Of a stretch of 64,000 bases of DNA, positions 1-64,000 are shown in pieces. The notes beneath the pieces are model-generated. The model saw nothing but the letters and a program-made list of their open reading frames with translations. It was not told where the DNA came from and searched no databases. The stretch comes from a virus (Duplodnaviria > Caudoviricetes): the IMG/VR virus record IMGVR_UViG_3300031992_002338, one strand, 5' to 3'. The translations under genes and the position numbers were made by a program. Position 1 is the first letter of the stretch. Every line of letters begins with the position of its first letter.

Positions 1-94
1 CAATGAATTGTATTAAATATACTGCATTAATAATGCTAAATAAATCTGGTTCGTCATAAAAAACTGTAATACCATTAATTTCTTTTCGTTTCAT
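1..94 (-). CDS. Hypothetical protein, 5' part only (runs off the window)
   Basis: ATG at 94, open to the window edge (MKRKEINGITVFYDEPDLF...), with a host-type promoter at 111-142. Confidence 0.4.
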   Translation of the reverse strand, partial: MKRKEINGITVFYDEPDLFSIINAVYLIQFI

Positions 95-110
95 ATTTTT
101 TCATTTTATG

Positions 111-142
111 CAAATATATATTTATTTTTTCATAAAAACAAA
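111..142 (-). promoter_or_regulatory. Bacteroidota-type promoter TTTG-N20-TATATTTG
   Basis: -7 element at 111-118 and -33 TTTG at 139-142 on the minus strand, 20-nt spacer. Confidence 0.7.
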
Positions 143-171
143 TAAAAGGAGATAAACTTATCTCCTTTTAT
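142..171 (-). terminator. Intrinsic terminator after the GHKL gene
   Basis: Inverted repeat ATAAAAGGAGATAA / TTATCTCCTTTTAT immediately after the stop at 174. Confidence 0.7.
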
Positions 172-173
172 CG

Positions 174-1754
174 TTAAATAGCAAATTTATGAGCGAACTC
201 GTTTATTATTTTCTTTTGCGTAGCTGTATTTAAAGTTTTCCCACTATATCCCAATAATGTTTCAGCAAGAACTGTAATTACTCTATCACTTGTTGTTGCT
301 GGTTTTGCTTCTGTTATGGTGAACTCAGTAGCCCCAGTTGTTTTATTTTTATGATATTTTATCACATCTTCATTTTCCATATTTTTTAATGCTTCTTTCG
401 CATTTTCTACAGAAGAACTTACTGGGGCATATATAATCTGATTATTATTTTCTTTGTTCTCAATTGGAGACTCTGCAATTTTTAATTCTTTTTCACTATC
501 TTCTAAGTTATTTTTTTTATTAACAAGTAGTGATGCCTTAATAAGTGCTTGCGCTGTTGTTTTAGTAAGTAAAAGAGTTTTTGCAATTTCAACATCAATT
601 GGTCTACTAAATTTGTTTTTAGTTCCATCACTCTGATAATTATTAAGTTTAAGTAATTTATTAAAATCATCTTTAAACGCATTAGATAAACTTTTATTAT
701 TATCAATAACGTAATGTTCCAAAGTCTCGTTATTTAAGTCAATTGATTTTTTGTTAGCATCTATTGCAAGTATATCTTCATTATCATCAATAAATATCAA
801 TCCTCTTGTACTACCGCTTCCACCAGCCATAGACGTTGTGGCTTTTAATCCTTCAAAACCTATCTTGTGATTAGCAAAATCTATATAACGACCTCTAAAC
901 ATAGAAAACATACCAGAAAATTCAAAAGCGCGGTCATTTATTTTTTTTCCACCTTGTGAACTGATATAAAGAAAAATTACTTTAACCTTTTTTTCGTCAT
1001 TTTTATTGAATTTGTTAACTAATTTATATGTTTTGACCCAATATATTAAACCATTAACGTCATAAATGCCACAATCTACATCATATACATCATCACAATT
1101 AGCATATTCGCAAAGATAAGAAAGATACATTCTATCTACACAATTAGCATCTTCTCCATTAATTTTAATACTAATATTATTTTTATTAATAAGATAAGGA
1201 TAAGCAGTACTAATAGATTTGTTAAGATTAGCATGCCATTGTCTATCAGATTTTGGTATTGGCTTAATTCCATCAATACTTACAACATGACCATGTTCTG
1301 CATGCCAGTTTTTTTCAGTATATGGTCCTTCAACAAGAGGTGTATCGTGCCACGCATTTTCTTTGTTTCTATTTACTTCAAAACGGTAATAGCACACATT
1401 ATCTCTGTCAATGCCACTTTTAATTGTTACATTTGCCCCAATGTCATAATCAGATAACTTTAGGATTGAATCCTTTAATCCTACACCAAACATACCAATT
1501 GTTTTTTTTGCTGAAGATGCATTATGAGAATGGTAATTTTCTCTAAAATGGCATAGTTGGTCATACGTCATGCCATGACCATCATCAACAATTGAAAAAA
1601 TAGAACGATTTGAATCTAACGTAATACTGATATTTTTTGCATCAGCATCAATACTATCATCTATCATTTCTCTAATTGCAGTTGTTAATGGGATTTGACT
1701 AGCAAACTCAAGTAAGCGTAAAAAATCTCCATTATTACTTTTATTTTTCCTCAT
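174..1754 (-). CDS. GHKL (HATPase_c/MORC-like) ATPase domain protein
   Basis: Bergerat-fold motifs AIREMIDDSIDA, IVDDGHGM, IGMFGVGLK. Confidence 0.75.
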   Translation of the reverse strand: MRKNKSNNGDFLRLLEFASQIPLTTAIREMIDDSIDADAKNISITLDSNRSIFSIVDDGHGMTYDQLCHFRENYHSHNASSAKKTIGMFGVGLKDSILKLSDYDIGANVTIKSGIDRDNVCYYRFEVNRNKENAWHDTPLVEGPYTEKNWHAEHGHVVSIDGIKPIPKSDRQWHANLNKSISTAYPYLINKNNISIKINGEDANCVDRMYLSYLCEYANCDDVYDVDCGIYDVNGLIYWVKTYKLVNKFNKNDEKKVKVIFLYISSQGGKKINDRAFEFSGMFSMFRGRYIDFANHKIGFEGLKATTSMAGGSGSTRGLIFIDDNEDILAIDANKKSIDLNNETLEHYVIDNNKSLSNAFKDDFNKLLKLNNYQSDGTKNKFSRPIDVEIAKTLLLTKTTAQALIKASLLVNKKNNLEDSEKELKIAESPIENKENNNQIIYAPVSSSVENAKEALKNMENEDVIKYHKNKTTGATEFTITEAKPATTSDRVITVLAETLLGYSGKTLNTATQKKIINEFAHKFAI

Positions 1755-1805
1755 AAAAAAATTTTTAAAAGTTAAACATATATTGTTAAAATCTCAATCA
1801 CAATG

Positions 1806-1837
1806 CAAATATACGAAAAAAAAGTGAAACTTCCAAA
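1806..1837 (-). promoter_or_regulatory. Bacteroidota-type promoter
   Basis: TATATTTG at 1806-1813 and TTTG at 1834-1837, 20-nt spacer, upstream of the GHKL gene. Confidence 0.7.
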
Positions 1838-1910
1838 AATAGTCTCACTTCTAAAAGTCATTTTAACATTTATTCATAAAAATAGTGGTCATTTAACCAA
1901 TTTTAACAAT

Positions 1911-2396
1911 TTATTTCCAAAACTTACTCGTTATATCCTCAAAATCAATCTGTTCAACTCCCTCGCTCTCAAAAATCTTGTGTTTCAGCTTATAAAGTCT
2001 TTGATTTGTGGTCTTCTTATTCAATCCACCCAATTCCTCATCGTAATGTCCTAACTTAATGTAATCGAAATAATGGAAATTGATACTTTTATAATATGTA
2101 TCTCTTCCACTATACCACCCAACCTTTAGATGTTTATTCTCATGCACATATTCTGCCAATTCATGTATCGTTTGCGGCTCTGCATCACCACCCATAAAAC
2201 AAACAGTCGTTATTCCATCATTTTTCTCAATAAGTCTATCTAACTCTTCTGTAGTTAGTGAAATCCCTTTATCTTCCCATAAAAATTCTGAATGGCATCC
2301 CTTACAATGGCAAGGGCAATTTGTAATGTTGATTGCTAAAGTAATTTCATCTGGTATCTCTTCAAACACCACCATTGCATTATAATACTTTACCAT
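1911..2396 (-). CDS. nrdG: Anaerobic ribonucleotide reductase activase (radical SAM)
   Basis: CPCHCKGCHS (CxxxCxxC), VCFMGGD, YIKLG; next to nrdD. Confidence 0.92.
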   Translation of the reverse strand: MVKYYNAMVVFEEIPDEITLAINITNCPCHCKGCHSEFLWEDKGISLTTEELDRLIEKNDGITTVCFMGGDAEPQTIHELAEYVHENKHLKVGWYSGRDTYYKSINFHYFDYIKLGHYDEELGGLNKKTTNQRLYKLKHKIFESEGVEQIDFEDITSKFWK

Positions 2397-2398
2397 AC

Positions 2399-2629
2399 CT
2401 ATTTTTTGTCTTTGAAATAATTCTCATCTAATACATATAACCCGCATTCACACACATCTTTTATTTTGTAATCAGTACATGGACAATGTAAATCCTTACC
2501 TTCATAATCCTCTGAATCATGTGTGCATGGGCATAATCCATCACACTTTTCGCATCTTCTCAAGATTGCGTTTACAACCCTATCGTTAGGGTTAAGTTTC
2601 CAGCCTTCTTTTCTATATATTTCTATCAT
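2399..2629 (-). CDS. Ferredoxin:thioredoxin reductase catalytic-subunit-like protein
   Basis: WKLNPND...LCPC...HCPC...CECGLY, matching the FTR-beta CPC/CPC/CxC pattern. Confidence 0.75.
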   Translation of the reverse strand: MIEIYRKEGWKLNPNDRVVNAILRRCEKCDGLCPCTHDSEDYEGKDLHCPCTDYKIKDVCECGLYVLDENYFKDKK

Positions 2630-2650
2630 AATTACAACTTTTTGCTAAAA

Positions 2651-2677
2651 AATTGGGTACTTCGAGAGTACCCAATT
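2651..2677. terminator. Hairpin between nrdD and the FTR-like gene
   Basis: AATTGGGTACT-N5-AGTACCCAATT perfect inverted repeat. Confidence 0.55.
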
Positions 2678-2680
2678 ACA

Positions 2681-5600
2681 TTATTGTCTGTAGCTTCTCA
2701 TATGCTCTTCTACTTGTCTAGCCTCATTAAATGAGCTAACACGCTTCAAATAGCCTATAATTCTTGTTAAATAATCTACATTGTGGCTTCCACACTTAGG
2801 ACATACATCTAGAGTGTCCTTGCTAATGTAGCCACAATCATTACATACTGTGTTTTTACAGTTGAATGTGAAATAACTGCATCCATATTCTGAAGCAACT
2901 CTTAGTAACTGCCTATACTGGTCAAATGAAAGATGCTCATTGATATTCAAGTGTGCTGCTTGCCCACCATCAAGATACTTAACAAAACTTTCACCATGTA
3001 ATTTCATTTTATCAAGAATAGATAACTCTGTATCTTCTGGATTGAAGAAATAGCTGCTATACATTATATGCTTTGGTGATACATAGTATCCGTCTTTCTT
3101 ATCCCAATTATAGTTCTTGTTTGAAAGGTTCTCACCAGGAACGAACTCAGTATTATACATACAATCTCTAGTCTTATCCTTTCTATTAGAAATATTGATA
3201 GTCTCTAGAATGTTGTTTACAAATTCCTCATAGTCCTTATTAAGATTTGGCTCAATTGATAAGAATTCTGCTGCATCTGTCAAACCGTTAACACCGATGG
3301 TCAGATACTGTTTCTTCATATTGATGAATCCAGCTCTATAAACGTCCAACATATTTGCGTTAAGGAAATCCTTTACAATCTCATTGAATGCCCTCTGATA
3401 CTTGTGTACCCTCTCTGTCATTTCAGTAATACCGCTAGAGATATAGGTATAGAGCAAATTCTTATCCTTAACTTTATTGATGTCTACTTGAACACCACTT
3501 TCTAGCTGAGTACCCTCTGCTTCCTCAAAATACTTCCTCGTAGCATTCTGAATAACACGATTAAGGTTAATTGTCATTACGGACTTTGAACCTGTTGCTA
3601 CGGATGCTGTACCCATAGAGAATTGGTGTGTGGTGTGATTGTGTTCATCATCTTCCTCACCATCCTTTAGAGAGTTTCTAAGTCTGCAATTATGTGTAAT
3701 TAAACCAGATGGAAGTGTAAAATATGGTTCATCTTCATTTGTACATTCAATGCAATATACATCATCAGTATATTCTTCTTTTTCTATAGATTTAATCTTA
3801 AAATAAATACTATTATTTTTCTTAATCCATGATTTATCTTGGTCTTTATTTGCTCTATGATTTGCTTCCGAATACCATCTTACACAATATAAGGGGTAGT
3901 TTCTATTAAATTCTTCACCCCTAATTACTAATTTTTCATCAGTCCTATCAGAGACATTAATTATAGACTGCATACCCAAAGAAGTAATAAGAACCTCCAT
4001 ATCTTCCGCAAGTTCTTTACTTGTTGTATAACATCTATTACTATTGCCTCCATCAGTATTATACCAACCATCTAAAATTCCCCTTCTAAACTCATCTGAT
4101 TGCAATAAACAATTCAAATTAAGTTTTTTATTATTAGCATAAGTTCCACGTTCCCATAAAGTCCATTTCATTATGAAACTAGCTAAAATCTTAGATGAAA
4201 TACGTAATGGATATACATTATTATATACCTCATTAATTTGACATCTTCCATTGTGCCCTAATTGTTGGTTGGCAATATTAACATTTTTTAGGGTGTCTTT
4301 GAACTTATCTTTGTTTTGCGAAAAATTAATATCATATATTGTACCATCAATTTCAGAACCAAAAGAACCGTCACCCAAAAATGCACCAATTATAAATCCT
4401 TGCTCATATGTTAATCCTTCATCTAATTCAGGAACTGCTGATAATTTTTGTGTGTTGAACATTAGATAATCACCGACAATTAAATCTTTCGTTTCCTTTT
4501 CGCCATTTAGCGTAACATTAATATGGTTATCAGTCATTAAAAATTCTTTGTTATTAAACGTAATAACTTTATACATTGTTCTATTTGGCAACTTGATTGA
4601 TTTACCTTTAACCCAACTTCCATTATGGAATATCCTTAAATTTTTTTTATCTGGTTCCCATTTTGTATTATGCAATTCTTCAAATGTGGTTAGATTGACA
4701 CCAAGCGTAGATGATTTCCATAAAACCTTTTGATTTTTGCCAAAACAGCAAGAACTTAATGAGTCAGGTGAATCGCTCAAGTAACAGAAGAATGAGTGTC
4801 CTTCAGACCACATTTCTGCGGTGAAATCGGCATATTCCTTATCTACGATGTCATGACCATCTGTAAGCATTGCCATTGTTTCAACTGGGAAAGTCAATAC
4901 ATACTTTGTTCTTTCCTCGTTGAACCACTTCATAAATTTCTTCTGAAGCCAAGATAGCGTTTCCCACTTTGGAGCTGTTCCATCTGGGAATCTGAATTCT
5001 CCAAACACGCCATCGAAATAGTTCTTGTCAAAATATCCAACATTCCAGAATACTGTTTGGTATCCTCTGTTACCAGCTGGCATATTCATTGAGTGTACTA
5101 CTTGTTGGAAACAGTTCTCAATAACTTGTTCTAGTGTTCTTCCTTTCCTATTGATTTCGACTTGTTTATCAAGTATATCGAGGTAGTCTTCTCCGTAGTC
5201 TTTTCTGATAAAATAGTCCATGTACATAAGGAACTCTGGTGTAGCCACAGCCCCCATGAATTGTGATGATACAGAATAAACTAAGTTAATAAACTCCCCA
5301 CAGTATGATTTGAGGTCTGTAGGGGCTTTAGATTGACCACCTAGATTCTTTAAACCGTCTATTAGGAATGGGTACATTGTAATTGCTACGCAATATGGGT
5401 ATCCTGGTGTTCCACTTTCGTCATGTTTGTACAATACATGACTCTCAAGGTCTTTTATATACTGGTCAGCAAGTTTCTTAGAATACAATGCTTTAATCTT
5501 ATTTTGCATGATGTATCTATTTTGCTGGATGTTTTTACCTTTATGCAACTCTTGACCTAGAGTCACAATATTTTTGTTTTCAACATTTGCATTGGAATCG

Positions 5601-5932
5601 TACTTCGAGCCAGTAGAGGCATTTGAAGCATTGATGTAATCCCTTATAAAGTCGCTGTCTGTCTTTAGTGTCTTGTCCTTTCCCTCTTTTTCTTCATATT
5701 TCTTAATATATGCCCTTGCAACTTTCTTGTTGACTGACATTAAAGCCTCTTCGACTTGTCTTCTAATCTCTGATGATGAAATTCTATCATAAATTAAAAG
5801 GTTCTTAATTAATGATTCGATTAGACCATCAGGACAGACTTCATTTACTGCCGTGTACGCTTCGCAAATGCCGTGTTTTACCTTTGAAGGATTGTATTCC
5901 TCAAAGTAACCTTCGCTTTTTCTTACTTCCAT
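2681..5932 (-). CDS. nrdD: Class III (anaerobic) ribonucleotide reductase with intein
   Basis: N-terminal ATP cone, spliced active site SSC|CRLRN, C-terminal CxxC...CxxC zinc site and glycyl-radical loop TRIIGYL. Confidence 0.95.
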   Translation of the reverse strand: MEVRKSEGYFEEYNPSKVKHGICEAYTAVNEVCPDGLIESLIKNLLIYDRISSSEIRRQVEEALMSVNKKVARAYIKKYEEKEGKDKTLKTDSDFIRDYINASNASTGSKYDSNANVENKNIVTLGQELHKGKNIQQNRYIMQNKIKALYSKKLADQYIKDLESHVLYKHDESGTPGYPYCVAITMYPFLIDGLKNLGGQSKAPTDLKSYCGEFINLVYSVSSQFMGAVATPEFLMYMDYFIRKDYGEDYLDILDKQVEINRKGRTLEQVIENCFQQVVHSMNMPAGNRGYQTVFWNVGYFDKNYFDGVFGEFRFPDGTAPKWETLSWLQKKFMKWFNEERTKYVLTFPVETMAMLTDGHDIVDKEYADFTAEMWSEGHSFFCYLSDSPDSLSSCCFGKNQKVLWKSSTLGVNLTTFEELHNTKWEPDKKNLRIFHNGSWVKGKSIKLPNRTMYKVITFNNKEFLMTDNHINVTLNGEKETKDLIVGDYLMFNTQKLSAVPELDEGLTYEQGFIIGAFLGDGSFGSEIDGTIYDINFSQNKDKFKDTLKNVNIANQQLGHNGRCQINEVYNNVYPLRISSKILASFIMKWTLWERGTYANNKKLNLNCLLQSDEFRRGILDGWYNTDGGNSNRCYTTSKELAEDMEVLITSLGMQSIINVSDRTDEKLVIRGEEFNRNYPLYCVRWYSEANHRANKDQDKSWIKKNNSIYFKIKSIEKEEYTDDVYCIECTNEDEPYFTLPSGLITHNCRLRNSLKDGEEDDEHNHTTHQFSMGTASVATGSKSVMTINLNRVIQNATRKYFEEAEGTQLESGVQVDINKVKDKNLLYTYISSGITEMTERVHKYQRAFNEIVKDFLNANMLDVYRAGFINMKKQYLTIGVNGLTDAAEFLSIEPNLNKDYEEFVNNILETINISNRKDKTRDCMYNTEFVPGENLSNKNYNWDKKDGYYVSPKHIMYSSYFFNPEDTELSILDKMKLHGESFVKYLDGGQAAHLNINEHLSFDQYRQLLRVASEYGCSYFTFNCKNTVCNDCGYISKDTLDVCPKCGSHNVDYLTRIIGYLKRVSSFNEARQVEEHMRSYRQ
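3689..4747 (-). mobile_element. LAGLIDADG intein in NrdD (353 aa, class 1)
   Basis: Starts CFGKNQKV; block B TDNH; LAGLIDADG-like GAFLGDGS and GWYNTDGG; ends GLITHN before +1 Cys. Confidence 0.9.
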
Positions 5933-6162
5933 TAAAGCAAAACTTTTTTAATTTCATTATTTTATTTTTAGTTCGGTTAACCATTTTTTTTAGCATCTGA
6001 TGTAAGAATAAATATATGAAAATTATGTAAAAATTCACTAAAAAATAAAAAATTTGGCTACCAAAATTATAAACCTCTGATAACCAAATATGTCTAGATG
6101 AAAAATATTTTTAAGTAAATTTTTTACCCATTTTACACTGTTAAAAATCTCTTTCTGAATAT

Positions 6163-8649
6163 TTAGTTGTGCTTTTTGGTAAGACTCTTGGCTATTTCTT
6201 TCTGTGTCTCAAACAATGCGTCCTTCTTCTTCTGCTGAAGCTCAAACAAGCTATCCAACTCATCCACATTATCAGTACTAATGCGGCATGTGCCGTTGTT
6301 AAACTCCACATTATTGAAGACCTTACCACTCTTACCTGCTCTGTTCTTCAAAATTGCAATTGTTGCCTTATTATTCGCTATATCGTCAACTGTTCTTGCA
6401 ATAGACATAATTACGTGAGCAATCTGAGCTTTCTTGACTGAGCCGCCAATCTTATCCATCGTAACCAACTCCAAGTTGATTGAGTCCTTTGTTCCTTGAG
6501 ACGGTATCCAAATCGCCATGTCAAGTTCACCAGCCATCGCTTCGAACCTACGCATAGTCTTACCCTCTTGTGAAAACTCATTTGACGATGATTTGTCTGG
6601 CTCATGCTCAAGACATTCAAAATAGTCAATAATCGTTAAATCTGGTTTAAAGCCACTGTTTATAAGCTTTTTAATGAACCTTTCAATCTGCCTTGCTGTT
6701 TTTTCACCACTTGGGAACTTAACAATTCTCAAGTTCTTTTCCAATTCTTCTTTCTGAGGGAAAGCATCAATTGTCTGTCTAACCAAGTCAATTACATCTG
6801 GTTTTGAAAGGTCTTTTGCTTCAATACCTGTGATTCGACCAAGGTGTTTTCTCTGAATCTGCTTGATTCTATCCTCAAATACAATTTGTAATACCTTATA
6901 TCCGTTACAAGCTGCGTGTGAAGCCATTGCAGTTGTTAACGATGTATTATGAGTAACAATGAAATTATCTGTTAAATAAAGTTCATCTTCAGCATCCACT
7001 TTAATACATTGCCCATCACATATTCTTGACTTCTCAACTCTATGAAAAAACCTTTCATCGCTACGCAATGTTCTATAAACAACTCTGTCTTGCTTCCTCT
7101 TTAATCTGAAAATTGGTATTGAACTATCACACAATGTAATGGTTACTTCATAATGAGTGCCACAGTCTCTAATCTCATTATACTTTTTGTTAAAATATTT
7201 AGCTCGCTTTTCTCTAACTTTCGCAAAGCCACCAAGTGATAATACAAGAATTTTAATATCTTCTGCAAGTTGTTTTGACTTGGTATTAAAACAAGAACAC
7301 CCATTTTTCATGCAAGTACCGTCACTATCCATAAGTCCATTAAGAATCGCAATTCTATCCTCCAATGAGCTATATAGATAATCTTCTGGAATATATTTTC
7401 CACTAGATGTTAAAGATAAATCAAAATATCTCGACAATTCTTTTTTCAAATTAACACCATAGGTCAATGAAAATGCCCTATTTTTTCTTTCATGCAAATT
7501 GAATTTAAAATTACATTCTGACAATAATTTAGAAGATTCATTAATATCTTTTTTTCCAACAGTTATTGTTGCACCATTAAAATTACCATCTCCTATTAAA
7601 TACCCCATCAAATATGGGTCAATGGAAATGTTTCTTTTTTCGAATTCGACAGGACTACACATTGGAATTTTAAAATTGTGCCTACCTCTTTTAAAAAGAC
7701 CCTTTTTGACAATATTTTCCAAAGATAATACCTTAAATGAATGGTCTTGAACATAACGTTTATCATTCCTATTCTTAGATACACCGCGTATGTATTTCTT
7801 TCCACTTCTTTGATAATAAGAATTTACTGCCCACAAATGTTCTTTTCCGCATTCGCACGAAACGCCATCTGAAAATGTAACTTTATAGAATTGCCAATTT
7901 TTATGAGGATAAACACCAATAACTTTAGTTGGTTTACCATTACTTCCAATTACATAATCACCAACCTTAATATCACCCATATTCTTAAAGCCATTTGGCG
8001 TAACTATCTGAGAATCAAAGGGTTGCACTTTTCCGAAGCTCGTTGGCCCGATTATAACGCCTAACTCACCTTTGCCAAGTCCACCCTCAAGTGCCTCATC
8101 AATCTTTCCAATACCTGTTGGGATTGGAACTCTATAATCATCAGAAAGTGTTTCATTTATATGGTCGAACAAACCTTCTCCAAAATCGTTGTGTGTTCCC
8201 TTTGTCATTGCATCATTCAAAAGGTCAACACAAGCATCATATTGATTTGTATCGCCATTTCCAGCTATCTTTAGAATTTCATTCGCTGTCCTAATGATAT
8301 TCTGTTGTTTAAAAAACTTCTCTGCCAACTCCCTTGTTCTCTCCACACCATCACTTGCTGAGTTACGAACCTTTTCAAGAATTGCGAGATACGTTTCAAT
8401 CTCTTTATCTGAGTGTGAAATATCTCGCAATTCAACTTCTAGCATATCATAAGAGGGAACATGACCTTCCCTCTCATAATAGTTCTTCATAACTCCTACA
8501 AGTGTTTTGAGATTTGGGTCAGTAAACATATTTTGGTCTATGATACTGCTCAAGTCCTCGAAAAAAGTGTGGTTTTCCATAAACTCATGTGTAAGGCGGT
8601 ATTGGAATGTTTCACCTAAATATCCTAAATCACTTCTTTTCTGAGCCAT
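6163..8649 (-). CDS. dnaB: Replicative DnaB-like (T4 gp41-type) helicase with intein
   Basis: Walker A GPTSFGK|T split by the intein; IIDY, SQG and KNRAG motifs. Confidence 0.88.
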   Translation of the reverse strand: MAQKRSDLGYLGETFQYRLTHEFMENHTFFEDLSSIIDQNMFTDPNLKTLVGVMKNYYEREGHVPSYDMLEVELRDISHSDKEIETYLAILEKVRNSASDGVERTRELAEKFFKQQNIIRTANEILKIAGNGDTNQYDACVDLLNDAMTKGTHNDFGEGLFDHINETLSDDYRVPIPTGIGKIDEALEGGLGKGELGVIIGPTSFGKVQPFDSQIVTPNGFKNMGDIKVGDYVIGSNGKPTKVIGVYPHKNWQFYKVTFSDGVSCECGKEHLWAVNSYYQRSGKKYIRGVSKNRNDKRYVQDHSFKVLSLENIVKKGLFKRGRHNFKIPMCSPVEFEKRNISIDPYLMGYLIGDGNFNGATITVGKKDINESSKLLSECNFKFNLHERKNRAFSLTYGVNLKKELSRYFDLSLTSSGKYIPEDYLYSSLEDRIAILNGLMDSDGTCMKNGCSCFNTKSKQLAEDIKILVLSLGGFAKVREKRAKYFNKKYNEIRDCGTHYEVTITLCDSSIPIFRLKRKQDRVVYRTLRSDERFFHRVEKSRICDGQCIKVDAEDELYLTDNFIVTHNTSLTTAMASHAACNGYKVLQIVFEDRIKQIQRKHLGRITGIEAKDLSKPDVIDLVRQTIDAFPQKEELEKNLRIVKFPSGEKTARQIERFIKKLINSGFKPDLTIIDYFECLEHEPDKSSSNEFSQEGKTMRRFEAMAGELDMAIWIPSQGTKDSINLELVTMDKIGGSVKKAQIAHVIMSIARTVDDIANNKATIAILKNRAGKSGKVFNNVEFNNGTCRISTDNVDELDSLFELQQKKKDALFETQKEIAKSLTKKHN
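6946..8028 (-). mobile_element. Class 3 LAGLIDADG intein in the helicase P-loop (361 aa)
   Basis: Starts VQPFDSQ with no N-terminal nucleophile; WCT triplet in HLW, GQCIKV and FIVTHN; GYLIGDG and GLMDSDG motifs; +1 Thr. Confidence 0.85.
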
Positions 8650-8673
8650 TGAAACCCACTTTTAATTCAATTA

Positions 8674-9486
8674 TTAATATAAGTCTTTAAAATACTTATT
8701 TGTCTTTTTCTGTACGGCACGTTCCCAGTCTCTCTCAATCTTCTTATTAGCCAAGTAAAGACTGTAAGAATACTTCTTTGGCTTCACCTTCTTGCCATTT
8801 GCTTTCTCAAACTTCTTGTCATTGCCGTACTCATCAATGACAGTGTACTTGCTGAGATACTTGTTGTTTTCACGTGGGTCGAAATAACCCTTTTGGCTGT
8901 TGTCCTTAATCTCATCCTTTGTGGGAGAGCAAGCTTCACAGATTTTCTTTGTAATTTGTAACAGTACGTCTGGCTTATCAATAATCATACCCTTCAGTAC
9001 CTCATGCTCAAATGAGAGTCTGTCTGCATTTGTCTTGAAAAACGTCTCCTTATCATATACAAAGGTTTGACCATCCTTGTTTGTGACCTTTACATTCTTA
9101 TTACTAAGGTCCACTTTCTCACGGATATACTTTGGATAAGCATATCCATCCCAAATCTTCGTGATTACGTCACGTTTGTTATCAGAGATTACAAGTTTGA
9201 AAGTGCAAACCCAAGGCTCAATCAGTGGATTGATGAACTCTTCGTTGTCCTCTGGAAATTGTGGATTAAAATAATTCCACGTATAAACTCTACTCTTTGA
9301 CTTCAAATCGTCATCAATAATGCCGACAATCTCATCTACTTTCTCCTTGAATTCCAAAGTATTCATACTGTTTTCAATGAAATTGTAGATTCTGAAATTT
9401 CTCTTACAAATGATATTATCATTTACAAACACCGTAAACTCAAATCTCTCTTCTTTGTAATCTTTGATTTCTTTATTAATTTCCAT
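8674..9486 (-). CDS. Hypothetical phage protein next to the helicase
   Basis: 270-aa ORF in the replication operon; no motif recognised. Confidence 0.7.
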   Translation of the reverse strand: MEINKEIKDYKEERFEFTVFVNDNIICKRNFRIYNFIENSMNTLEFKEKVDEIVGIIDDDLKSKSRVYTWNYFNPQFPEDNEEFINPLIEPWVCTFKLVISDNKRDVITKIWDGYAYPKYIREKVDLSNKNVKVTNKDGQTFVYDKETFFKTNADRLSFEHEVLKGMIIDKPDVLLQITKKICEACSPTKDEIKDNSQKGYFDPRENNKYLSKYTVIDEYGNDKKFEKANGKKVKPKKYSYSLYLANKKIERDWERAVQKKTNKYFKDLY

Positions 9487-9520
9487 AAAATAAATTGTTA
9501 AAAGTTAAACATATATATAA

Positions 9521-9769
9521 TCAAACTCTAAAATATCTAAATATCTCATCTAAATAAACCTTTTCGCCTAATGTAAACTGTGGAAGACTATTATTAACTA
9601 CCCAATATTTCTCTGGGTGTTTCATAGCATCATACAGCATTGTATATGAATTGTGTCTGCCAATTGCCATAAAATAATATTCAAATATTCTAAACCTTAC
9701 CCATAACTTATCCCTTTTAAGTTTAAAAGCAAACTTTTTGAATAATTTATTATCATATTTCTCTTTCAT
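9521..9769 (-). CDS. Hypothetical protein
   Basis: 82-aa ORF directly after the promoter at 9788-9819. Confidence 0.6.
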   Translation of the reverse strand: MKEKYDNKLFKKFAFKLKRDKLWVRFRIFEYYFMAIGRHNSYTMLYDAMKHPEKYWVVNNSLPQFTLGEKVYLDEIFRYFRV

Positions 9770-9787
9770 ATTTCAATTTCATCAATG

Positions 9788-9819
9788 CAAAGATATGAAA
9801 AAAAATGTTAAAATGCAAA
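9788..9819 (-). promoter_or_regulatory. Bacteroidota-type promoter
   Basis: TATCTTTG at 9788-9795, TTTG at 9816-9819, 20-nt spacer. Confidence 0.7.
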
Positions 9820-9847
9820 TAAAATAAAAAAATATTTTAAACTTTTT

Positions 9848-10201
9848 TTAAATACTATAAACCTCACAAAATTCCTCAATGGTCAAAAACTCATTAGAAT
9901 AAGGCTCTGTTCCATATTTTTTCTTGTAGAAATCATCCAATGGCTTATAGGAGTATTCATCTTCATCTAATACAAGCCTTACAGTCTCTGGATTATTCAA
10001 AGCTCTCTCCAATAAGTATGAATCAATCTTGGCTATACTAGGGAAATAATATATTAGGGTCTTTAACCTTACATACTTCCTAATATCCTCTTTCCTAAAC
10101 TTCATCAACAACTGATAGGTGTCATAAATCTTAGGTTCACCGTCAATTAACAATAACTTATCAACTTTAGCCCTTTCTACTATGCTTCTTAAATTCTCCA
10201 T
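9848..10201 (-). CDS. Hypothetical protein
   Basis: 117-aa ORF overlapping the exonuclease stop. Confidence 0.6.
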   Translation of the reverse strand: MENLRSIVERAKVDKLLLIDGEPKIYDTYQLLMKFRKEDIRKYVRLKTLIYYFPSIAKIDSYLLERALNNPETVRLVLDEDEYSYKPLDDFYKKKYGTEPYSNEFLTIEEFCEVYSI

Positions 10202-11333
10202 ATTCCCTAAAACGTTTTTTTTCCATCATAATAATTCTTCCAAAAGGAGAAAACAAACTACTAAATTTATCTTCATTTGTTAATTCTGTTAGGTCAAACT
10301 CACTTACGAGTTTATATACATTCTTTATATCTCTATCACTAGTGTCCATTATGCCATACAATTCATCAGTAAGTGACTCCCTAGCTTCATCTGTCAATAA
10401 TGGCTCTGATAAATCTATTATTTTTTGGTTAATCTCATAAAGTCTATCCCCTTGGCATCCATCTGTAGCCCCATTAACGATGTTTTCGAGCGATTTGAGA
10501 GGTTTTTTCTTGTTCTGTGCTCTCTCTTCAAGCAACTGTTTTGAACGCTCTATAATGGTGTTTAAATCGGTCTTCGTATCTTTTATCTGAGGGAACAACT
10601 TTATCAATGTCGTTTCGCCAATACCCTTAACTCCTTTTATATTGTCGGATGCATCACCACAAAGAATTTTCTCCAACACAACATTCTCATGCGTGATACC
10701 TATTTTCTCTACTGAATTATCCTTTGTAACAAAATCCTTCATTCTAGGATTGTATATAATAACTGTATCTGATATTAGCTGCGTTAGGTCTTTATCTGAT
10801 GAAACTATAACCACTTTTTCATTCGGTTTCTTATTCTTTACGTAATAGGCAATTATATCATCACCTTCAACATTCTCATATTCGTATTGCCTAACACAAA
10901 GCTCTTCAAGAATTGCATTAATAATAGACTTTTCTCTTTCAAAAGCCTCATCATCATTATCCTCTTTCTTATCTCTCATCTTCCTAGAGTAGGATAACAC
11001 CTTATTCTGGTATTCAAGTATCTTTCTATCGTAGTCACTCATATTAGGGTCATGCAGACTATAATTTTTGTCTCTATTGGCCTTATAATCCTTATAGTAC
11101 TCCCATCTTAATACCCCACTTCCAACCCCATCAAAACAAACTATACAATAATTGAAATCCTTCTTGTTTAAAATGTTACCCAACATTCTCAAAAAAGACA
11201 CAACAGCACCATATTCCTCCCCTTTGCTGTTCATTGTCTTATCAACTAAAGATATTTTTAATAGGTTATTCCCATCTACAATCACCGAATAAAATGATTC
11301 ATCCTTCTTGTTGCGCTTTGTTACTTGTTTCAT
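10167..11333 (-). CDS. 5'-3' exonuclease / flap endonuclease (T4 RNase H-like)
   Basis: IVDGNNL, YKANR, EGDDII, SSDKDL and GDASDNIKGVKGIG (H3TH) motifs. Confidence 0.9.
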   Translation of the reverse strand: MKQVTKRNKKDESFYSVIVDGNNLLKISLVDKTMNSKGEEYGAVVSFLRMLGNILNKKDFNYCIVCFDGVGSGVLRWEYYKDYKANRDKNYSLHDPNMSDYDRKILEYQNKVLSYSRKMRDKKEDNDDEAFEREKSIINAILEELCVRQYEYENVEGDDIIAYYVKNKKPNEKVVIVSSDKDLTQLISDTVIIYNPRMKDFVTKDNSVEKIGITHENVVLEKILCGDASDNIKGVKGIGETTLIKLFPQIKDTKTDLNTIIERSKQLLEERAQNKKKPLKSLENIVNGATDGCQGDRLYEINQKIIDLSEPLLTDEARESLTDELYGIMDTSDRDIKNVYKLVSEFDLTELTNEDKFSSLFSPFGRIIMMEKKRFREYGEFKKHSRKG

Positions 11334-11349
11334 AAAACCATTTTTTATG

Positions 11350-11381
11350 CAAATATATATAAAATATTGTTAAAAAACAAA
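11350..11381 (-). promoter_or_regulatory. Bacteroidota-type promoter
   Basis: TATATTTG at 11350-11357, TTTG at 11378-11381, 20-nt spacer. Confidence 0.7.
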
Positions 11382-11393
11382 AAAAGAAGAGAA

Positions 11394-11981
11394 TTAATTT
11401 CCCTTCTTTTCTTTTCTCATTTCACTTATTGGTCTTAATATATCTTGAAACCCGTCAATCTTATCTCCTATATATTCTTTACAATATGAAACACGTTGTA
11501 ATCTATTACGGTATCTGTGATTATCGTGCTCAATGGCTTTTTTATCCCTTCCTTTCCCATCAAACATCGTAGCTCTTACATTTGGATTCCTACCAAGTGC
11601 TTCACCGAATTTCCTATGTGCTGTCTTGATATACAATCTATAGTCATGGTCTTCATCAGACAAGGACTTTACAATACCACCACAGAAATTAAAAATTATT
11701 GTACTAAGTCCTAACCCTTGATAATCTTCGAGTATGACAATTCTACTTATAGAACAGCCATAAGGTATTCCTTTTCTCGGTGTATTAAGAATTCCAACAA
11801 ATCCGACTGGAATCCCTTCCCATTCAAATAACAAGCATTTACAAGACTTATTCAATTCAGCGGTCAAATAATGGCATTTTGAAAATCCTAGGCTTTTCCA
11901 CACGCTAGATTCTACTCTTCTAACAGTTAATTTTATATTGGGCCGCTCTCCTTTTTTATGGTTTATATTTACAGTTTTCAC
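11394..11981 (-). CDS. GNAT/Mom-like acetyltransferase
   Basis: HYL motif and acetyl-CoA-binding motif SRIVILEDYQGLGLS. Confidence 0.7.
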   Translation of the reverse strand: MKTVNINHKKGERPNIKLTVRRVESSVWKSLGFSKCHYLTAELNKSCKCLLFEWEGIPVGFVGILNTPRKGIPYGCSISRIVILEDYQGLGLSTIIFNFCGGIVKSLSDEDHDYRLYIKTAHRKFGEALGRNPNVRATMFDGKGRDKKAIEHDNHRYRNRLQRVSYCKEYIGDKIDGFQDILRPISEMRKEKKGN

Positions 11982-12003
11982 TAATAATATTCATTTTCTC
12001 TCA

Positions 12004-12372
12004 TTATTTTTTAGTGTGACATTCTTCACACTGCGGATATATCCAATGATTTTCTACAATTGGTTTATCTATATATTTGCCGCAAACTTCACAAGTATTA
12101 TATGATTTTTCTTCAGCATCATCAATCATTTTTCTGACAGTATTATCGTAAGAAGACAAATATATTCTAAGTTGTCCAAATTTTTCTTTCACTTGATGAA
12201 CTTCGATATTATGCTCGGCTGCATAATCCAATATAGGCTTATATAACTTTTCCCACCCTTTGCCACATTCTATGCCAAACAGCTCATAAGGCCACTTTGG
12301 TTCTACCTTTGGTCTGTTTTTACGTTCTTCTAGAAATTTTGCTCTAATCTCTTCAAATTTTTTCTTGTCCAT
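12004..12372 (-). CDS. Phage protein with C-terminal zinc ribbon
   Basis: ECGKGW, QVKEKFGQLRIY, CEVC...CEEC. Confidence 0.65.
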   Translation of the reverse strand: MDKKKFEEIRAKFLEERKNRPKVEPKWPYELFGIECGKGWEKLYKPILDYAAEHNIEVHQVKEKFGQLRIYLSSYDNTVRKMIDDAEEKSYNTCEVCGKYIDKPIVENHWIYPQCEECHTKK

Positions 12373-12661
12373 AATACAAATCTATTAAGTTATCTGCATA
12401 CATCCACCCTTTAATCTTATCCATAGGTATTTTTCTTTCACTAAATCTACCATATGAAAAAATGCCATTTTCTAACCTTGTTTTCTTGTCATAGAAGCTT
12501 TCTTTTTCAAAATCTCTATCATCAAAAAATACTTGCCAATAATCAGTAGATACATATAAGGATGTGCTACCGCTTAATCTGCCTTCTGAAAGAATTAATA
12601 CTTTTTTATACTGTTCTTCTTTCATTGGCAATTCCCCTATTTTATTCCATTTTAATTCCAT
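12353..12661 (-). CDS. Hypothetical protein (start moved to ATG 12661, MELKWNK)
   Basis: The promoter at 12666-12697 lies inside the longer ORF call, directly before this ATG. Confidence 0.6.
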   Translation of the reverse strand: MELKWNKIGELPMKEEQYKKVLILSEGRLSGSTSLYVSTDYWQVFFDDRDFEKESFYDKKTRLENGIFSYGRFSERKIPMDKIKGWMYADNLIDLYYGQEKI

Positions 12662-12665
12662 ATGG

Positions 12666-12697
12666 CAAATATATAGATATTTTTTTAAAAAAACAAA
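12666..12697 (-). promoter_or_regulatory. Bacteroidota-type promoter, possibly giving a leaderless mRNA
   Basis: TATATTTG at 12666-12673, TTTG at 12694-12697; the ATG is 4 nt after the -7 element. Confidence 0.6.
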
Positions 12698-12698
12698 A

Positions 12699-12830
12699 TC
12701 ATTTTTTGAATTTCTTAACAATTGTATCAATAGCTTCACTTAATACTTTAGGCTGTATCATTTGAATATCTGCCCCTTTTCTCCATTTATTGTGGTACTC
12801 TAATAGTCTAAGTGCCTCTTGTACGTCCAT
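12699..12830 (-). CDS. Small hypothetical protein (43 aa, below the ORF-track cutoff)
   Basis: MDVQEALRLLEYHNKWRKGADIQMIQPKVLSEAIDTIVKKFKK*; fills the gap in the operon. Confidence 0.6.
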   Translation of the reverse strand: MDVQEALRLLEYHNKWRKGADIQMIQPKVLSEAIDTIVKKFKK

Positions 12831-12833
12831 AAT

Positions 12834-13088
12834 TTATTCAATTTTCCCAACTGTTATACATTGATTATCAAATTTCTTATAAGCATCAAGATACCATCTA
12901 TTTTTATCTCCATCATATGTCATTTCATAATACATTCCATCTGGCAATGTGGTTGAAACTAAATACTTCCAATTTTGCAAAATTTTAGACTTCCAAACTG
13001 TATATACCTCAAATTGTGGTATTGGGTCGGATTTATCTAAATGCTCATTAACGTAATCTCTAACAATTTCTAATACTTTCTCATCCAT
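12834..13088 (-). CDS. DUF6275-like phage protein
   Basis: VWKSKILQNWKYLVSTTLPDGMYYEMTYDGDK...LDAYKK pattern. Confidence 0.65.
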   Translation of the reverse strand: MDEKVLEIVRDYVNEHLDKSDPIPQFEVYTVWKSKILQNWKYLVSTTLPDGMYYEMTYDGDKNRWYLDAYKKFDNQCITVGKIE

Positions 13089-13118
13089 AATTTTTTTTAA
13101 CCTTATTAAATGTTTATT

Positions 13119-13328
13119 TTAAATTATCCCAACTGTTTCAAATGCAATTTCTAATATTTCGTCTATCTCTGCATCCTCATCATTCTTGTATTTATGATTT
13201 TTACGAATGAATTCCAATGCTTCATCGTAACCATCTGCAAGTACATATACATATTTGCTTATGTCATTTCCCAAATAATACGTATTAATATGTATTTTAA
13301 AAAGTTTATGTTTCATACTATATATCAA
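13119..13328 (-). CDS. Hypothetical protein
   Basis: 69-aa ORF coupled to the upstream gene. Confidence 0.55.
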   Translation of the reverse strand: MIYSMKHKLFKIHINTYYLGNDISKYVYVLADGYDEALEFIRKNHKYKNDEDAEIDEILEIAFETVGII

Positions 13329-14731
13329 TTTATCATCCTTGCTTCGCTTAGTGCCTCAGTTTCTTTAATGGATTGGTTTGAGTTGTAGTTAGTATCATCG
13401 CTATACACCATTTTCTCTAGTTCAACATTGCCATTTTCATCCTTATGATTCAAGTTGAATATGTAATTTGGATTTAACCATTCTATTATATCAAAATGAC
13501 AACTAGCAATCACTATTTTCAAATCTTTTTGTCTCGCATATCTCTGCAAAGAAAAACTCATTGATTTAGCAGCTGCTCTGTTAACCACACTAGTGAACTC
13601 ATCTAAAATTACTATCCCACCTTTTGCATCATATATCGACTTCGCAATATCTAGTCTAGCTCGTTCTCCATTAGATAATTCGTTTGGTTTTCTAAGCCAA
13701 TTTGGAACTGATGACAAACCCACTCCGTTAAGTAAATCGCATACATCTTCTTCACTATATCCTTCAAACTGACTAATTACTGCTTTACTATAATTATATC
13801 TGATTGGTATAACATTGCCTATTTCCTTTAAAATCGTGGATTTACCGCTACCGCTTTTACCACAGATAAGCATAATATTCCAATGACTCTTATTCACTTC
13901 TTCCATATCTTCTTTTGATGGTATTGGAACTTCGGTAGTTGTAATATCCCTATTCTGTATATCATAATTATCATATAAGAATTGGGTATAATTATCATTG
14001 ACTATTTTACTTTCCAATATAATTTTATTACCATCATATTTTTTTCTTTTCTCACAAATGTTTTGTTCTTCACCGCACACAATTGTTCCATGCATATGTG
14101 CTAGTCCCATATATGTTTCCTTCTTCAATAATATATTGATTGGCTTTTCAATATAGGAATCGCTATATCTAAATGACACATCATTTATAAATTCCTTTGT
14201 TTTAACCTTTCCTTGTTCTCTAATCTTTTTATCTTGTAAAGCTAACCTATCTAATGTCCATCCCCTTTCTTCGAGAAAATCCATTATCTTTTGCCTTGAT
14301 ACCAACACCCAATCTATTTCTTTTATATTATCCTTTGTAATTAAATCAGTGTCATACCTCTCATATTCCTTATTATACGGTATATCAGCTTTTTTAATCC
14401 ATCCAAAAAGATAATACTTGGTTATTTTTGTATTGTCTATGAACCATCCACATCTTTTATCACCATTTCTACCTATAAAAGATAACTCTAATGAAAACGT
14501 ATTAAGCTCTGTGTTGGCATATCTTGCTGCCACCTTCTCATCTATCACCTCCCTATACAAAACGCCGTCAGAAGTGCTTAAAATAAGGTCAGAACCCTTT
14601 ATTTGCTCTTCTTTATCATCAGTTCTGACAAATTCTGAAAACAAATCTTTGTTTGAATAAAGCTTTTCGTCTAAAAACTTTGCAATCTCTCTTTCCACAA
14701 TCGAATCGTTTTTTCTATTGTTAATAACCAT
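13325..14731 (-). CDS. Putative nuclease-like domain fused to a soluble ABC ATPase
   Basis: N-terminal GSDLIL...IDEK (PD-(D/E)xK-like); C-terminal GKSGSGKST, LSNGE signature, ILDEF Walker B, SCH H-loop. Confidence 0.7.
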   Translation of the reverse strand: MVINNRKNDSIVEREIAKFLDEKLYSNKDLFSEFVRTDDKEEQIKGSDLILSTSDGVLYREVIDEKVAARYANTELNTFSLELSFIGRNGDKRCGWFIDNTKITKYYLFGWIKKADIPYNKEYERYDTDLITKDNIKEIDWVLVSRQKIMDFLEERGWTLDRLALQDKKIREQGKVKTKEFINDVSFRYSDSYIEKPINILLKKETYMGLAHMHGTIVCGEEQNICEKRKKYDGNKIILESKIVNDNYTQFLYDNYDIQNRDITTTEVPIPSKEDMEEVNKSHWNIMLICGKSGSGKSTILKEIGNVIPIRYNYSKAVISQFEGYSEEDVCDLLNGVGLSSVPNWLRKPNELSNGERARLDIAKSIYDAKGGIVILDEFTSVVNRAAAKSMSFSLQRYARQKDLKIVIASCHFDIIEWLNPNYIFNLNHKDENGNVELEKMVYSDDTNYNSNQSIKETEALSEARMIN

Positions 14732-14750
14732 TTTGAATTGTTAATTTTTG

Positions 14751-14782
14751 CAAAGATATAAAAAAAAGTTAAAAAAAACAAA
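14751..14782 (-). promoter_or_regulatory. Bacteroidota-type promoter
   Basis: TATCTTTG at 14751-14758, TTTG at 14779-14782. Confidence 0.7.
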
Positions 14783-14802
14783 AAAAAGTGAGAAGGAATT
14801 TC

Positions 14803-15585
14803 TCAATTCCCTCTATCTATTTCAATTTTATAATCTTTAATGTATTTGACTAATTCATCAACGTCATTAAAATAAATGTCATCGTCTTTCATATATTTAT
14901 TAAAACGTTTATCTAGGAAATATATCAGTTTAACTCCATTATTTTCGCTTAACTGTTTTTTATTATTATCTCTATCTAAAACTTTTTTAAATTCTTGTTC
15001 ACCCCCAAATGCATTAACTATTTCAAAATGCTGTCTCCCTTGGCATTCAACTGCAATATTTTGCTTTGGAATGTAAAAATCATATGAAAGTTTCCCATAT
15101 GTTGACGTTTTCATCCATTCAAAAGAAAACTGAGGTTTAAACTCGATATTATTTTTCTCAAAAATATTTTTCAATAAAGATTCTGCCCTACTTTGTTGAC
15201 AATATGGGCAACCATGATAACGAAACAAATCGTGTGGTTTACCCATAAAACTGCCATGTTTCTTGCAAATTATTTCTATTTTTGTTCTTGCATTTATATA
15301 CTCAACCCTAGATAAATCGTATTTATCGCCATATATTTCTGTGAGTCTTCTAATAACTTCTTCTTGCGGCACTCTCCTTTTTAAATGTGCATCTTTAGCT
15401 CTGCATATTGGACATCCATGATTACCAAGAAGCACACTAGGTAATGTTTCCCATTCATGCCCACAAACGTTGCATTTTACGATTCCTTTTGTGTTTCTAT
15501 TAACGTATATAAACTTAGTTAAATCCAAGTCATATTGATTCTTGGATTTAACCTCGTCTATGAATTCTTCTCTCGTCTTAGTCAT
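14803..15585 (-). CDS. Putative homing endonuclease (two zinc-ribbon repeats plus Vsr/PD-(D/E)xK-like nuclease)
   Basis: YDLSRVEY...IICKKHG...GCPYC repeats; YDFYIP...VECQGRQH; overlaps the recA stop. Confidence 0.7.
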   Translation of the reverse strand: MTKTREEFIDEVKSKNQYDLDLTKFIYVNRNTKGIVKCNVCGHEWETLPSVLLGNHGCPICRAKDAHLKRRVPQEEVIRRLTEIYGDKYDLSRVEYINARTKIEIICKKHGSFMGKPHDLFRYHGCPYCQQSRAESLLKNIFEKNNIEFKPQFSFEWMKTSTYGKLSYDFYIPKQNIAVECQGRQHFEIVNAFGGEQEFKKVLDRDNNKKQLSENNGVKLIYFLDKRFNKYMKDDDIYFNDVDELVKYIKDYKIEIDRGN

Positions 15586-16768
15586 CAGATTCCTCCTCAG
15601 AAAACTCTACCTCATTTTCATTAACATTAGAACCGCCATTTAAATTTTCTAAACTAGATAAAATGTCTTTTATGCAATCTTTCTTGTATTTATCTAATAG
15701 TTCTGGATTTAACAAACCATTATGAACGCAAGCAATTTCTCCAGTATATGTTACATTCCAAGGTGTTGGGAGTTGGTTTTTAGTTACCCTACATTTAGTT
15801 ACAATTCCATATTGGTATTTTTCACCTTTTGCAGTTGCTTCTAGTTTTTTCACTGATGCCTTACCAATACCTCCCATATGGATAACTAACCTTGCCCCAT
15901 AAAACATAGTCTTTCCTCCTTTAAGTTCTATACTTGGTGCAGCACCTGGCATACTTCCCATTGAATCTGACCATATCTTATTCACACAGAAAAATGTATT
16001 TGTATAATGTTCACTAACTTTTCTTGATGATGGTATTCTATTGTTTATAATCGAATTAAACGACTCAGACATCGCACCTGCGTTGAACATATTATTATTT
16101 CTCTTAGATGCATAAGATTTAAATGATTCTATAGAGCCAATTGAATCCCAAATAAAACACAACGGCTTCGTTATTTTGCCCTCATCTTGATAATCAAGAA
16201 ATTCATTTATTGCATACGCAATATCCTCAAGAACTGCAACTTTACGTTTTTGTTTAGATTTCCCACCAGTTGAATAATCATTGTCACCGTATCTGTCTGC
16301 TAGTATTTTATTATCCATATATATGAAATCCCCATCATAGTCTATAATACGATTTTCAGTGTGATAGGTAATCTCCCCAGTCTCCTCATCTACATCTTCA
16401 ACTTCCACATCACCATAAACTGGCGTTGCTTTCATCCCACAATCTATGGCATATTTGAAATCAAAATTACCCTCTGTCTCAAATATAATTGGCATTATCC
16501 CATTATTGATACAACTTGCAATTAGGCAGTTTTTAATTGTTGATTTACCAGTATTAGACCATCCAGTTACAATGGTTAAATATCCCATAGGAATTCCTGG
16601 AAGTTTAAGCGCATCTGCAAAAGCTTGTGGTAGCGCAATAAATTCTGTTGGTTTCTCTGCTGCTGATTTAACTAAATCATCATTCGACTTAACAGTTAAG
16701 CCTATCTGTTCTTTAAAACTTTTAATATCAAACTTTTTGAATTCCTTTTTCTTAATAGGTTGTTTCAT
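15578..16768 (-). CDS. recA: RecA/UvsX-like recombinase
   Basis: Walker A GWSNTGKST, FETEG, IWDSIGS Walker B, KGGK, KN motif. Confidence 0.82.
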   Translation of the reverse strand: MKQPIKKKEFKKFDIKSFKEQIGLTVKSNDDLVKSAAEKPTEFIALPQAFADALKLPGIPMGYLTIVTGWSNTGKSTIKNCLIASCINNGIMPIIFETEGNFDFKYAIDCGMKATPVYGDVEVEDVDEETGEITYHTENRIIDYDGDFIYMDNKILADRYGDNDYSTGGKSKQKRKVAVLEDIAYAINEFLDYQDEGKITKPLCFIWDSIGSIESFKSYASKRNNNMFNAGAMSESFNSIINNRIPSSRKVSEHYTNTFFCVNKIWSDSMGSMPGAAPSIELKGGKTMFYGARLVIHMGGIGKASVKKLEATAKGEKYQYGIVTKCRVTKNQLPTPWNVTYTGEIACVHNGLLNPELLDKYKKDCIKDILSSLENLNGGSNVNENEVEFSEEESDD

Positions 16769-16809
16769 AACTATTTATAAATTTACGTAAATTATTCATT
16801 TTTTGTTTT

Positions 16810-17865
16810 TTAACATTTATTTAAGATTTCCTTTAATTGTGCAAAATGTTTATCTCTTTCTATTATTTGTTTTGCATCTATATCATAGATTTTATTTTTT
16901 CTTCCAAAATCGTCAAATGCCTTATTAATTGTTCTCATAAAGATACGCCTTATGTATTCGTACATAGATGAGACTTTGAATTTCAACTTAACGAATGCTG
17001 ATTCTAGATTAATATCCCCCAATTTTGCTAATTTTATATATATCAATCCTAACTCTATTTCTTTGTTTTTATCTTGTTTATTATAAATTATATCATCAAT
17101 ATAGCTAAGATATTTTTGCACTGAAACCAATTTATCATATAAAGGAAAATCTTTTAAATAATCAACAAAATTATCTCTTGTTATTTTTTCGTTCTGCCTT
17201 ATAAATTCATAAAGCCTATTAGATTCGCTTATAATTTCATTTTTGCTAATATTGTAAAGCGAATAAACCATTTTATAATCATCATCCGAACTATTACCAA
17301 AAGCCATTAATTTTATCCAATTGCCATATTTTGATGATATTTCTTTTTCATTGGCAATATAACTATTATTTGATATGCAAATGTTGTAGAACCTAAACGC
17401 ATGATGAAGTTCATGAGCCATGCCCATAAAAAATTCGTTTTTACTTTCATTTGTTCTCAAATCATCATTTGTAATCCCAATTGTTATTTTCACATCATCT
17501 AATTTCAAATCTTTGGAAATTTTAGCATTGTCATAATCATTGATAAAATAACTTCCATGATAATTTAAGCCTTTTTTACTAGCCAATACATTAATATTAA
17601 CCGTTTTAATAAAGCACTCTGTTTTAATTTCATAATTCCTCAATCTATAAATTAAATATGAAATCTTCGAATCATAAGGCATTCCTTTTACTTTTATTAA
17701 TTCACCATAAATTTCATCAATTATCATATAATAATTGTCTATAATTCCTTGGCTTTCTCTTAAAAATTTTAATGATGGCGTTTCAGTTTTAAAAACGTCA
17801 CTTTCTGTTAATAAGAAATCTTCAAATAAATCATATATTGTATGTTTATTATAAAAATCACCCAT
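16810..17865 (-). CDS. Hypothetical protein with HExxH zincin motif and LxE-rich N-terminus
   Basis: MAHELHHAF; N-terminal LLTES and FLRES. Confidence 0.6.
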   Translation of the reverse strand: MGDFYNKHTIYDLFEDFLLTESDVFKTETPSLKFLRESQGIIDNYYMIIDEIYGELIKVKGMPYDSKISYLIYRLRNYEIKTECFIKTVNINVLASKKGLNYHGSYFINDYDNAKISKDLKLDDVKITIGITNDDLRTNESKNEFFMGMAHELHHAFRFYNICISNNSYIANEKEISSKYGNWIKLMAFGNSSDDDYKMVYSLYNISKNEIISESNRLYEFIRQNEKITRDNFVDYLKDFPLYDKLVSVQKYLSYIDDIIYNKQDKNKEIELGLIYIKLAKLGDINLESAFVKLKFKVSSMYEYIRRIFMRTINKAFDDFGRKNKIYDIDAKQIIERDKHFAQLKEILNKC

Positions 17866-17867
17866 AT

Positions 17868-18476
17868 CTATTTACTGATTTTATCTCTAACTTTATCTTT
17901 CCAACATTTCCTACAAATGGCTCTGTATCTATCGTTTCCACCAATTTCAACTTGGCTACCTTCCGTAACAATTTCTCCATTCTCATCGAATCTTGCGTTT
18001 ATTGATGTCTTTCTATCACCACATTCACAAGTCGATTTAATCTCTTCAATGTCATCAGCAAGCTCAAAAAGACGTTTTGAACCTGGAAATAGCTGTGATT
18101 TAAAATCAGTTCTCAAGCCAAAACACATAACGCTGACATCTAGAAAATCAACCACATCTGATAATTGATTCACTTGGTCTTCAGTTAGGAATTGGCATTC
18201 ATCAATGATAACCCATTTAAGTGTTTCAAACTGTGCAGCCAAAACATTTTTATAAGCCTTGATTGCCTTGTATAGGTTCATATCTTTATCAATCATCACA
18301 CATTTGCGCTCAAGACCTGCTCTAGAACGTATAATTCCTTCACCATCCCTTGTATCTAGTGCTGGCTTCAGAACCATTATCTGTACATTCTTTTCTTCAA
18401 AATTATAGGCTGTGCTCAATAGCCTCAGTGTTTTAGCTGAAGCCATTGAGCCATAATAATAGAATAATTTACTCAT
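17868..18476 (-). CDS. tdk: Thymidine kinase
   Basis: GSMASAKT, IIDECQF, FGLRTDF, zinc-binding CECG...CRKC. Confidence 0.93.
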   Translation of the reverse strand: MSKLFYYYGSMASAKTLRLLSTAYNFEEKNVQIMVLKPALDTRDGEGIIRSRAGLERKCVMIDKDMNLYKAIKAYKNVLAAQFETLKWVIIDECQFLTEDQVNQLSDVVDFLDVSVMCFGLRTDFKSQLFPGSKRLFELADDIEEIKSTCECGDRKTSINARFDENGEIVTEGSQVEIGGNDRYRAICRKCWKDKVRDKISK

Positions 18477-18502
18477 CTGTTCATATTAATCGTAACATTG
18501 CC

Positions 18503-18691
18503 TTATTTAATCTCCTTACATGAGAACTCTGCATACGGTATCTCATCGTCCTCGTATTCCTCATCTTTCCAAGCCTCGTACTCACCTATAAACTCATTTT
18601 TCATAAAATCAACTGCTGTTTCGTAGTGATTTTCAGAAATAATGTGCATTGAGTCACCGCTATCACTTTTAAAATAATAAGAATATTTCAT
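18503..18691 (-). CDS. Small acidic hypothetical protein
   Basis: 62-aa ORF between SSB and tdk. Confidence 0.55.
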   Translation of the reverse strand: MKYSYYFKSDSGDSMHIISENHYETAVDFMKNEFIGEYEAWKDEEYEDDEIPYAEFSCKEIK

Positions 18692-18705
18692 AACATTTTT
18701 ACACT

Positions 18706-19722
18706 TTAGAATGGCAAGTCCTCTTCCTCTTGAGCTTCCTCTGCCTTAGTTTCTGCTGTCATGGTAGTACCATCTATAATAATGCCATTACCGTTTATTG
18801 CTGAGTAATCTTTCGTTTCCTCTGTAAGTTCTTCTTCGATTCTCTTTTTCTCAGCCTCTTCCTTAATCTTATTCATTTCCTCCTTGTCAACATATTTGTT
18901 AAGTTCCTTGTTGAACACTGGAATGCCACCTTGTGCAATAATTGCCATGTAATCGTAAGACTTAACGGTATATACATCATACCAGTTCTTATCGTCTTGA
19001 ATCCATTCCATTCCAAGGTCAAAATCGTCAGTTAAAGGTGATGGGAATCCGTCATCTACAATCTGGATTGACGTCTTATTGTCTGCTGTCTTTGTAAGTG
19101 TAACAATAAGGTCAAGTCCATTGTTAAGGTCGAAAATACTGTAATTGTTTCCCTTTCTTGCAGCAGCTTCGGCACGAATCTTCGCAAGGTTCATAATTTT
19201 GTCGTAAACTCCGTCCTTCTTCTTTGAAGAGTTGAAGAGCCAAAATTTAACGCCATCTTCCTCGTGGTCACGTTCAATACAACGCACAATCCACATTTCC
19301 TTAACCTTGTTAAGGAATTCGATGTCACCGTATCTCTTCTTTGTACTCTCATCTAATGCTTTTGACTTTAACTCCTTTGCCTTTGCTGATGTCTCGCAGA
19401 AAGGACAACTGTCACCCATTACATCACCATCTTTCTTGTTGTGCGTAGGGCATACAAAAGTCTTCCAGCCGTTAGGTGCGACTTCTTTATTTACCTTTAC
19501 GGTGTGCATAAAAACTTTTTTGAAAGGACTACCGCCTTCTGGGGAGAAGGGTAGCAAACGAATTGTTAAGGTTTTTGATGTTTCCTTGTCACCCAATCTA
19601 GCTTGTAAATAATTCTTCTCGTTAAATTGAGTTTTTTTAGGTGTAAAAGTTTTTTGTTCTTGTTCATACTGATTTTTCACAGCTTCTGCGTCAATGTTAA
19701 CGCTAAAATTTTTGTTGTTCAT
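18706..19722 (-). CDS. Single-stranded DNA-binding protein (T4 gp32-like)
   Basis: IRLLP, zinc site H/C...CPFC, acidic C-terminus EEEDLPF; near recA. Confidence 0.8.
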   Translation of the reverse strand: MNNKNFSVNIDAEAVKNQYEQEQKTFTPKKTQFNEKNYLQARLGDKETSKTLTIRLLPFSPEGGSPFKKVFMHTVKVNKEVAPNGWKTFVCPTHNKKDGDVMGDSCPFCETSAKAKELKSKALDESTKKRYGDIEFLNKVKEMWIVRCIERDHEEDGVKFWLFNSSKKKDGVYDKIMNLAKIRAEAAARKGNNYSIFDLNNGLDLIVTLTKTADNKTSIQIVDDGFPSPLTDDFDLGMEWIQDDKNWYDVYTVKSYDYMAIIAQGGIPVFNKELNKYVDKEEMNKIKEEAEKKRIEEELTEETKDYSAINGNGIIIDGTTMTAETKAEEAQEEEDLPF

Positions 19723-19787
19723 AAATTGAATGTTGTTAAAAAAATTATTTTACATGCACGTCAGAACGTGCTTAAAAGTTTACAATG

Positions 19788-19818
19788 CAAATATATAAAA
19801 AAAAATTGAAAAAACAAA
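19788..19818 (-). promoter_or_regulatory. Bacteroidota-type promoter for the SSB-tdk-recA operon
   Basis: TATATTTG at 19788-19795, TTTG at 19815-19818, 19-nt spacer. Confidence 0.65.
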
Positions 19819-19819
19819 A

Positions 19820-19854
19820 AAAATCCTAGTTTATTCCCAGTAAACTAGGATTTT
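19820..19854 (-). terminator. Intrinsic terminator
   Basis: AAAATCCTAGTTTA-N7-TAAACTAGGATTTT followed by a T-run on the minus strand. Confidence 0.75.
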
Positions 19855-19859
19855 CTATA

Positions 19860-20123
19860 CTAGAAGCGACTTTGCCATTCTCTAAAATCATATTGCCTAA
19901 AAATATAGGCAAGGCATTGTGCTAAAGTTTCATCACCAAGGCATCTTACAATGGCACTGTTAATTGTTTCCTCTCCCATTTCTTGAACGGCTAGATTATA
20001 AGCCTCTTGTGCTTCAGATGAATCAACAACCCATCCACCACTTTCAGCCTCTTTAATAATTCTATTTACAGATTCTTTCACAATGTTGTGAAGGTCTTTT
20101 TCGGTTAATCTCATTGTTTTCAT
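19860..20123 (-). CDS. Small protein with the shared LTExDL...VKESV leader (putative internal head protein)
   Basis: MKTMRLTEKDLHNIVKESVNRIIKE, nearly identical to the leader of 44643..44951. Confidence 0.7.
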   Translation of the reverse strand: MKTMRLTEKDLHNIVKESVNRIIKEAESGGWVVDSSEAQEAYNLAVQEMGEETINSAIVRCLGDETLAQCLAYIFRQYDFREWQSRF

Positions 20124-20530
20124 TTTGGAAAATTTTTTTGTAAATAATTCAAATCCATATCATCTATGTCGTTTTCTTGACTTTCATCACTCTTAAAGAA
20201 CTTGTTGTGGTCAACCTTACCAGTTGTGGCATCGAAGAACTTGTCTTGTTGCTCTTTCTTCTTATTCAACATGTCATAGATGATGTCAGCACATCCTTTA
20301 ATCTTTTCTAGATAAGGATTACTTGTTTGTTCCCCTTCACGACTGTCATATTTAGCCTTGAACATTGCGTCATCAAGAGCACTGTAGAAATCCTCAAAAG
20401 TTGAACGAACTTCCCAGAAAAGGTCATTTGCCCTATCATAAGCATGGTCAACAGTACCATAGCTTATCTCATTGATGAGTCTATCTTTAAGCTTGTTATA
20501 TGATTCTTCAGATAACTTAACTGTTTTCAT
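20120..20530 (-). CDS. Protein with a related LxE leader (putative internal head protein)
   Basis: MKTVKLSEESYNKLKDRLINE. Confidence 0.65.
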   Translation of the reverse strand: MKTVKLSEESYNKLKDRLINEISYGTVDHAYDRANDLFWEVRSTFEDFYSALDDAMFKAKYDSREGEQTSNPYLEKIKGCADIIYDMLNKKKEQQDKFFDATTGKVDHNKFFKSDESQENDIDDMDLNYLQKNFPK

Positions 20531-21408
20531 TAGATTTTAAATATTTTTTCTAGTGTCTGAATGTCATCGTCATCAATATTGAAGAATGTGTTTGCAATAT
20601 CATCAGACGGGTTATCTACATCATCATTGGTAATGACGTACTCCTTTGTTGTAGGCTCGTCATTATCTGCATAAGCCTCATATCCACCTTGTTTTGCTTT
20701 TTCTGCCCAATACTCATTTGGTTTTACGTTGAATGGATACGAATCTAATGAACGAAGATTCAATTTCTCAGTCTGGGTTGGATTTCTCTTCTCGAACTCA
20801 GCTTTTAGAGATTCAATCTCACTATTATTACTATCAACTTTTGTTAACAAATTATTGATTGTATTAATAAGTGTTGTGATTCTGTTATCAACCTTTGATA
20901 AATCCCTTCCGATGCGGTTTTGCTTAACATTAAGTTTGTCTTCTGCTTGTGTTAGGCCATCAATGTCAATTGTTTCACCATCATCTGCTGGTTCTCCACC
21001 CATTGGGTCTCCCATTGGGTCAGCGCCCATATCACTACCCATGGGGTCAGCCATAGGGTCTTGGGCATTTTGGTCTGCTCCACCGCCCATTGGGTCTCCA
21101 CCCATAGCGTTAGGGTCAGCGCCTCCCGCCATTGGGTCTTGTCCTCCCATTGCATTTGGGTCTCCACCGCCCATTTGGTCAGCACCACCCATTGCATTTG
21201 GGTCTTGAGGCATTCCACCGTCAGCAGGCATACCTCCCATTGCATTTGGGTCTCCACCCATAGCGTTAGGGTCTTGCATGTCATTACCAGCTTCCTCTAT
21301 CTCTTCCTCTGGTAAAACGGTTGGTATATATGCCTCGCTGAGACGCATAAAATGTTTATGTGCCTCTAACAAGTTATTTTCTTTAAGATACTTAATGTTA
21401 GTTGCCAT
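20530..21408 (-). CDS. Acidic low-complexity protein with DPNAMGG repeats and a coiled coil (scaffold-like or internal head protein)
   Basis: About a dozen DPxxMGG/DPMG units, a heptad region, N-terminal LxE sites. Confidence 0.65.
   Translation of the reverse strand: MATNIKYLKENNLLEAHKHFMRLSEAYIPTVLPEEEIEEAGNDMQDPNAMGGDPNAMGGMPADGGMPQDPNAMGGADQMGGGDPNAMGGQDPMAGGADPNAMGGDPMGGGADQNAQDPMADPMGSDMGADPMGDPMGGEPADDGETIDIDGLTQAEDKLNVKQNRIGRDLSKVDNRITTLINTINNLLTKVDSNNSEIESLKAEFEKRNPTQTEKLNLRSLDSYPFNVKPNEYWAEKAKQGGYEAYADNDEPTTKEYVITNDDVDNPSDDIANTFFNIDDDDIQTLEKIFKI
20990..21280 (-). repeat. Coding low-complexity repeat (DPNAMGG / DPMG)
   Basis: Recurrent CCCATTGCATTTGGGTCT and CCCATTGGGTC units on the + strand. 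Confidence 0.8.
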
Positions 21409-21415
21409 TTGTATA

Positions 21416-21685
21416 TTAATCGTTCAATAGTTCTTTATTATCTTCTGTCAAAATAGTTTTTGAACTTTCTGTTCTCTCAATAAGACCTTTATCTTTTTTA
21501 ACTCTCTTTACTGATGCTTGTTGGTCTGCGCCACTTAGCACATTTTTAGCCATTGCAATTTTCTCACTAGTTGTCATAACTTTTTCATTTAATTCATTTT
21601 TATGTTCTGCCACTAGATTATCACTTGGATACATCTTAATTTGTGGTTTTCTGTTGTCTACGTGTTTAATGATAAATCTTCCCAT
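21416..21685 (-). CDS. Hypothetical late protein
   Basis: 89-aa ORF preceded by GATATTTAT at about 21707-21715. Confidence 0.65.
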   Translation of the reverse strand: MGRFIIKHVDNRKPQIKMYPSDNLVAEHKNELNEKVMTTSEKIAMAKNVLSGADQQASVKRVKKDKGLIERTESSKTILTEDNKELLND

Positions 21686-21718
21686 AATATTATAACATTA
21701 TTTATTATAAATATCTAA

Positions 21719-22126
21719 TTAATTAAAAAATATTGAAAAATCCTCTATTTTAGATAGGCTTGACAAGGAAAGTTCTCCATTTGTCTGGATTATTAACTTA
21801 TCCTTATATTTATCCCAATCAATCAGATATTCATTATTAGGCTTATCAGAGTCTGAATTCTCTTTTTCGATTAACTTATTGAGAGCATTTATGGAGAATA
21901 GACAACCGTTTTTGACATGCATTACTGTTGCATTACTAAGATTCTTAATAAATCTTTCCTTATCATAAGTCTTAAAGGTAACTAGATATTCATATTGATT
22001 TGTATCAATTAAATATACAAATACTTTATCTAAGTTTACCTTAAACTTATACTTAAGGGTTTCCAAAAATGATAAAATCTTATTTTTCTTTACGAATGTT
22101 CCTATTATAATTCCATTTACACTCAT
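21719..22126 (-). CDS. Hypothetical protein (likely start ATG 22126, MSVNGIII)
   Basis: The longer ORF call overlaps the upstream gene; this ATG follows its stop. Confidence 0.6.
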   Translation of the reverse strand: MSVNGIIIGTFVKKNKILSFLETLKYKFKVNLDKVFVYLIDTNQYEYLVTFKTYDKERFIKNLSNATVMHVKNGCLFSINALNKLIEKENSDSDKPNNEYLIDWDKYKDKLIIQTNGELSLSSLSKIEDFSIFFN

Positions 22127-22139
22127 TGCTTTATGTTTT

Positions 22140-22727
22140 TTAACTAGAAATGAAATACGGTACTGCGTATTTCTTATTACCCAAACGTTTGGCGAGTTTG
22201 AACACAAACTTATTGTCATCTTCAAAAACATTGTTGTTTGGGTTACATTTAATCTTTTCCAAGATTTTCTCTCTCATAATTCCGCAATACTCTAGAACAT
22301 TTAAAGATACACCTAAAATGCTACCTTTATACGGAATATATATCATGTTATTACTAATATAAATATTTTTATCTTCTTTAGAAAATATTATATTATATAA
22401 TTTTTTTATTTTATTATATTTTAATTTAAAAATATCTATATAAAAATAATTAATATTATTTAATATATTATTATATATAATATTATAAAATTTTTCCAAA
22501 TCATCCTCAAAATCTGAACGACTCTCAGATTTGCTGAACGTCCAATACAAATTGTCAGCAAGTTGTTTATCTAATATGGAGGTGTAATATTTGTTGCTTT
22601 TTGCATTCTTCCAACCAACTAACAAGATTGGCTTTGTGGCATCAGCAGATTCTATATCAGATACTTGCTCCACAAAGCCATCAATGTTTTTTAATTTTTT
22701 ATCAGTAACAATATATCCCAAAATCAT
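22140..22727 (-). CDS. Hypothetical protein
   Basis: 195-aa ORF with a promoter at 22748-22779 (CTTG-N20-TATTTTTG). Confidence 0.65.
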   Translation of the reverse strand: MILGYIVTDKKLKNIDGFVEQVSDIESADATKPILLVGWKNAKSNKYYTSILDKQLADNLYWTFSKSESRSDFEDDLEKFYNIIYNNILNNINYFYIDIFKLKYNKIKKLYNIIFSKEDKNIYISNNMIYIPYKGSILGVSLNVLEYCGIMREKILEKIKCNPNNNVFEDDNKFVFKLAKRLGNKKYAVPYFISS

Positions 22728-22785
22728 AACATTATTTAACTTTTTTGCAAAAATATATAAAAAATGTTAAAAAAACAAGAAATAT

Positions 22786-25700
22786 CTATTGTTTTCCGTT
22801 TCCTTTATACCTCCAAACGCTATAATTGCCTCTTGCTTTAAGATTTACTCTATTAAACTTAGTTTTATAATCAGAATACCATCCATCACCACACCACATT
22901 TGAATATGACCATGTTCATGGAATTCTCCTTCTATATAGTACTGACCAAATACTGTAATATCACCAAGACACATATCGCCATATGTTACACTTTCTTGTC
23001 CAGTGTATTCGCCTTTACTAATACATACAAACCCATTTTTCATTAAGAAGTCTTTTGCTTGATAAGCAGACCTAGATTCAGGTTTTTTAAAACCGCCTGC
23101 AACTAGTCCTTCTTTGACAAAATGCCAACACTTAGTACATCCATATTTTCTCCCACAATTTTTTAGATTATTTTTCATTGCATTTACACTATTAGCAACA
23201 TTCCAATCACCAATTTTTCCATCTTTAATATTACATTTTAAATCAGTTATGTTTATATCTTTTATGTCATTTGGTATGTTATCTTTGTTAAATATAGATT
23301 CGCAATCCTCTGGCATATATTTCTTCAAGAATTCAACAGCATGGCCCTTGTTATTTTTATCTTCAGCTTGTTTTATTTCCTTCACAAATATTGATTCCTT
23401 GTTAGATGACAACAATGTGCTAAGTCTTTTTGCCAATGGCTTAAGTAGTATTTCATTACCATCTGGTATCATTTGCAATGTATAGTTATCACCAATATAA
23501 TTGTTTTCTTGTGTAATCCACACCTTTTTCTTCGTCAAATCTACTTTGTCAGTAGCCTTAACCTTGAAATATATTGATGTTGGAGGGCATTTTGTTGTTA
23601 TTCCTCCATTAGGAAATACATATCCAAGTTCCTCGACATAATTATAATACTCGCTGTTCAAAATCATGTCAAAGACAGTACCAAGTTTTGAATTACCGCC
23701 ACCTTTCTGACTTATACTAAAATGACCAGGCATTTTTGATTCAACATATTCAAGCTCAACACCTATTGACGGAGTATTAATAGCAGATTTATTTACTGCA
23801 TCAAAAAATAACTTGCTGATATCTTTGACATCATTTGGATTCTTAGCTGGTTTAGAATCTTTTTCTAAAATATTAGAATTTCTTTTTTCATAAAATTCTT
23901 TAGCTTTACTTTTTCTACGACCTAATTTTGACTCTTTTGGGTTTGGATTTGGATTTTCATAACCATCATATTTTTTATTAGGGTTATTTCCGTTACAGAA
24001 AATATGAGCAGCCTCATCAGGTGTTTTAGCATTGGTTAATTTCGTCCATAATCTTTTTTGGTTATCGTTTTTGTTATCTCGTAATGATTTAATGACAAAT
24101 TTGCATTGATATTCAGCACTTTTTGTTTTTATTAGTTTTTTAACCGCATTAGCTTTATCTTCACTATATCTATCCTTTTCATAGTTAGTAGCATGACCAT
24201 AATTTTCATAATCATTTGTAAGCATTTGACTAAGCGTAAAAAATTTATCATTCCATTGACACAAACCACCAGCTACAAATCCGTTAGAATCATTTTCTTG
24301 TACAGTTTCAGGATTAAATGTTGGACTACCTTCAGTTTCGACAAACATATTTCCTACAATACCAGCTGCAATTATGTCAGCATTTCTAGCACTACTTCCA
24401 ATTTCATCTTTTAAAAACCCCATTAAAATTTTGGCCTTCTCAACATCATCTTTTGAAGAAGGGTCAAAATCATTTGTGCTGTTTAATGGATATATTTTAT
24501 ATTCGCAATCATTATCGATGCTAGCCTTAAGTGAGATGTCATCCATTTCATCATTATCAGTATATCTCTCATTTGGTGAAAAGTCATCATCTGTGAATAT
24601 ATCCTCAATCATTCTATTTGAGATATTAGCCATACGGCAGCCAGTGAAGGTTGTTGTCATATCACCAGGTTTTAGTGTATGCTTAACCTTCATAATCATG
24701 TATGAGCCTCTAAACATTGGAACATTTAACAGCACAAAGTACATTAATGGCTGAACCCAAGGGCATCCCATCATTTCAACGTCACAAGTGTATGATTGGG
24801 TTGAATAAATGTCATAAAGGTCTTGCGATGTTATTCCCCTTTCCTTTTGAGTTGCAGCTTGTTGGATTATAAAATGTTTTGCCTTTATTGCTTGCTCCGT
24901 AGCAATTGGGCTTTGCATGTTTATATTGACGGACTTGAAATAACTTTGGTATTGTTTTCCATATGAAACTCCAAATGCTGGTATCTTATACATAGCATCA
25001 GTCTTTGTTCTAATTGCTTTTGGCGTTTCACTTTCTTCATTAAGCATAAAGCCATCATCATTATATTCATTGTTGTTGACATTAAGATTCCTAGAAGGTT
25101 GGTATGGGTATACAACAACGAAACTAGGATACCTATTTACCTCAGTGCTGAAATTAATCGAATCTAATGGCATTGGAACAAACATCTTGTTCATTGAGTC
25201 TGAATCAGATAAATCAGAGAAATTCTGTATACACTTAAGCATACATTTGTTACTAGCATATACATCAGATATAAACCCTAACATCATGGCATTAACATCA
25301 CCAGTAGACAATATTGCATCAATTCTTTCTGATAGTTTTTTAGGGTTAATTAAAAGTATATCACCAATATAGTTATAATAAGAATCAATAAAATGGAACG
25401 TATGTCCAACCTCTGTATGGCCACTATTTGTGAAGAAAGTATCTAGATTCCAATTGTCAAAAGATGACATTGGTATCCATTTGTCATATACTTGTTTCAT
25501 ATATCTGTAAAGCTCTATCTTCATATCCTCAGTGGTATGCTTTGGATTCTCTGTGGTCTTCACTTGGCTTGTGTTTGTCTCATCATCATTTGTATTATTG
25601 GTATATTTGCTCTTCAACCTTTCTATGAATGCATCCAAGTATGATGTTACAATACCTTCAGCCACATAATAGCTATCATTGTTGACACTATGTTTTACAT

Positions 25701-28700
25701 TAATTGACATATTAAGTATTAAAACTGGTTTTAATAACTCGTTTGTCAATTTCTTAACATAGTCGATGTTTTGGTTTAATAACATTCTACTAGTTTCAAC
25801 ACTAGGTTTTATATAATTTGATTCATTTATTAAATTAGAATAAATTTTTTTAGCTGTATCTGTACAAGTTATCCAATCATAAAAGTACTTCGCATATTGA
25901 TACCTAACTTGTTCAGACATCTTAAATACTTCACTTGTTATGACCTTTGATAGAGTTTCCTTATTCAAAGACAAATTATATGCCATTTTATTAACCATCT
26001 CATCCAATGAAGCAAACTCTTTACTAATCCCACCAGTAGCAAAGCAATATATTCCTAATTTCAATGCACATAATTTTGGCATATATGTAAATGTTCTTTC
26101 ACATAAGTTATTGAACTCTGTGTTATTTGTTCTCATGCATAGAATTGCAATCGCGGCTTTAGATTGACTTTTTCCAATGCTCATATCGCCAAACGATAAC
26201 AAAGTTTGAATGTTTTCGTGGGTTTTAAAAAATGACCTTTCATCGTTTACACATTTTTTCTCATCTATACCAAAAACTTCAGATATTGTATATCTTGTCA
26301 AATTTCCTTGTTGAACTTCACTACCTATTGAACTGACATCATTGTTGTATACATGTTCTTCATTGCCACAAGTTATTTTAGCAAAATACCCTTCTATGGA
26401 AAATGTGGCAGTTTTTGCGTCTATCTTGATATTTGCTGTATTAACTACTGAAGAATAGCCTTTAACTGTCAAGAAAGATGCATATTTCTCATCATTGAAC
26501 GTAGAAGCAGATACTATTTTATTATAGTAATCATTATATGACTCATTATTATTAGAATTGGCATTATTCATGATTTCGGTTATGAAATCATACTTTTCAG
26601 TTATCATTATATTACCAAATCCATAATTAGTGTTTAATTCAGATGGGTTAGTGATAGTTGGAATAACTCGTAACGATATGTCATTATCACAACTTGATAT
26701 TTTCCCTTGGTTAAACATTGTTCTATGGCTATTTAGCTCATTAAATGATATATTCTGTATAGGATACATTGTATTTGTATATGTATCCTTTTTTATATTG
26801 TATGCATTAAGGATAATCCCATTAGATGACTTTGAGAACAATGCTTCATTACCCCAAGGACAATCTTTATTTTTACTTGTAGCCTTTTCTAATAGTAAGC
26901 TAGAAGTAATTATACCATCTTTAAGCATACCTAGGATATTTTCATTATTCAGCTTAACACAATGATAGAAATTATCTGCCTCCACAGCTCCTATGTTCCT
27001 TGCATTATCAGTAGTAATGAATGAAGTTCCAATGCTTTGCTTCAAATGATTTATCCCCAATATGTAATACATACGAAGTAAAACTTTTCCAGAAAACTGG
27101 AATAAATCTTTATCATTTGCTATGTCTTTGGAATCACCATATGGATTTTTTGAAATGAAAAAGTCAAACGCGGACAAAGGATGTTCTATCACCTTGCCAA
27201 TAGACAAATCTGTTGTTGGCACGTTTTTTAACTCCTCTGCAAGCATATTTTCAGTATCTCCCCTCAATGATTGTAGTTTTTCTATCGCATTAAAGAACCC
27301 ATCAATGAAATCAACCTCTTCGAATGCCTTTTCACCTCTGTTGTATTCACCAACCCAAGTGTCCTCGATTCTTGTTATATTGTCATCACCAACGACATTC
27401 TTTGTGACACGAGGGAATGGAGGTACTACATCTTTTGCGGAATTAACATCTATGCAAATACCATTTGGACCAGTTGTTACACCAAGTTCACTAGCTTTTC
27501 TACCTTCACAATTTGATACTGTTGTATACATCAGATACATCAACGTCTCCAAATGGGCAATAACTATTCTAGTGAAATTTTCAACAGTTGGATACCAAAT
27601 CATTCTGCTGAACATTTCCTTATTAATTTCCTTTATCTTCTTCCTCTTTAACTTTTCCTTTTCATTTACGTTGGCATCTATCTGAAGGTCTTTTATCCTA
27701 TCTGTTATGTCACTATAATCTTGATTAATCGCATAACATTTAATATATTGCTCTTCTCCGTCATTATATATAGTATTTAAGATATGCTTTTTATGTTTTA
27801 TGTATTTTTCATTTATATCACTAGTAGTACCGCTAGTATTATCATAGTTAACACCATAAAACACATTTCTGATTACTTCTGATTCTGGAATTTTACAATT
27901 TTCATCAAAGCCATAAAATACAACTTGATTTTTCTTGCCAACTTCTGTTCTCTTAAAAAGAGGATTCAAAATATAATCCCCAAAATCAATGCTTACGTTT
28001 TCTAATTTTTTGAAATTCCTATCATCTTTGTTGAAATTTTCTATTGCTGCATGCAAATCTTTATTCAACTTTTTGAAACTATCTGGATATTGTTCATAAT
28101 CACCATCTAATGAAAATGCGGAATCATCTTTGGCTAATATTATTATTCTGTTGTATTCATCATTATTAGTCTTTCTTTTAAATAAAAAACAATAATCTTT
28201 CCCATACTTCTCACAGCATATATTGAACAATGATTTATACCACGTTTGATACAATGACTTGATATTAGTGAGTTTTTCAATTTCTTCTTCATGAGTATTT
28301 TCTTCATCAGTAATTGCTGTTTCAACGCTTATAGGTTTACTTAGCAAACTCTGCATTTCTTGCCAAATCTCAAACAATGTTGGCATTTCCATCCTTTCGG
28401 TTTTTTCCTTGTTCCAAATGGTAAAATGGCCAGATTTCTTTTGTCTATCCCAATATGCATTATAATTTCCATTCTTACCGCAATAATCTGAGTAAGGAGC
28501 AGCAAGCAATGCATCAATTGAAATATCAGTCAAAAATGAATAACTATATCCAATAAACCTTGTTGTAATGTCAAAATCGCCAGTATTGGAATTGAATTTG
28601 GTGTCAAACTTATCACACATAACCTCATACGTAACTGGTTTACCATAAAACCCTTTTATAGTTATGGTAAACTTTGGCATTGGTATTCTGAAAAAACATT

Positions 28701-29262
28701 GAAAGAAAGACTGTGCTACATTATCTGAATTTATACCAGCTATACCTTGATACGCATTTGTTCTACTTAATTCTGTTGGCTGAAATAATGATAAACCCCT
28801 TACATCAGTGAACTTAACCGTTATTGTTGGCACACAAGCATTTACGTATTCCACATCAACAGACTTTACACCAATCATTTCTGTAGTGCCATAGTCAATT
28901 AAATCACCAACGTACATATCAGAATAATTTGTTGTCAAATATGGGATTTCAGTATTCTTTGAATCACCACACTTAACTTTCGTCCCACCCATGAAATTTA
29001 CAGTAGAGCCACTTTCCCCAACCTTAGTCCTATAGGACATTATTAAGACTTCGTTTGCTATCGTCTTGTTGGCTGAAATGTTTTCCCTTCCACATACTTC
29101 AACCTCTATGTTGAAATATATGGAATAGTCCTCAAGTCTAGGAGTTCTAGAATAATCATCATCTTTGGACTTCCAAGGAATTGTATTAGAATTATACGCC
29201 TTAAATTCCCCAACTGACGAGATATTAGGCTCAACATAGTTGACCATTGAATGATGTGCCAT
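22786..29262 (-). CDS. Large baseplate hub / tail-associated protein with lysozyme and amidase domains
   Basis: Hub-like segment (CDVEMMG...GSYMIMKVKH...TTFTG); phage tail lysozyme-like AAGIVGNMFVE...GLCQW; C-terminal Cys/His amidase-like KCWHFV...GHIQMW...WYSD. Confidence 0.7.
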   Translation of the reverse strand: MAHHSMVNYVEPNISSVGEFKAYNSNTIPWKSKDDDYSRTPRLEDYSIYFNIEVEVCGRENISANKTIANEVLIMSYRTKVGESGSTVNFMGGTKVKCGDSKNTEIPYLTTNYSDMYVGDLIDYGTTEMIGVKSVDVEYVNACVPTITVKFTDVRGLSLFQPTELSRTNAYQGIAGINSDNVAQSFFQCFFRIPMPKFTITIKGFYGKPVTYEVMCDKFDTKFNSNTGDFDITTRFIGYSYSFLTDISIDALLAAPYSDYCGKNGNYNAYWDRQKKSGHFTIWNKEKTERMEMPTLFEIWQEMQSLLSKPISVETAITDEENTHEEEIEKLTNIKSLYQTWYKSLFNICCEKYGKDYCFLFKRKTNNDEYNRIIILAKDDSAFSLDGDYEQYPDSFKKLNKDLHAAIENFNKDDRNFKKLENVSIDFGDYILNPLFKRTEVGKKNQVVFYGFDENCKIPESEVIRNVFYGVNYDNTSGTTSDINEKYIKHKKHILNTIYNDGEEQYIKCYAINQDYSDITDRIKDLQIDANVNEKEKLKRKKIKEINKEMFSRMIWYPTVENFTRIVIAHLETLMYLMYTTVSNCEGRKASELGVTTGPNGICIDVNSAKDVVPPFPRVTKNVVGDDNITRIEDTWVGEYNRGEKAFEEVDFIDGFFNAIEKLQSLRGDTENMLAEELKNVPTTDLSIGKVIEHPLSAFDFFISKNPYGDSKDIANDKDLFQFSGKVLLRMYYILGINHLKQSIGTSFITTDNARNIGAVEADNFYHCVKLNNENILGMLKDGIITSSLLLEKATSKNKDCPWGNEALFSKSSNGIILNAYNIKKDTYTNTMYPIQNISFNELNSHRTMFNQGKISSCDNDISLRVIPTITNPSELNTNYGFGNIMITEKYDFITEIMNNANSNNNESYNDYYNKIVSASTFNDEKYASFLTVKGYSSVVNTANIKIDAKTATFSIEGYFAKITCGNEEHVYNNDVSSIGSEVQQGNLTRYTISEVFGIDEKKCVNDERSFFKTHENIQTLLSFGDMSIGKSQSKAAIAILCMRTNNTEFNNLCERTFTYMPKLCALKLGIYCFATGGISKEFASLDEMVNKMAYNLSLNKETLSKVITSEVFKMSEQVRYQYAKYFYDWITCTDTAKKIYSNLINESNYIKPSVETSRMLLNQNIDYVKKLTNELLKPVLILNMSINVKHSVNNDSYYVAEGIVTSYLDAFIERLKSKYTNNTNDDETNTSQVKTTENPKHTTEDMKIELYRYMKQVYDKWIPMSSFDNWNLDTFFTNSGHTEVGHTFHFIDSYYNYIGDILLINPKKLSERIDAILSTGDVNAMMLGFISDVYASNKCMLKCIQNFSDLSDSDSMNKMFVPMPLDSINFSTEVNRYPSFVVVYPYQPSRNLNVNNNEYNDDGFMLNEESETPKAIRTKTDAMYKIPAFGVSYGKQYQSYFKSVNINMQSPIATEQAIKAKHFIIQQAATQKERGITSQDLYDIYSTQSYTCDVEMMGCPWVQPLMYFVLLNVPMFRGSYMIMKVKHTLKPGDMTTTFTGCRMANISNRMIEDIFTDDDFSPNERYTDNDEMDDISLKASIDNDCEYKIYPLNSTNDFDPSSKDDVEKAKILMGFLKDEIGSSARNADIIAAGIVGNMFVETEGSPTFNPETVQENDSNGFVAGGLCQWNDKFFTLSQMLTNDYENYGHATNYEKDRYSEDKANAVKKLIKTKSAEYQCKFVIKSLRDNKNDNQKRLWTKLTNAKTPDEAAHIFCNGNNPNKKYDGYENPNPNPKESKLGRRKSKAKEFYEKRNSNILEKDSKPAKNPNDVKDISKLFFDAVNKSAINTPSIGVELEYVESKMPGHFSISQKGGGNSKLGTVFDMILNSEYYNYVEELGYVFPNGGITTKCPPTSIYFKVKATDKVDLTKKKVWITQENNYIGDNYTLQMIPDGNEILLKPLAKRLSTLLSSNKESIFVKEIKQAEDKNNKGHAVEFLKKYMPEDCESIFNKDNIPNDIKDINITDLKCNIKDGKIGDWNVANSVNAMKNNLKNCGRKYGCTKCWHFVKEGLVAGGFKKPESRSAYQAKDFLMKNGFVCISKGEYTGQESVTYGDMCLGDITVFGQYYIEGEFHEHGHIQMWCGDGWYSDYKTKFNRVNLKARGNYSVWRYKGNGKQ

Positions 29263-29265
29263 GCG

Positions 29266-29586
29266 CTATTGTTTTAAACCATATAAATTATTATAATTCC
29301 TAATGTTATTTTCATACCCTTGTATTGCATTCTCTAATGGGTATGGGATTCGTAACTTCTCTTTGTCATCTATCTTAAATTCAAGAGAGCCTACTTTTGG
29401 ATTTGCTTGGAGTATAAGCCAGCCATAGTTAGGGTCTCCATAATATTGATATGACAATAAATCAAGCCTAGTTTTACCAACTTCATAATATACATAAAAA
29501 TCACTATCTGAAGTCGGAACTTCAATGAACGGTACTTTAAGAAAAGTACCGTCCACTATGAAAGATTTATATCTACTGTATGCCAT
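29266..29586 (-). CDS. Baseplate LysM/gp53-like wedge protein
   Basis: RLDLLSYQYYGDPNYGWLILQANP...LRIP. Confidence 0.7.
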   Translation of the reverse strand: MAYSRYKSFIVDGTFLKVPFIEVPTSDSDFYVYYEVGKTRLDLLSYQYYGDPNYGWLILQANPKVGSLEFKIDDKEKLRIPYPLENAIQGYENNIRNYNNLYGLKQ

Positions 29587-29612
29587 ATTTGTTATTAAAA
29601 TCAACAATTTAC

Positions 29613-32600
29613 TTACTTATTATTAATCTCATACCCATATCCTTCTGAATCAAGTTTGTCATATGACCCACTAATATTACCAATTGTTTTATCACCATTT
29701 TGTACTGATATATCAATTACTGCTTTCCTTTTTTTCTTAGCTTTAATACCATGTAGCATATTTGGATATGAGAATGGCTTAAATTTAACCTCACGACCAC
29801 TTCCGTCTGGGTCATACTGTACCATTTCAGCACGGTTGTCATATACACCTGTATTAGCATAATAATTGAATGAAACAGCATCTTGGAGACGTGCAATAGG
29901 ACCAGCAAGGTCACTGCCTCCTAAGAATACAAAGTTCAATGTTATTTTTGCAAACATTGGCATTACACCAATTCCTTCTGGATTTAAATCCCATAATGGC
30001 TGCTCATACTGAATCGACATTGAATTTATTATTATTTTAGTATAATAAAAATCACCCAATCTTAATACACAAACTGGTGGTCTTCCAAATGATAAATTGT
30101 ATGCAGTACTACTTAACTGACCGTCTGAAGCACCAACAGTAGAACCTTGTCTAGTACATTGATGCAAGAAAGTAAGTCTAGCATTAAATCCTTCTGGAGA
30201 TATTGAATGAAATGCTGGGTCAAAATACCTTATCTTATCAGTTATTAAGTGATGCATCATCGGGTCATTCCTTTCAAGCAATTCAAAGAACTCACCTTCA
30301 TTGTCATACCTATCAACAACATCACTCTTAACATTAGCAGTATTGGTTTCGTTATTATCAGATGTTTTTAATGGATTTGTTTCATTAGTTATACTATTTA
30401 ACCTATCTAATGTATTACTGTTCTTCTGATTGACATCTAGCCAAGACTCTCCAGAAATAGCTTGAACACCAATCTTTTCCAATCCTATTTTTTTGCTAGA
30501 AATTCCATTTTCTATCTTAGCTCTGTCCACCTTGGCTAATGGCGCTCCAGTTTTTATATCATTTTTACCTTCTTCAAAAACAGAATCTTCAGCAAATGAA
30601 GCATTTTTCACTTCTGTTTCTTCATATTCTATAATTACAGATGCACTTCTCCAAATCTTTGTAAGCTCACCATTATTGTCACCACTATTTATTATACTAT
30701 TCTTCTCTTGCCTCTTAGAAGATATAGAACCATTTTCAGCATTTGGAAAGCCTTTATCTTGCATCCACCTCTTCAGAGTTAAAGCTCTATTATATGATAA
30801 CACATTATTAGATGAGTTTGTTCCTTGTCCAGATGCATGACCTTCAAATCTTATAGAAATGTTGTACTTATCTTTGTTTTTAATTATATCAGTAATTATA
30901 TTTACGTTATCTTGAGAAACATTGCTAGAACCAATTACTGACTTGACCTTATCACCCTCAAGCGCAACAAACATATCAGCAAAACTAACCAACGTGGTAC
31001 TACTATCAGAATTTTTCAAACCAAATTCTTCCATAGCATTTGAATGCTTCTTCAATAGCTCATATCCCATTTTACTATTTAAATTGTAACATTTGGTGTC
31101 AACATAACTATCTGTATCTGATAATTTATCAGAAACATATGCATTATCAACCCTATAATACCAACGACCACGATACCATAAATGGTCTTTGCTAGTTAGA
31201 TTCTTCATGTCATTTGCACTACCCATTGACATTGCATCTGGACTAACCATTTTAGCCAATGTGTAAAAATTATCACCATATAATACTAGATATCTAGTAC
31301 CAGAACTACTAGTAAGATATTGAGCCTTTCTATCTTTTGTAACTGTATCAGCATATGTGCTTACAATTGTTTGGTATGACGGGTCTAGATTACTGCTAGT
31401 AATGGATATGTTTCCATTTATTTCATAACCTCCATGACCAGAACCAGAACCTTTTGGAGCAGAATCAATCTGAGTTGGAATGTCCTTTGGCATCAAATCA
31501 GTATCAACATACTTCTGAGCGCCAATACCATTCATTAAATAATATATGGCATTAACCACCCCACTACCATTTGGCAAGTCATCAATGCCACTATAATTGT
31601 TCGGGAAATAAAGAACACAATGTAACGTTTTTTTCTTAACTGTTTGAGGATGCGTATCAGTATCTGGAACAGAATCATTCTTCGGCTCAATTGGGTCTTC
31701 TACCATTTCTGGCTTCCTATTTTTTAATTTAAATTCTTGAGGTATAGCAGAAAGAATATCACAACCAGCAAAAAACCTCAATAACGTGTTTTCTTGGTTG
31801 TTTGGTTCATCTACACCACCACCATTTCCAGGTATTAATTCAGCATTTTTATTTTTCATGCCATTACGCTTATGACCATTCCAATAATCAAGTATTGACG
31901 GGTGGTCAATAAGTAAAGTAAAACTTAAGTTACCCCTTCTCTCCGTGTCAGTATACGTGTAAATCTTTTCTCCCCTTCCTATGAATTGGTTTTGATTCCA
32001 ATTTACATTCACATCTTCACTGCATGTCAAATCATATGGTGGAAACCACATTATACGCCCGCCAAGAGGGCCTTTTTGCTCTGCTGACAATCCAAACTTA
32101 TCATATTCATTCATAATGACGTTTTCAGACCTCCAAGCTAGGTTTTCGATGGAAAACATACACTTCTTAATCGTAACTTCTTTGCTAGTCTTTTCTTCAT
32201 CTTCAAAATATTTTATTTTGGCTGTTGGAGCAATATTTACCAAACCATTTTTATAATTAAGGACGCCATAATTATCCAACCTCTTGCTTCCACCATCAAA
32301 CCCAAATTCCTTGTCTTCCAATGTACGGAAACCTACTGTTTCATAGTTCCCACTTCTTTCATTATTTTCTAGCCCTTCTTGGGATTCAATATGACCAAAT
32401 GGTCTTATTGCTCTAGATAACTGGTTATATTGATGGTGATATGTCCATACCCTACAATATGGGTTATCATAGCCATTACTATTATCCTTTTTGGTTGATA
32501 ACAAGTTTCTGCCATGAGACATACCATATCTCTCAGATATAGCTGTCTGTGTAATATCATTCTTATCCTTGGAATCCATAGAATTGGTGTTAAACCTAGC

Positions 32601-33197
32601 AATAAGAGTCTTATACTTGCCATGATTGAAATTGTCATTCGTCTTTTTAATCATGTCACAAGTGGTAAGGGTATTTGCAAAACTGCTTATTCCACCAAAA
32701 TTAACTCCAGGATTTGCATTCTCAATATCATACGTTGCTGATATTTCCTTGTTGTTTGTATAACCATAATCAGATTCGGCATATGAATATAATATGTTCC
32801 TTTCAGATGTCTTTTCGAAATTAACATTTGGAATCCACCTATCCAACAAGTTCATTGGGTCATTATAAGGGTTAGCAAACCTCACTGTAGGCTTCTCCTT
32901 GTAAAAAGTAAACTTAGGACACATGTATTCTTGGTTTATTACATTTGTCCCCATGTTATAGTTTCTCCTAACATGGTCAAATATAAACAAATAATCCTTG
33001 CCAAGCAAACTGATTGGCTCACGACCAAGGGACTGAACAATAAACATGATATCCTCATATGAATTATTCATTCCTATAGTCCTTGATATAAAATCACTGC
33101 TAGCAAGCAAATCTCTAGTCCCATGTATTAAGGAACTTGGTATCGACTTACCGTATTCCTTAATTGACTGCCCTAGTTTTTTTACAACACCACCCAT
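29613..33197 (-). CDS. Baseplate / tube-initiator-like protein with an inserted OmpA-like domain
   Basis: gp48/gp54-like segments (FIGRGEKIYTYTDTERRGNLSFTL; PPVCVLRLGD...IINSMSIQY); OmpA-like FEGHAS...NNVLSYNRA. Confidence 0.6.
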   Translation of the reverse strand: MGGVVKKLGQSIKEYGKSIPSSLIHGTRDLLASSDFISRTIGMNNSYEDIMFIVQSLGREPISLLGKDYLFIFDHVRRNYNMGTNVINQEYMCPKFTFYKEKPTVRFANPYNDPMNLLDRWIPNVNFEKTSERNILYSYAESDYGYTNNKEISATYDIENANPGVNFGGISSFANTLTTCDMIKKTNDNFNHGKYKTLIARFNTNSMDSKDKNDITQTAISERYGMSHGRNLLSTKKDNSNGYDNPYCRVWTYHHQYNQLSRAIRPFGHIESQEGLENNERSGNYETVGFRTLEDKEFGFDGGSKRLDNYGVLNYKNGLVNIAPTAKIKYFEDEEKTSKEVTIKKCMFSIENLAWRSENVIMNEYDKFGLSAEQKGPLGGRIMWFPPYDLTCSEDVNVNWNQNQFIGRGEKIYTYTDTERRGNLSFTLLIDHPSILDYWNGHKRNGMKNKNAELIPGNGGGVDEPNNQENTLLRFFAGCDILSAIPQEFKLKNRKPEMVEDPIEPKNDSVPDTDTHPQTVKKKTLHCVLYFPNNYSGIDDLPNGSGVVNAIYYLMNGIGAQKYVDTDLMPKDIPTQIDSAPKGSGSGHGGYEINGNISITSSNLDPSYQTIVSTYADTVTKDRKAQYLTSSSGTRYLVLYGDNFYTLAKMVSPDAMSMGSANDMKNLTSKDHLWYRGRWYYRVDNAYVSDKLSDTDSYVDTKCYNLNSKMGYELLKKHSNAMEEFGLKNSDSSTTLVSFADMFVALEGDKVKSVIGSSNVSQDNVNIITDIIKNKDKYNISIRFEGHASGQGTNSSNNVLSYNRALTLKRWMQDKGFPNAENGSISSKRQEKNSIINSGDNNGELTKIWRSASVIIEYEETEVKNASFAEDSVFEEGKNDIKTGAPLAKVDRAKIENGISSKKIGLEKIGVQAISGESWLDVNQKNSNTLDRLNSITNETNPLKTSDNNETNTANVKSDVVDRYDNEGEFFELLERNDPMMHHLITDKIRYFDPAFHSISPEGFNARLTFLHQCTRQGSTVGASDGQLSSTAYNLSFGRPPVCVLRLGDFYYTKIIINSMSIQYEQPLWDLNPEGIGVMPMFAKITLNFVFLGGSDLAGPIARLQDAVSFNYYANTGVYDNRAEMVQYDPDGSGREVKFKPFSYPNMLHGIKAKKKRKAVIDISVQNGDKTIGNISGSYDKLDSEGYGYEINNK

Positions 33198-33239
33198 ATA
33201 TAAATAATAAAAAATATTTTCCGTTATTTAAACAAATAG

Positions 33240-36200
33240 TTATATTTTTCCCCAAGTTGTAGATGGGGATGGTAGACCTCTCATATATGAAGCATCAATC
33301 ATTATCCTACCATTATGTATTTCACGATTTATTGATTCCCTTATATTCTCCTTAAGTGCTGATATAAACGTTGAATCTTCCAACAACTTGTTTATGTCGA
33401 TATTCTTTAATGAGTTCCCACCATCAAGCTTGATTGTTCCATTTAATGAAATATTGAAATCATTCATTTTAATCTCATTTACACCATTAAAACCATTTGT
33501 TGAATCAGTACTCTTTGGTATCCTTTTAAAACTATTCTCACCAAAAGGAATCGTCTTTATATTATTGTTGGTATTCAATGCAGTAGATACAATGTTGGAA
33601 TTACTGTTGAAAATGGTGGATAAAATACTATTAATAGTATTATCAGTAACATTAGACGAAACATTTGACATTTTACTACTAGAAGCAGTATAATAAGACA
33701 CACCATTTGAAGAACCAATCTTAGTTAAAATGCTAGACGCATTATTGATGAAACTGAATAACTGTGCTTGCTGGTCTTTATTCAATACCATCTCACCACT
33801 GTTAAGACCAGTTAATATTCTATCACCACTGTATGAATTACCACCAACAATGCCACCACTAGCGTGTTTCTCACTAAACAAACCTTCAGCCCAACCTTTT
33901 GCGGCATTCCATTTTTCTTTAACCCAACCTTTCGCATCTTCATATGTGTTTTTTGCACCTTGTTTAATGCTACCCCAAGGGTCATCTAGGAATTTTTGTA
34001 TACCACCCATTAATTTATCCCATCCCTCTTTAACTTTAGCAAAGAAGCTCTTAACAGGTTGTAAAATATTTTCATCTGTCCATTTAACAACGTCTTTAAT
34101 TGGCTGTAATACATATTCCTTGAAAGGTTGTTCTATATAAGTGCTCCACCCATTTTTAATATCTTGCCACAAAACACTAAGTTGACTCATAGCACCATCC
34201 CATTTTTCACTAAACCAAGTAGATATTTCATCCCAATGCTTAACAACTTGTATTATTGCACCAACTGGAGGTAAAAATGTACTTATTAAAGTTTCACCGA
34301 CTTTACCCCAATTAATAGAGGTAAAGTAGTTTACAACTTTATTCCATCCTTTAGAAAACCAATCAGTAATTTTAGTCCAATTCTTACCAATATATTCGCC
34401 AGCAAATTTACCAATTGCACCACCAATCATAGCACCAACTGGTCCACCAAGAATTGTTCCAATTACAGTACCTACGCCACTGCCTACAGCACCGCCTACA
34501 CTTTCATTCCTTTCTGTCTGTGCTCCAGCCATAGCTTCTTCCTTGGTTTTATATCTACTTCTATCCCATTCACCTCTATTTATTGCATCAAGTTGGTCTC
34601 TATATGCAGATTGAGCCATAATACCTTGTGCAGCAGAAATTCCAACTCCAAGAGCAGCACCACCAATGCTTGTTAATTTTTGGGCTTTTGTTAAATATTG
34701 AAACCCTTTAAATGGGGCTTTAATTGCTGACATTATTTTTCCACTTCCACCTATTCTAGCATCAGTATAGCCATATTTATACATATCCCTTGTTGGACTC
34801 CAAAAACCTTTTGCTCCAGCTTTTAAACCTTTCCAAATACCACCTAATGCTTTTGATGCAAGTTTTCCACCAACTGTTGTGTTTCCACCTAAATTTGCTC
34901 CAAGTGCTGGCTTAATAAGCATTTTCCATCCAGCTATTGCTATTAATAATTTGCCCCAATTGTCAGCTAAAAACTTAGACACACCTCTAATACCGTCTGC
35001 AATACTCTTTAAAAAAGGACCATTTTTATTAATCCAATCAAGTATTTTGCTTAATACTTCGTTAGCTCCTTTTCCTAAATTTTCAGCAACTCCTTGTAAA
35101 TTAGTCCCAACCTTGTCAATATTTTGGATAATATTCTGAGCATTTTTATCTAATTCTAAACCCTTTGCAAATGAAGCAACAACAGATGAAGCATTTCCAG
35201 TAATTGTTTCATCAATACTTTTTAAATGTGAAGCTTGGTCTTTTAATATGTCTGAATCTGACATATTACTAAACTGCATCATTTCGTTAATTAAATTACT
35301 ATCAACATCGCCAGAACTTACATTATGTTCTTTACCATGAGAATCAGTGTAATATAATTGACCATTTTTAACTTGCCCATTGTTAATAAGGAAATTCTTT
35401 TGTTCTTCACTTAATCCAAGCCCATTAAGTTTACTCCCACCAAATTCTTTTTCCTTATACCTAACTTCAGCCATCTTCTTGGCATTAGCAACGACCTCTT
35501 CAGCATTAAGACCCATCTCCTTTGCATAATTTCTAAGAATTTCTTGGTTCATTGCGCTCATGGTTGCATAACCTTTTTTGGTGTCAAAGGTTGCCATGCC
35601 TTTCATTGCGTCCTCCATCCTCTTGGCAAATGCCTCTGGGTCGTACATTGATTCATAAGCATTTTGCAAAGGATTGCCAAACGAAGCACCTATACTGCCA
35701 CCAAGCATCTGCAAATGTGCTGAATGTTCAATAGCACTGTCAAGTTCCATGAACTGTCCAGCGGCTGTTTCTACAGACTTCATACTAAGTCCGAATTTTT
35801 CAGCCATTGCCGCCATTCTAGTAATCCCATCAACACCGTTTCTGAAGTTTAAACGGTTTGCCATTGAAAGGTTTTCAGCTATTTTTTTACTAAATTTTTG
35901 AGCATTTAAGCCTTGCTTTGAAGCAGTTGCATATGCCTTTGATATTGCACCTTGTACAGCACTAACTTGCCCACCCATACCATTCATTATGGTATCCATA
36001 AACTTGTTAGTGGTTTCTTGTCCAACAAGTTTATTAGCTTGCACAAATCCTTCAGCTTGGGCATCATTTAATATTAGCTGTTTTCCTGTTGTTTCTGAAA
36101 TATTTCTTTGTACTGCTGTAATAGCTGAAGAAGCTACGCCATATTTTTGGGCTAAAACTTGTGTTCTTTCAGTTAATACTTTAGTATAAGCGTTAGCTTG

Positions 36201-36371
36201 ATTTAAGCCCATACCTAAATCTCTAGCTAATGAAATACCTTCTTGGTGAAATTGTAATGCTGCTTTAGTGCCAGCTTGCATCATAGATATAGCTGTTCCT
36301 AACGCTCCATTTAAAGCCCCTCCAATAACGCTTGCTATCTGTGTAAATATTGCTAATAATGCTTGTGGCAT
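33240..36371 (-). CDS. Tail tape measure protein
   Basis: Ala/Gly-rich helical protein, periodic Trp repeats, GGAVGSGVG zipper, HASGGIV...GEMVLN motif; lies upstream of the baseplate genes. Confidence 0.82.
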   Translation of the reverse strand: MPQALLAIFTQIASVIGGALNGALGTAISMMQAGTKAALQFHQEGISLARDLGMGLNQANAYTKVLTERTQVLAQKYGVASSAITAVQRNISETTGKQLILNDAQAEGFVQANKLVGQETTNKFMDTIMNGMGGQVSAVQGAISKAYATASKQGLNAQKFSKKIAENLSMANRLNFRNGVDGITRMAAMAEKFGLSMKSVETAAGQFMELDSAIEHSAHLQMLGGSIGASFGNPLQNAYESMYDPEAFAKRMEDAMKGMATFDTKKGYATMSAMNQEILRNYAKEMGLNAEEVVANAKKMAEVRYKEKEFGGSKLNGLGLSEEQKNFLINNGQVKNGQLYYTDSHGKEHNVSSGDVDSNLINEMMQFSNMSDSDILKDQASHLKSIDETITGNASSVVASFAKGLELDKNAQNIIQNIDKVGTNLQGVAENLGKGANEVLSKILDWINKNGPFLKSIADGIRGVSKFLADNWGKLLIAIAGWKMLIKPALGANLGGNTTVGGKLASKALGGIWKGLKAGAKGFWSPTRDMYKYGYTDARIGGSGKIMSAIKAPFKGFQYLTKAQKLTSIGGAALGVGISAAQGIMAQSAYRDQLDAINRGEWDRSRYKTKEEAMAGAQTERNESVGGAVGSGVGTVIGTILGGPVGAMIGGAIGKFAGEYIGKNWTKITDWFSKGWNKVVNYFTSINWGKVGETLISTFLPPVGAIIQVVKHWDEISTWFSEKWDGAMSQLSVLWQDIKNGWSTYIEQPFKEYVLQPIKDVVKWTDENILQPVKSFFAKVKEGWDKLMGGIQKFLDDPWGSIKQGAKNTYEDAKGWVKEKWNAAKGWAEGLFSEKHASGGIVGGNSYSGDRILTGLNSGEMVLNKDQQAQLFSFINNASSILTKIGSSNGVSYYTASSSKMSNVSSNVTDNTINSILSTIFNSNSNIVSTALNTNNNIKTIPFGENSFKRIPKSTDSTNGFNGVNEIKMNDFNISLNGTIKLDGGNSLKNIDINKLLEDSTFISALKENIRESINREIHNGRIMIDASYMRGLPSPSTTWGKI

Positions 36372-36451
36372 ATATATAATAAATTTTAAAAAATTTTATT
36401 GATTAATTTACTATATAAATAGGCGTATTTACATTTTTTAACATTATTTAT

Positions 36452-36482
36452 TTTGCTAATTTAAAAATATTTCGTACCTTTG
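36452..36482 (+). promoter_or_regulatory. Bacteroidota-type promoter
   Basis: TTTG at 36452-36455, TACCTTTG at 36475-36482. Confidence 0.7.
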
Positions 36483-36512
36483 CATCAAGAAACAATAAAA
36501 AACAAATAAACT

Positions 36513-36668
36513 ATGAGATTTTATCAAGAATGGAAAGGCATTATTTGGGAATTCAATTCTGTTGGGGAATTCCTACTGCATATTGTATGTAGGATAATAG
36601 GCGCAATAATTGGATATGGTATTTTATATTTAATCATTTTATGGCTAGCTTGGTATGGTAGTAAGTGA
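36513..36668 (+). CDS. Small membrane protein (51 aa, not in the ORF track)
   Basis: MRFYQEWKGIIWEF...IIGAIIGYGILYLIILWLAWYGSK*; hydrophobic helix; directly after the promoter. Confidence 0.6.
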   Translation: MRFYQEWKGIIWEFNSVGEFLLHIVCRIIGAIIGYGILYLIILWLAWYGSK

Positions 36669-37071
36669 GGTTAATCTTTTGGCATCGTTCCATTGCAACA
36701 ACGAGAAATACTTTAATGGTATTCTTCCTATACCACAATTCAAAATATCCAATTCATATAGGACGTTGGGCTATTTTCACTGTGATGTTGACGAATATGG
36801 TGACTATTACAACGAAACAATAGAAGTAAGTGGCAACTATGACTATACTGAGGAACAATTTAGGAACATAATGATGCATGAAATGATTCATTACTACTTA
36901 TTATACGTTGGCTTGGACAACAGATGCACACACGGAAATGAATTCAAAAAAATGGCTAAAGAATTTAATACAAAATATGGCTTCAATATCACAAAAACCA
37001 TTGATTTAAGCGATTTTAAAATAAAAAAAGGGAATTCAAATTTTATGTTCAAACTTTGTACTTTGTTCTGA
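36655..37071 (+). CDS. SprT-like zinc metalloprotease
   Basis: NEKYFNG, MMHEMIHYY, HGNEFKK. Confidence 0.8.
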   Translation: MVVSEVNLLASFHCNNEKYFNGILPIPQFKISNSYRTLGYFHCDVDEYGDYYNETIEVSGNYDYTEEQFRNIMMHEMIHYYLLYVGLDNRCTHGNEFKKMAKEFNTKYGFNITKTIDLSDFKIKKGNSNFMFKLCTLF

Positions 37072-37098
37072 TATTTATATTGGAACAAAGTTTTTTTT

Positions 37099-37689
37099 AT
37101 GAACAAAATCAAATCAATTATACGAGAAGAAATAGGTAGATTTATTATAAACGAAAACGTAAGTAATCTATCAAGATATGCAAACACAATAAACGGTTAT
37201 TTAAACCAAATGCAAAACATTGATAGTTTGCAGCCACAAATCAAACAAGTTACTATGAACTTTATGAAATATTGCATACAAATAATTCATGCAATAAACA
37301 GGTGTGTTCAAGCAAACAGTTTGAATGAAGGCTTAAGTAATTGGGGAATAAATGTTCCACCAGAATTAGGAGGTAATTTTTGGAATGATGCAGTGAGAGG
37401 ATATTATAAGACGAAAAACTTTCTAACTAGAGGAAGAAGTGGTATGTATAATGGTAAAACAATTAATGGAGTTAACCAAAATACCTTACCATCTGTTAAA
37501 TTGTCAGAGTTATTAAGAAATCTTCCTAGTTGGGAAAATCAATGCATTAGGTATCAATTAAACCAAAACATCAAAGGAAACGTGATTAACAATATAATAC
37601 AAATTTTATATCAATTAAATCAAGAATATACTAGTATGGTGCAAACCGCACAACAACAAAACCAAAACGCCCAAGGTACAAATCCTTGA
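37099..37689 (+). CDS. Late protein with LxE leader (putative internal head protein)
   Basis: MNKIKSIIREEIGRFIINE; GATATTTAT at 37070-37078; terminator hairpin at about 37663-37698. Confidence 0.65.
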   Translation: MNKIKSIIREEIGRFIINENVSNLSRYANTINGYLNQMQNIDSLQPQIKQVTMNFMKYCIQIIHAINRCVQANSLNEGLSNWGINVPPELGGNFWNDAVRGYYKTKNFLTRGRSGMYNGKTINGVNQNTLPSVKLSELLRNLPSWENQCIRYQLNQNIKGNVINNIIQILYQLNQEYTSMVQTAQQQNQNAQGTNP

Positions 37690-37701
37690 GCGTTTTTTGC
37701 C

Positions 37702-37956
37702 TTATATTAGCCCTATTTCCTCTGCAATATCATTACCATCAAGCCCTTGACTCATACTAGTGTAATTGGATATATTGCTGTTTGAAGAAGAACTTCCACC
37801 GTTATTCATTGCATCATTTCTTGCATTTACATATTCAATGTACTTGTCAATATAGTATTTTCTATCCATTATTGGCATCTTCTCAAGCACATCAAACGGT
37901 ATCTTCACATACATATGGCAAGCAAATAACTCATCTTTAAGGTTTCTCTCATACAT
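37702..37956 (-). CDS. Small tail-assembly / baseplate chaperone partner (start ATG 37956)
   Basis: ATGTATGA overlap with the upstream stop; MPIMDRKYYI motif typical of the ORF following a tail chaperone. Confidence 0.6.
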   Translation of the reverse strand: MYERNLKDELFACHMYVKIPFDVLEKMPIMDRKYYIDKYIEYVNARNDAMNNGGSSSSNSNISNYTSMSQGLDGNDIAEEIGLI

Positions 37957-39259
37957 CGGAGATATTGAGGAAAACAGAATCGTCCCAGTTAAGAAAGGTC
38001 TTGAATGAGCCACCTCCAAGACTCTCTGGTCTTTCAACTTCAATGTCAAAATTAATTCCAGGTCTGTTGTCATTAATATATTTTCTCAACATCAATGAAT
38101 CTCTAGCTGGCATCTGATTAATATATTTCCTAATGTATTCTCTGTCATAATTACCATTTACCGCAACAATCTGCAATTGCATATTATTGGTCATAATCTT
38201 GGTAAATTCAGAATTATTGACTTCTTTCAACTTCTTTGACCATTTATCCATTGCTGCGATTGCTGCTCTAATTACTTTCTTATCATTTTCATTAACATAC
38301 TTATCGTTCATCAATGCAGCTTTTAACGATTCGCTTTCCCTAGCTAGCATCATAGCCTTTGTTCCATAACCTTCAAGTTCAGTCACTTGTCTAAGTTGTC
38401 TCTCTTGTTTTCTAGTCAAATATCTGAACTTAATCTTATCCTTCAAAATAGGTGTAGTATATTCAAAGTGTCCGTTTTCATCGCCAACCAATTTAAAATC
38501 CCTAGGCTTAAGCTTAGTTAAATCAATTGTTGTATCAATTTGTTCTCCAGTATCTGGGTCACTGACAACGATTGGGAAATCTGGTCCATAGCTTGTTGCC
38601 CTCAAATACAATATAATCGCATCAGCATCACCGCTAACCAAATCTTCAACATTGATTTCACTGTTAACAACCTTGGATTTAAGCAAATAGTCAATGACAA
38701 GACCATCCTTATACAAGTTTGGTGATGTGATAATGTTTTCATCATAAGCAGTTAAAAAAGCTACTGGAACTCTATCAATTTTATTTCTATAGCACTGCCC
38801 ATTACTAGGTAACTGAATTATATCATATTTTAAACTTGAGTCAATATCATTAAAATTGGATTTATCAGCAACAGTTGTCTCACTAGGTGTCATATCATAT
38901 TCATCAACCTCATTATCTTGTGATTCAGCGACTTCAAGTTCTTTCTCCTCATTTCTAGACCTCTCATTCTCTTCCAATATATCAAATATTGACATATCAG
39001 TATCTTGGAACAAATTTGTCTGGTTCACAACCTTCTTATTACTTGATAAAGATGTTGTTTTCTTGCTTGCTCCAAGTACAGTTGGGTCAATGCTATTGAT
39101 ATGGTCAATAACCTCTTGCTGTGCTCTCTCAATCTGCTTTACAGACTGGGTTTTACCTCTGCTCTCAGCTTCCTTCTTAGTCTTTTCCAACATTTTGTTG
39201 TTTTCCAAAAGAGTCTTGATTTCGTTCTCTTGCTCTTCAGTTAGTTTCTTTTTTGCCAT
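37949..39259 (-). CDS. T4 gp26-like baseplate hub assembly / tail assembly chaperone
   Basis: LPSNGQCY, LTAYDENII, GDADAIILYLRATSYG; upstream of the tape measure gene. Confidence 0.7.
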   Translation of the reverse strand: MAKKKLTEEQENEIKTLLENNKMLEKTKKEAESRGKTQSVKQIERAQQEVIDHINSIDPTVLGASKKTTSLSSNKKVVNQTNLFQDTDMSIFDILEENERSRNEEKELEVAESQDNEVDEYDMTPSETTVADKSNFNDIDSSLKYDIIQLPSNGQCYRNKIDRVPVAFLTAYDENIITSPNLYKDGLVIDYLLKSKVVNSEINVEDLVSGDADAIILYLRATSYGPDFPIVVSDPDTGEQIDTTIDLTKLKPRDFKLVGDENGHFEYTTPILKDKIKFRYLTRKQERQLRQVTELEGYGTKAMMLARESESLKAALMNDKYVNENDKKVIRAAIAAMDKWSKKLKEVNNSEFTKIMTNNMQLQIVAVNGNYDREYIRKYINQMPARDSLMLRKYINDNRPGINFDIEVERPESLGGGSFKTFLNWDDSVFLNISDV

Positions 39260-39265
39260 AACTCA

Positions 39266-39862
39266 TTATATTTCATCTATTAATCTTAGTTTCTCAATGA
39301 ATACAATCATGGAGTTGTCATCAACAATATCCATAATCTTACAATTCTCTAGAATTGCATATATGTCTTCACCAGCTTTATTTACGAAATGCATTTTTAC
39401 ATTTCTCTTAGGCTCTTTTACCCAAGCCCATTCTTCTCCTTTATAGTCTTTGTATTTGTTGATTGCATTATGCTCTTTAACCCATAATGACACCTCTGCG
39501 ATAAATTCTTCCTCACTAGTGTTATCGTCAAATTCAAACATTTCTATAAAGGGTTTCTGGTCTACAAAGTGTGTAATCAAGCTGTCAACTGTATCATCGT
39601 TTCCATTCTCGTCATATACGATACCATTACAGCTCGAATAAGCCACTTTCTCTTCCTTCTGAGCCGTGTTTGCGCCAAACTTGTATGTTTGCCCATCACC
39701 ACCTATTAAACCGCCTCCACCGTTCTCTCTTTCGTAAACAGCGTTGTAAATAATGTCTTTGTTCTTATTATATTCTTTTGACACTGCCTCAATGTACTCA
39801 TTTTCGTCATAATAATTATTATTTACATCGAAAGAACCATCATTGTAATCATAATAAGGCAT
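39266..39862 (-). CDS. Hypothetical late protein (likely start ATG 39862)
   Basis: The TATTTAT motif at 39882-39888 favours this ATG over the GTG at 39880. Confidence 0.6.
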   Translation of the reverse strand: MPYYDYNDGSFDVNNNYYDENEYIEAVSKEYNKNKDIIYNAVYERENGGGGLIGGDGQTYKFGANTAQKEEKVAYSSCNGIVYDENGNDDTVDSLITHFVDQKPFIEMFEFDDNTSEEEFIAEVSLWVKEHNAINKYKDYKGEEWAWVKEPKRNVKMHFVNKAGEDIYAILENCKIMDIVDDNSMIVFIEKLRLIDEI

Positions 39863-39892
39863 GTACAACGTAACTTCCACAATAAATATAGT

Positions 39893-40411
39893 TTATTTTA
39901 TTTTATTAATATGTCTCTTATTTTTCTTCTCAATAAGAGCCTTTTTTTCTGTTTCTTTATATAACCTCTTTTTTAATTCATTCATAACCATTTTAGGGTC
40001 TTCACGAATATCTTTTTCCCAGATTCTCATAATTGGTATCCCATGCATCAAAGCCCATTTGTCTTTATATTCATCAACTCTCTTGTTATGCTTCTGCATT
40101 GGATTCATATCTTCCTCTTTAACTAATCTAGGGTCTGAATGATAATAACTACCATCACACTCGATGATGAGGTTATGTTCTGGGAGATAAAAATCGTAGA
40201 ATCTCCCAATATCTTTTGCTTCAAACTGATAAATATACCTCACTTTAAGTTTGTCTAAAAAGTCTTTTGCAAAATCTTCCTCTAATTTTGATGTTCCAAA
40301 TTTAGGGTGTATACGTACAACCCTTCTAGTCGTTTTTTTGACTTTCGAGACTGTACGCTTCTTTTTTGGTTTGCTCACTAAGGTTTTACCCTTATTACTT
40401 ACTTGTTTCAT
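39893..40411 (-). CDS. DUF559/Vsr-like endonuclease
   Basis: SKLEE, YDFYLP...IECDGSYYH...DEYKD...MRIWE. Confidence 0.75.
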   Translation of the reverse strand: MKQVSNKGKTLVSKPKKKRTVSKVKKTTRRVVRIHPKFGTSKLEEDFAKDFLDKLKVRYIYQFEAKDIGRFYDFYLPEHNLIIECDGSYYHSDPRLVKEEDMNPMQKHNKRVDEYKDKWALMHGIPIMRIWEKDIREDPKMVMNELKKRLYKETEKKALIEKKNKRHINKIK

Positions 40412-41231
40412 ACTCTACGTTCTGGTAGCTAATAAATAGTTGAATCTTTGAAAAATCGTCACTAGCATAGTCAATTGGGTCTCTGTAAATCTTCATCAAG
40501 TGACATCTAGAATATTTTTCTGTATACATAACCTTACCATCAGCCTCTAAGTGCTTAACTGTAAAATTAAATGAATTAGGTGCGTATTTCAACACTTGAA
40601 GAATTGGATACTTCTGTCCATTGAAATCTGTCACAAAATCATATATACAAACTGATACCATATTCTCATTTGGGTCAAATGAAATTGACCTAACCATAAT
40701 TTCTGGAATGCTGAGTGGGTCTTTTAAGTCAACCAAGAATCTGTTTGCTTGTAGTCTTGAATCGACCGTATTTCTCAAATCCTCAACAAACTTCTTGGTT
40801 AGTTGACAATCATTCTTCTTCTCAACCAATTCATCATTATATTCTTTCTTTACTTGCTTGTAAATATTTTCATAGTTATATTTCTTACCATTCTTCTTCA
40901 TCTCTTCTGCCTCAACGAACTCACAAGCCTTGGTCTGCTTAACTATGGAATCATAGAACCCCTTGTTTTTCTTCTCTTCCACGTTTTTATCATAATAAGT
41001 ATAAATAACCTCTTTTTCTCCGTTTTTAATCTTCTCCAAATCTTTGTTAATGTTTTCTATTTCAGACATAATACCGTCCAATTCTGATTTCATGGAATCA
41101 ATAACTTGTTTTGAAGAATTCCTTCCAATCATTTCACATAATGTTGCATTGAGCATCTTATACTCATTAATCCTCATATTCAAGAGATTCTTTAGATAAC
41201 TACTATCTTTTGCTTTTGTGCTGTTACTCAT
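40395..41231 (-). CDS. Coiled coil plus a divergent tail-tube-like domain
   Basis: C-terminal half aligns by eye with the tail tube 46778..47266 (NRFLV/NRWLL, LSIPE/LGIQE, LEADGKV/LDPTGVV, IDYASDD/LDYSQDD). Confidence 0.55.
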   Translation of the reverse strand: MSNSTKAKDSSYLKNLLNMRINEYKMLNATLCEMIGRNSSKQVIDSMKSELDGIMSEIENINKDLEKIKNGEKEVIYTYYDKNVEEKKNKGFYDSIVKQTKACEFVEAEEMKKNGKKYNYENIYKQVKKEYNDELVEKKNDCQLTKKFVEDLRNTVDSRLQANRFLVDLKDPLSIPEIMVRSISFDPNENMVSVCIYDFVTDFNGQKYPILQVLKYAPNSFNFTVKHLEADGKVMYTEKYSRCHLMKIYRDPIDYASDDFSKIQLFISYQNVEYETSK

Positions 41232-42753
41232 TTTTATTATATTTTTGTTCTGTTATTATCATTTTATACGTTTTAACTCGTTCAAATGTTTTTAATACAA
41301 AAACATTTGTAAGTCTTTCTGCTAAATACCCACCAATCCTATACTGATATTCAGCAGTATCATTAGGGCTAAATGACTTTATATACTTATCTTTATTATC
41401 ATCAATTCTTTTATTAATATCAGTACCAATAATATCTAAATATTCATACATAATTTTTTTGATAAAATTAATATATTCTATAAAATCAGCCTTTTTCATT
41501 ATAAACATATTACAAGGAAAAAATATATTTCCATCGATAAACGATTCAAAAGCTTTATAATATTCTGGTGCTTTCCTTTTCACAATATCACCAACAATAT
41601 CTAAATCTTCTATATTATGACATATTGAATATTGCCTAAAAATATTGTGCTTAAATTTTAATGGCTCACACATTATAACATCACAATCTTTAAACACTTC
41701 GTCAATATGTGGAATATCGTCACCAAAACCGAAATATCTCCTATAATGACAAAATCCTACATAATCTTTTAACTCCATATTATCTGACACATAAAAAAAT
41801 GAAGATAATTCAGACCAAAACTTATCATCTAAACCGTGATATTTTTCATTGATATTTCTAGAATCAATCACTTTATATACTTCATTATTATATATTTGCT
41901 TAAAATCTTTATGAGTACAAATAAATATGTCAAGGTTATTTTTTTCCTCCGCATTCAAAAACTTCAATTTTTCTAGAGTTTTTTCATTATATTTGAAAAA
42001 TTCATCAACCCAGTCATTTTTCTTGAAAAAATCTTTATTTCCGTCTGGGTATCCCCTTTTAATCTTTAAATCTCTATATTCTTCAATTGTTTTTGTTGTA
42101 TAATGCCTTAAGCAAAAATTTTTATAAACTATTGGATTTAAAAAAGGACTTGAAGAATCACAGACATTTCCTTTTGAATCACAGCACTTTAAATTATTAG
42201 TTGGTGTGTGAGGTGTACCATTCCACATTACTTTTTCAAGACCACCCTTAATGATTGATTTAACATGGCAATTTTCAGGAAATTGATAATTTTTTCTAAA
42301 AGTAAATGGATTAATAGGTTTAACAAATCTTTCTAAAACTGGTTTATTTTCATATTTAACAAGACCATTATCCCCATAACATAACCAATTTATATGTATC
42401 ATGTCATAATTTTGATAAATATCGTAGTTCAATAAATCCTTCAAATTTTTTTCTTTTTCAAATAGAATAAACTCATCTATATCAAAAAAGCACATCCAGT
42501 CATATTCATAGCCATGCTTGTCATAACAATCTTGATATGCTGCCACTTGGCATCTTTCTCTATTTCTGTAGTTTATTACCTCAACAGAACCTTGATATAT
42601 ATAGTCACCAATCACAGCTTCAAAATATTCCTCTCCGTCATAATTGTTGTCGTATAAGAATATCTTATCTACACCGATACCCAAATAAAAACCAACATAT
42701 TCCCTAATGTATCTGTTTTCTAATCTACCAATACAGCACAATGCTACTTTCAT
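41224..42753 (-). CDS. Two-domain glycosyltransferase (GT2/GT92-like plus DUF4422-like)
   Basis: FLYDNN, FFDIDEF DxD motif; second domain IFICTHK...VGFCHYRRYF...NMFIMK...GYLAERL. Confidence 0.78.
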   Translation of the reverse strand: MKVALCCIGRLENRYIREYVGFYLGIGVDKIFLYDNNYDGEEYFEAVIGDYIYQGSVEVINYRNRERCQVAAYQDCYDKHGYEYDWMCFFDIDEFILFEKEKNLKDLLNYDIYQNYDMIHINWLCYGDNGLVKYENKPVLERFVKPINPFTFRKNYQFPENCHVKSIIKGGLEKVMWNGTPHTPTNNLKCCDSKGNVCDSSSPFLNPIVYKNFCLRHYTTKTIEEYRDLKIKRGYPDGNKDFFKKNDWVDEFFKYNEKTLEKLKFLNAEEKNNLDIFICTHKDFKQIYNNEVYKVIDSRNINEKYHGLDDKFWSELSSFFYVSDNMELKDYVGFCHYRRYFGFGDDIPHIDEVFKDCDVIMCEPLKFKHNIFRQYSICHNIEDLDIVGDIVKRKAPEYYKAFESFIDGNIFFPCNMFIMKKADFIEYINFIKKIMYEYLDIIGTDINKRIDDNKDKYIKSFSPNDTAEYQYRIGGYLAERLTNVFVLKTFERVKTYKMIITEQKYNKNE

Positions 42754-42804
42754 AATATAATTTCTTTTATAAAAAATAAAAAAAAGTTAAAAAAACAAAA
42801 GATA

Positions 42805-42836
42805 TTTGGGTAATTAAATTACTTTTAATATATTTG
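42805..42836 (+). promoter_or_regulatory. Bacteroidota-type promoter
   Basis: TTTG at 42805-42808, TATATTTG at 42829-42836. Confidence 0.7.
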
Positions 42837-42858
42837 CAAAAATCAATATTTCAAAAAT

Positions 42859-44001
42859 ATGTTCAATAACTACAAAAAGTATTACGACAACTATACCAAA
42901 TACTTACTATCTATGGAGTCACAAATGAATACCGCTGAAATGGAAAGTGGATTTTCAATTGTGGAGACATTTATCATGCATATATATGGTAACAACCTTG
43001 GATATAAGTATAGCGGTAAGTACTCTAAAGCAAAGGATAAAATTGCCTTTGTGGATTCTACAATCAATGGCAACGAACTCTCAAAAGAACTTGACCTTGA
43101 ATATCTAAGTGAATATATGTATAAAGAGTATTCCTATATTGATACTGTTAGGAATATGAAAAATTATGTATTCTTCAACGGAACGGCATACATATTCACA
43201 GACTATGGACTTATAGAAGTCTACGGAAGAGGAAGAGATAGCGCAAACGTTGCTAAAATATTAAGTGTGACACTCTATCTATACAATAGCAAAGATAAAG
43301 ATGAAATAGAAGGATTCTTCAACCAATGCGCTGTTGAAATACCATCAGACAAAAAGCAAAATAACCTTACCATCTGTACAAATGGAAACTATGGAATCAA
43401 AAAAGAAAAGCTTGAAATCAAACCATTCGATTGCGATATAGAGAAAAACTATAATGATGACCTTCCATACGATACGTTAACAAAACTCGTTAACTCAGAA
43501 GAGGAAGAACTGATACTGTTGCATGGAGACCCAGGTACTGGTAAAACCTCTATCATTAAGAAACTCATATACGATAACCCAACCGTTGAGTTTATCTATT
43601 TTGATTTCAATCTTCTTACATCATTCAGTGATGGAAAAATATTTGAATTCCTAAGTGAGCATAAACACCACGTATTGATTATTGAGGACTGTGAAAAGCT
43701 ATTTACAGATAGAAATGATGGTAATAAGTTCCTTAACTCAATACTTAACCTAACAGATGGTATCATCGGAGAGGCTTTCGGTATCAAGTTCATTTGCACA
43801 TTCAACTGTCCGAAGTCAAAGATTGACCAAGCAGTATTGAGAGAGGGTAGACTTTCACTCATATACGAGTTTAAGAAACTTACGCTCGATAAGACAAAGG
43901 AATTGATGCCAACTGCCACAGAAGGTATGACATTGGCTCAGATATACCATACTGAAGATAATGGTAATAAAAAGAAAAGTAATAAAAAAATAGGATTCTA
44001 A
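42859..44001 (+). CDS. AAA+ ATPase
   Basis: GDPGTGKT, LIIEDCE, IDQAVLREGRL (second region of homology). Confidence 0.85.
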   Translation: MFNNYKKYYDNYTKYLLSMESQMNTAEMESGFSIVETFIMHIYGNNLGYKYSGKYSKAKDKIAFVDSTINGNELSKELDLEYLSEYMYKEYSYIDTVRNMKNYVFFNGTAYIFTDYGLIEVYGRGRDSANVAKILSVTLYLYNSKDKDEIEGFFNQCAVEIPSDKKQNNLTICTNGNYGIKKEKLEIKPFDCDIEKNYNDDLPYDTLTKLVNSEEEELILLHGDPGTGKTSIIKKLIYDNPTVEFIYFDFNLLTSFSDGKIFEFLSEHKHHVLIIEDCEKLFTDRNDGNKFLNSILNLTDGIIGEAFGIKFICTFNCPKSKIDQAVLREGRLSLIYEFKKLTLDKTKELMPTATEGMTLAQIYHTEDNGNKKKSNKKIGF

Positions 44002-44020
44002 CAACTAGAATCCTATTTTT
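43986..44020. terminator. Bidirectional terminator overlapping two convergent stop codons
   Basis: AAAAATAGGATTCTA-N5-TAGAATCCTATTTTT. Confidence 0.75.
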
Positions 44021-44528
44021 GTTTTAACTGCTCTTCTAATAACACTTTAACACCACTACAATCTTTATCATAATCTGACTCCCATATCTCTATAAGATTA
44101 ATTCCATTTTCACTGCAATATTCTCTCAACTCATTATCCTTAGTAACTTTTTTCTTTTGGTATTCACTAAGTTTATCATTAGAATATTTATTAGGGTTTC
44201 CATGCCAATAGTCACCTTGAAACTCAATAATCATATTTTTACTAGGAATATATACATCACAATAATGATGGATGTCTTTCAAATAATACTGGGTATCGTA
44301 ATCAATCCCTAACGGTTTAATACAATATTCTATAAATTCTTTTTCTTTTTTAGATGATAAAGAAAATTCTGTTTCTGTTAACATTCTATACATTTTCTCC
44401 CTATTTTTTAGAATAGAATTTTCGCTTCTACCGTTTTGTCTGCATTTTTCAGCGTGTTCTTTAGATTTTGGCACACCTTTAAGTTTAGCCGCTATTTTAC
44501 TATTTCTGCTTTCATCAGAATAATTTTT
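44013..44528 (-). pseudogene. 3' half of the IS-interrupted homing endonuclease (NUMOD3-like plus Vsr/DUF559 nuclease)
   Basis: In frame with 46042..46628 once the IS and one TSD are removed; CDVYIP...IEFQGDYWH. Confidence 0.85.
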
Positions 44529-44562
44529 GGCAATAACATTGCAGTTGGCACAACTATATGTT

Positions 44563-44592
44563 AAATGCAGTCAGAAATGACTGCATTTTTTT
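44563..44592. terminator. Hairpin inside the IS left end
   Basis: AAATGCAGTCA-GAAA-TGACTGCATTT plus T-run. Confidence 0.75.
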
Positions 44593-44642
44593 ACCTATAG
44601 TGATATTTATTATTAAAATAATGAATTAATACGTATTATAAT

Positions 44643-44951
44643 ATGAATAAGAAACTAATTAGATTAACAGAAAGTGACCTTCATAGAATTGTGAAAGAGT
44701 CGGTTAATAGAGTGTTAAAAGAAGGTGAAAGAAGACCATTCTTGAAACAAGCATATGAAAACTTGCTTCAAGCAATGTCTGATTTTGAATATAGTTTAGA
44801 AGGAAGATATGATATGGAAGGCGAAGGAGTCAATAAGATACTGCAATCATTCAAAATGACACAAGAAGCCGTAGATGATTTTGTTAGGCATCCTGACCTT
44901 GGAGGTAGTTATAAAATATGGGATAGACCAACAGAATATCCATTCTTTTAA
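44643..44951 (+). CDS. IS cargo protein with the phage LTESDL...VKESV leader
   Basis: MNKKLIRLTESDLHRIVKESVNRVLKE; GATATTTAT at 44602-44610; stop overlaps the transposase stop. Confidence 0.75.
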   Translation: MNKKLIRLTESDLHRIVKESVNRVLKEGERRPFLKQAYENLLQAMSDFEYSLEGRYDMEGEGVNKILQSFKMTQEAVDDFVRHPDLGGSYKIWDRPTEYPFF

Positions 44952-45934
44952 GCAGCCATCAACCCAACTCTGATTTCAGACCACTTACGAACCAAGCCAA
45001 TGGACTTGTCAAACATATGGGCGAATCGTTCTGATTCGCTCATTTTTCTTGTATTCCAACGATACACTGCCTCGTCAATGTAGTGCTGAAGGTGTTCGTC
45101 AGATACATCGTGATAGCAGCCGACAATCATACGTCTGAAATGACTCCAAAAGCCCTCAATGCTGTTGGTGAATACGTCACCATTGGCATACTCTTCAGCA
45201 CCGTGAGCAACAACAGCATGGGTATAACCCAACTCAGCAAGCCCATTATAGGCTGATAGTTCATCAGTGATGACTCTTGAACTATCAGCAACAAACTGCT
45301 GAATGATAGGCTGCAATGTATCCCTATTCGTGTTCTCCACAACGAATGCGTGAACATAGGTGATGTTCTCAATCTCACCCTTCTCATTCTCAAAGGTGCT
45401 ACGCTCCATCATACCGAAGACTGGTGTCTTGGTCTTCGTGGAACGACCTTGGGTCTTGGGGGTACGCATTGACTTGTGCTTCCATTTCTCCTTGCCACCG
45501 ATGTATACCTCGTCACACTCCACAGTGCCTTCAAATGAATCTGCGTCACTCTGAGGGTAGAGCAGACGCACCTTCTGAAGCATATACCAGGCTGTATTCT
45601 GAGTTACCTCAATGTTCCTTGCAAGTTGATAGGAACTGATACCCTTCTTATGAGAAGAGATAAAATACATAGCCAAGAACCACTTGATGAGTGGCAACTT
45701 GGTATTCTCAAAGATAGTACCAACGAGGCAAGAAAAGTTCTTGTTGCACTCTGTGCAATGGAAACGTCCATTCTTTGACATCTTGCAGTGATGCTTACCG
45801 CAATAAGGGCAAACAACGTCTTGTTCCTTACCAACACCCCAACGACTCTCTATGATGGCTTGCTTGCATTTGTCATCAGAGGTGAAATACGATGTGAGTG
45901 AGATAACGCTGTTGAACTTCTTGAAATTAATCAT
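44948..45934 (-). CDS. IS1595-family DDE transposase
   Basis: CPYC...CTEC zinc ribbon, HTH, ECDEVYIGG, ITDELSAY, NSIEGFWS, YIDEAVYRWN; own -7 element TATCTTTG at 45960-45967. Confidence 0.93.
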   Translation of the reverse strand: MINFKKFNSVISLTSYFTSDDKCKQAIIESRWGVGKEQDVVCPYCGKHHCKMSKNGRFHCTECNKNFSCLVGTIFENTKLPLIKWFLAMYFISSHKKGISSYQLARNIEVTQNTAWYMLQKVRLLYPQSDADSFEGTVECDEVYIGGKEKWKHKSMRTPKTQGRSTKTKTPVFGMMERSTFENEKGEIENITYVHAFVVENTNRDTLQPIIQQFVADSSRVITDELSAYNGLAELGYTHAVVAHGAEEYANGDVFTNSIEGFWSHFRRMIVGCYHDVSDEHLQHYIDEAVYRWNTRKMSESERFAHMFDKSIGLVRKWSEIRVGLMAA

Positions 45935-46041
45935 ATTGCTATTGTTTCTTAAACTATAGCAAAGATATGAAAAAAGTCCAGCGAATGCTGAACTTTCATA
46001 CGTATAAGAGATTATTTTGTGCCAAGTGCGATGTTATTGCC

Positions 46042-46628
46042 TAATTTTTTATCAACTCTTTTATTTTATCTTCCGTATAGGTTTCTTCCCAAGACTTACC
46101 TTTATTCCATTGTATTCTTTCCCCATTTTTATATTGCCTCCTTCTAGTCTCGGCAGAATGTAGTTTTGCTTGTTCATTATGACCCCAATTATTATGTACC
46201 CTAGAATGATGACCACGTATATAATCTGCAAAATGGACACCGCCGTCATATCTTATTTCAGTATATTCTCCGCACCCACATTTACATTTTGGCCTAATAC
46301 CGCCATATTTGTAATCAGTTAGCAATTGCTCTTGAGTAATAGAATCACTATGCTCTTTATACCTAAATATGTGTTTGCATAACCCATTATAGGTCTCAAA
46401 CCTTTTATCGCAATATGGGCATTTATATTCGCCATAATTTTTTTGCTGATTGGTGAATTCGCTAGAATATTTAAAGGTAAAACCATTTACTTGTTTTAAT
46501 TTACCTAAACAACATTTAGATATGTTGCTTTTAGTGGATTCTATAGCATTTGCCGCATCCGTTGCAGAATTGTATACTGCAACTTGTTCTCCATCTTTAA
46601 ACTGTATAATTTGTTTTTTTAACCCCAT
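46042..46628 (-). pseudogene. 5' half of the IS-interrupted homing endonuclease (NUMOD1-like HTH, C2H2 finger, CKCGCG)
   Basis: The TAG stop is created at the IS junction; promoter at 46663-46694. Confidence 0.85.
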
Positions 46629-46777
46629 AAAAAAAAAGATATTTACTTACATATTATTTTTGCAAATATATAAATAAATATCTTAATTTACAAGAAATTG
46701 CTATAATTTCTTTAACTTTTTTGTTTGATTAACCTCTAAATTACTTTAACGAAACGCTGTAACTTGCTGATACTCAA

Positions 46778-47266
46778 TTAGTAGCACAAAATCGCATAAT
46801 CGAAGCGGAGTGTCAAGCTAATGGTGGCGAGGTCATCCTGGCTATAATCCAAATCACCGAAGTCTGCTGCTGTACACATTGTGTTCTTTAGAATCCATTT
46901 AGATACAACTACACCTGTTGGGTCTAGCATTTCAAGCTCAACATCACGTTTATAACCTGCCGCATAACCTTGACGGCCAGTAACGGACTCAGAGTGAAGA
47001 CGTACCCATTCCATTACAGCTTGCGAAGCAGAAGGACCGATTGGGTCTCTCAATGTTACTTGAATCTCATCCCAAGTATAACGTCCTACAACGTATGTCT
47101 CTGTATTCAAGAAAGGTATTGCCTTGCCCTCTTGCTTAATTGTTGGACGCTTTGCGCTCTGACACCACCACTCTTGAATACCTAAATCGGCTGGGAATCT
47201 TAATAGCCATCTATTTTTCCTGAGCGGCTCATAGTTGAGCGGCATTTTCAAAAGTAAATCACTCAT
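46778..47266 (-). CDS. Tail tube protein (T4 gp19-like)
   Basis: EPLRKNRW, GRYTWDEIQVTLRD, LDPTGVVVSKW, GDLDYS; downstream of the sheath. Confidence 0.85.
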   Translation of the reverse strand: MSDLLLKMPLNYEPLRKNRWLLRFPADLGIQEWWCQSAKRPTIKQEGKAIPFLNTETYVVGRYTWDEIQVTLRDPIGPSASQAVMEWVRLHSESVTGRQGYAAGYKRDVELEMLDPTGVVVSKWILKNTMCTAADFGDLDYSQDDLATISLTLRFDYAILCY

Positions 47267-47351
47267 AAATATTAATTTTTTTAATCTAGATTATTATTAT
47301 TTTCTTATTTTTTTAATATAAATATACAAATATTAATTTTTTTAATATTTT

Positions 47352-47383
47352 TTTGGTATTTTAATATATTTTTTATATATTTG
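47352..47383 (+). promoter_or_regulatory. Bacteroidota-type promoter
   Basis: TTTG at 47352-47355, TATATTTG at 47376-47383. Confidence 0.7.
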
Positions 47384-47415
47384 CAAAGTATTTATAATAG
47401 TAAAAGAAACATAAT

Positions 47416-49074
47416 ATGGTGGATAAAAAAGCGAAATTCATTGAAAAGGCAAAAAATAGACATGGGGAAAAATACGACTATTCTAAAGTGGAATATGTTG
47501 ATAGTTTAACAAAAGTATGTATTATCTGCAAAGAACATGGCGAATTCTGGCAAACACCACAAGGTCATGTAAGGGGTCAAGGATGCCCAAAATGTGCAAA
47601 TATAAAAAGGGGTGATACATTTAGGTCTGATGGCGATACATTTATTAAACGTGCCACTATTTTGCATGATGGTAAATACATATACGACAAAGACTCTTAT
47701 GTTAATGCAATGACAAAAGTTCCAATACTTTGCTTAAAACACGGAACATTCTGGATGACTCCAATGAATCACCTACTAGGTCAAGGTTGTCCTAAATGCA
47801 GTGGTAGGGGATTAAACACTGAAGAGGTTATAGAACTGTTTAAGGAGAAACATGGTGATAACTATGATTATTCCAAAGTCGTATTTACTAAAATGCATGA
47901 AAAGGTTTGTATAATCTGCAAAGAACATGGTGAATTCTGGCAAACCCCTAGCAAGCATATTTTAGGTCAAGGATGCCCAAAATGCAGTGGCATTAAAAAA
48001 GCAAAAGAAAGGATGTTAACAACAAATGATTTTATTGAAAAATCTTCGAAAATTCACAACAATAAATACGTTTATGATAAAACAGAATATAAAGGTACAT
48101 ATGAATCGCTTACAATAACTTGCCCCATTCACGGAGATTTTACACAAAGGGCGAATGACCACCTCAATGGTCACGGATGTCCAATATGCGGCAACAATAT
48201 GTCGCTTGCTGAGAAAGAAATTGAAGATTACATTAAATCTTTTGGTGTTAAAACTGAAACTAAAATTAGAGGTATACTAAGCAATAACAAAGAAATTGAT
48301 ATATTAATGCCAGAATTAAACATAGGAATTGAATATAATGGATTAAAATGGCACTCTGATGAATTTAAAGATAAAAATTATCATCTAAATAAAACAGAAG
48401 AATGTAAAAAATTAGGAATACGACTTGTTCACATCTTTGAAGATGAATGGATGAATAAAAAGGAAATTATTAAAAGCATTATACGCAATATAATCGGTAA
48501 AACTGAAAATAAAATATATGCTAGAAAATGCATCATTCAAAATGTTAATGACAATGAAAAAAAAGAATTTTTAGAAAAAAATCATATACAAGGAAATATT
48601 AATTCACAAATAAATTTAGGACTATATCACGATGGTGAACTAGTATCATTAATGTGCATCGGTAAACCTAGAATCAATTTAGGTAGAAAAACATCACTAG
48701 AAGATGAATATGAACTCTTACGTTTTTGTAATAAACTTAATACAAATATTGTTGGTGGTGCAAGTAAACTATTTAAATATTTTATAACAAACTATAGTCC
48801 AACGCTAATAACATCCTACTGCGATTATAGATGGAGCATTGGTAATATGTATGAAGCATTGGGATTTACTTTATCCCATCATTCACAACCAAACTACTAT
48901 TACATAATTGGCAATAATAGAAAAAATAGATTTAAATATAGAAAATCAGAATTGATTAAAGAAGGTTTTGACCCAGAAAAATCAGAAAAAGAAATAATGG
49001 AAGAAAAAGGAATACACCGAATATACGATTGTGGGTCATTGGTATATACATGGAAAAATGAGGGTAGAAATTAA
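47416..49074 (+). CDS. Hef-like putative homing endonuclease (four zinc-ribbon repeats, nuclease, GNAT-like C-terminus)
   Basis: Four HGxKYDYSK...CxxHGxFWQTP...GCPKC repeats; IDI...IEYNGLKWH; IYARKC...HIQG...RFC...RIYDCG. Confidence 0.75.
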   Translation: MVDKKAKFIEKAKNRHGEKYDYSKVEYVDSLTKVCIICKEHGEFWQTPQGHVRGQGCPKCANIKRGDTFRSDGDTFIKRATILHDGKYIYDKDSYVNAMTKVPILCLKHGTFWMTPMNHLLGQGCPKCSGRGLNTEEVIELFKEKHGDNYDYSKVVFTKMHEKVCIICKEHGEFWQTPSKHILGQGCPKCSGIKKAKERMLTTNDFIEKSSKIHNNKYVYDKTEYKGTYESLTITCPIHGDFTQRANDHLNGHGCPICGNNMSLAEKEIEDYIKSFGVKTETKIRGILSNNKEIDILMPELNIGIEYNGLKWHSDEFKDKNYHLNKTEECKKLGIRLVHIFEDEWMNKKEIIKSIIRNIIGKTENKIYARKCIIQNVNDNEKKEFLEKNHIQGNINSQINLGLYHDGELVSLMCIGKPRINLGRKTSLEDEYELLRFCNKLNTNIVGGASKLFKYFITNYSPTLITSYCDYRWSIGNMYEALGFTLSHHSQPNYYYIIGNNRKNRFKYRKSELIKEGFDPEKSEKEIMEEKGIHRIYDCGSLVYTWKNEGRN

Positions 49075-49120
49075 TCTATCCTCATTTGCTATTTCAAATT
49101 ATTTTTTATATATTTGCAAA

Positions 49121-49244
49121 AAATATATTATACTATGTAGATGACTTGAAATGCAATAAACTTAAAATTAGTCTAAGTACAGACCAGTGTATACATTTTT
49201 GGCAAATATTCTTTACTTGGCTAATATTAGGATTTCTACAATAG
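49121..49244 (+). ncRNA. Candidate small structured RNA
   Basis: Full promoter (TTTG 49085-49088, TATATTTG 49109-49116) followed by no ORF; the ends pair (CTATGTAGA 49133-49141 with TCTACAATAG 49235-49244). Confidence 0.3.
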
Positions 49245-49246
49245 CT

Positions 49247-49639
49247 TTATTTCTTATTTCCAGTATCAGTTAATACCTTATCACTCTCTAGGAACACTTT
49301 CTTAAAGAACTCATAAAGTGAACTAGTAGGGTGGTCAGCGTATTTCTTTAAACCCTCAATTGCAGTTTCTCTAATCTTACCGATGATTGGCTCATGTTGG
49401 ATAACCTCTTGGGCGTGCATTGCGATTTCTTCCTCAGAATCGCCTTGACCCATCATCTGCTGTTGCTGTGGTTGAACCATACTTGGGTCTGGCTGTTGTT
49501 CTGCGCCCATTTCTGGAGACATTTCAGCACCCATACTGTCATCCATCATACCATCTTCACCATTGAAAATATAGTCTTCTGTAAGCTGTGCTTTCAAGCT
49601 TTTTAATTCATTTAGAATATTTTTAAAATCTTTTTTCAT
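49247..49639 (-). CDS. Late protein with LxE leader and M/Q-rich linker
   Basis: ILNEL...QLTED; GATATTTAT at about 49663-49671. Confidence 0.65.
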   Translation of the reverse strand: MKKDFKNILNELKSLKAQLTEDYIFNGEDGMMDDSMGAEMSPEMGAEQQPDPSMVQPQQQQMMGQGDSEEEIAMHAQEVIQHEPIIGKIRETAIEGLKKYADHPTSSLYEFFKKVFLESDKVLTDTGNKK

Positions 49640-49697
49640 AATTAATAAACGTTTATTTGTATATAAATATCAAGTAATGTTAAAATATAATAATATA

Positions 49698-49729
49698 TTT
49701 GATAGATTCAATTTTTTTTCATACATTTG
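49698..49729 (+). promoter_or_regulatory. Bacteroidota-type promoter
   Basis: TTTG at 49698-49701, TACATTTG at 49722-49729. Confidence 0.7.
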
Positions 49730-49770
49730 CATCGGTAAAACAAGTTTATTTTATTTAAAACAAGTTTAAC

Positions 49771-50694
49771 ATGGAAAAATTAGAAACATTAAAAAATGTA
49801 GTTGACAATGCAATTATAGGCTCTATGTGCGTTGTTGGAAAAGTTGAAACCAAAAAAGAAACAAATTCTTTTGGTCGTATTTGGACAACCTCGTTACTAT
49901 GTTCCTCAGATGGCCATTATGTAGTATGTACGGTTCAAAAAGAAAAAGTTGGGAAAAACTATGATGAAATTATTAAAAATTTGAAAATTGGTAAAGAAGT
50001 CTATCTTAAAGGCTCGATGTCTAAAAGAAACATATTCTATGTAACTTTTGCTAGCCAAAATGTCTTTAGAATGGAACTTAACCATTTTGAAGAAACTAAT
50101 GAAATTAAAGTTTTTAAGTACATTTATGATGGTGATGAAAAGTCTGCAATAGACTTAATTAAAAAATGTGGGGATAACTTCAATGTAAATTACGAATGTT
50201 GCGGTAGAATACTTATTTTTTCTGCTATATCTAAAAAAATGGGAGGCCTATGTGAAAATATAATCAAACATCCTAAGTTTAATTGTTCAGTGGAAGATGG
50301 ATTTGGCGAAACACTTCTTGAATCATTGCTATATCTGCTAGGAATTGCAACAGCAGAAAACGATACATCTTTTCTAGAAAGAATGATTCGAGCACTTCTG
50401 AATAATAGTAGCAAACAAGATTTGAATGCTGTTGACCTAAACAATGACACCGCCATCAATATTTCTTGCGAATATCCTAATCTTCTTTGGGTAACTGAAG
50501 ACTTAGCTAACAGAGAGTATGTGAACCCAAATATCATAGATGACTTTGGCTTGACAGCATTAACCAATGCAATTCGCAATGATAACATTGATGCGATTAA
50601 ACTGTTATCAAAAAGAAAAGACTTAATCGTTAGGGACAAAGATATAGAACTTGCAACTAAGCATGGCATTAACCTTTCAGAATATGGCTTGTAA
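49771..50694 (+). CDS. Ankyrin-repeat protein with a possible N-terminal OB-fold
   Basis: DGFGETLL, DLNAVDLNNDTAI, NIIDDFGLTALTNAIRNDNIDAIKLL. Confidence 0.7.
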   Translation: MEKLETLKNVVDNAIIGSMCVVGKVETKKETNSFGRIWTTSLLCSSDGHYVVCTVQKEKVGKNYDEIIKNLKIGKEVYLKGSMSKRNIFYVTFASQNVFRMELNHFEETNEIKVFKYIYDGDEKSAIDLIKKCGDNFNVNYECCGRILIFSAISKKMGGLCENIIKHPKFNCSVEDGFGETLLESLLYLLGIATAENDTSFLERMIRALLNNSSKQDLNAVDLNNDTAINISCEYPNLLWVTEDLANREYVNPNIIDDFGLTALTNAIRNDNIDAIKLLSKRKDLIVRDKDIELATKHGINLSEYGL

Positions 50695-50753
50695 AATAAA
50701 ATGCAATTATATACAGTTTGACCATACTAAATTTATTTAAAAATGAAAATAAT

Positions 50754-50900
50754 ATGAAACAAAAAAGAAAAATTGAACTGCAAAAAAAAGCAAAAGAAAT
50801 AGTAGATTATATGGCAAAACACCCAAATGCATCTTTATTTTACGGATTTATGCCGTCAGAAGAACATGACTATTTAGTAAAATGCTTGGAAAAAAAATAA
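50754..50900 (+). CDS. Small hypothetical protein
   Basis: MKQKRKIELQKKAKEIVDYMAKHP...; follows the ankyrin gene. Confidence 0.45.
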   Translation: MKQKRKIELQKKAKEIVDYMAKHPNASLFYGFMPSEEHDYLVKCLEKK

Positions 50901-50976
50901 CCAAAGCTGTCAAGATTACATAATTACTGATTTTGGGGCAAATATATGTAATTACCAAATAAAAAGAGGAAGATTA

Positions 50977-52611
50977 TTAGTCTTCCTCTTTTCTTTTCCA
51001 TTCATACCTTAACAATCCGCAATCATATATTCTATAAAAACCAAGATACTCTGTCATTTGTTTTTCAGTCCATTCCAATGGTACACCATATTTCTTATTT
51101 AATTTGGCTTTTCTATATCCGAATTTATGCTCCCTTTTCTGACCGTTTACATATCTATAATCTGGTGCCAATTCCTCTGCCAATTCAAATCCTAGTTCTG
51201 TATATACATTATGCTCTTTTGAAAGCGTCCAACGTCTATCAGCGAATGATTTTACATATATTGGATTATATGCTGTCAGAAAGGCTTTAAATAGCTTTCC
51301 AGCCACTCCTATACATCTTATACTATTATCAGTTGCAAATCTTGTCAAATTCCAATTGTCTTTACTTTCTTGAGTAAAAAGCATTACACCAACTAATTTG
51401 CTCTCATAAAAACACCCAAATGCAACAGATGAATCCACAGAACCTTGAATGTGGTTTTTATCTAAAAATTCATATGCAAGGTGTTTATCTATTTCTTTTA
51501 CTTCGCATTTTCTTGCGTATATTTTCTCTCCATCATTAAATCCTAATATGTGTTTTATTTTTCTTAAAACAATTTCTTGTCTTTCAATCCACTCGTCTTC
51601 AAATATCTGGATTAATCTTATACCTTTCTCATTACATTTAATAAGTTTGTTTAAATGATAATTCTTATCCTTATTAAATTCTTCTGAATGCCATCTAAGA
51701 CCGTTATATTCAATTGCAGTATGTAATTTTGGTATATAAATATCTAATTCTAAACCATCCAAGACGCTCCTATCTCTTCTAATGACCTCATCTTTAGGGA
51801 TAAAATTACATATATATTCATATAATTCAATTTCTGATTTGGATAAAAAATGTGAACAACTTGCGCATCCCTTTCCTTGCAAATGGTCATGAGGCGTTTG
51901 CCAAAACTCTCCGTGACTAGGACAAATAATACAAACCTTTGTCACACTATCTATGTATTCTACTTTGGAATATTCATACTTATCTCCATGAATTTGTTTT
52001 GCTTTTGCAATAAAATCATTTGTATTTGACTTAATATTACCACTGCACATAGGACATCCGTTTCCTTTAAAATGCTTGTTTGGCGTTTGCCAAAATTCTC
52101 CGTGAATTGGACAAATAATACAAACTTTAGTATGATTATTAGTATAACTAACTTTGGAATAATCGTATTTGTTCTTGTGAATTTTTTCCGCAGCTTCGAC
52201 AAATAATGCTTTGTCTTTCTTCATATTACCACTGCATTTTGGGCATCCTTGACCTTGAATATGAGATAATGGCCTTTGCCAAAACTCTCCATGCCTCGGA
52301 CATATAATGCATACCTTTTCTTGACATAAATTATAATCTACCTTAGAATAATCATATTTATCTCCATGTACTTTTTTAGCTTCACAAATAAACTGCTCAG
52401 TTGTCTTTTTGTATTTGTTAGATAATATTTTATATCTACACTTGGAGCAACCTTGGCCATTCAAATGGTTATAAGGTTTTTGCCAGAATTCGCCATGCTC
52501 TTTGCATATTACACAAATTTTTTCTTTAGGATTTATGTAAATAGATTTGGAATAATCATATTTATCTCCATGTACTTTTTTAGCTTTTTCAATAAATTCT
52601 TCTGTATTCAT
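50977..52611 (-). CDS. Hef-like putative homing endonuclease, paralog of 47416..49074
   Basis: Same four-repeat, nuclease and C-terminal domain layout; promoter at 52660-52691; hairpin at 50962-50992. Confidence 0.75.
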   Translation of the reverse strand: MNTEEFIEKAKKVHGDKYDYSKSIYINPKEKICVICKEHGEFWQKPYNHLNGQGCSKCRYKILSNKYKKTTEQFICEAKKVHGDKYDYSKVDYNLCQEKVCIICPRHGEFWQRPLSHIQGQGCPKCSGNMKKDKALFVEAAEKIHKNKYDYSKVSYTNNHTKVCIICPIHGEFWQTPNKHFKGNGCPMCSGNIKSNTNDFIAKAKQIHGDKYEYSKVEYIDSVTKVCIICPSHGEFWQTPHDHLQGKGCASCSHFLSKSEIELYEYICNFIPKDEVIRRDRSVLDGLELDIYIPKLHTAIEYNGLRWHSEEFNKDKNYHLNKLIKCNEKGIRLIQIFEDEWIERQEIVLRKIKHILGFNDGEKIYARKCEVKEIDKHLAYEFLDKNHIQGSVDSSVAFGCFYESKLVGVMLFTQESKDNWNLTRFATDNSIRCIGVAGKLFKAFLTAYNPIYVKSFADRRWTLSKEHNVYTELGFELAEELAPDYRYVNGQKREHKFGYRKAKLNKKYGVPLEWTEKQMTEYLGFYRIYDCGLLRYEWKRKEED

Positions 52612-52691
52612 CTATATCTTTGTTTTTTATAAAAAAATTATTCTTTTATCCCCACATTGCAAAGATATAAATAAATATATTAAAAAACAAA

Positions 52692-52728
52692 AAAAATTAG
52701 AGGGAATTTTTATATCCCTCTAATTTTT
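52692..52728 (-). terminator. Terminator after the tail sheath gene
   Basis: AAAAATTAGAGGGA-N9-TCCCTCTAATTTTT. Confidence 0.7.
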
Positions 52729-52753
52729 AAAGTTTTATGAATTTATTTTCTTA

Positions 52754-55700
52754 TTAAATATCGTCAAAACTGACGCCCTCTGGCGTGAGGATAAAGTCGA
52801 TTGTGATATACTCAAGTGCATTATATGGTTTGAAGTAAATCTTAACTGGAAGCTCTCTTCTCTCTCTTGACTCAATAGTGTCATTAACCTCAATTCTGTA
52901 ATCAGAGATACCTCTGTTGCTTCTGATGCTATCCATGATTGGAGTTACAGTAGAAATGAATGACTGCTTTGTTGTTGCATCGTTTGGCTCGAAGATGAGA
53001 CCGATACAAGATATTGCAATAAGCTTTCTCATTCTCAATAACAATCTACGAACTGCAATACGGTTAAGCTGAGACTCATTAATCTGCAAGTTCTTCTGGC
53101 CCCAAATCTTTGGACCATCTTGCGCAAATGTCTTAACTGGGTTGATTCTTCCATCATACAAAACATCCTCATCAGCTAACTTTGTAATGAAGTGTGCTCT
53201 TACGCAGTCAACATTACCACGTTCGATACCTGCAGGTGCGAACCAAGGATAATTTTGATTATCAGTTTGTGCAAAGTTACGTACAACATCCTTTGTTGCT
53301 GGCAAGTATATATATTGGTTATTATCAATATCTAAGTATTTAACCCAAGGATAGTATGTACAAGTATAGTTTGAATCGATTTCTGTATCTTCCAAATTAT
53401 AGACTGCATCATCAGGTGTATACATTTCATCTGCATAATCACCAGCTCCCTTTGGTTTATCTGGTGTAGTAACCACATAGATTGAATCTGCTCTTTCTTC
53501 CTCAATCATTTCGATTGCCTCTTTAACAAGTAATGTTTGGTTAACATAGTCAATACCTGGTGTTGCAAATACGTTAATATCACTTTGTTCTGGGTTACTG
53601 AATTGACGGATACCAGCGAGATAAGCATACCAGTCAGAGGTTATACCATTTTGGTTCAATCCAAGTGATTCTGGGTCTTTAATCTTATTAAATGAATATC
53701 CTTCTCCGCTTCCTTGGTTAATGAATCCTCTATACTGAGTCATTTTAAAGTTATCTGTATTAGTTCTTTCGTCTCTATAAACATCCCATCCATCGAAGCC
53801 TCCATAGAAGAACACTGTGAACTTACGAAGGTTTACATATTCATAGATTGAACCATACATTTCAGTTTCCTTACCAATTACTGGTGGTTGGTCTAGAACT
53901 TGTGTTCTAGAATTTGTTGATACGCAATCGAATTCATATCCAGATTCATTATCAACTGTGACAGTAAATCTATTATCACCGATTCTAGCATCTTTATCAA
54001 GTCTTGAGTCAAGATGGAATCCATGAGACAAGAAACTTGGGTCATTAATATATGCCTTTGTGCCTTTGAATGTAAAGTTATCGATATCAACACCAATCCA
54101 TGAAGAAAGACCGAAATATTGTTTTCTATTCTTTATATCTTCGTCAAAATACCTGTTGTACTTGATTGTTGGGAATTTGACATTATCTTTACTCTCGCCA
54201 GCAATAGGTTCTCCGTCATACATTGGTATTGGGTATCCTAAGAATCCCGCTGGTACTGATGTTCTAGCAGCTGTTGTCTCATTAACCTCAACAGTGATAT
54301 ATTTTGATTTAGACTCATATAGTCCATCAAATGAACCAATCTTGTATGCAATATAGTTTGAATCACCAGGAACCATTGTACATCTTCCAAACTTCTCAAG
54401 TGGAATGATTGATTCATCAAGGTCATCTACTCTACGTACTACAACATCGAACACACCCTCATCTGGTCTAATATTCTCTATTGAAACTTTAACCTCATAA
54501 TTGGAGTTATCGCCATCTGAGATTGTATGGAATCTGAACAACTTTGTCATTTCGATATGGTCATAGTCACCCTTCAAGTTAGAAACAATCCAAGGGGTTG
54601 AAGCATATCTATATGCTGACTTATAGTCATTTAGGTCAAGCTGTACATATACAATGTCGTTTCCGCTCATCTTATAGTACAAACCGTCAGAATTGTTAAG
54701 AACGAGTGTTGAAGCTGCACCACTGTTCTCTGTGGTAGCTGAATTACCCCCATATCCACCTCCAAGCAAGTTTCCGTAATAGTTGATATACTCGAAATCA
54801 CTTGACATATTTCTTCTGTTGTCTAGCACTTCATCAACGCTTTCTGTGGTATATGCAGAATAGTAGTAATGTCTCTTTCCATCTTGTGTGGTATATTGCC
54901 TTACGGTGTAGATTTGGCCAACCTTCATTGGGAATTGAGCGACTGTGGTTGCCGACCATTCAATAGCTTCTTGCGTACCATCCTTGATACTAGATGGCCT
55001 TCTATTAATCTCGGTGCTAAATCCATACTTCACATCAAGTGATGAAGCCTCAGCCACTGTATATGGTCTTCCAAGTTTATAGTTATACAAAACACACCTT
55101 AGACCTTTTCCCTTTGGATTAGTTGTGGTTGATGCCTCTGCCAATGAGCTTGCCAAATATCTACGTCCGACATATTTCCTATTCAAAGAGCTTTGTGGCA
55201 CTTCTGCAATGCCAAATACTGGCTCATGATGGTCATAGTCTGCCGTATTGTAAACGTCATATCCTTCAAGGACATTTGTGATTTGGTTAACCTCATAGTT
55301 AGCAATTGCTTGTTCAAGAGCAACATCATACAATGACTCAACGAAAATTGGTGCATCACCATCATATGCCTTTGTACCAAGAACATTTAAAATGTATTCC
55401 TTGTCAAATGGGTTCAAAGAAACTGGATATTCAAAATATCCTTGTTTTATGGCTTCTTGCCTTTGTTCCTTATTTCCATTATATCCTAAGCTAATCACTG
55501 CTTCTACATCCCCTGAGCTTGCATGCGCTCCAATAACACCGACAAGCTTAAATCTACCCTTATTGGTCTGAGATACTGTCCATGAGCCAGCATCAGAATC
55601 GATGCCATAACCATTACACTCATCACCAGTACTATACAACGGTATATAAGGCTTAATCTGTAAAGCATTCAACCAGAATCCTTTTTTCTCACATGCTTCT

Positions 55701-56218
55701 GCTGACGTATTGCCAACTTTAGTTTTTTCTCCGACATGATATCTTAATGTGTCATATTTTGTTGTCTCACAAGTACATCCAGAGGTGTTGCCTGTATCAT
55801 ATGGATGATAAGTACCTCTTGAACGTATCAATGCAACAGCTTGTTTGTCCCCACTAGCATTCCCTCCAAATCCATTAGATGCAGTTACAAGCCATGCTGG
55901 ACCCGCATTGAAACCACTTAACCCAAGAACACGAACAACCTTAAGCTGCTCAGATTCATTTAAGTATGATTTTGCAATGTAAGGTAATTCATATTTAGGA
56001 TACTGAGTACCCTTGAATTTCTCTGTACTAGTTCCACCAAACATCTCTTGGTATTCACGCCAATTAGAAATATCCATTGCTTGAAATGCAGGACCACGCA
56101 GTGTTTCGCCAACAAGTCCAAGAGTAGTAATTCCAAGACTCTTAACTGCATAAGTGAGGTCTATTTCTCTTGTATAAATTCCAGGAGATACATGTATTCC
56201 TCTTGCATTATCTGCCAT
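52754..56218 (-). CDS. Contractile tail sheath protein (T4 gp18-like, enlarged)
   Basis: SPGIYTREID N-terminus; TYYPWV, PWFAPAG.ERG, INPV...IWGQKNL...RIAVRRLL, EYITIDF. Confidence 0.92.
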   Translation of the reverse strand: MADNARGIHVSPGIYTREIDLTYAVKSLGITTLGLVGETLRGPAFQAMDISNWREYQEMFGGTSTEKFKGTQYPKYELPYIAKSYLNESEQLKVVRVLGLSGFNAGPAWLVTASNGFGGNASGDKQAVALIRSRGTYHPYDTGNTSGCTCETTKYDTLRYHVGEKTKVGNTSAEACEKKGFWLNALQIKPYIPLYSTGDECNGYGIDSDAGSWTVSQTNKGRFKLVGVIGAHASSGDVEAVISLGYNGNKEQRQEAIKQGYFEYPVSLNPFDKEYILNVLGTKAYDGDAPIFVESLYDVALEQAIANYEVNQITNVLEGYDVYNTADYDHHEPVFGIAEVPQSSLNRKYVGRRYLASSLAEASTTTNPKGKGLRCVLYNYKLGRPYTVAEASSLDVKYGFSTEINRRPSSIKDGTQEAIEWSATTVAQFPMKVGQIYTVRQYTTQDGKRHYYYSAYTTESVDEVLDNRRNMSSDFEYINYYGNLLGGGYGGNSATTENSGAASTLVLNNSDGLYYKMSGNDIVYVQLDLNDYKSAYRYASTPWIVSNLKGDYDHIEMTKLFRFHTISDGDNSNYEVKVSIENIRPDEGVFDVVVRRVDDLDESIIPLEKFGRCTMVPGDSNYIAYKIGSFDGLYESKSKYITVEVNETTAARTSVPAGFLGYPIPMYDGEPIAGESKDNVKFPTIKYNRYFDEDIKNRKQYFGLSSWIGVDIDNFTFKGTKAYINDPSFLSHGFHLDSRLDKDARIGDNRFTVTVDNESGYEFDCVSTNSRTQVLDQPPVIGKETEMYGSIYEYVNLRKFTVFFYGGFDGWDVYRDERTNTDNFKMTQYRGFINQGSGEGYSFNKIKDPESLGLNQNGITSDWYAYLAGIRQFSNPEQSDINVFATPGIDYVNQTLLVKEAIEMIEEERADSIYVVTTPDKPKGAGDYADEMYTPDDAVYNLEDTEIDSNYTCTYYPWVKYLDIDNNQYIYLPATKDVVRNFAQTDNQNYPWFAPAGIERGNVDCVRAHFITKLADEDVLYDGRINPVKTFAQDGPKIWGQKNLQINESQLNRIAVRRLLLRMRKLIAISCIGLIFEPNDATTKQSFISTVTPIMDSIRSNRGISDYRIEVNDTIESRERRELPVKIYFKPYNALEYITIDFILTPEGVSFDDI

Positions 56219-56265
56219 AATTTTTTAATTATTTAATAATTATTATTTTAACTCGTTATTTTTAT

Positions 56266-56274
56266 ATAAATATC
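56266..56274 (-). promoter_or_regulatory. Putative phage late promoter GATATTTAT (representative copy, upstream of the sheath gene)
   Basis: Same 9-mer lies about 20-50 nt upstream of the genes starting at 21685, 37099, 44643, 49639, 56655, 57374 and 60644; core TATTTAT also precedes tube, tape measure, 59342, 59866 and 62703. Confidence 0.55.
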
Positions 56275-56319
56275 TAACAAATTTCATTAATTGATTATTA
56301 TGGGTAAATATTTCACCTT

Positions 56320-56655
56320 TTAAGCCCAAAAAATATTGTTTAAAATGAAAGTGTTGATTTTTTCATCATTAACCTCATCCTTGATTCTGTCTATGAATTC
56401 AACAATATGTGAATAGTCAAAATCAAGTTCAGACTTCATTATCCTATCATGATACTCCTTTAGCTTTTCAATATCATCATAGCTCTTATGAAACTCATCT
56501 TGAATTAAAAACGCATAACTAGTTATCTTACCAACCATAGTTAGGTAATTGTGTAATTTATAAGCATCATTGAAATCAAATTCAAACTTGTGTCTAACAT
56601 CAAACTCTAAAAGTATTCTCTCCAATACCATCAACTCTTCCAACTTGATTTTCAT
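56320..56655 (-). CDS. Hypothetical late protein
   Basis: 111-aa ORF with the late motif at 56689-56697. Confidence 0.6.
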   Translation of the reverse strand: MKIKLEELMVLERILLEFDVRHKFEFDFNDAYKLHNYLTMVGKITSYAFLIQDEFHKSYDDIEKLKEYHDRIMKSELDFDYSHIVEFIDRIKDEVNDEKINTFILNNIFWA

Positions 56656-56719
56656 AACAATTCTTTATTTTTTAATGTATTATTAAAAATAAATATCTAT
56701 TAATATTTGAAAAAGTAAA

Positions 56720-56742
56720 ATGGGCAGTTATTTGCTGCCCAT
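56720..56742 (-). terminator. Terminator hairpin
   Basis: ATGGGCAG-N7-CTGCCCAT after the stop at 56757. Confidence 0.65.
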
Positions 56743-56756
56743 CTTAAAAAAACAAT

Positions 56757-57374
56757 TTATTCTGTTATTTCTTCAACCTTAAAGCAATCATCATTACCCA
56801 AGATAACTTCATATCCATATTTATTTGCGGTCTGCTCCGCTGATGCTAAAGCTTTCTTTCTAACTTCCTTATTCTTATAATTATTATAATCTTCCGCACG
56901 TAATGAAATCTTGGTAATTCCACTTACCGAATAATTGCTATCAGCTGGAACACCAAACTCCAGCATAAAACGAGGAACACCTAACCTACTAGGCTGGTCT
57001 ACGAAATCCTCATACCCCAAAGTGTAATTGTTTATTATTGCCTCACCAATTGTATTCTCACATTCATCACGATAATAATCTTGGAATGTCTTGGACTCAT
57101 CACCACTCTTTTTGTGAATGGTCTTTAAAAATTTTCCAGCATAGATATTGCCTTGAGTCTCACCACTAGTGTCACCGTCCTCAATGAAGTTAACAAAGTA
57201 CCATCTCACATCAGCACCACTTGCTCCTTCTTTTACAACTATATATGGAGTTGTATTCTCATCTATCGGCATTACACAAGCATCATCGTCCTTTACAGTC
57301 TTAATGTTAAAGATAACACTCTCTTTGACATATGCATATAGAGGACTTGGAATTTTAGTAACTAAACTTTTCAT
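56757..57374 (-). CDS. Hypothetical late protein downstream of the solo IS end
   Basis: 205-aa ORF; ATG 121 nt from the solo TIR. Confidence 0.7.
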   Translation of the reverse strand: MKSLVTKIPSPLYAYVKESVIFNIKTVKDDDACVMPIDENTTPYIVVKEGASGADVRWYFVNFIEDGDTSGETQGNIYAGKFLKTIHKKSGDESKTFQDYYRDECENTIGEAIINNYTLGYEDFVDQPSRLGVPRFMLEFGVPADSNYSVSGITKISLRAEDYNNYKNKEVRKKALASAEQTANKYGYEVILGNDDCFKVEEITE

Positions 57375-57401
57375 ATATTTTAAACTATTTTTTTATTTTT
57401 G

Positions 57402-57495
57402 TTATTTTATAATAAATATCATGGCATATCAAAAAAATGCAGCCAAAAATGACTGCATTTTATAGAATAGTTGTGCCAACTGCGATGTTATCACC
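57402..57495 (-). mobile_element. Solo IS1595 left-end module (TIR, hairpin, late motif)
   Basis: GGTGATAACATCGCAGTTGGCACAA is 22/25 identical to the left TIR, followed by AAATGCAGTCA-N4-TGGCTGCATTTTTTT and GATATTTATTAT as in 44529-44620. Confidence 0.8.
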
Positions 57496-57521
57496 ATTTA
57501 TTAGAACCTAAAAAAAATGAT

Positions 57522-59342
57522 TTAAGCAAAATTCAATGTCAAACCGTTTGCAACTGGGTCTGTGATTCCACCTGTCTTGTTAATGTTGTAAAGGTAGAAT
57601 ACTTGGTTATGTTCGCCAAAGTTATTCTCAGTCACCTTAACACCATTGTATTTGCAGTTAATGAAGTTGAATGTCCAAGTCTGAACCTTTGACAAATCAC
57701 CGTTTAATGCAACGTCAGTAGTAGCAGGTTGATAGATAATCAATCCTGCCCATCCCCAATCTGCTGCATCCTTGTTTGGGGTGTTCTCATATGTCCAAGC
57801 AACGTTCTCGAAGTTAACTGTAACACCAGTAGCATTCTTGTAGTTTGCAAGTCTCAATGCATTTGAGTTGTTAACGTTTAAGTTAAGATTAACGTCTGAA
57901 ATATTGATTACAGCATCGTTGTTTGGCCTATAGATGTTAAATACATTGTGTGCTAATGAAACATCGTTAACGTTTACATTTGATGCGTTGAATGAATCAG
58001 TACCAGCACCAACTTCCTCGAATACGTTATATGGTTTTGCACCATCTGCAATAGTGATGTTTGAAACATCAACCTTTGGAGCATCTACCAAGAAATATCC
58101 ATTTGAAGAACCCTTGTCACCAGTTACTTCAACGTCATCAAGAGTTATTGACTCAACTGCTGCAAGGTTAACTTGCTGTGCTGCCTCAACATTTGCAATT
58201 TCAAGGTTCTTGAATGTCTTCTTTGCTGCAAGGGCATTTAATGCCTCTTCACCATCGATGAATACATCAGTGTCTTGTGGATTATCGATTACATTAATAT
58301 CCTCTGCTGTAGAAGCTATTGCTGTCTCATCATCGAAGAAACCACAGTCGAGCACATTCGTAAACTTGATACCGTCCTTATCAACTGTGATTGGGTTCTT
58401 GATTGCTGGAGCTGAATATCCAGCTGCAACAGCCTTAACCTTGTTTGAAGCGATTGAGATACCATCACTGCCCTCAAGCTCAGCATTCTTAACAGCATCG
58501 TTAATTGCTGCTTGTATACCTTCAACTCTAATGCCATCCTCATCCACAACAAGGAATTCCTCACTGTGTGCATTGTACTTAATTGAAATTGTATTGTGAG
58601 TATTGTCAATATCAATACCATTTCCAGCTGTATAGTAATCAACAAGGTCTTTGGTGTTGATATAAACAGGCTCTTCTTGATTTGCAATCACAAGCTTGAT
58701 AGCTGTGTCAGGTCCTTCTAGGTCTTCTGTGAATGTATTACCATTCCACGTACCATGTACAAGAGAACCACTTGTCACAACCAAGTCCTTTGGAATGTCA
58801 ATTTTACCAATCTCAGTCTTTCCTGTACCAACTCCTTGAGAAAGAATATAAGTCTTAAGATAACCAGCTGTTGGCTCTCCTGCAACATCAAGAGAAATGG
58901 TCAACTTTTCAGTCAACTCTTCCTTAAGTGCTGCCAACGCATCTGCAACAGTGTGGTTTTCATCAAATCCCTCACCAATTTTGTCATTGATGTCATTGAT
59001 TGCATCTGTAAGGGTTGTACCATCAATGCCATCACCAATTGTTTCATTGATTTTAGCGACTTCTTCTTTGATTTCCTCAACCTCTGCTGCACTACCTTCG
59101 ATGTCAAGAATGGTGTAGTATGATTTACCACCGCCATTATCTTCCATTTCATCAGCATTTGCATAGAATCCAACCAATGTACGGATGATTGGGTCTCCAC
59201 CAAGCTCAGAATAAAGATAACGTGCCAACTTTGCAACACCATCGTTTGTTGCAGATTGGGTCAAACCTTGATAAGCCAACTCCTTGCTTTGATAGACCTT
59301 ACCGTTACGTAAAAGTCCTAAAGAATAAAGATTTTTTACCAT
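57522..59342 (-). CDS. Virion structural / tail-fibre-like protein with a C-terminal beta-helix-like domain
   Basis: N-terminal domain shared with 60769..62703; YTAGNGIDI fibre-like motif; internal LDCGFFD; Asn/Val-rich C-terminus. Confidence 0.6.
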   Translation of the reverse strand: MVKNLYSLGLLRNGKVYQSKELAYQGLTQSATNDGVAKLARYLYSELGGDPIIRTLVGFYANADEMEDNGGGKSYYTILDIEGSAAEVEEIKEEVAKINETIGDGIDGTTLTDAINDINDKIGEGFDENHTVADALAALKEELTEKLTISLDVAGEPTAGYLKTYILSQGVGTGKTEIGKIDIPKDLVVTSGSLVHGTWNGNTFTEDLEGPDTAIKLVIANQEEPVYINTKDLVDYYTAGNGIDIDNTHNTISIKYNAHSEEFLVVDEDGIRVEGIQAAINDAVKNAELEGSDGISIASNKVKAVAAGYSAPAIKNPITVDKDGIKFTNVLDCGFFDDETAIASTAEDINVIDNPQDTDVFIDGEEALNALAAKKTFKNLEIANVEAAQQVNLAAVESITLDDVEVTGDKGSSNGYFLVDAPKVDVSNITIADGAKPYNVFEEVGAGTDSFNASNVNVNDVSLAHNVFNIYRPNNDAVINISDVNLNLNVNNSNALRLANYKNATGVTVNFENVAWTYENTPNKDAADWGWAGLIIYQPATTDVALNGDLSKVQTWTFNFINCKYNGVKVTENNFGEHNQVFYLYNINKTGGITDPVANGLTLNFA

Positions 59343-59458
59343 AATTCTCAAAATATTTTATTAAAGTTATTCTATATAATAAATATTTTAATATTCCACA
59401 AACTTTTCATAGAATCCTATAAAATTTCCATATTCCTTTAATTTAGTTGTTTTATCCA

Positions 59459-59866
59459 TTATTTGCTTTTTTTCTTTTCATTAGGGCTTAATTTAATATT
59501 GTTTTTCCACTCTTTCAAAATATCTTCATATTCTGAAAAATCTTTATCAACGAAAAATTGTTTTGCATGTATTATTATATGTTTGTTTTTCATTTCAAAT
59601 ATTTCCTCATTATCAACAACTGAAGGAAAATATTTTTCAAATGATGACAGTTGTAAACCAACTTGCACATATCCATTTTCACAATCTTTTGTAACTTTCT
59701 TTAGTACCTTTAATCTGTCCTCATCATTTAATTCAGAAGGGAATATTCTACTAAGATATGCACTCCATTCATAAGCCCTCCAAAAACTACCTTCCATATA
59801 AAAATGAATATCAAACAAACTATCTTTATCTCTTTTTTCTGAACTGAATATTTCTTGTACTGACAT
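59459..59866 (-). CDS. MutS-domain-I-like protein (DGR accessory type)
   Basis: IHFYMEGSFWRAYEWSAYL resembles the MutS_I GxFYxxY...A motif; directly downstream of a DGR-like target. Confidence 0.55.
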   Translation of the reverse strand: MSVQEIFSSEKRDKDSLFDIHFYMEGSFWRAYEWSAYLSRIFPSELNDEDRLKVLKKVTKDCENGYVQVGLQLSSFEKYFPSVVDNEEIFEMKNKHIIIHAKQFFVDKDFSEYEDILKEWKNNIKLSPNEKKKSK

Positions 59867-59894
59867 AACAATATTAAATTTTTAATAAATATAT

Positions 59895-59951
59895 AATTAA
59901 AATAAAAAGTATGGTTGGGCTTGCGCTTGTGCCATACTTTTTATTTTAATT
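59895..59951. repeat. 20-bp perfect inverted repeat downstream of the putative VR
   Basis: AATTAAAATAAAAAGTATGG-N17-CCATACTTTTTATTTTAATT; the loop contains GC-GCAA-GC on the minus strand. Confidence 0.85.
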
Positions 59952-59984
59952 TGATTGACTTGGTATTGGTTGGATGATGAATTC

Positions 59985-60644
59985 TCAACCAACCACAGGG
60001 CGAACCGACCAGCCGTACTCACGGTTGTCATCGCCCACGCCCTTGCCACCATTGCCAAAGCTCAAGTAGTAAGCTCTATTACTACCACGAGGAGAAGAAC
60101 CCCAAAAGTCACCGTTATTGCCTACATCGTCCTGGCTACCAACGTGCCAGTAGCCAGCAGCAGGAATGAATAAAACAGCCCCATTGGTAGCTGTGAATGT
60201 GCCGCCATTTATTCCACTACCTTTGTAGTTTGTTACCCACTGATAAGTAGTATTAGCTGTCAATTCTTGCATTTGTGCTCTCGTTGGCATATGCCAAGAG
60301 CCACCCCATACTTGGGATGCCGTATCGACAGAAGAATCTAGTGGGTCTTCTGTTCCACTATAGTTGCTATCGCCACTTGTTGCTGCATACTGAGCAGCAC
60401 CCTTACCGTATTGATAGTAATTACCATAATCCGTTTCTGATGAAGCACCAACGTTCATTGTTGCCCACTTCGTGCCACTTGGCAAGCCAAGGTCAACATA
60501 TTCATGACCGTTATAAGGGTCAACAAATGGATTATAATGTACCTCATTTTCATTAACACAGTAACTTACATTAGGCAAAATTAGATTTTGTCTAGCTTCC
60601 TCATACTCAGTATGATTTTCAAACTTTTTTAAATAGATTGCCAT
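59985..60644 (-). CDS. DGR-target-like C-type-lectin-fold protein (start ATG 60644)
   Basis: YVDLGLPSGTKWATMNVGA, WGGSWHMPT, FIPAAGY...WGSS...AYYLSF...GWSVRPV; GC-rich 3' variable-region-like end. Confidence 0.75.
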   Translation of the reverse strand: MAIYLKKFENHTEYEEARQNLILPNVSYCVNENEVHYNPFVDPYNGHEYVDLGLPSGTKWATMNVGASSETDYGNYYQYGKGAAQYAATSGDSNYSGTEDPLDSSVDTASQVWGGSWHMPTRAQMQELTANTTYQWVTNYKGSGINGGTFTATNGAVLFIPAAGYWHVGSQDDVGNNGDFWGSSPRGSNRAYYLSFGNGGKGVGDDNREYGWSVRPVVG

Positions 60645-60768
60645 AATTGTTATATTGTTATTAAATTTATTATTATCATATAGTAATAAATATCTTATGG
60701 AAAATAAAAATGAGGAACTGTATTGAAACAATTCCTCATCTTTTGTATATTATAATTGATTTTTTTTT

Positions 60769-62703
60769 TTATCCTTGCGTGTCATCATAGTAGCCACAAT
60801 CTATGTTTGCAATTCCAAGTGTAATGTTACCATTTGCATCAGTATTAACAACAATTGCCTCATTGCCTGTAGTAGTTACAGAAGAAGTTGCAGCACTGAT
60901 TGAAATAGGAGCTACACCGTTTGCTACAGCTACTGCCTTATCATTAACTGTTACACTAGTAATGGTCTTTGCACTAAGAGTCTCAACATCACCACTAACC
61001 GCCTCGATTCTTTCGTCAAGGTCAGTTAATGCAGCAGCAGTAACTTGCTCATTAGTGGTAATTACATTATCAACCTCCATAAATGCCTCGGTAATTGAGC
61101 TAGATGATGTAATTCCACTTAACGCATCTGATGATGTGAAACCACTCATCTTAATCTTAGAAGCATCAGTCTGAATATCAGCTGTCTTATTACCAAGTTC
61201 ATTACTGATTGATGCTGTAATACTACCATTTGTAGATGTGATAGCGGTGATTGTCTTGCCACTAAGTTCTGCAAGGTCTGTTGCAGAAGCAATGTCATTC
61301 TCTTGAATTGTTAAACCGCTCTGAACAAGTTTGCCATCAAGTTCTTCAATAGAAATAGTTACGTGATTTCCACTTGTAGCACCAGTCACAGTTGCATCAA
61401 GGCCAGCAACAACAGTATCGAGCTGCCTTTCAATCTCAGCCCTAATACCATTAACCTTGAAACCATCAGCACCAACTGTTAAGAAATCAACTGGAGTGTC
61501 TTGTGAGTCTTTTTCTGAAGTTGGGTCAACAACACCCTTAACCTTATTTGCGGTTGCATCCCAAGTAACACCACTTGCAAACTCTTGCTCATTGATAAAT
61601 GCGCCAACTGGGACTGCTGCAACAAGAGTGTTTCCACTTACATCCTCATACGCATAGCACAATGCTTGATTTGCTTGAGTCTGTGCTGTTTCTGGAATAT
61701 CACTCCAACCATTTGTCTTGTTATATGTTGGTAATACTTGTGGGTTTGCTGTGGTATCAGCGTGTAACAATGCAACTGAAAGCAATGCGCTGTCCTTATA
61801 AATTTTAATAGTTGCACCAATTGTATTACCGCTTGCGCCAACAAGGTTATACTGTTCCTTTACATTAGCTTCACTTGGAGTTGTTGCTGAAATTGTAAGG
61901 AGTGAACTAACAGTCTTGTTGTTCTGTGCATCAGCATCAGAAATGTGTATGGTATCTTCATCGCCAACATACTGTGTAAGAGCAGCAGAAGCAACCTTCA
62001 ACACTTTACTTGTTTCATCTTGCACAATGGTGTCATTGTCAATGTTAACCTCGAAGTTAACACCACCGTCAGTATTGTCAGTCAATACGATTGTCTGAGC
62101 GCTAGAAGTAATCTCTCCACGTGACACAGAAATTTCACCATTTGTCTGGTCTACTTCTATCACAAATTTCTTTGCAACAGCAGTATCATCTACACTTGGA
62201 AGGGTTGCTGTTGTTGCAGATACAATACCATCAGCTTGTGTTACGTTTGTTACATATACGCCAGTACCAGTTGTAACACCACTGTAATCCATCTGATTCT
62301 TTAATTCATCAGCATATCTCTTAGCACCTTCAACAGAAGTCTCAGCACTTGTTGACTGTCCATTACCGCTTAATGCTGTAAGCTGTGCTGTTACTGTTTC
62401 TGAAGCACCAGAACCAACGCCATCACCAAGTATTGCATTTATCTCTTCACGAAGTTTCTCAACATCACCACTAGCGCCCTCAGTATCGAAGATTGTGATG
62501 TCATGTGTTGAGCCTGTTACATAAACAAAACCAACTATTGTTTTAACCGTACCACTTACTGTATAACGAGCAAGCAAGGCAGTACCATCGGCTGAATCTT
62601 CCTTATGTGCGTTTAAAAGAGAAATAGCAGCATCACGTGTGATGTTAACAGCTTGGTTTCTTAAGAACTTAATGTTCTGTACATTGTTATTACTTATTGC
62701 CAT
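60769..62703 (-). CDS. Virion structural / tail-fibre-like protein
   Basis: Thr/Ala/Ser-rich beta-strand repeats; N-terminal domain shared with 57522..59342; ends IDCGYYD. Confidence 0.6.
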   Translation of the reverse strand: MAISNNNVQNIKFLRNQAVNITRDAAISLLNAHKEDSADGTALLARYTVSGTVKTIVGFVYVTGSTHDITIFDTEGASGDVEKLREEINAILGDGVGSGASETVTAQLTALSGNGQSTSAETSVEGAKRYADELKNQMDYSGVTTGTGVYVTNVTQADGIVSATTATLPSVDDTAVAKKFVIEVDQTNGEISVSRGEITSSAQTIVLTDNTDGGVNFEVNIDNDTIVQDETSKVLKVASAALTQYVGDEDTIHISDADAQNNKTVSSLLTISATTPSEANVKEQYNLVGASGNTIGATIKIYKDSALLSVALLHADTTANPQVLPTYNKTNGWSDIPETAQTQANQALCYAYEDVSGNTLVAAVPVGAFINEQEFASGVTWDATANKVKGVVDPTSEKDSQDTPVDFLTVGADGFKVNGIRAEIERQLDTVVAGLDATVTGATSGNHVTISIEELDGKLVQSGLTIQENDIASATDLAELSGKTITAITSTNGSITASISNELGNKTADIQTDASKIKMSGFTSSDALSGITSSSSITEAFMEVDNVITTNEQVTAAALTDLDERIEAVSGDVETLSAKTITSVTVNDKAVAVANGVAPISISAATSSVTTTGNEAIVVNTDANGNITLGIANIDCGYYDDTQG

Positions 62704-62760
62704 AATTTATAAATTATTTATTTTTTTTTTATTACTTTCTATATAAATAGTTTTTTATTT

Positions 62761-62937
62761 TCATTTCTTAAGTTCATCAATTAATTTATCTGCATATTTT
62801 ACTGCAATACTTGATATTTGCTTCCTAAACACATATTCCAATATAAATACGAAAATACTATTAGATAATATTGAATTCATTATACTAATCGATGCGTCAA
62901 TCCTAACTTGGTCCCAATTAATACCTAACTTATCCAT
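62761..62937 (-). CDS. Small phage protein (likely start ATG 62937)
   Basis: WDQVRIDASISIMNSILSN...AVKYADKLIDEL. Confidence 0.55.
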   Translation of the reverse strand: MDKLGINWDQVRIDASISIMNSILSNSIFVFILEYVFRKQISSIAVKYADKLIDELKK

Positions 62938-63025
62938 AAAAACTAGCTTTCTTATAAAATATGAATTTATTCTTCCATAATGTGTACTACCATTGGTATG
63001 CTCACAATAAGATGAGTGCATAATA

Positions 63026-63057
63026 AAAGGAGTAACCTTTTGTTTGATTACTCCTTT
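63026..63057 (-). terminator. Terminator after the LRR gene
   Basis: AAAGGAGTAA-N12-TTACTCCTTT. Confidence 0.6.
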
Positions 63058-63070
63058 GTTATATCTACTG

Positions 63071-64000
63071 TTATGGTATAGGTTCTATGCTGCTTGCATA
63101 CTCACTCCAACCACTTGCTGACTTATATGTTTCTACACTTGCTGAAGGCACGTATATCTTTCTATTACTTGGATTATTGACGAAAGCATTACTACCCAAT
63201 GTCGGAGGTGTAGTTGCTCTTACTGTTGCGCTTGTAAGACTACTACAATTAAAGAAAGCATCATTACCAATACTTGTAACACTATTTGGTATGTCTATAC
63301 TTGTAAGGCTAGTACACTGAGTGAAAGCATAATTACCAATACTTGTAACACCACTACCTATTGTACAACTTGTAAGACTAGTACACAAAGAGAAAGTAAA
63401 ACTACCAATACTTGTAACACTATCTGGTATGTCTATACTTGTAAGACCAGTACAACCATCGAAAGCACTATTACCAATACTTGTAACACCACTACCTATC
63501 GTACAACTTGTAAGACCACTACAGCTTTGGAAAGCATAATTACCAATACTTGTAACACTATTTGGTATGTCTATACTTGTAAGACCAGTACAACAATTGA
63601 AAGCACTCTCACCAATACTTGTAACACCACTACCTATCGTACAACTTGTAAGACTACTACAATACATGAAAGCTTGAACACCAATACTTGTAACACCACT
63701 TGGTATGTTTATACTTGTAAGACTAGTACAGCTAGCGAAAGCATAATTACCAATACTTGTAACACCACTTGGTATATCTATACTTGTAAGACTATAACAA
63801 TTTCTGAAAGCACTCTCACCAATACTTGTAACACCACTACCTATCGTACAACTTGTAAGACTATAACAATTTCTGAAAGCACTCTCACCAATACTTGTAA
63901 CACCACTACCTATCGTACAACTTGTAAGACCACTACAGCTTTGGAAAGCATAATTACCAATACTTGTAACACTATTTGGTATGTCTATACTTGTAAGACC
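63071..64000 (-). CDS. BspA-type (LRR_5) leucine-rich-repeat protein, 3' part only
   Basis: Frame is open to the window edge (310 codons); 11 repeats of LTSxxIxxxVTSIGxxAFxxC plus a PPTLG...IYVP...YK...W cap. Confidence 0.9.
   Translation of the reverse strand, partial: GLTSIDIPNSVTSIGNYAFQSCSGLTSCTIGSGVTSIGESAFRNCYSLTSCTIGSGVTSIGESAFRNCYSLTSIDIPSGVTSIGNYAFASCTSLTSINIPSGVTSIGVQAFMYCSSLTSCTIGSGVTSIGESAFNCCTGLTSIDIPNSVTSIGNYAFQSCSGLTSCTIGSGVTSIGNSAFDGCTGLTSIDIPDSVTSIGSFTFSLCTSLTSCTIGSGVTSIGNYAFTQCTSLTSIDIPNSVTSIGNDAFFNCSSLTSATVRATTPPTLGSNAFVNNPSNRKIYVPSASVETYKSASGWSEYASSIEPIP
63240..64000 (-). repeat. 69-bp tandem coding repeat array
   Basis: Invariant anchors CCAATACTTGTAACAC and CTTGTAAG recur every 69 bp. 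Confidence 0.9.

Follow-up and report, generated by a model that had tools for sequence, protein, structure and literature searches.

A passenger-carrying IS1595-family clade that probably shuttles phage tag genes between Prevotella and jumbo phages

An IS1595-family element of 1513 bp (44529-46041) was identified inside a jumbo-phage genome, in the window (the whole 64,000-nucleotide stretch of viral DNA that was analysed here). It very probably belongs to a passenger-carrying IS1595 clade that shuttles phage tag genes between Prevotella and jumbo phages, and was inserted as one unit. According to our model, a clade of transporter IS1595 elements would reside in chromosomes of rumen Prevotella/Bacteroidales and repeatedly jump into jumbo phages infecting Prevotella/Bacteroidales, and the window copy would have transposed as a single unit into a non-essential homing-endonuclease gene of the phage. 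The element would combine a zinc-ribbon/DDE transposase, which has a host-type promoter, with an insulated expression cassette composed of a terminator hairpin on the side of the left inverted repeat, a phage-type promoter motif, one tag gene (a member of a very large phage family whose proteins share a 27-residue N-terminal tag and continue with unrelated bodies), and a terminator in the last ~35 codons of the transposase. Peptide-level selection would keep the tag, and the body behind it would be exchanged between copies, probably via recombination in which the tag/promoter and the transposase tail might serve as homology arms. Considering that the tag appears to be kept and the body exchanged, the IS could be viewed as a shuttle by which host chromosomes and phages would exchange phage accessory genes. 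The data demonstrate what the IS is and that it is intact and recently inserted, how it is organised in hosts and phages, where its mosaic breakpoints lie, that its passenger has a phage-like composition and promoter motif, and that its tag is constrained as a protein. The recombination mechanism, the activity and timing of the promoter, and the role of the tag are parts of this model that we infer.

The element, its transposase, and its insertion site

The element is bounded by two terminal inverted repeats (TIRs) of 25 bp, IRL (GGCAATAACATTGCAGTTGGCACAA; 44529..44553, plus strand) and IRR (46017..46041, minus strand), which pair with only 2 mismatches (chance expectation, 0), and the 25-mer family of IRL flanks elements at more than 30 loci. 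Perfectly matching 8-bp copies of the target-site duplication (TSD) TAATTTTT are located directly outside the TIRs (44521..44528 and 46042..46049), and perfect 8-bp TSDs are also found in 25 of the 30 related elements with both TIRs, whose flanks range from 0.32 to 0.58 in GC. A possible reading of the TIR (TTGGCAC...) as a sigma-54 promoter was rejected, as the sequence lacks the -12 element and forms an inverted pair with a TSD.

The transposase gene (328 aa; 44948..45934, minus strand) is apparently intact, and its product matches DDE_Tnp_IS1595 (PF12762; 2.1e-45, profile positions 3-153 of 153) and Zn_ribbon_IS1595 (PF12760; 5.5e-9, residues 19-65) of Pfam as well as NF033547 of NCBIfam (3.6e-58, profile 1-215 of 215). 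The element thus has the DDE transposase, N-terminal zinc ribbon, short TIRs, and 8-bp direct target duplication of the IS1595 family, and the Pfam and NCBIfam matches together with the TSD around all 1513 bp bear out the proposal of a preliminary description of this DNA that it is a genuine member of this family with a passenger between its TIRs. Copies in Prevotella metagenome-assembled genomes (MAGs) are 91-98% identical to the window's transposase. At the DNA level, no match was found in the INPHARED phage collection. Full-length HMM matches, an intact ORF, an empty site in relatives, and a near-identical compact copy (L147) suggest that the element may be mobile.

The -7 promoter element of Bacteroidota has the consensus TAnnTTTG. 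A host-type element of this kind had been assigned to the transposase in the preliminary description, and the match (TATCTTTG; 45960..45967, minus strand) is indeed present 25 nt before the transposase ATG. Comparable matches were observed in 31 of 52 related copies, 30 of which have it 20-47 nt (usually 25-30 nt) before the ATG. A hairpin followed by a T6 run is located just inside IRR (45969..45994, minus strand; -10.4 kcal/mol, z -2.7); it is weaker than the other two hairpins of the element described below and may represent a putative inward-facing insulator upstream of the transposase promoter.

The element interrupts a 364-aa homing-endonuclease gene (HEG), whose N-terminal 195 aa (NUMOD-like plus zinc finger) are encoded at 46041..46628 and whose C-terminal part, containing the nuclease domain and matching PHROG homing/HNH endonuclease families, is encoded at 44013..44528 (both on the minus strand). 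The stop codon of the N-terminal fragment, TAG, is made up of the TSD and the first IS base. Excising the IS and one TSD copy in silico yields an in-frame 364-aa HEG, and intact 364-aa orthologues with the identical junction peptide are present in three related phage contigs (L107-L109), whose empty site has a single copy of TAATTTTT. The compact copy in L147 is 95.6% identical and has another flank. Considering the restored HEG, the empty site in L107-L109, and the compact copy in a different flank, the insertion into the phage HEG is recent. The insertion context recurs in an independent ENA assembly, and this, together with the TSD and the unoccupied sites of relatives, led to the rejection of an assembly chimera.

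Elsewhere in the window, a remnant of this IS family consisting of a solo IRL and its hairpin (57425..57495, minus strand) was detected, flanked by a 609-aa fibre-like gene and a 205-aa gene. It is missing from the syntenic region of relatives L152-L162, and no relatives could be found for the 205-aa gene. This remnant, the TSD, the split HEG, and the cargo terminator described below had escaped notice in the preliminary description. A 338-aa ORF (18706-19722) had been considered as a gp32-like single-stranded DNA-binding protein, which was dropped since Pfam and PHROGs gave no support.

The cargo cassette and the tag family

Beside IRL, a hairpin with a T7 run (44563..44595, plus strand; -14.9 kcal/mol, z -6.1), which has a perfect 11-bp stem (44563-44573/44578-44588) and a 4-nt loop, is kept in viral and bacterial copies and may be an inward-facing, terminator-like putative insulator. 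It is followed by the promoter-type motif GATATTTAT (44602..44610, plus strand), 32 nt before the ATG of the 102-aa passenger (cargo) gene (44643..44951, plus strand), whose body belongs to no known family. Such an order of perfect hairpin, structural-gene motif, and 102-aa gene inside the TIRs had been given in the preliminary description, and each component was confirmed, with the refinement that the motif of the tube gene is a variant, TATATTTAT. The motif occurs 12 times in the window (2.7 expected), and nine of these copies lie within ~60 nt upstream of a same-strand ORF start, that of the sheath gene included; it is also present ahead of the tag gene of 10 viral and 6 bacterial IS copies. 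The cargo and transposase genes are convergent and, as already noticed in the preliminary description, their stops overlap (2 nt shared, TTAA). A terminator-like hairpin with a T-rich tail (45017..45053, plus strand; -15.2 kcal/mol, z -4.2), which might serve the cargo gene, sits within transposase codons ~294-307, and the transposase-tail remnants found in 10 viral loci start at aa 291-297, just beyond this hairpin. As in transporter IS, a gene unrelated to transposition is located between the inverted repeats, and the TSD brackets the full 1513 bp; this layout of a cargo inside TIRs with TSDs is repeated at bacterial and viral loci. Neither the cargo nor the long IS passengers or third IS ORFs could be assigned to any Pfam, PHROG, or NCBIfam family.

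Codons 1-27 of the cargo (44643-44723, plus strand) encode a conserved tag, MNKKLIRLTESDLHRIVKESVNRVLKE, which more than 1900 otherwise unrelated metagenomic proteins have in common. One member of the family is a resident paralogue in the window (87 aa; 19860..20123, minus strand), which is not IS-linked; it is located in a DNA-metabolism region, where its neighbours include thymidine kinase and a UvsX-like recombinase, and no IS remnant was found nearby. The close match between its leader and that of the cargo, pointed out in the preliminary description, holds (BLASTP 4e-12, 23/50 identical residues, 17/21 in the core; 78% nucleotide identity over 81 nt), but the strand of the paralogue had to be corrected to minus. 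Codon entropy in the tag is 1.1-1.4 bits at the third position versus 0.4-0.7 bits at positions 1-2, which shows that the tag is under protein-level constraint; conservation at the DNA level, as a recombination site or RNA element, was rejected because third codon positions vary freely.

Conservation of the tag stops directly after (V/I/L)xE, and 254 of the 265 motifs close with hydrophobic-x-E. An N-terminal tag is seen in the window's cargo and in 112/124 motifs of short homologues; internal tags were observed in 26 of the 53 IS-linked ORFs and in 89/141 motifs of longer proteins, and tandem tag-body-tag-body ORFs exist as well. In those 26 IS-linked ORFs the frame is open for 90-250 aa upstream of the tag. 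About half of the IS copies, including chromosomal ones, have a conserved N-domain fused upstream of the tag, so that the functional unit may exceed the 102-aa product of the window. A profile of the tag family had no match in PDB, a literature search on the tag sequence found nothing, and hits in the ESM Atlas were limited to weak helical look-alikes and viral clusters without a name. The AlphaFold model of a 286-aa passenger (L034) is of low confidence (pLDDT 56). A likeness by eye between the tag and the N-terminus of a scaffold-like protein (MNKNIRSKVVKESL...) was discarded, as it was not supported by hhalign (probability 0.3%).

Exchange between chromosomes and phages, and alternative explanations

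A transposase gene accompanied by a convergent gene starting with MNKKLIRLTESDLHRIVKESV was detected in ~20 phage contigs and in ~45 Prevotella/Bacteroidales contigs including two cultured isolates, where the "bacterial" contigs are mostly MAGs and some with low-GC flanks (L037, L047, and L076) may be mis-binned phage. The order of transposase and then convergent tag gene was observed at 20/20 viral loci and at most of the ~56 bacterial loci examined. In the isolate MA2016, for example, the chromosomal element lies between cyclophilin and GH43 genes. The preliminary description had proposed a phage-adapted transposon and had stated that homologous IS copies in bacterial chromosomes with the same cargo and leader would speak against it. 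Such copies do exist: Prevotella chromosomal homologues, that of MA2016 among them, carry the same tag gene within TIRs and have perfect TSDs, and the proposal is not supported. In the phylogenetic tree, the window's transposase nests within Prevotella copies, and the 7 phage-borne full-length transposases need 7 independent switches, each nested among bacterial copies. Furthermore, the cargo bodies of a phage locus (L015) and a MAG locus (L038) are 98.9% identical.

The composition of the passenger differs from that of the transposase, with a GC of 0.32-0.34 in every context versus 0.43-0.46, even when the flanks have 0.57-0.60. In bacterial loci, GATATTTAT is ten times denser inside the IS than outside (0.257/kb vs 0.027/kb). 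In a 335-kb relative (G006, 96% complete), 26 tag genes were counted against 1 transposase; in five bacterial genomes the ratio is strictly one to one, with the tag gene always next to the transposase. Because of its low GC, the density of GATATTTAT inside the IS, and these copy numbers, the passenger looks phage-derived, with the direction of capture (from phage to IS) resting on composition and copy number and not on a rooted tree.

Nucleotide homology to relatives covers IRR and the transposase and ends exactly at the stop codon; it is absent from the cargo body and starts again at the tag, whether or not the promoter is included, followed by the hairpin and IRL. The breaks coincide exactly with the tag end and the transposase stop. 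Unrelated bodies stand behind transposase DNA that is 87-92% identical, which points to probable body swapping, although no donor-recipient pair was encountered. Body families common to several copies are few and, except for the L015/L038 pair, no more than 25-53% identical. It had been anticipated that different bodies would be found behind a constant leader and promoter, and 48 unrelated body clusters were indeed obtained among 53 copies. The data also fit the earlier idea of the IS as a vehicle spreading tag genes among phages.

Our leading guess is that the tag acts as a common peptide for docking or targeting, with the prohead as a possible destination, and its protein-level conservation, its (V/I/L)xE end, and the presence of an S77 protease in relatives would make capsid targeting plausible. 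A more specific version, along the lines of the preliminary description, holds that the tag is a leader like the capsid targeting sequences (CTS) of T4. The late-expressed cargo would dock in the prohead core, be cleaved behind Glu by the prohead protease, and be injected into the next cell, the IS being a vehicle for virion-loaded effectors. We consider this rather unlikely, although a number of features agree with it: the tag is constant, mostly N-terminal, and conserved as a peptide, ends abruptly at a site of the T4 gp21 cleavage type, and is followed by mutually unrelated bodies as in T4 internal proteins. Peptidase_S77 (gp21-type) was detected above the Pfam cut-off in two relatives (G001 and G004), two tag genes of G001 lie 0.4-1.5 kb from the Peptidase_S77 gene, 8 of the 26 tag genes of G006 lie within 10 kb of a scaffold-like gene, and the sheath gene has the same promoter motif. 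However, internal tags in about half of the IS-linked ORFs and in tandem tag-body-tag-body ORFs speak against an obligate N-terminal leader, and late timing is made less certain by the resident paralogue, which belongs to a DNA-metabolism operon headed by the same motif. Moreover, the tag has 27 aa versus 10 aa for the T4 CTS with no sequence similarity between them, and no prohead protease was found within the window. An extended scenario, in which the tag is a loading/processing signal for a T4-type prohead, every tag gene encodes an injected virion protein, and the IS trades effectors between Prevotella and phages, is in our opinion unlikely; if true, an infecting phage would switch on chromosomal copies, in which the phage-type promoter motif is retained, and these could load IS-encoded proteins into its progeny.

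It might also be argued that the tag protein serves the IS itself as a regulator or partner of the transposase, and that phage tag genes are debris of decayed IS insertions. The tag gene invariably faces the transposase in convergent orientation and their stops overlap or are adjacent, bacterial genomes have it only together with the transposase at a ratio of one to one, and ten phage loci retain a transposase-tail remnant next to a tag gene. Nevertheless, the excess of tag genes over the transposase in G006 (26 vs 1), the resident gene at 19860-20123 with no IS remnant nearby, hypervariable bodies that are unexpected for a dedicated cofactor, and the low GC and phage-type motif that set the passenger apart from the transposase make this explanation highly improbable. 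To our knowledge, other IS1595 members need no such accessory protein. We give hardly any credence to the view that the IS serves the host from the chromosome, where a tagged protein induced by infection would disturb phage assembly as a decoy or Trojan-horse defence and the phage copy would be an accidental capture. The phage-type motif kept upstream of tag genes in chromosomal copies, the conserved N-domain fused to the tag there, and hypervariable tails typical of conflict systems are in line with it, but Pfam and NCBIfam recognised no defence family and phages retain many, apparently intact, tag genes.

If a passenger-carrying IS1595 clade does move between Prevotella and jumbo phages, as we prefer to think, each arrival in rumen jumbo phages would bring an insulated cassette, putatively ready for expression, that carries one gene from the largest small-gene family of these phages. 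Decay of the transposase would leave useful fossils (cargo plus terminator, or solo ends), and the clade would provide a concrete route by which accessory genes of phages turn over quickly and genes flow between Prevotella and its phages. The analysis also singles out the 27-residue peptide as a functional module, whose possible role in packaging or docking is now directly testable.

Comparison with known systems

The closest counterparts appear to be the transporter IS (tIS) of the IS1595 family, which have passenger genes inside their IRs (Siguier, Gagnevin & Chandler 2009, via PMC3129680). These share with the present element an IS1595 zinc-ribbon plus DDE transposase, short TIRs starting with GG, 8-bp AT-rich target duplications, and one or more passengers unrelated to transposition that are enclosed by the IRs and mobilised together with the element. 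The window's element differs in that its passenger is one of a multi-copy family of phage genes and is preceded by a phage-type promoter motif, the cargo terminator lies within the coding end of the transposase, the body changes in nearly every copy with the 27-aa tag constant, and the clade occurs both in host chromosomes and in lytic-type jumbo-phage genomes. Some relatives resemble mobile insertion cassettes (MICs), such as MIC231 of IS231 (De Palmenaer et al. 2004, via PMC3129680), in that TIRs enclose a cassette with no working transposase: in L146, which has the same 102-aa cargo, the tail of the transposase directly abuts IRR, the transposases of L018 and L015 are internally deleted, and in L004 the TIRs surround a 352-aa ORF. 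L146, L018, and L004 are bounded by TIRs and have no transposase of their own, as MICs do; the window copy, whose transposase is complete, is therefore the autonomous form and not a MIC.

Internal proteins of T4 (IPI-III and Alt) have capsid targeting sequences that are cleaved by the gp21 prohead protease (PMC9026906). Similar to these, the tag family has a short constant N-terminal peptide ending in hydrophobic-x-Glu followed by unrelated bodies, several paralogues occur in one genome, and a gp21-type (S77) protease is present in relatives. The tag differs from the T4 CTS in being frequently internal or repeated, its packaging and cleavage are putative, and T4 internal-protein genes are not borne by transposons as the window's cargo is. 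Finally, according to Leclercq, Gilbert & Cordaux (2012; PMC3429520), phages have a low tolerance for IS and seldom act as their shuttles. The window's element resembles phage IS in general in that it disrupts a dispensable gene of a phage genome; in contrast to that report, however, one IS clade recurs here in many related jumbo-phage contigs, both as intact copies and as fossils that keep the cargo.

The IS1595 element and its insertion site

The element occupies 44529-46041 and is bounded by 25-bp terminal inverted repeats (TIRs; 2 mismatches), a match that did not occur in shuffled sequence, with the 8-bp direct repeat TAATTTTT as target duplication (TSD) on either side. Inside the left repeat (IRL) lie a hairpin with a perfect 11-bp stem and a T7 run, the GATATTTAT motif (44602-44610) and the cargo ORF (44643-44951; 102 aa), and the opposite strand encodes a 328-aa transposase (44948-45934), whose stop codon shares two bases with that of the cargo. 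The transposase matches IS1595 models over their full length and contains the family zinc ribbon, and the cargo N-terminus resembles the minus-strand ORF at 19860-20123 (BLASTP 4e-12). The preliminary description of this region, including the TIRs, hairpin, GATATTTAT, cargo, leader match and overlapping stops, was correct. GATATTTAT occurs 12 times in the window (2.7 expected), nine times shortly upstream of ORF starts, the sheath gene among them. Most of these motifs have, within a few bases downstream, another AT-rich box similar to TAT(A/T)AAAATAA (such as 44611-44625, 56275-56290, and 57395-57411), reminiscent of the T4 late promoter, TATAAATA.

The insertion interrupts a homing-endonuclease gene (HEG). 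The 195-aa ORF at 46041-46628 (NUMOD-like, with a zinc finger) terminates at a TAG composed of the TSD and the first IS base, and the 153-aa ORF (44013-44474) has its match in the nuclease portion of homing endonucleases from phages. When the IS and one TSD copy were removed in silico, both ORFs fused in frame into a 364-aa protein, and three related phage contigs (91-99% identical; L107-L109) have this 364-aa gene intact, with an identical junction peptide and the target present once. An independent ENA assembly shows the identical insertion context, and another contig (L147) carries a compact element copy (95.6% identical) in a different flank. The insertion into the 364-aa HEG is real and recent. 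Two more full-length HEGs (47416-49074, plus strand; 50977-52611, minus strand; phrog_559/3339, E down to 1e-172) are located between the tail tube and sheath genes, and together with the split gene they make three HEGs within 8 kb. Elsewhere, a 2158-aa ORF (22786-29262, minus strand) beside tape-measure-like and baseplate genes had no PHROG match.

Distribution and derivatives of the element

Scanning of viral contigs with the transposase revealed 20 loci, all of which have, after the transposase, a convergent gene starting with the tag (a conserved 27-residue N-terminal peptide), and loci with a complete transposase, with an internally deleted one and with a remnant of its last 32-38 codons are alike in this. 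Among prokaryotes, with each species represented by one genome, 78 loci were recovered (up to 98% identity), nearly all from rumen/gut Prevotella and other Bacteroidales, and in the majority of the closer copies the TIRs enclose a convergent tag gene as well, the usual element length being 2.4-2.7 kb. Perfect 8-bp AT-rich TSDs were detected in 25 of the 30 elements having both TIRs, with flank GC ranging from 0.32 to 0.58. Transposase plus convergent tag gene is the architecture of the whole IS clade, not only of the window's copy. The phage-specific adaptation previously proposed is not supported, the same layout in Prevotella chromosomes being the result named beforehand as refuting it; in the cultured isolate Prevotella sp. 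MA2016, for instance, cyclophilin, PDZ-protease and GH43 genes surround the element.

In a maximum likelihood tree of 52 full-length transposases (seven phage-borne), every phage copy is nested among chromosomal copies, and the seven require seven separate switches, all forced by well-supported branches. The window's transposase is sister to four copies from Prevotella metagenome-assembled genomes (MAGs). Moreover, phage contig L015 and contig L038, from a Prevotellaceae MAG, have cargo bodies (the remainder after the tag) that are 98.9% identical.

The canonical 2.4-2.7-kb copies have a third ORF (151-178 aa; for example L030 3005-3532, L034 5869-6324, and L063 5784-6239), which is divergent from the tag gene, lies between it and the IRL hairpin, matches no known family and is absent from the window's compact copy. 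Several of them contain inverted GATATTTAT motifs and a TAnnTTTG element in the short intergenic region beside this ORF. G001, the closest large relative, also encodes a more divergent IS1595-type transposase, its second (15981-16871, at the edge of L155), which is 53% identical and has an in-frame TGA; another relative, G002, likewise has a second copy (55% identical).

A terminator-like hairpin of the cargo (45017-45043), followed by a T-rich tail, lies inside transposase codons about 294-307, and the sole transposase remnant in ten viral loci begins just past it, at residues 291-297. In L146 (1-1899), the same 102-aa cargo (95.5% identical in nucleotides) precedes 114 nt of transposase tail that run directly into the right repeat (IRR), which makes this a transposase-less cassette. 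The cargo there directly follows another tag-family gene (173 aa), whose stop is 6 nt before the cargo ATG. A 1210-bp element in L004 (5227-6436), flanked by IRR-type and IRL-type repeats (with hairpin) of the same IS family, lacks a transposase and has a 352-aa ORF that belongs to no known family. In the window, a solo IRL with hairpin (57425-57495, minus strand), which over ~90 bp shares ~80-85% identity with the left end of the IS, is located 26 nt past the stop codon of a fibre-like gene (609 aa) and immediately 5' of the promoter motif belonging to a 205-aa gene. This remnant is missing from the syntenic region in relatives and appears to act as a terminator of the fibre gene.

The constant tag and its variable bodies

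Over 1900 predicted proteins have the tag in common; 1137 are about as long as the query and 810 are longer. Almost none has a Pfam domain, and the resemblance to the query is for most of them confined to the first 27 residues. Among 59 distinct tag DNA copies, third codon positions are free, positions 1-2 are nearly fixed and conservation ends directly after a (V/I/L)xE motif, implying that the peptide, not a site in DNA or RNA, is constrained. Nearly all copies have a Met six residues upstream of RLTE. The frame is open for 90-250 residues 5' of the tag in 26 of 53 IS-linked ORFs, spanning a few conserved N-domain families. Many longer homologues (P0121-P0132 and others) show a tandem tag-body-tag-body arrangement in one ORF, which could represent true polyproteins, gene fusions or missed stops; in two-unit tandem ORFs the internal tag keeps its Met.

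As anticipated, unrelated bodies follow the constant tag (48 body clusters among 53 copies). Compared at nucleotide level with its closest relatives (82-92% identity in transposase DNA), the window's IS has a mosaic pattern: homology extends from IRR to exactly the transposase stop, is lost across the body, and resumes over the tag (in some copies also the promoter) and again over the hairpin and IRL. We take this pattern as evidence that bodies are probably exchanged between copies, with the tag/promoter and the transposase tail as putative homology arms, although no donor-recipient pair was caught.

Origin of the passenger and comparison with known systems

Despite the chromosomal distribution of the IS, its passenger looks phage-derived. 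Passenger GC is 0.32-0.34 in all contexts versus 0.43-0.46 for the transposase, even where flanks reach 0.57-0.60. GATATTTAT lies 20-30 nt 5' of the tag-gene ATG in six chromosomal and ten viral copies, and its density in bacterial loci is 0.257 per kb inside the IS versus 0.027 per kb outside (~10-fold). In a 335-kb, 96%-complete relative (G006), 26 tag-family matches stand against a single transposase, and other phage fragments carry between 4 and 9 tag genes apiece; in five bacterial genomes, tag matches equal transposases in number and each tag gene adjoins a transposase.

That the tag is a capsid-targeting leader, as first suggested, we consider unlikely. The constant tag in front of unrelated bodies favours such a role, as does its hydrophobic-x-Glu end, which resembles that of the T4 capsid targeting peptides cleaved by gp21 (PMC9026906). 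A gp21-type S77 protease is encoded by G001 and a further relative, G004, tag genes adjoin the protease-scaffold-capsid cluster in G001, and they are enriched near a scaffold-like gene in G006 (8 within 10 kb versus ~1.6 expected by chance). However, many ORFs carry the tag internally, the scaffold N-terminus showed no similarity to it, and the resident paralogue (19860-20123) lies among thymidine kinase and UvsX-like genes. Because this operon of DNA-metabolism-type neighbours is headed by the same GATATTTAT, the motif would not necessarily indicate "late" timing. The original observation was confirmed, and its interpretation is supported in part only. In G006 (the record of L012), the scaffold-like gene (220.2-221.8 kb) lies between two tag-gene clusters, of five (213.8-215.4 kb) and three genes (228.5-230.7 kb).

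We came across no publication on the tag or on this link between IS and phages. In the defining features that were tested, the window's element agrees with the IS1595 family and with transporter IS, the passenger-carrying type outlined for this family in PMC3129680, and its transposase-less relatives match mobile insertion cassettes as outlined there. Compared with known IS, it is unusual in the kind of passenger it carries, in having a terminator concealed within transposase codons, and in the pattern of constant tag and variable body. Equally unusual is the clade's recurrence in lytic-type jumbo phages, since IS are held to be rare in phages (PMC3429520).
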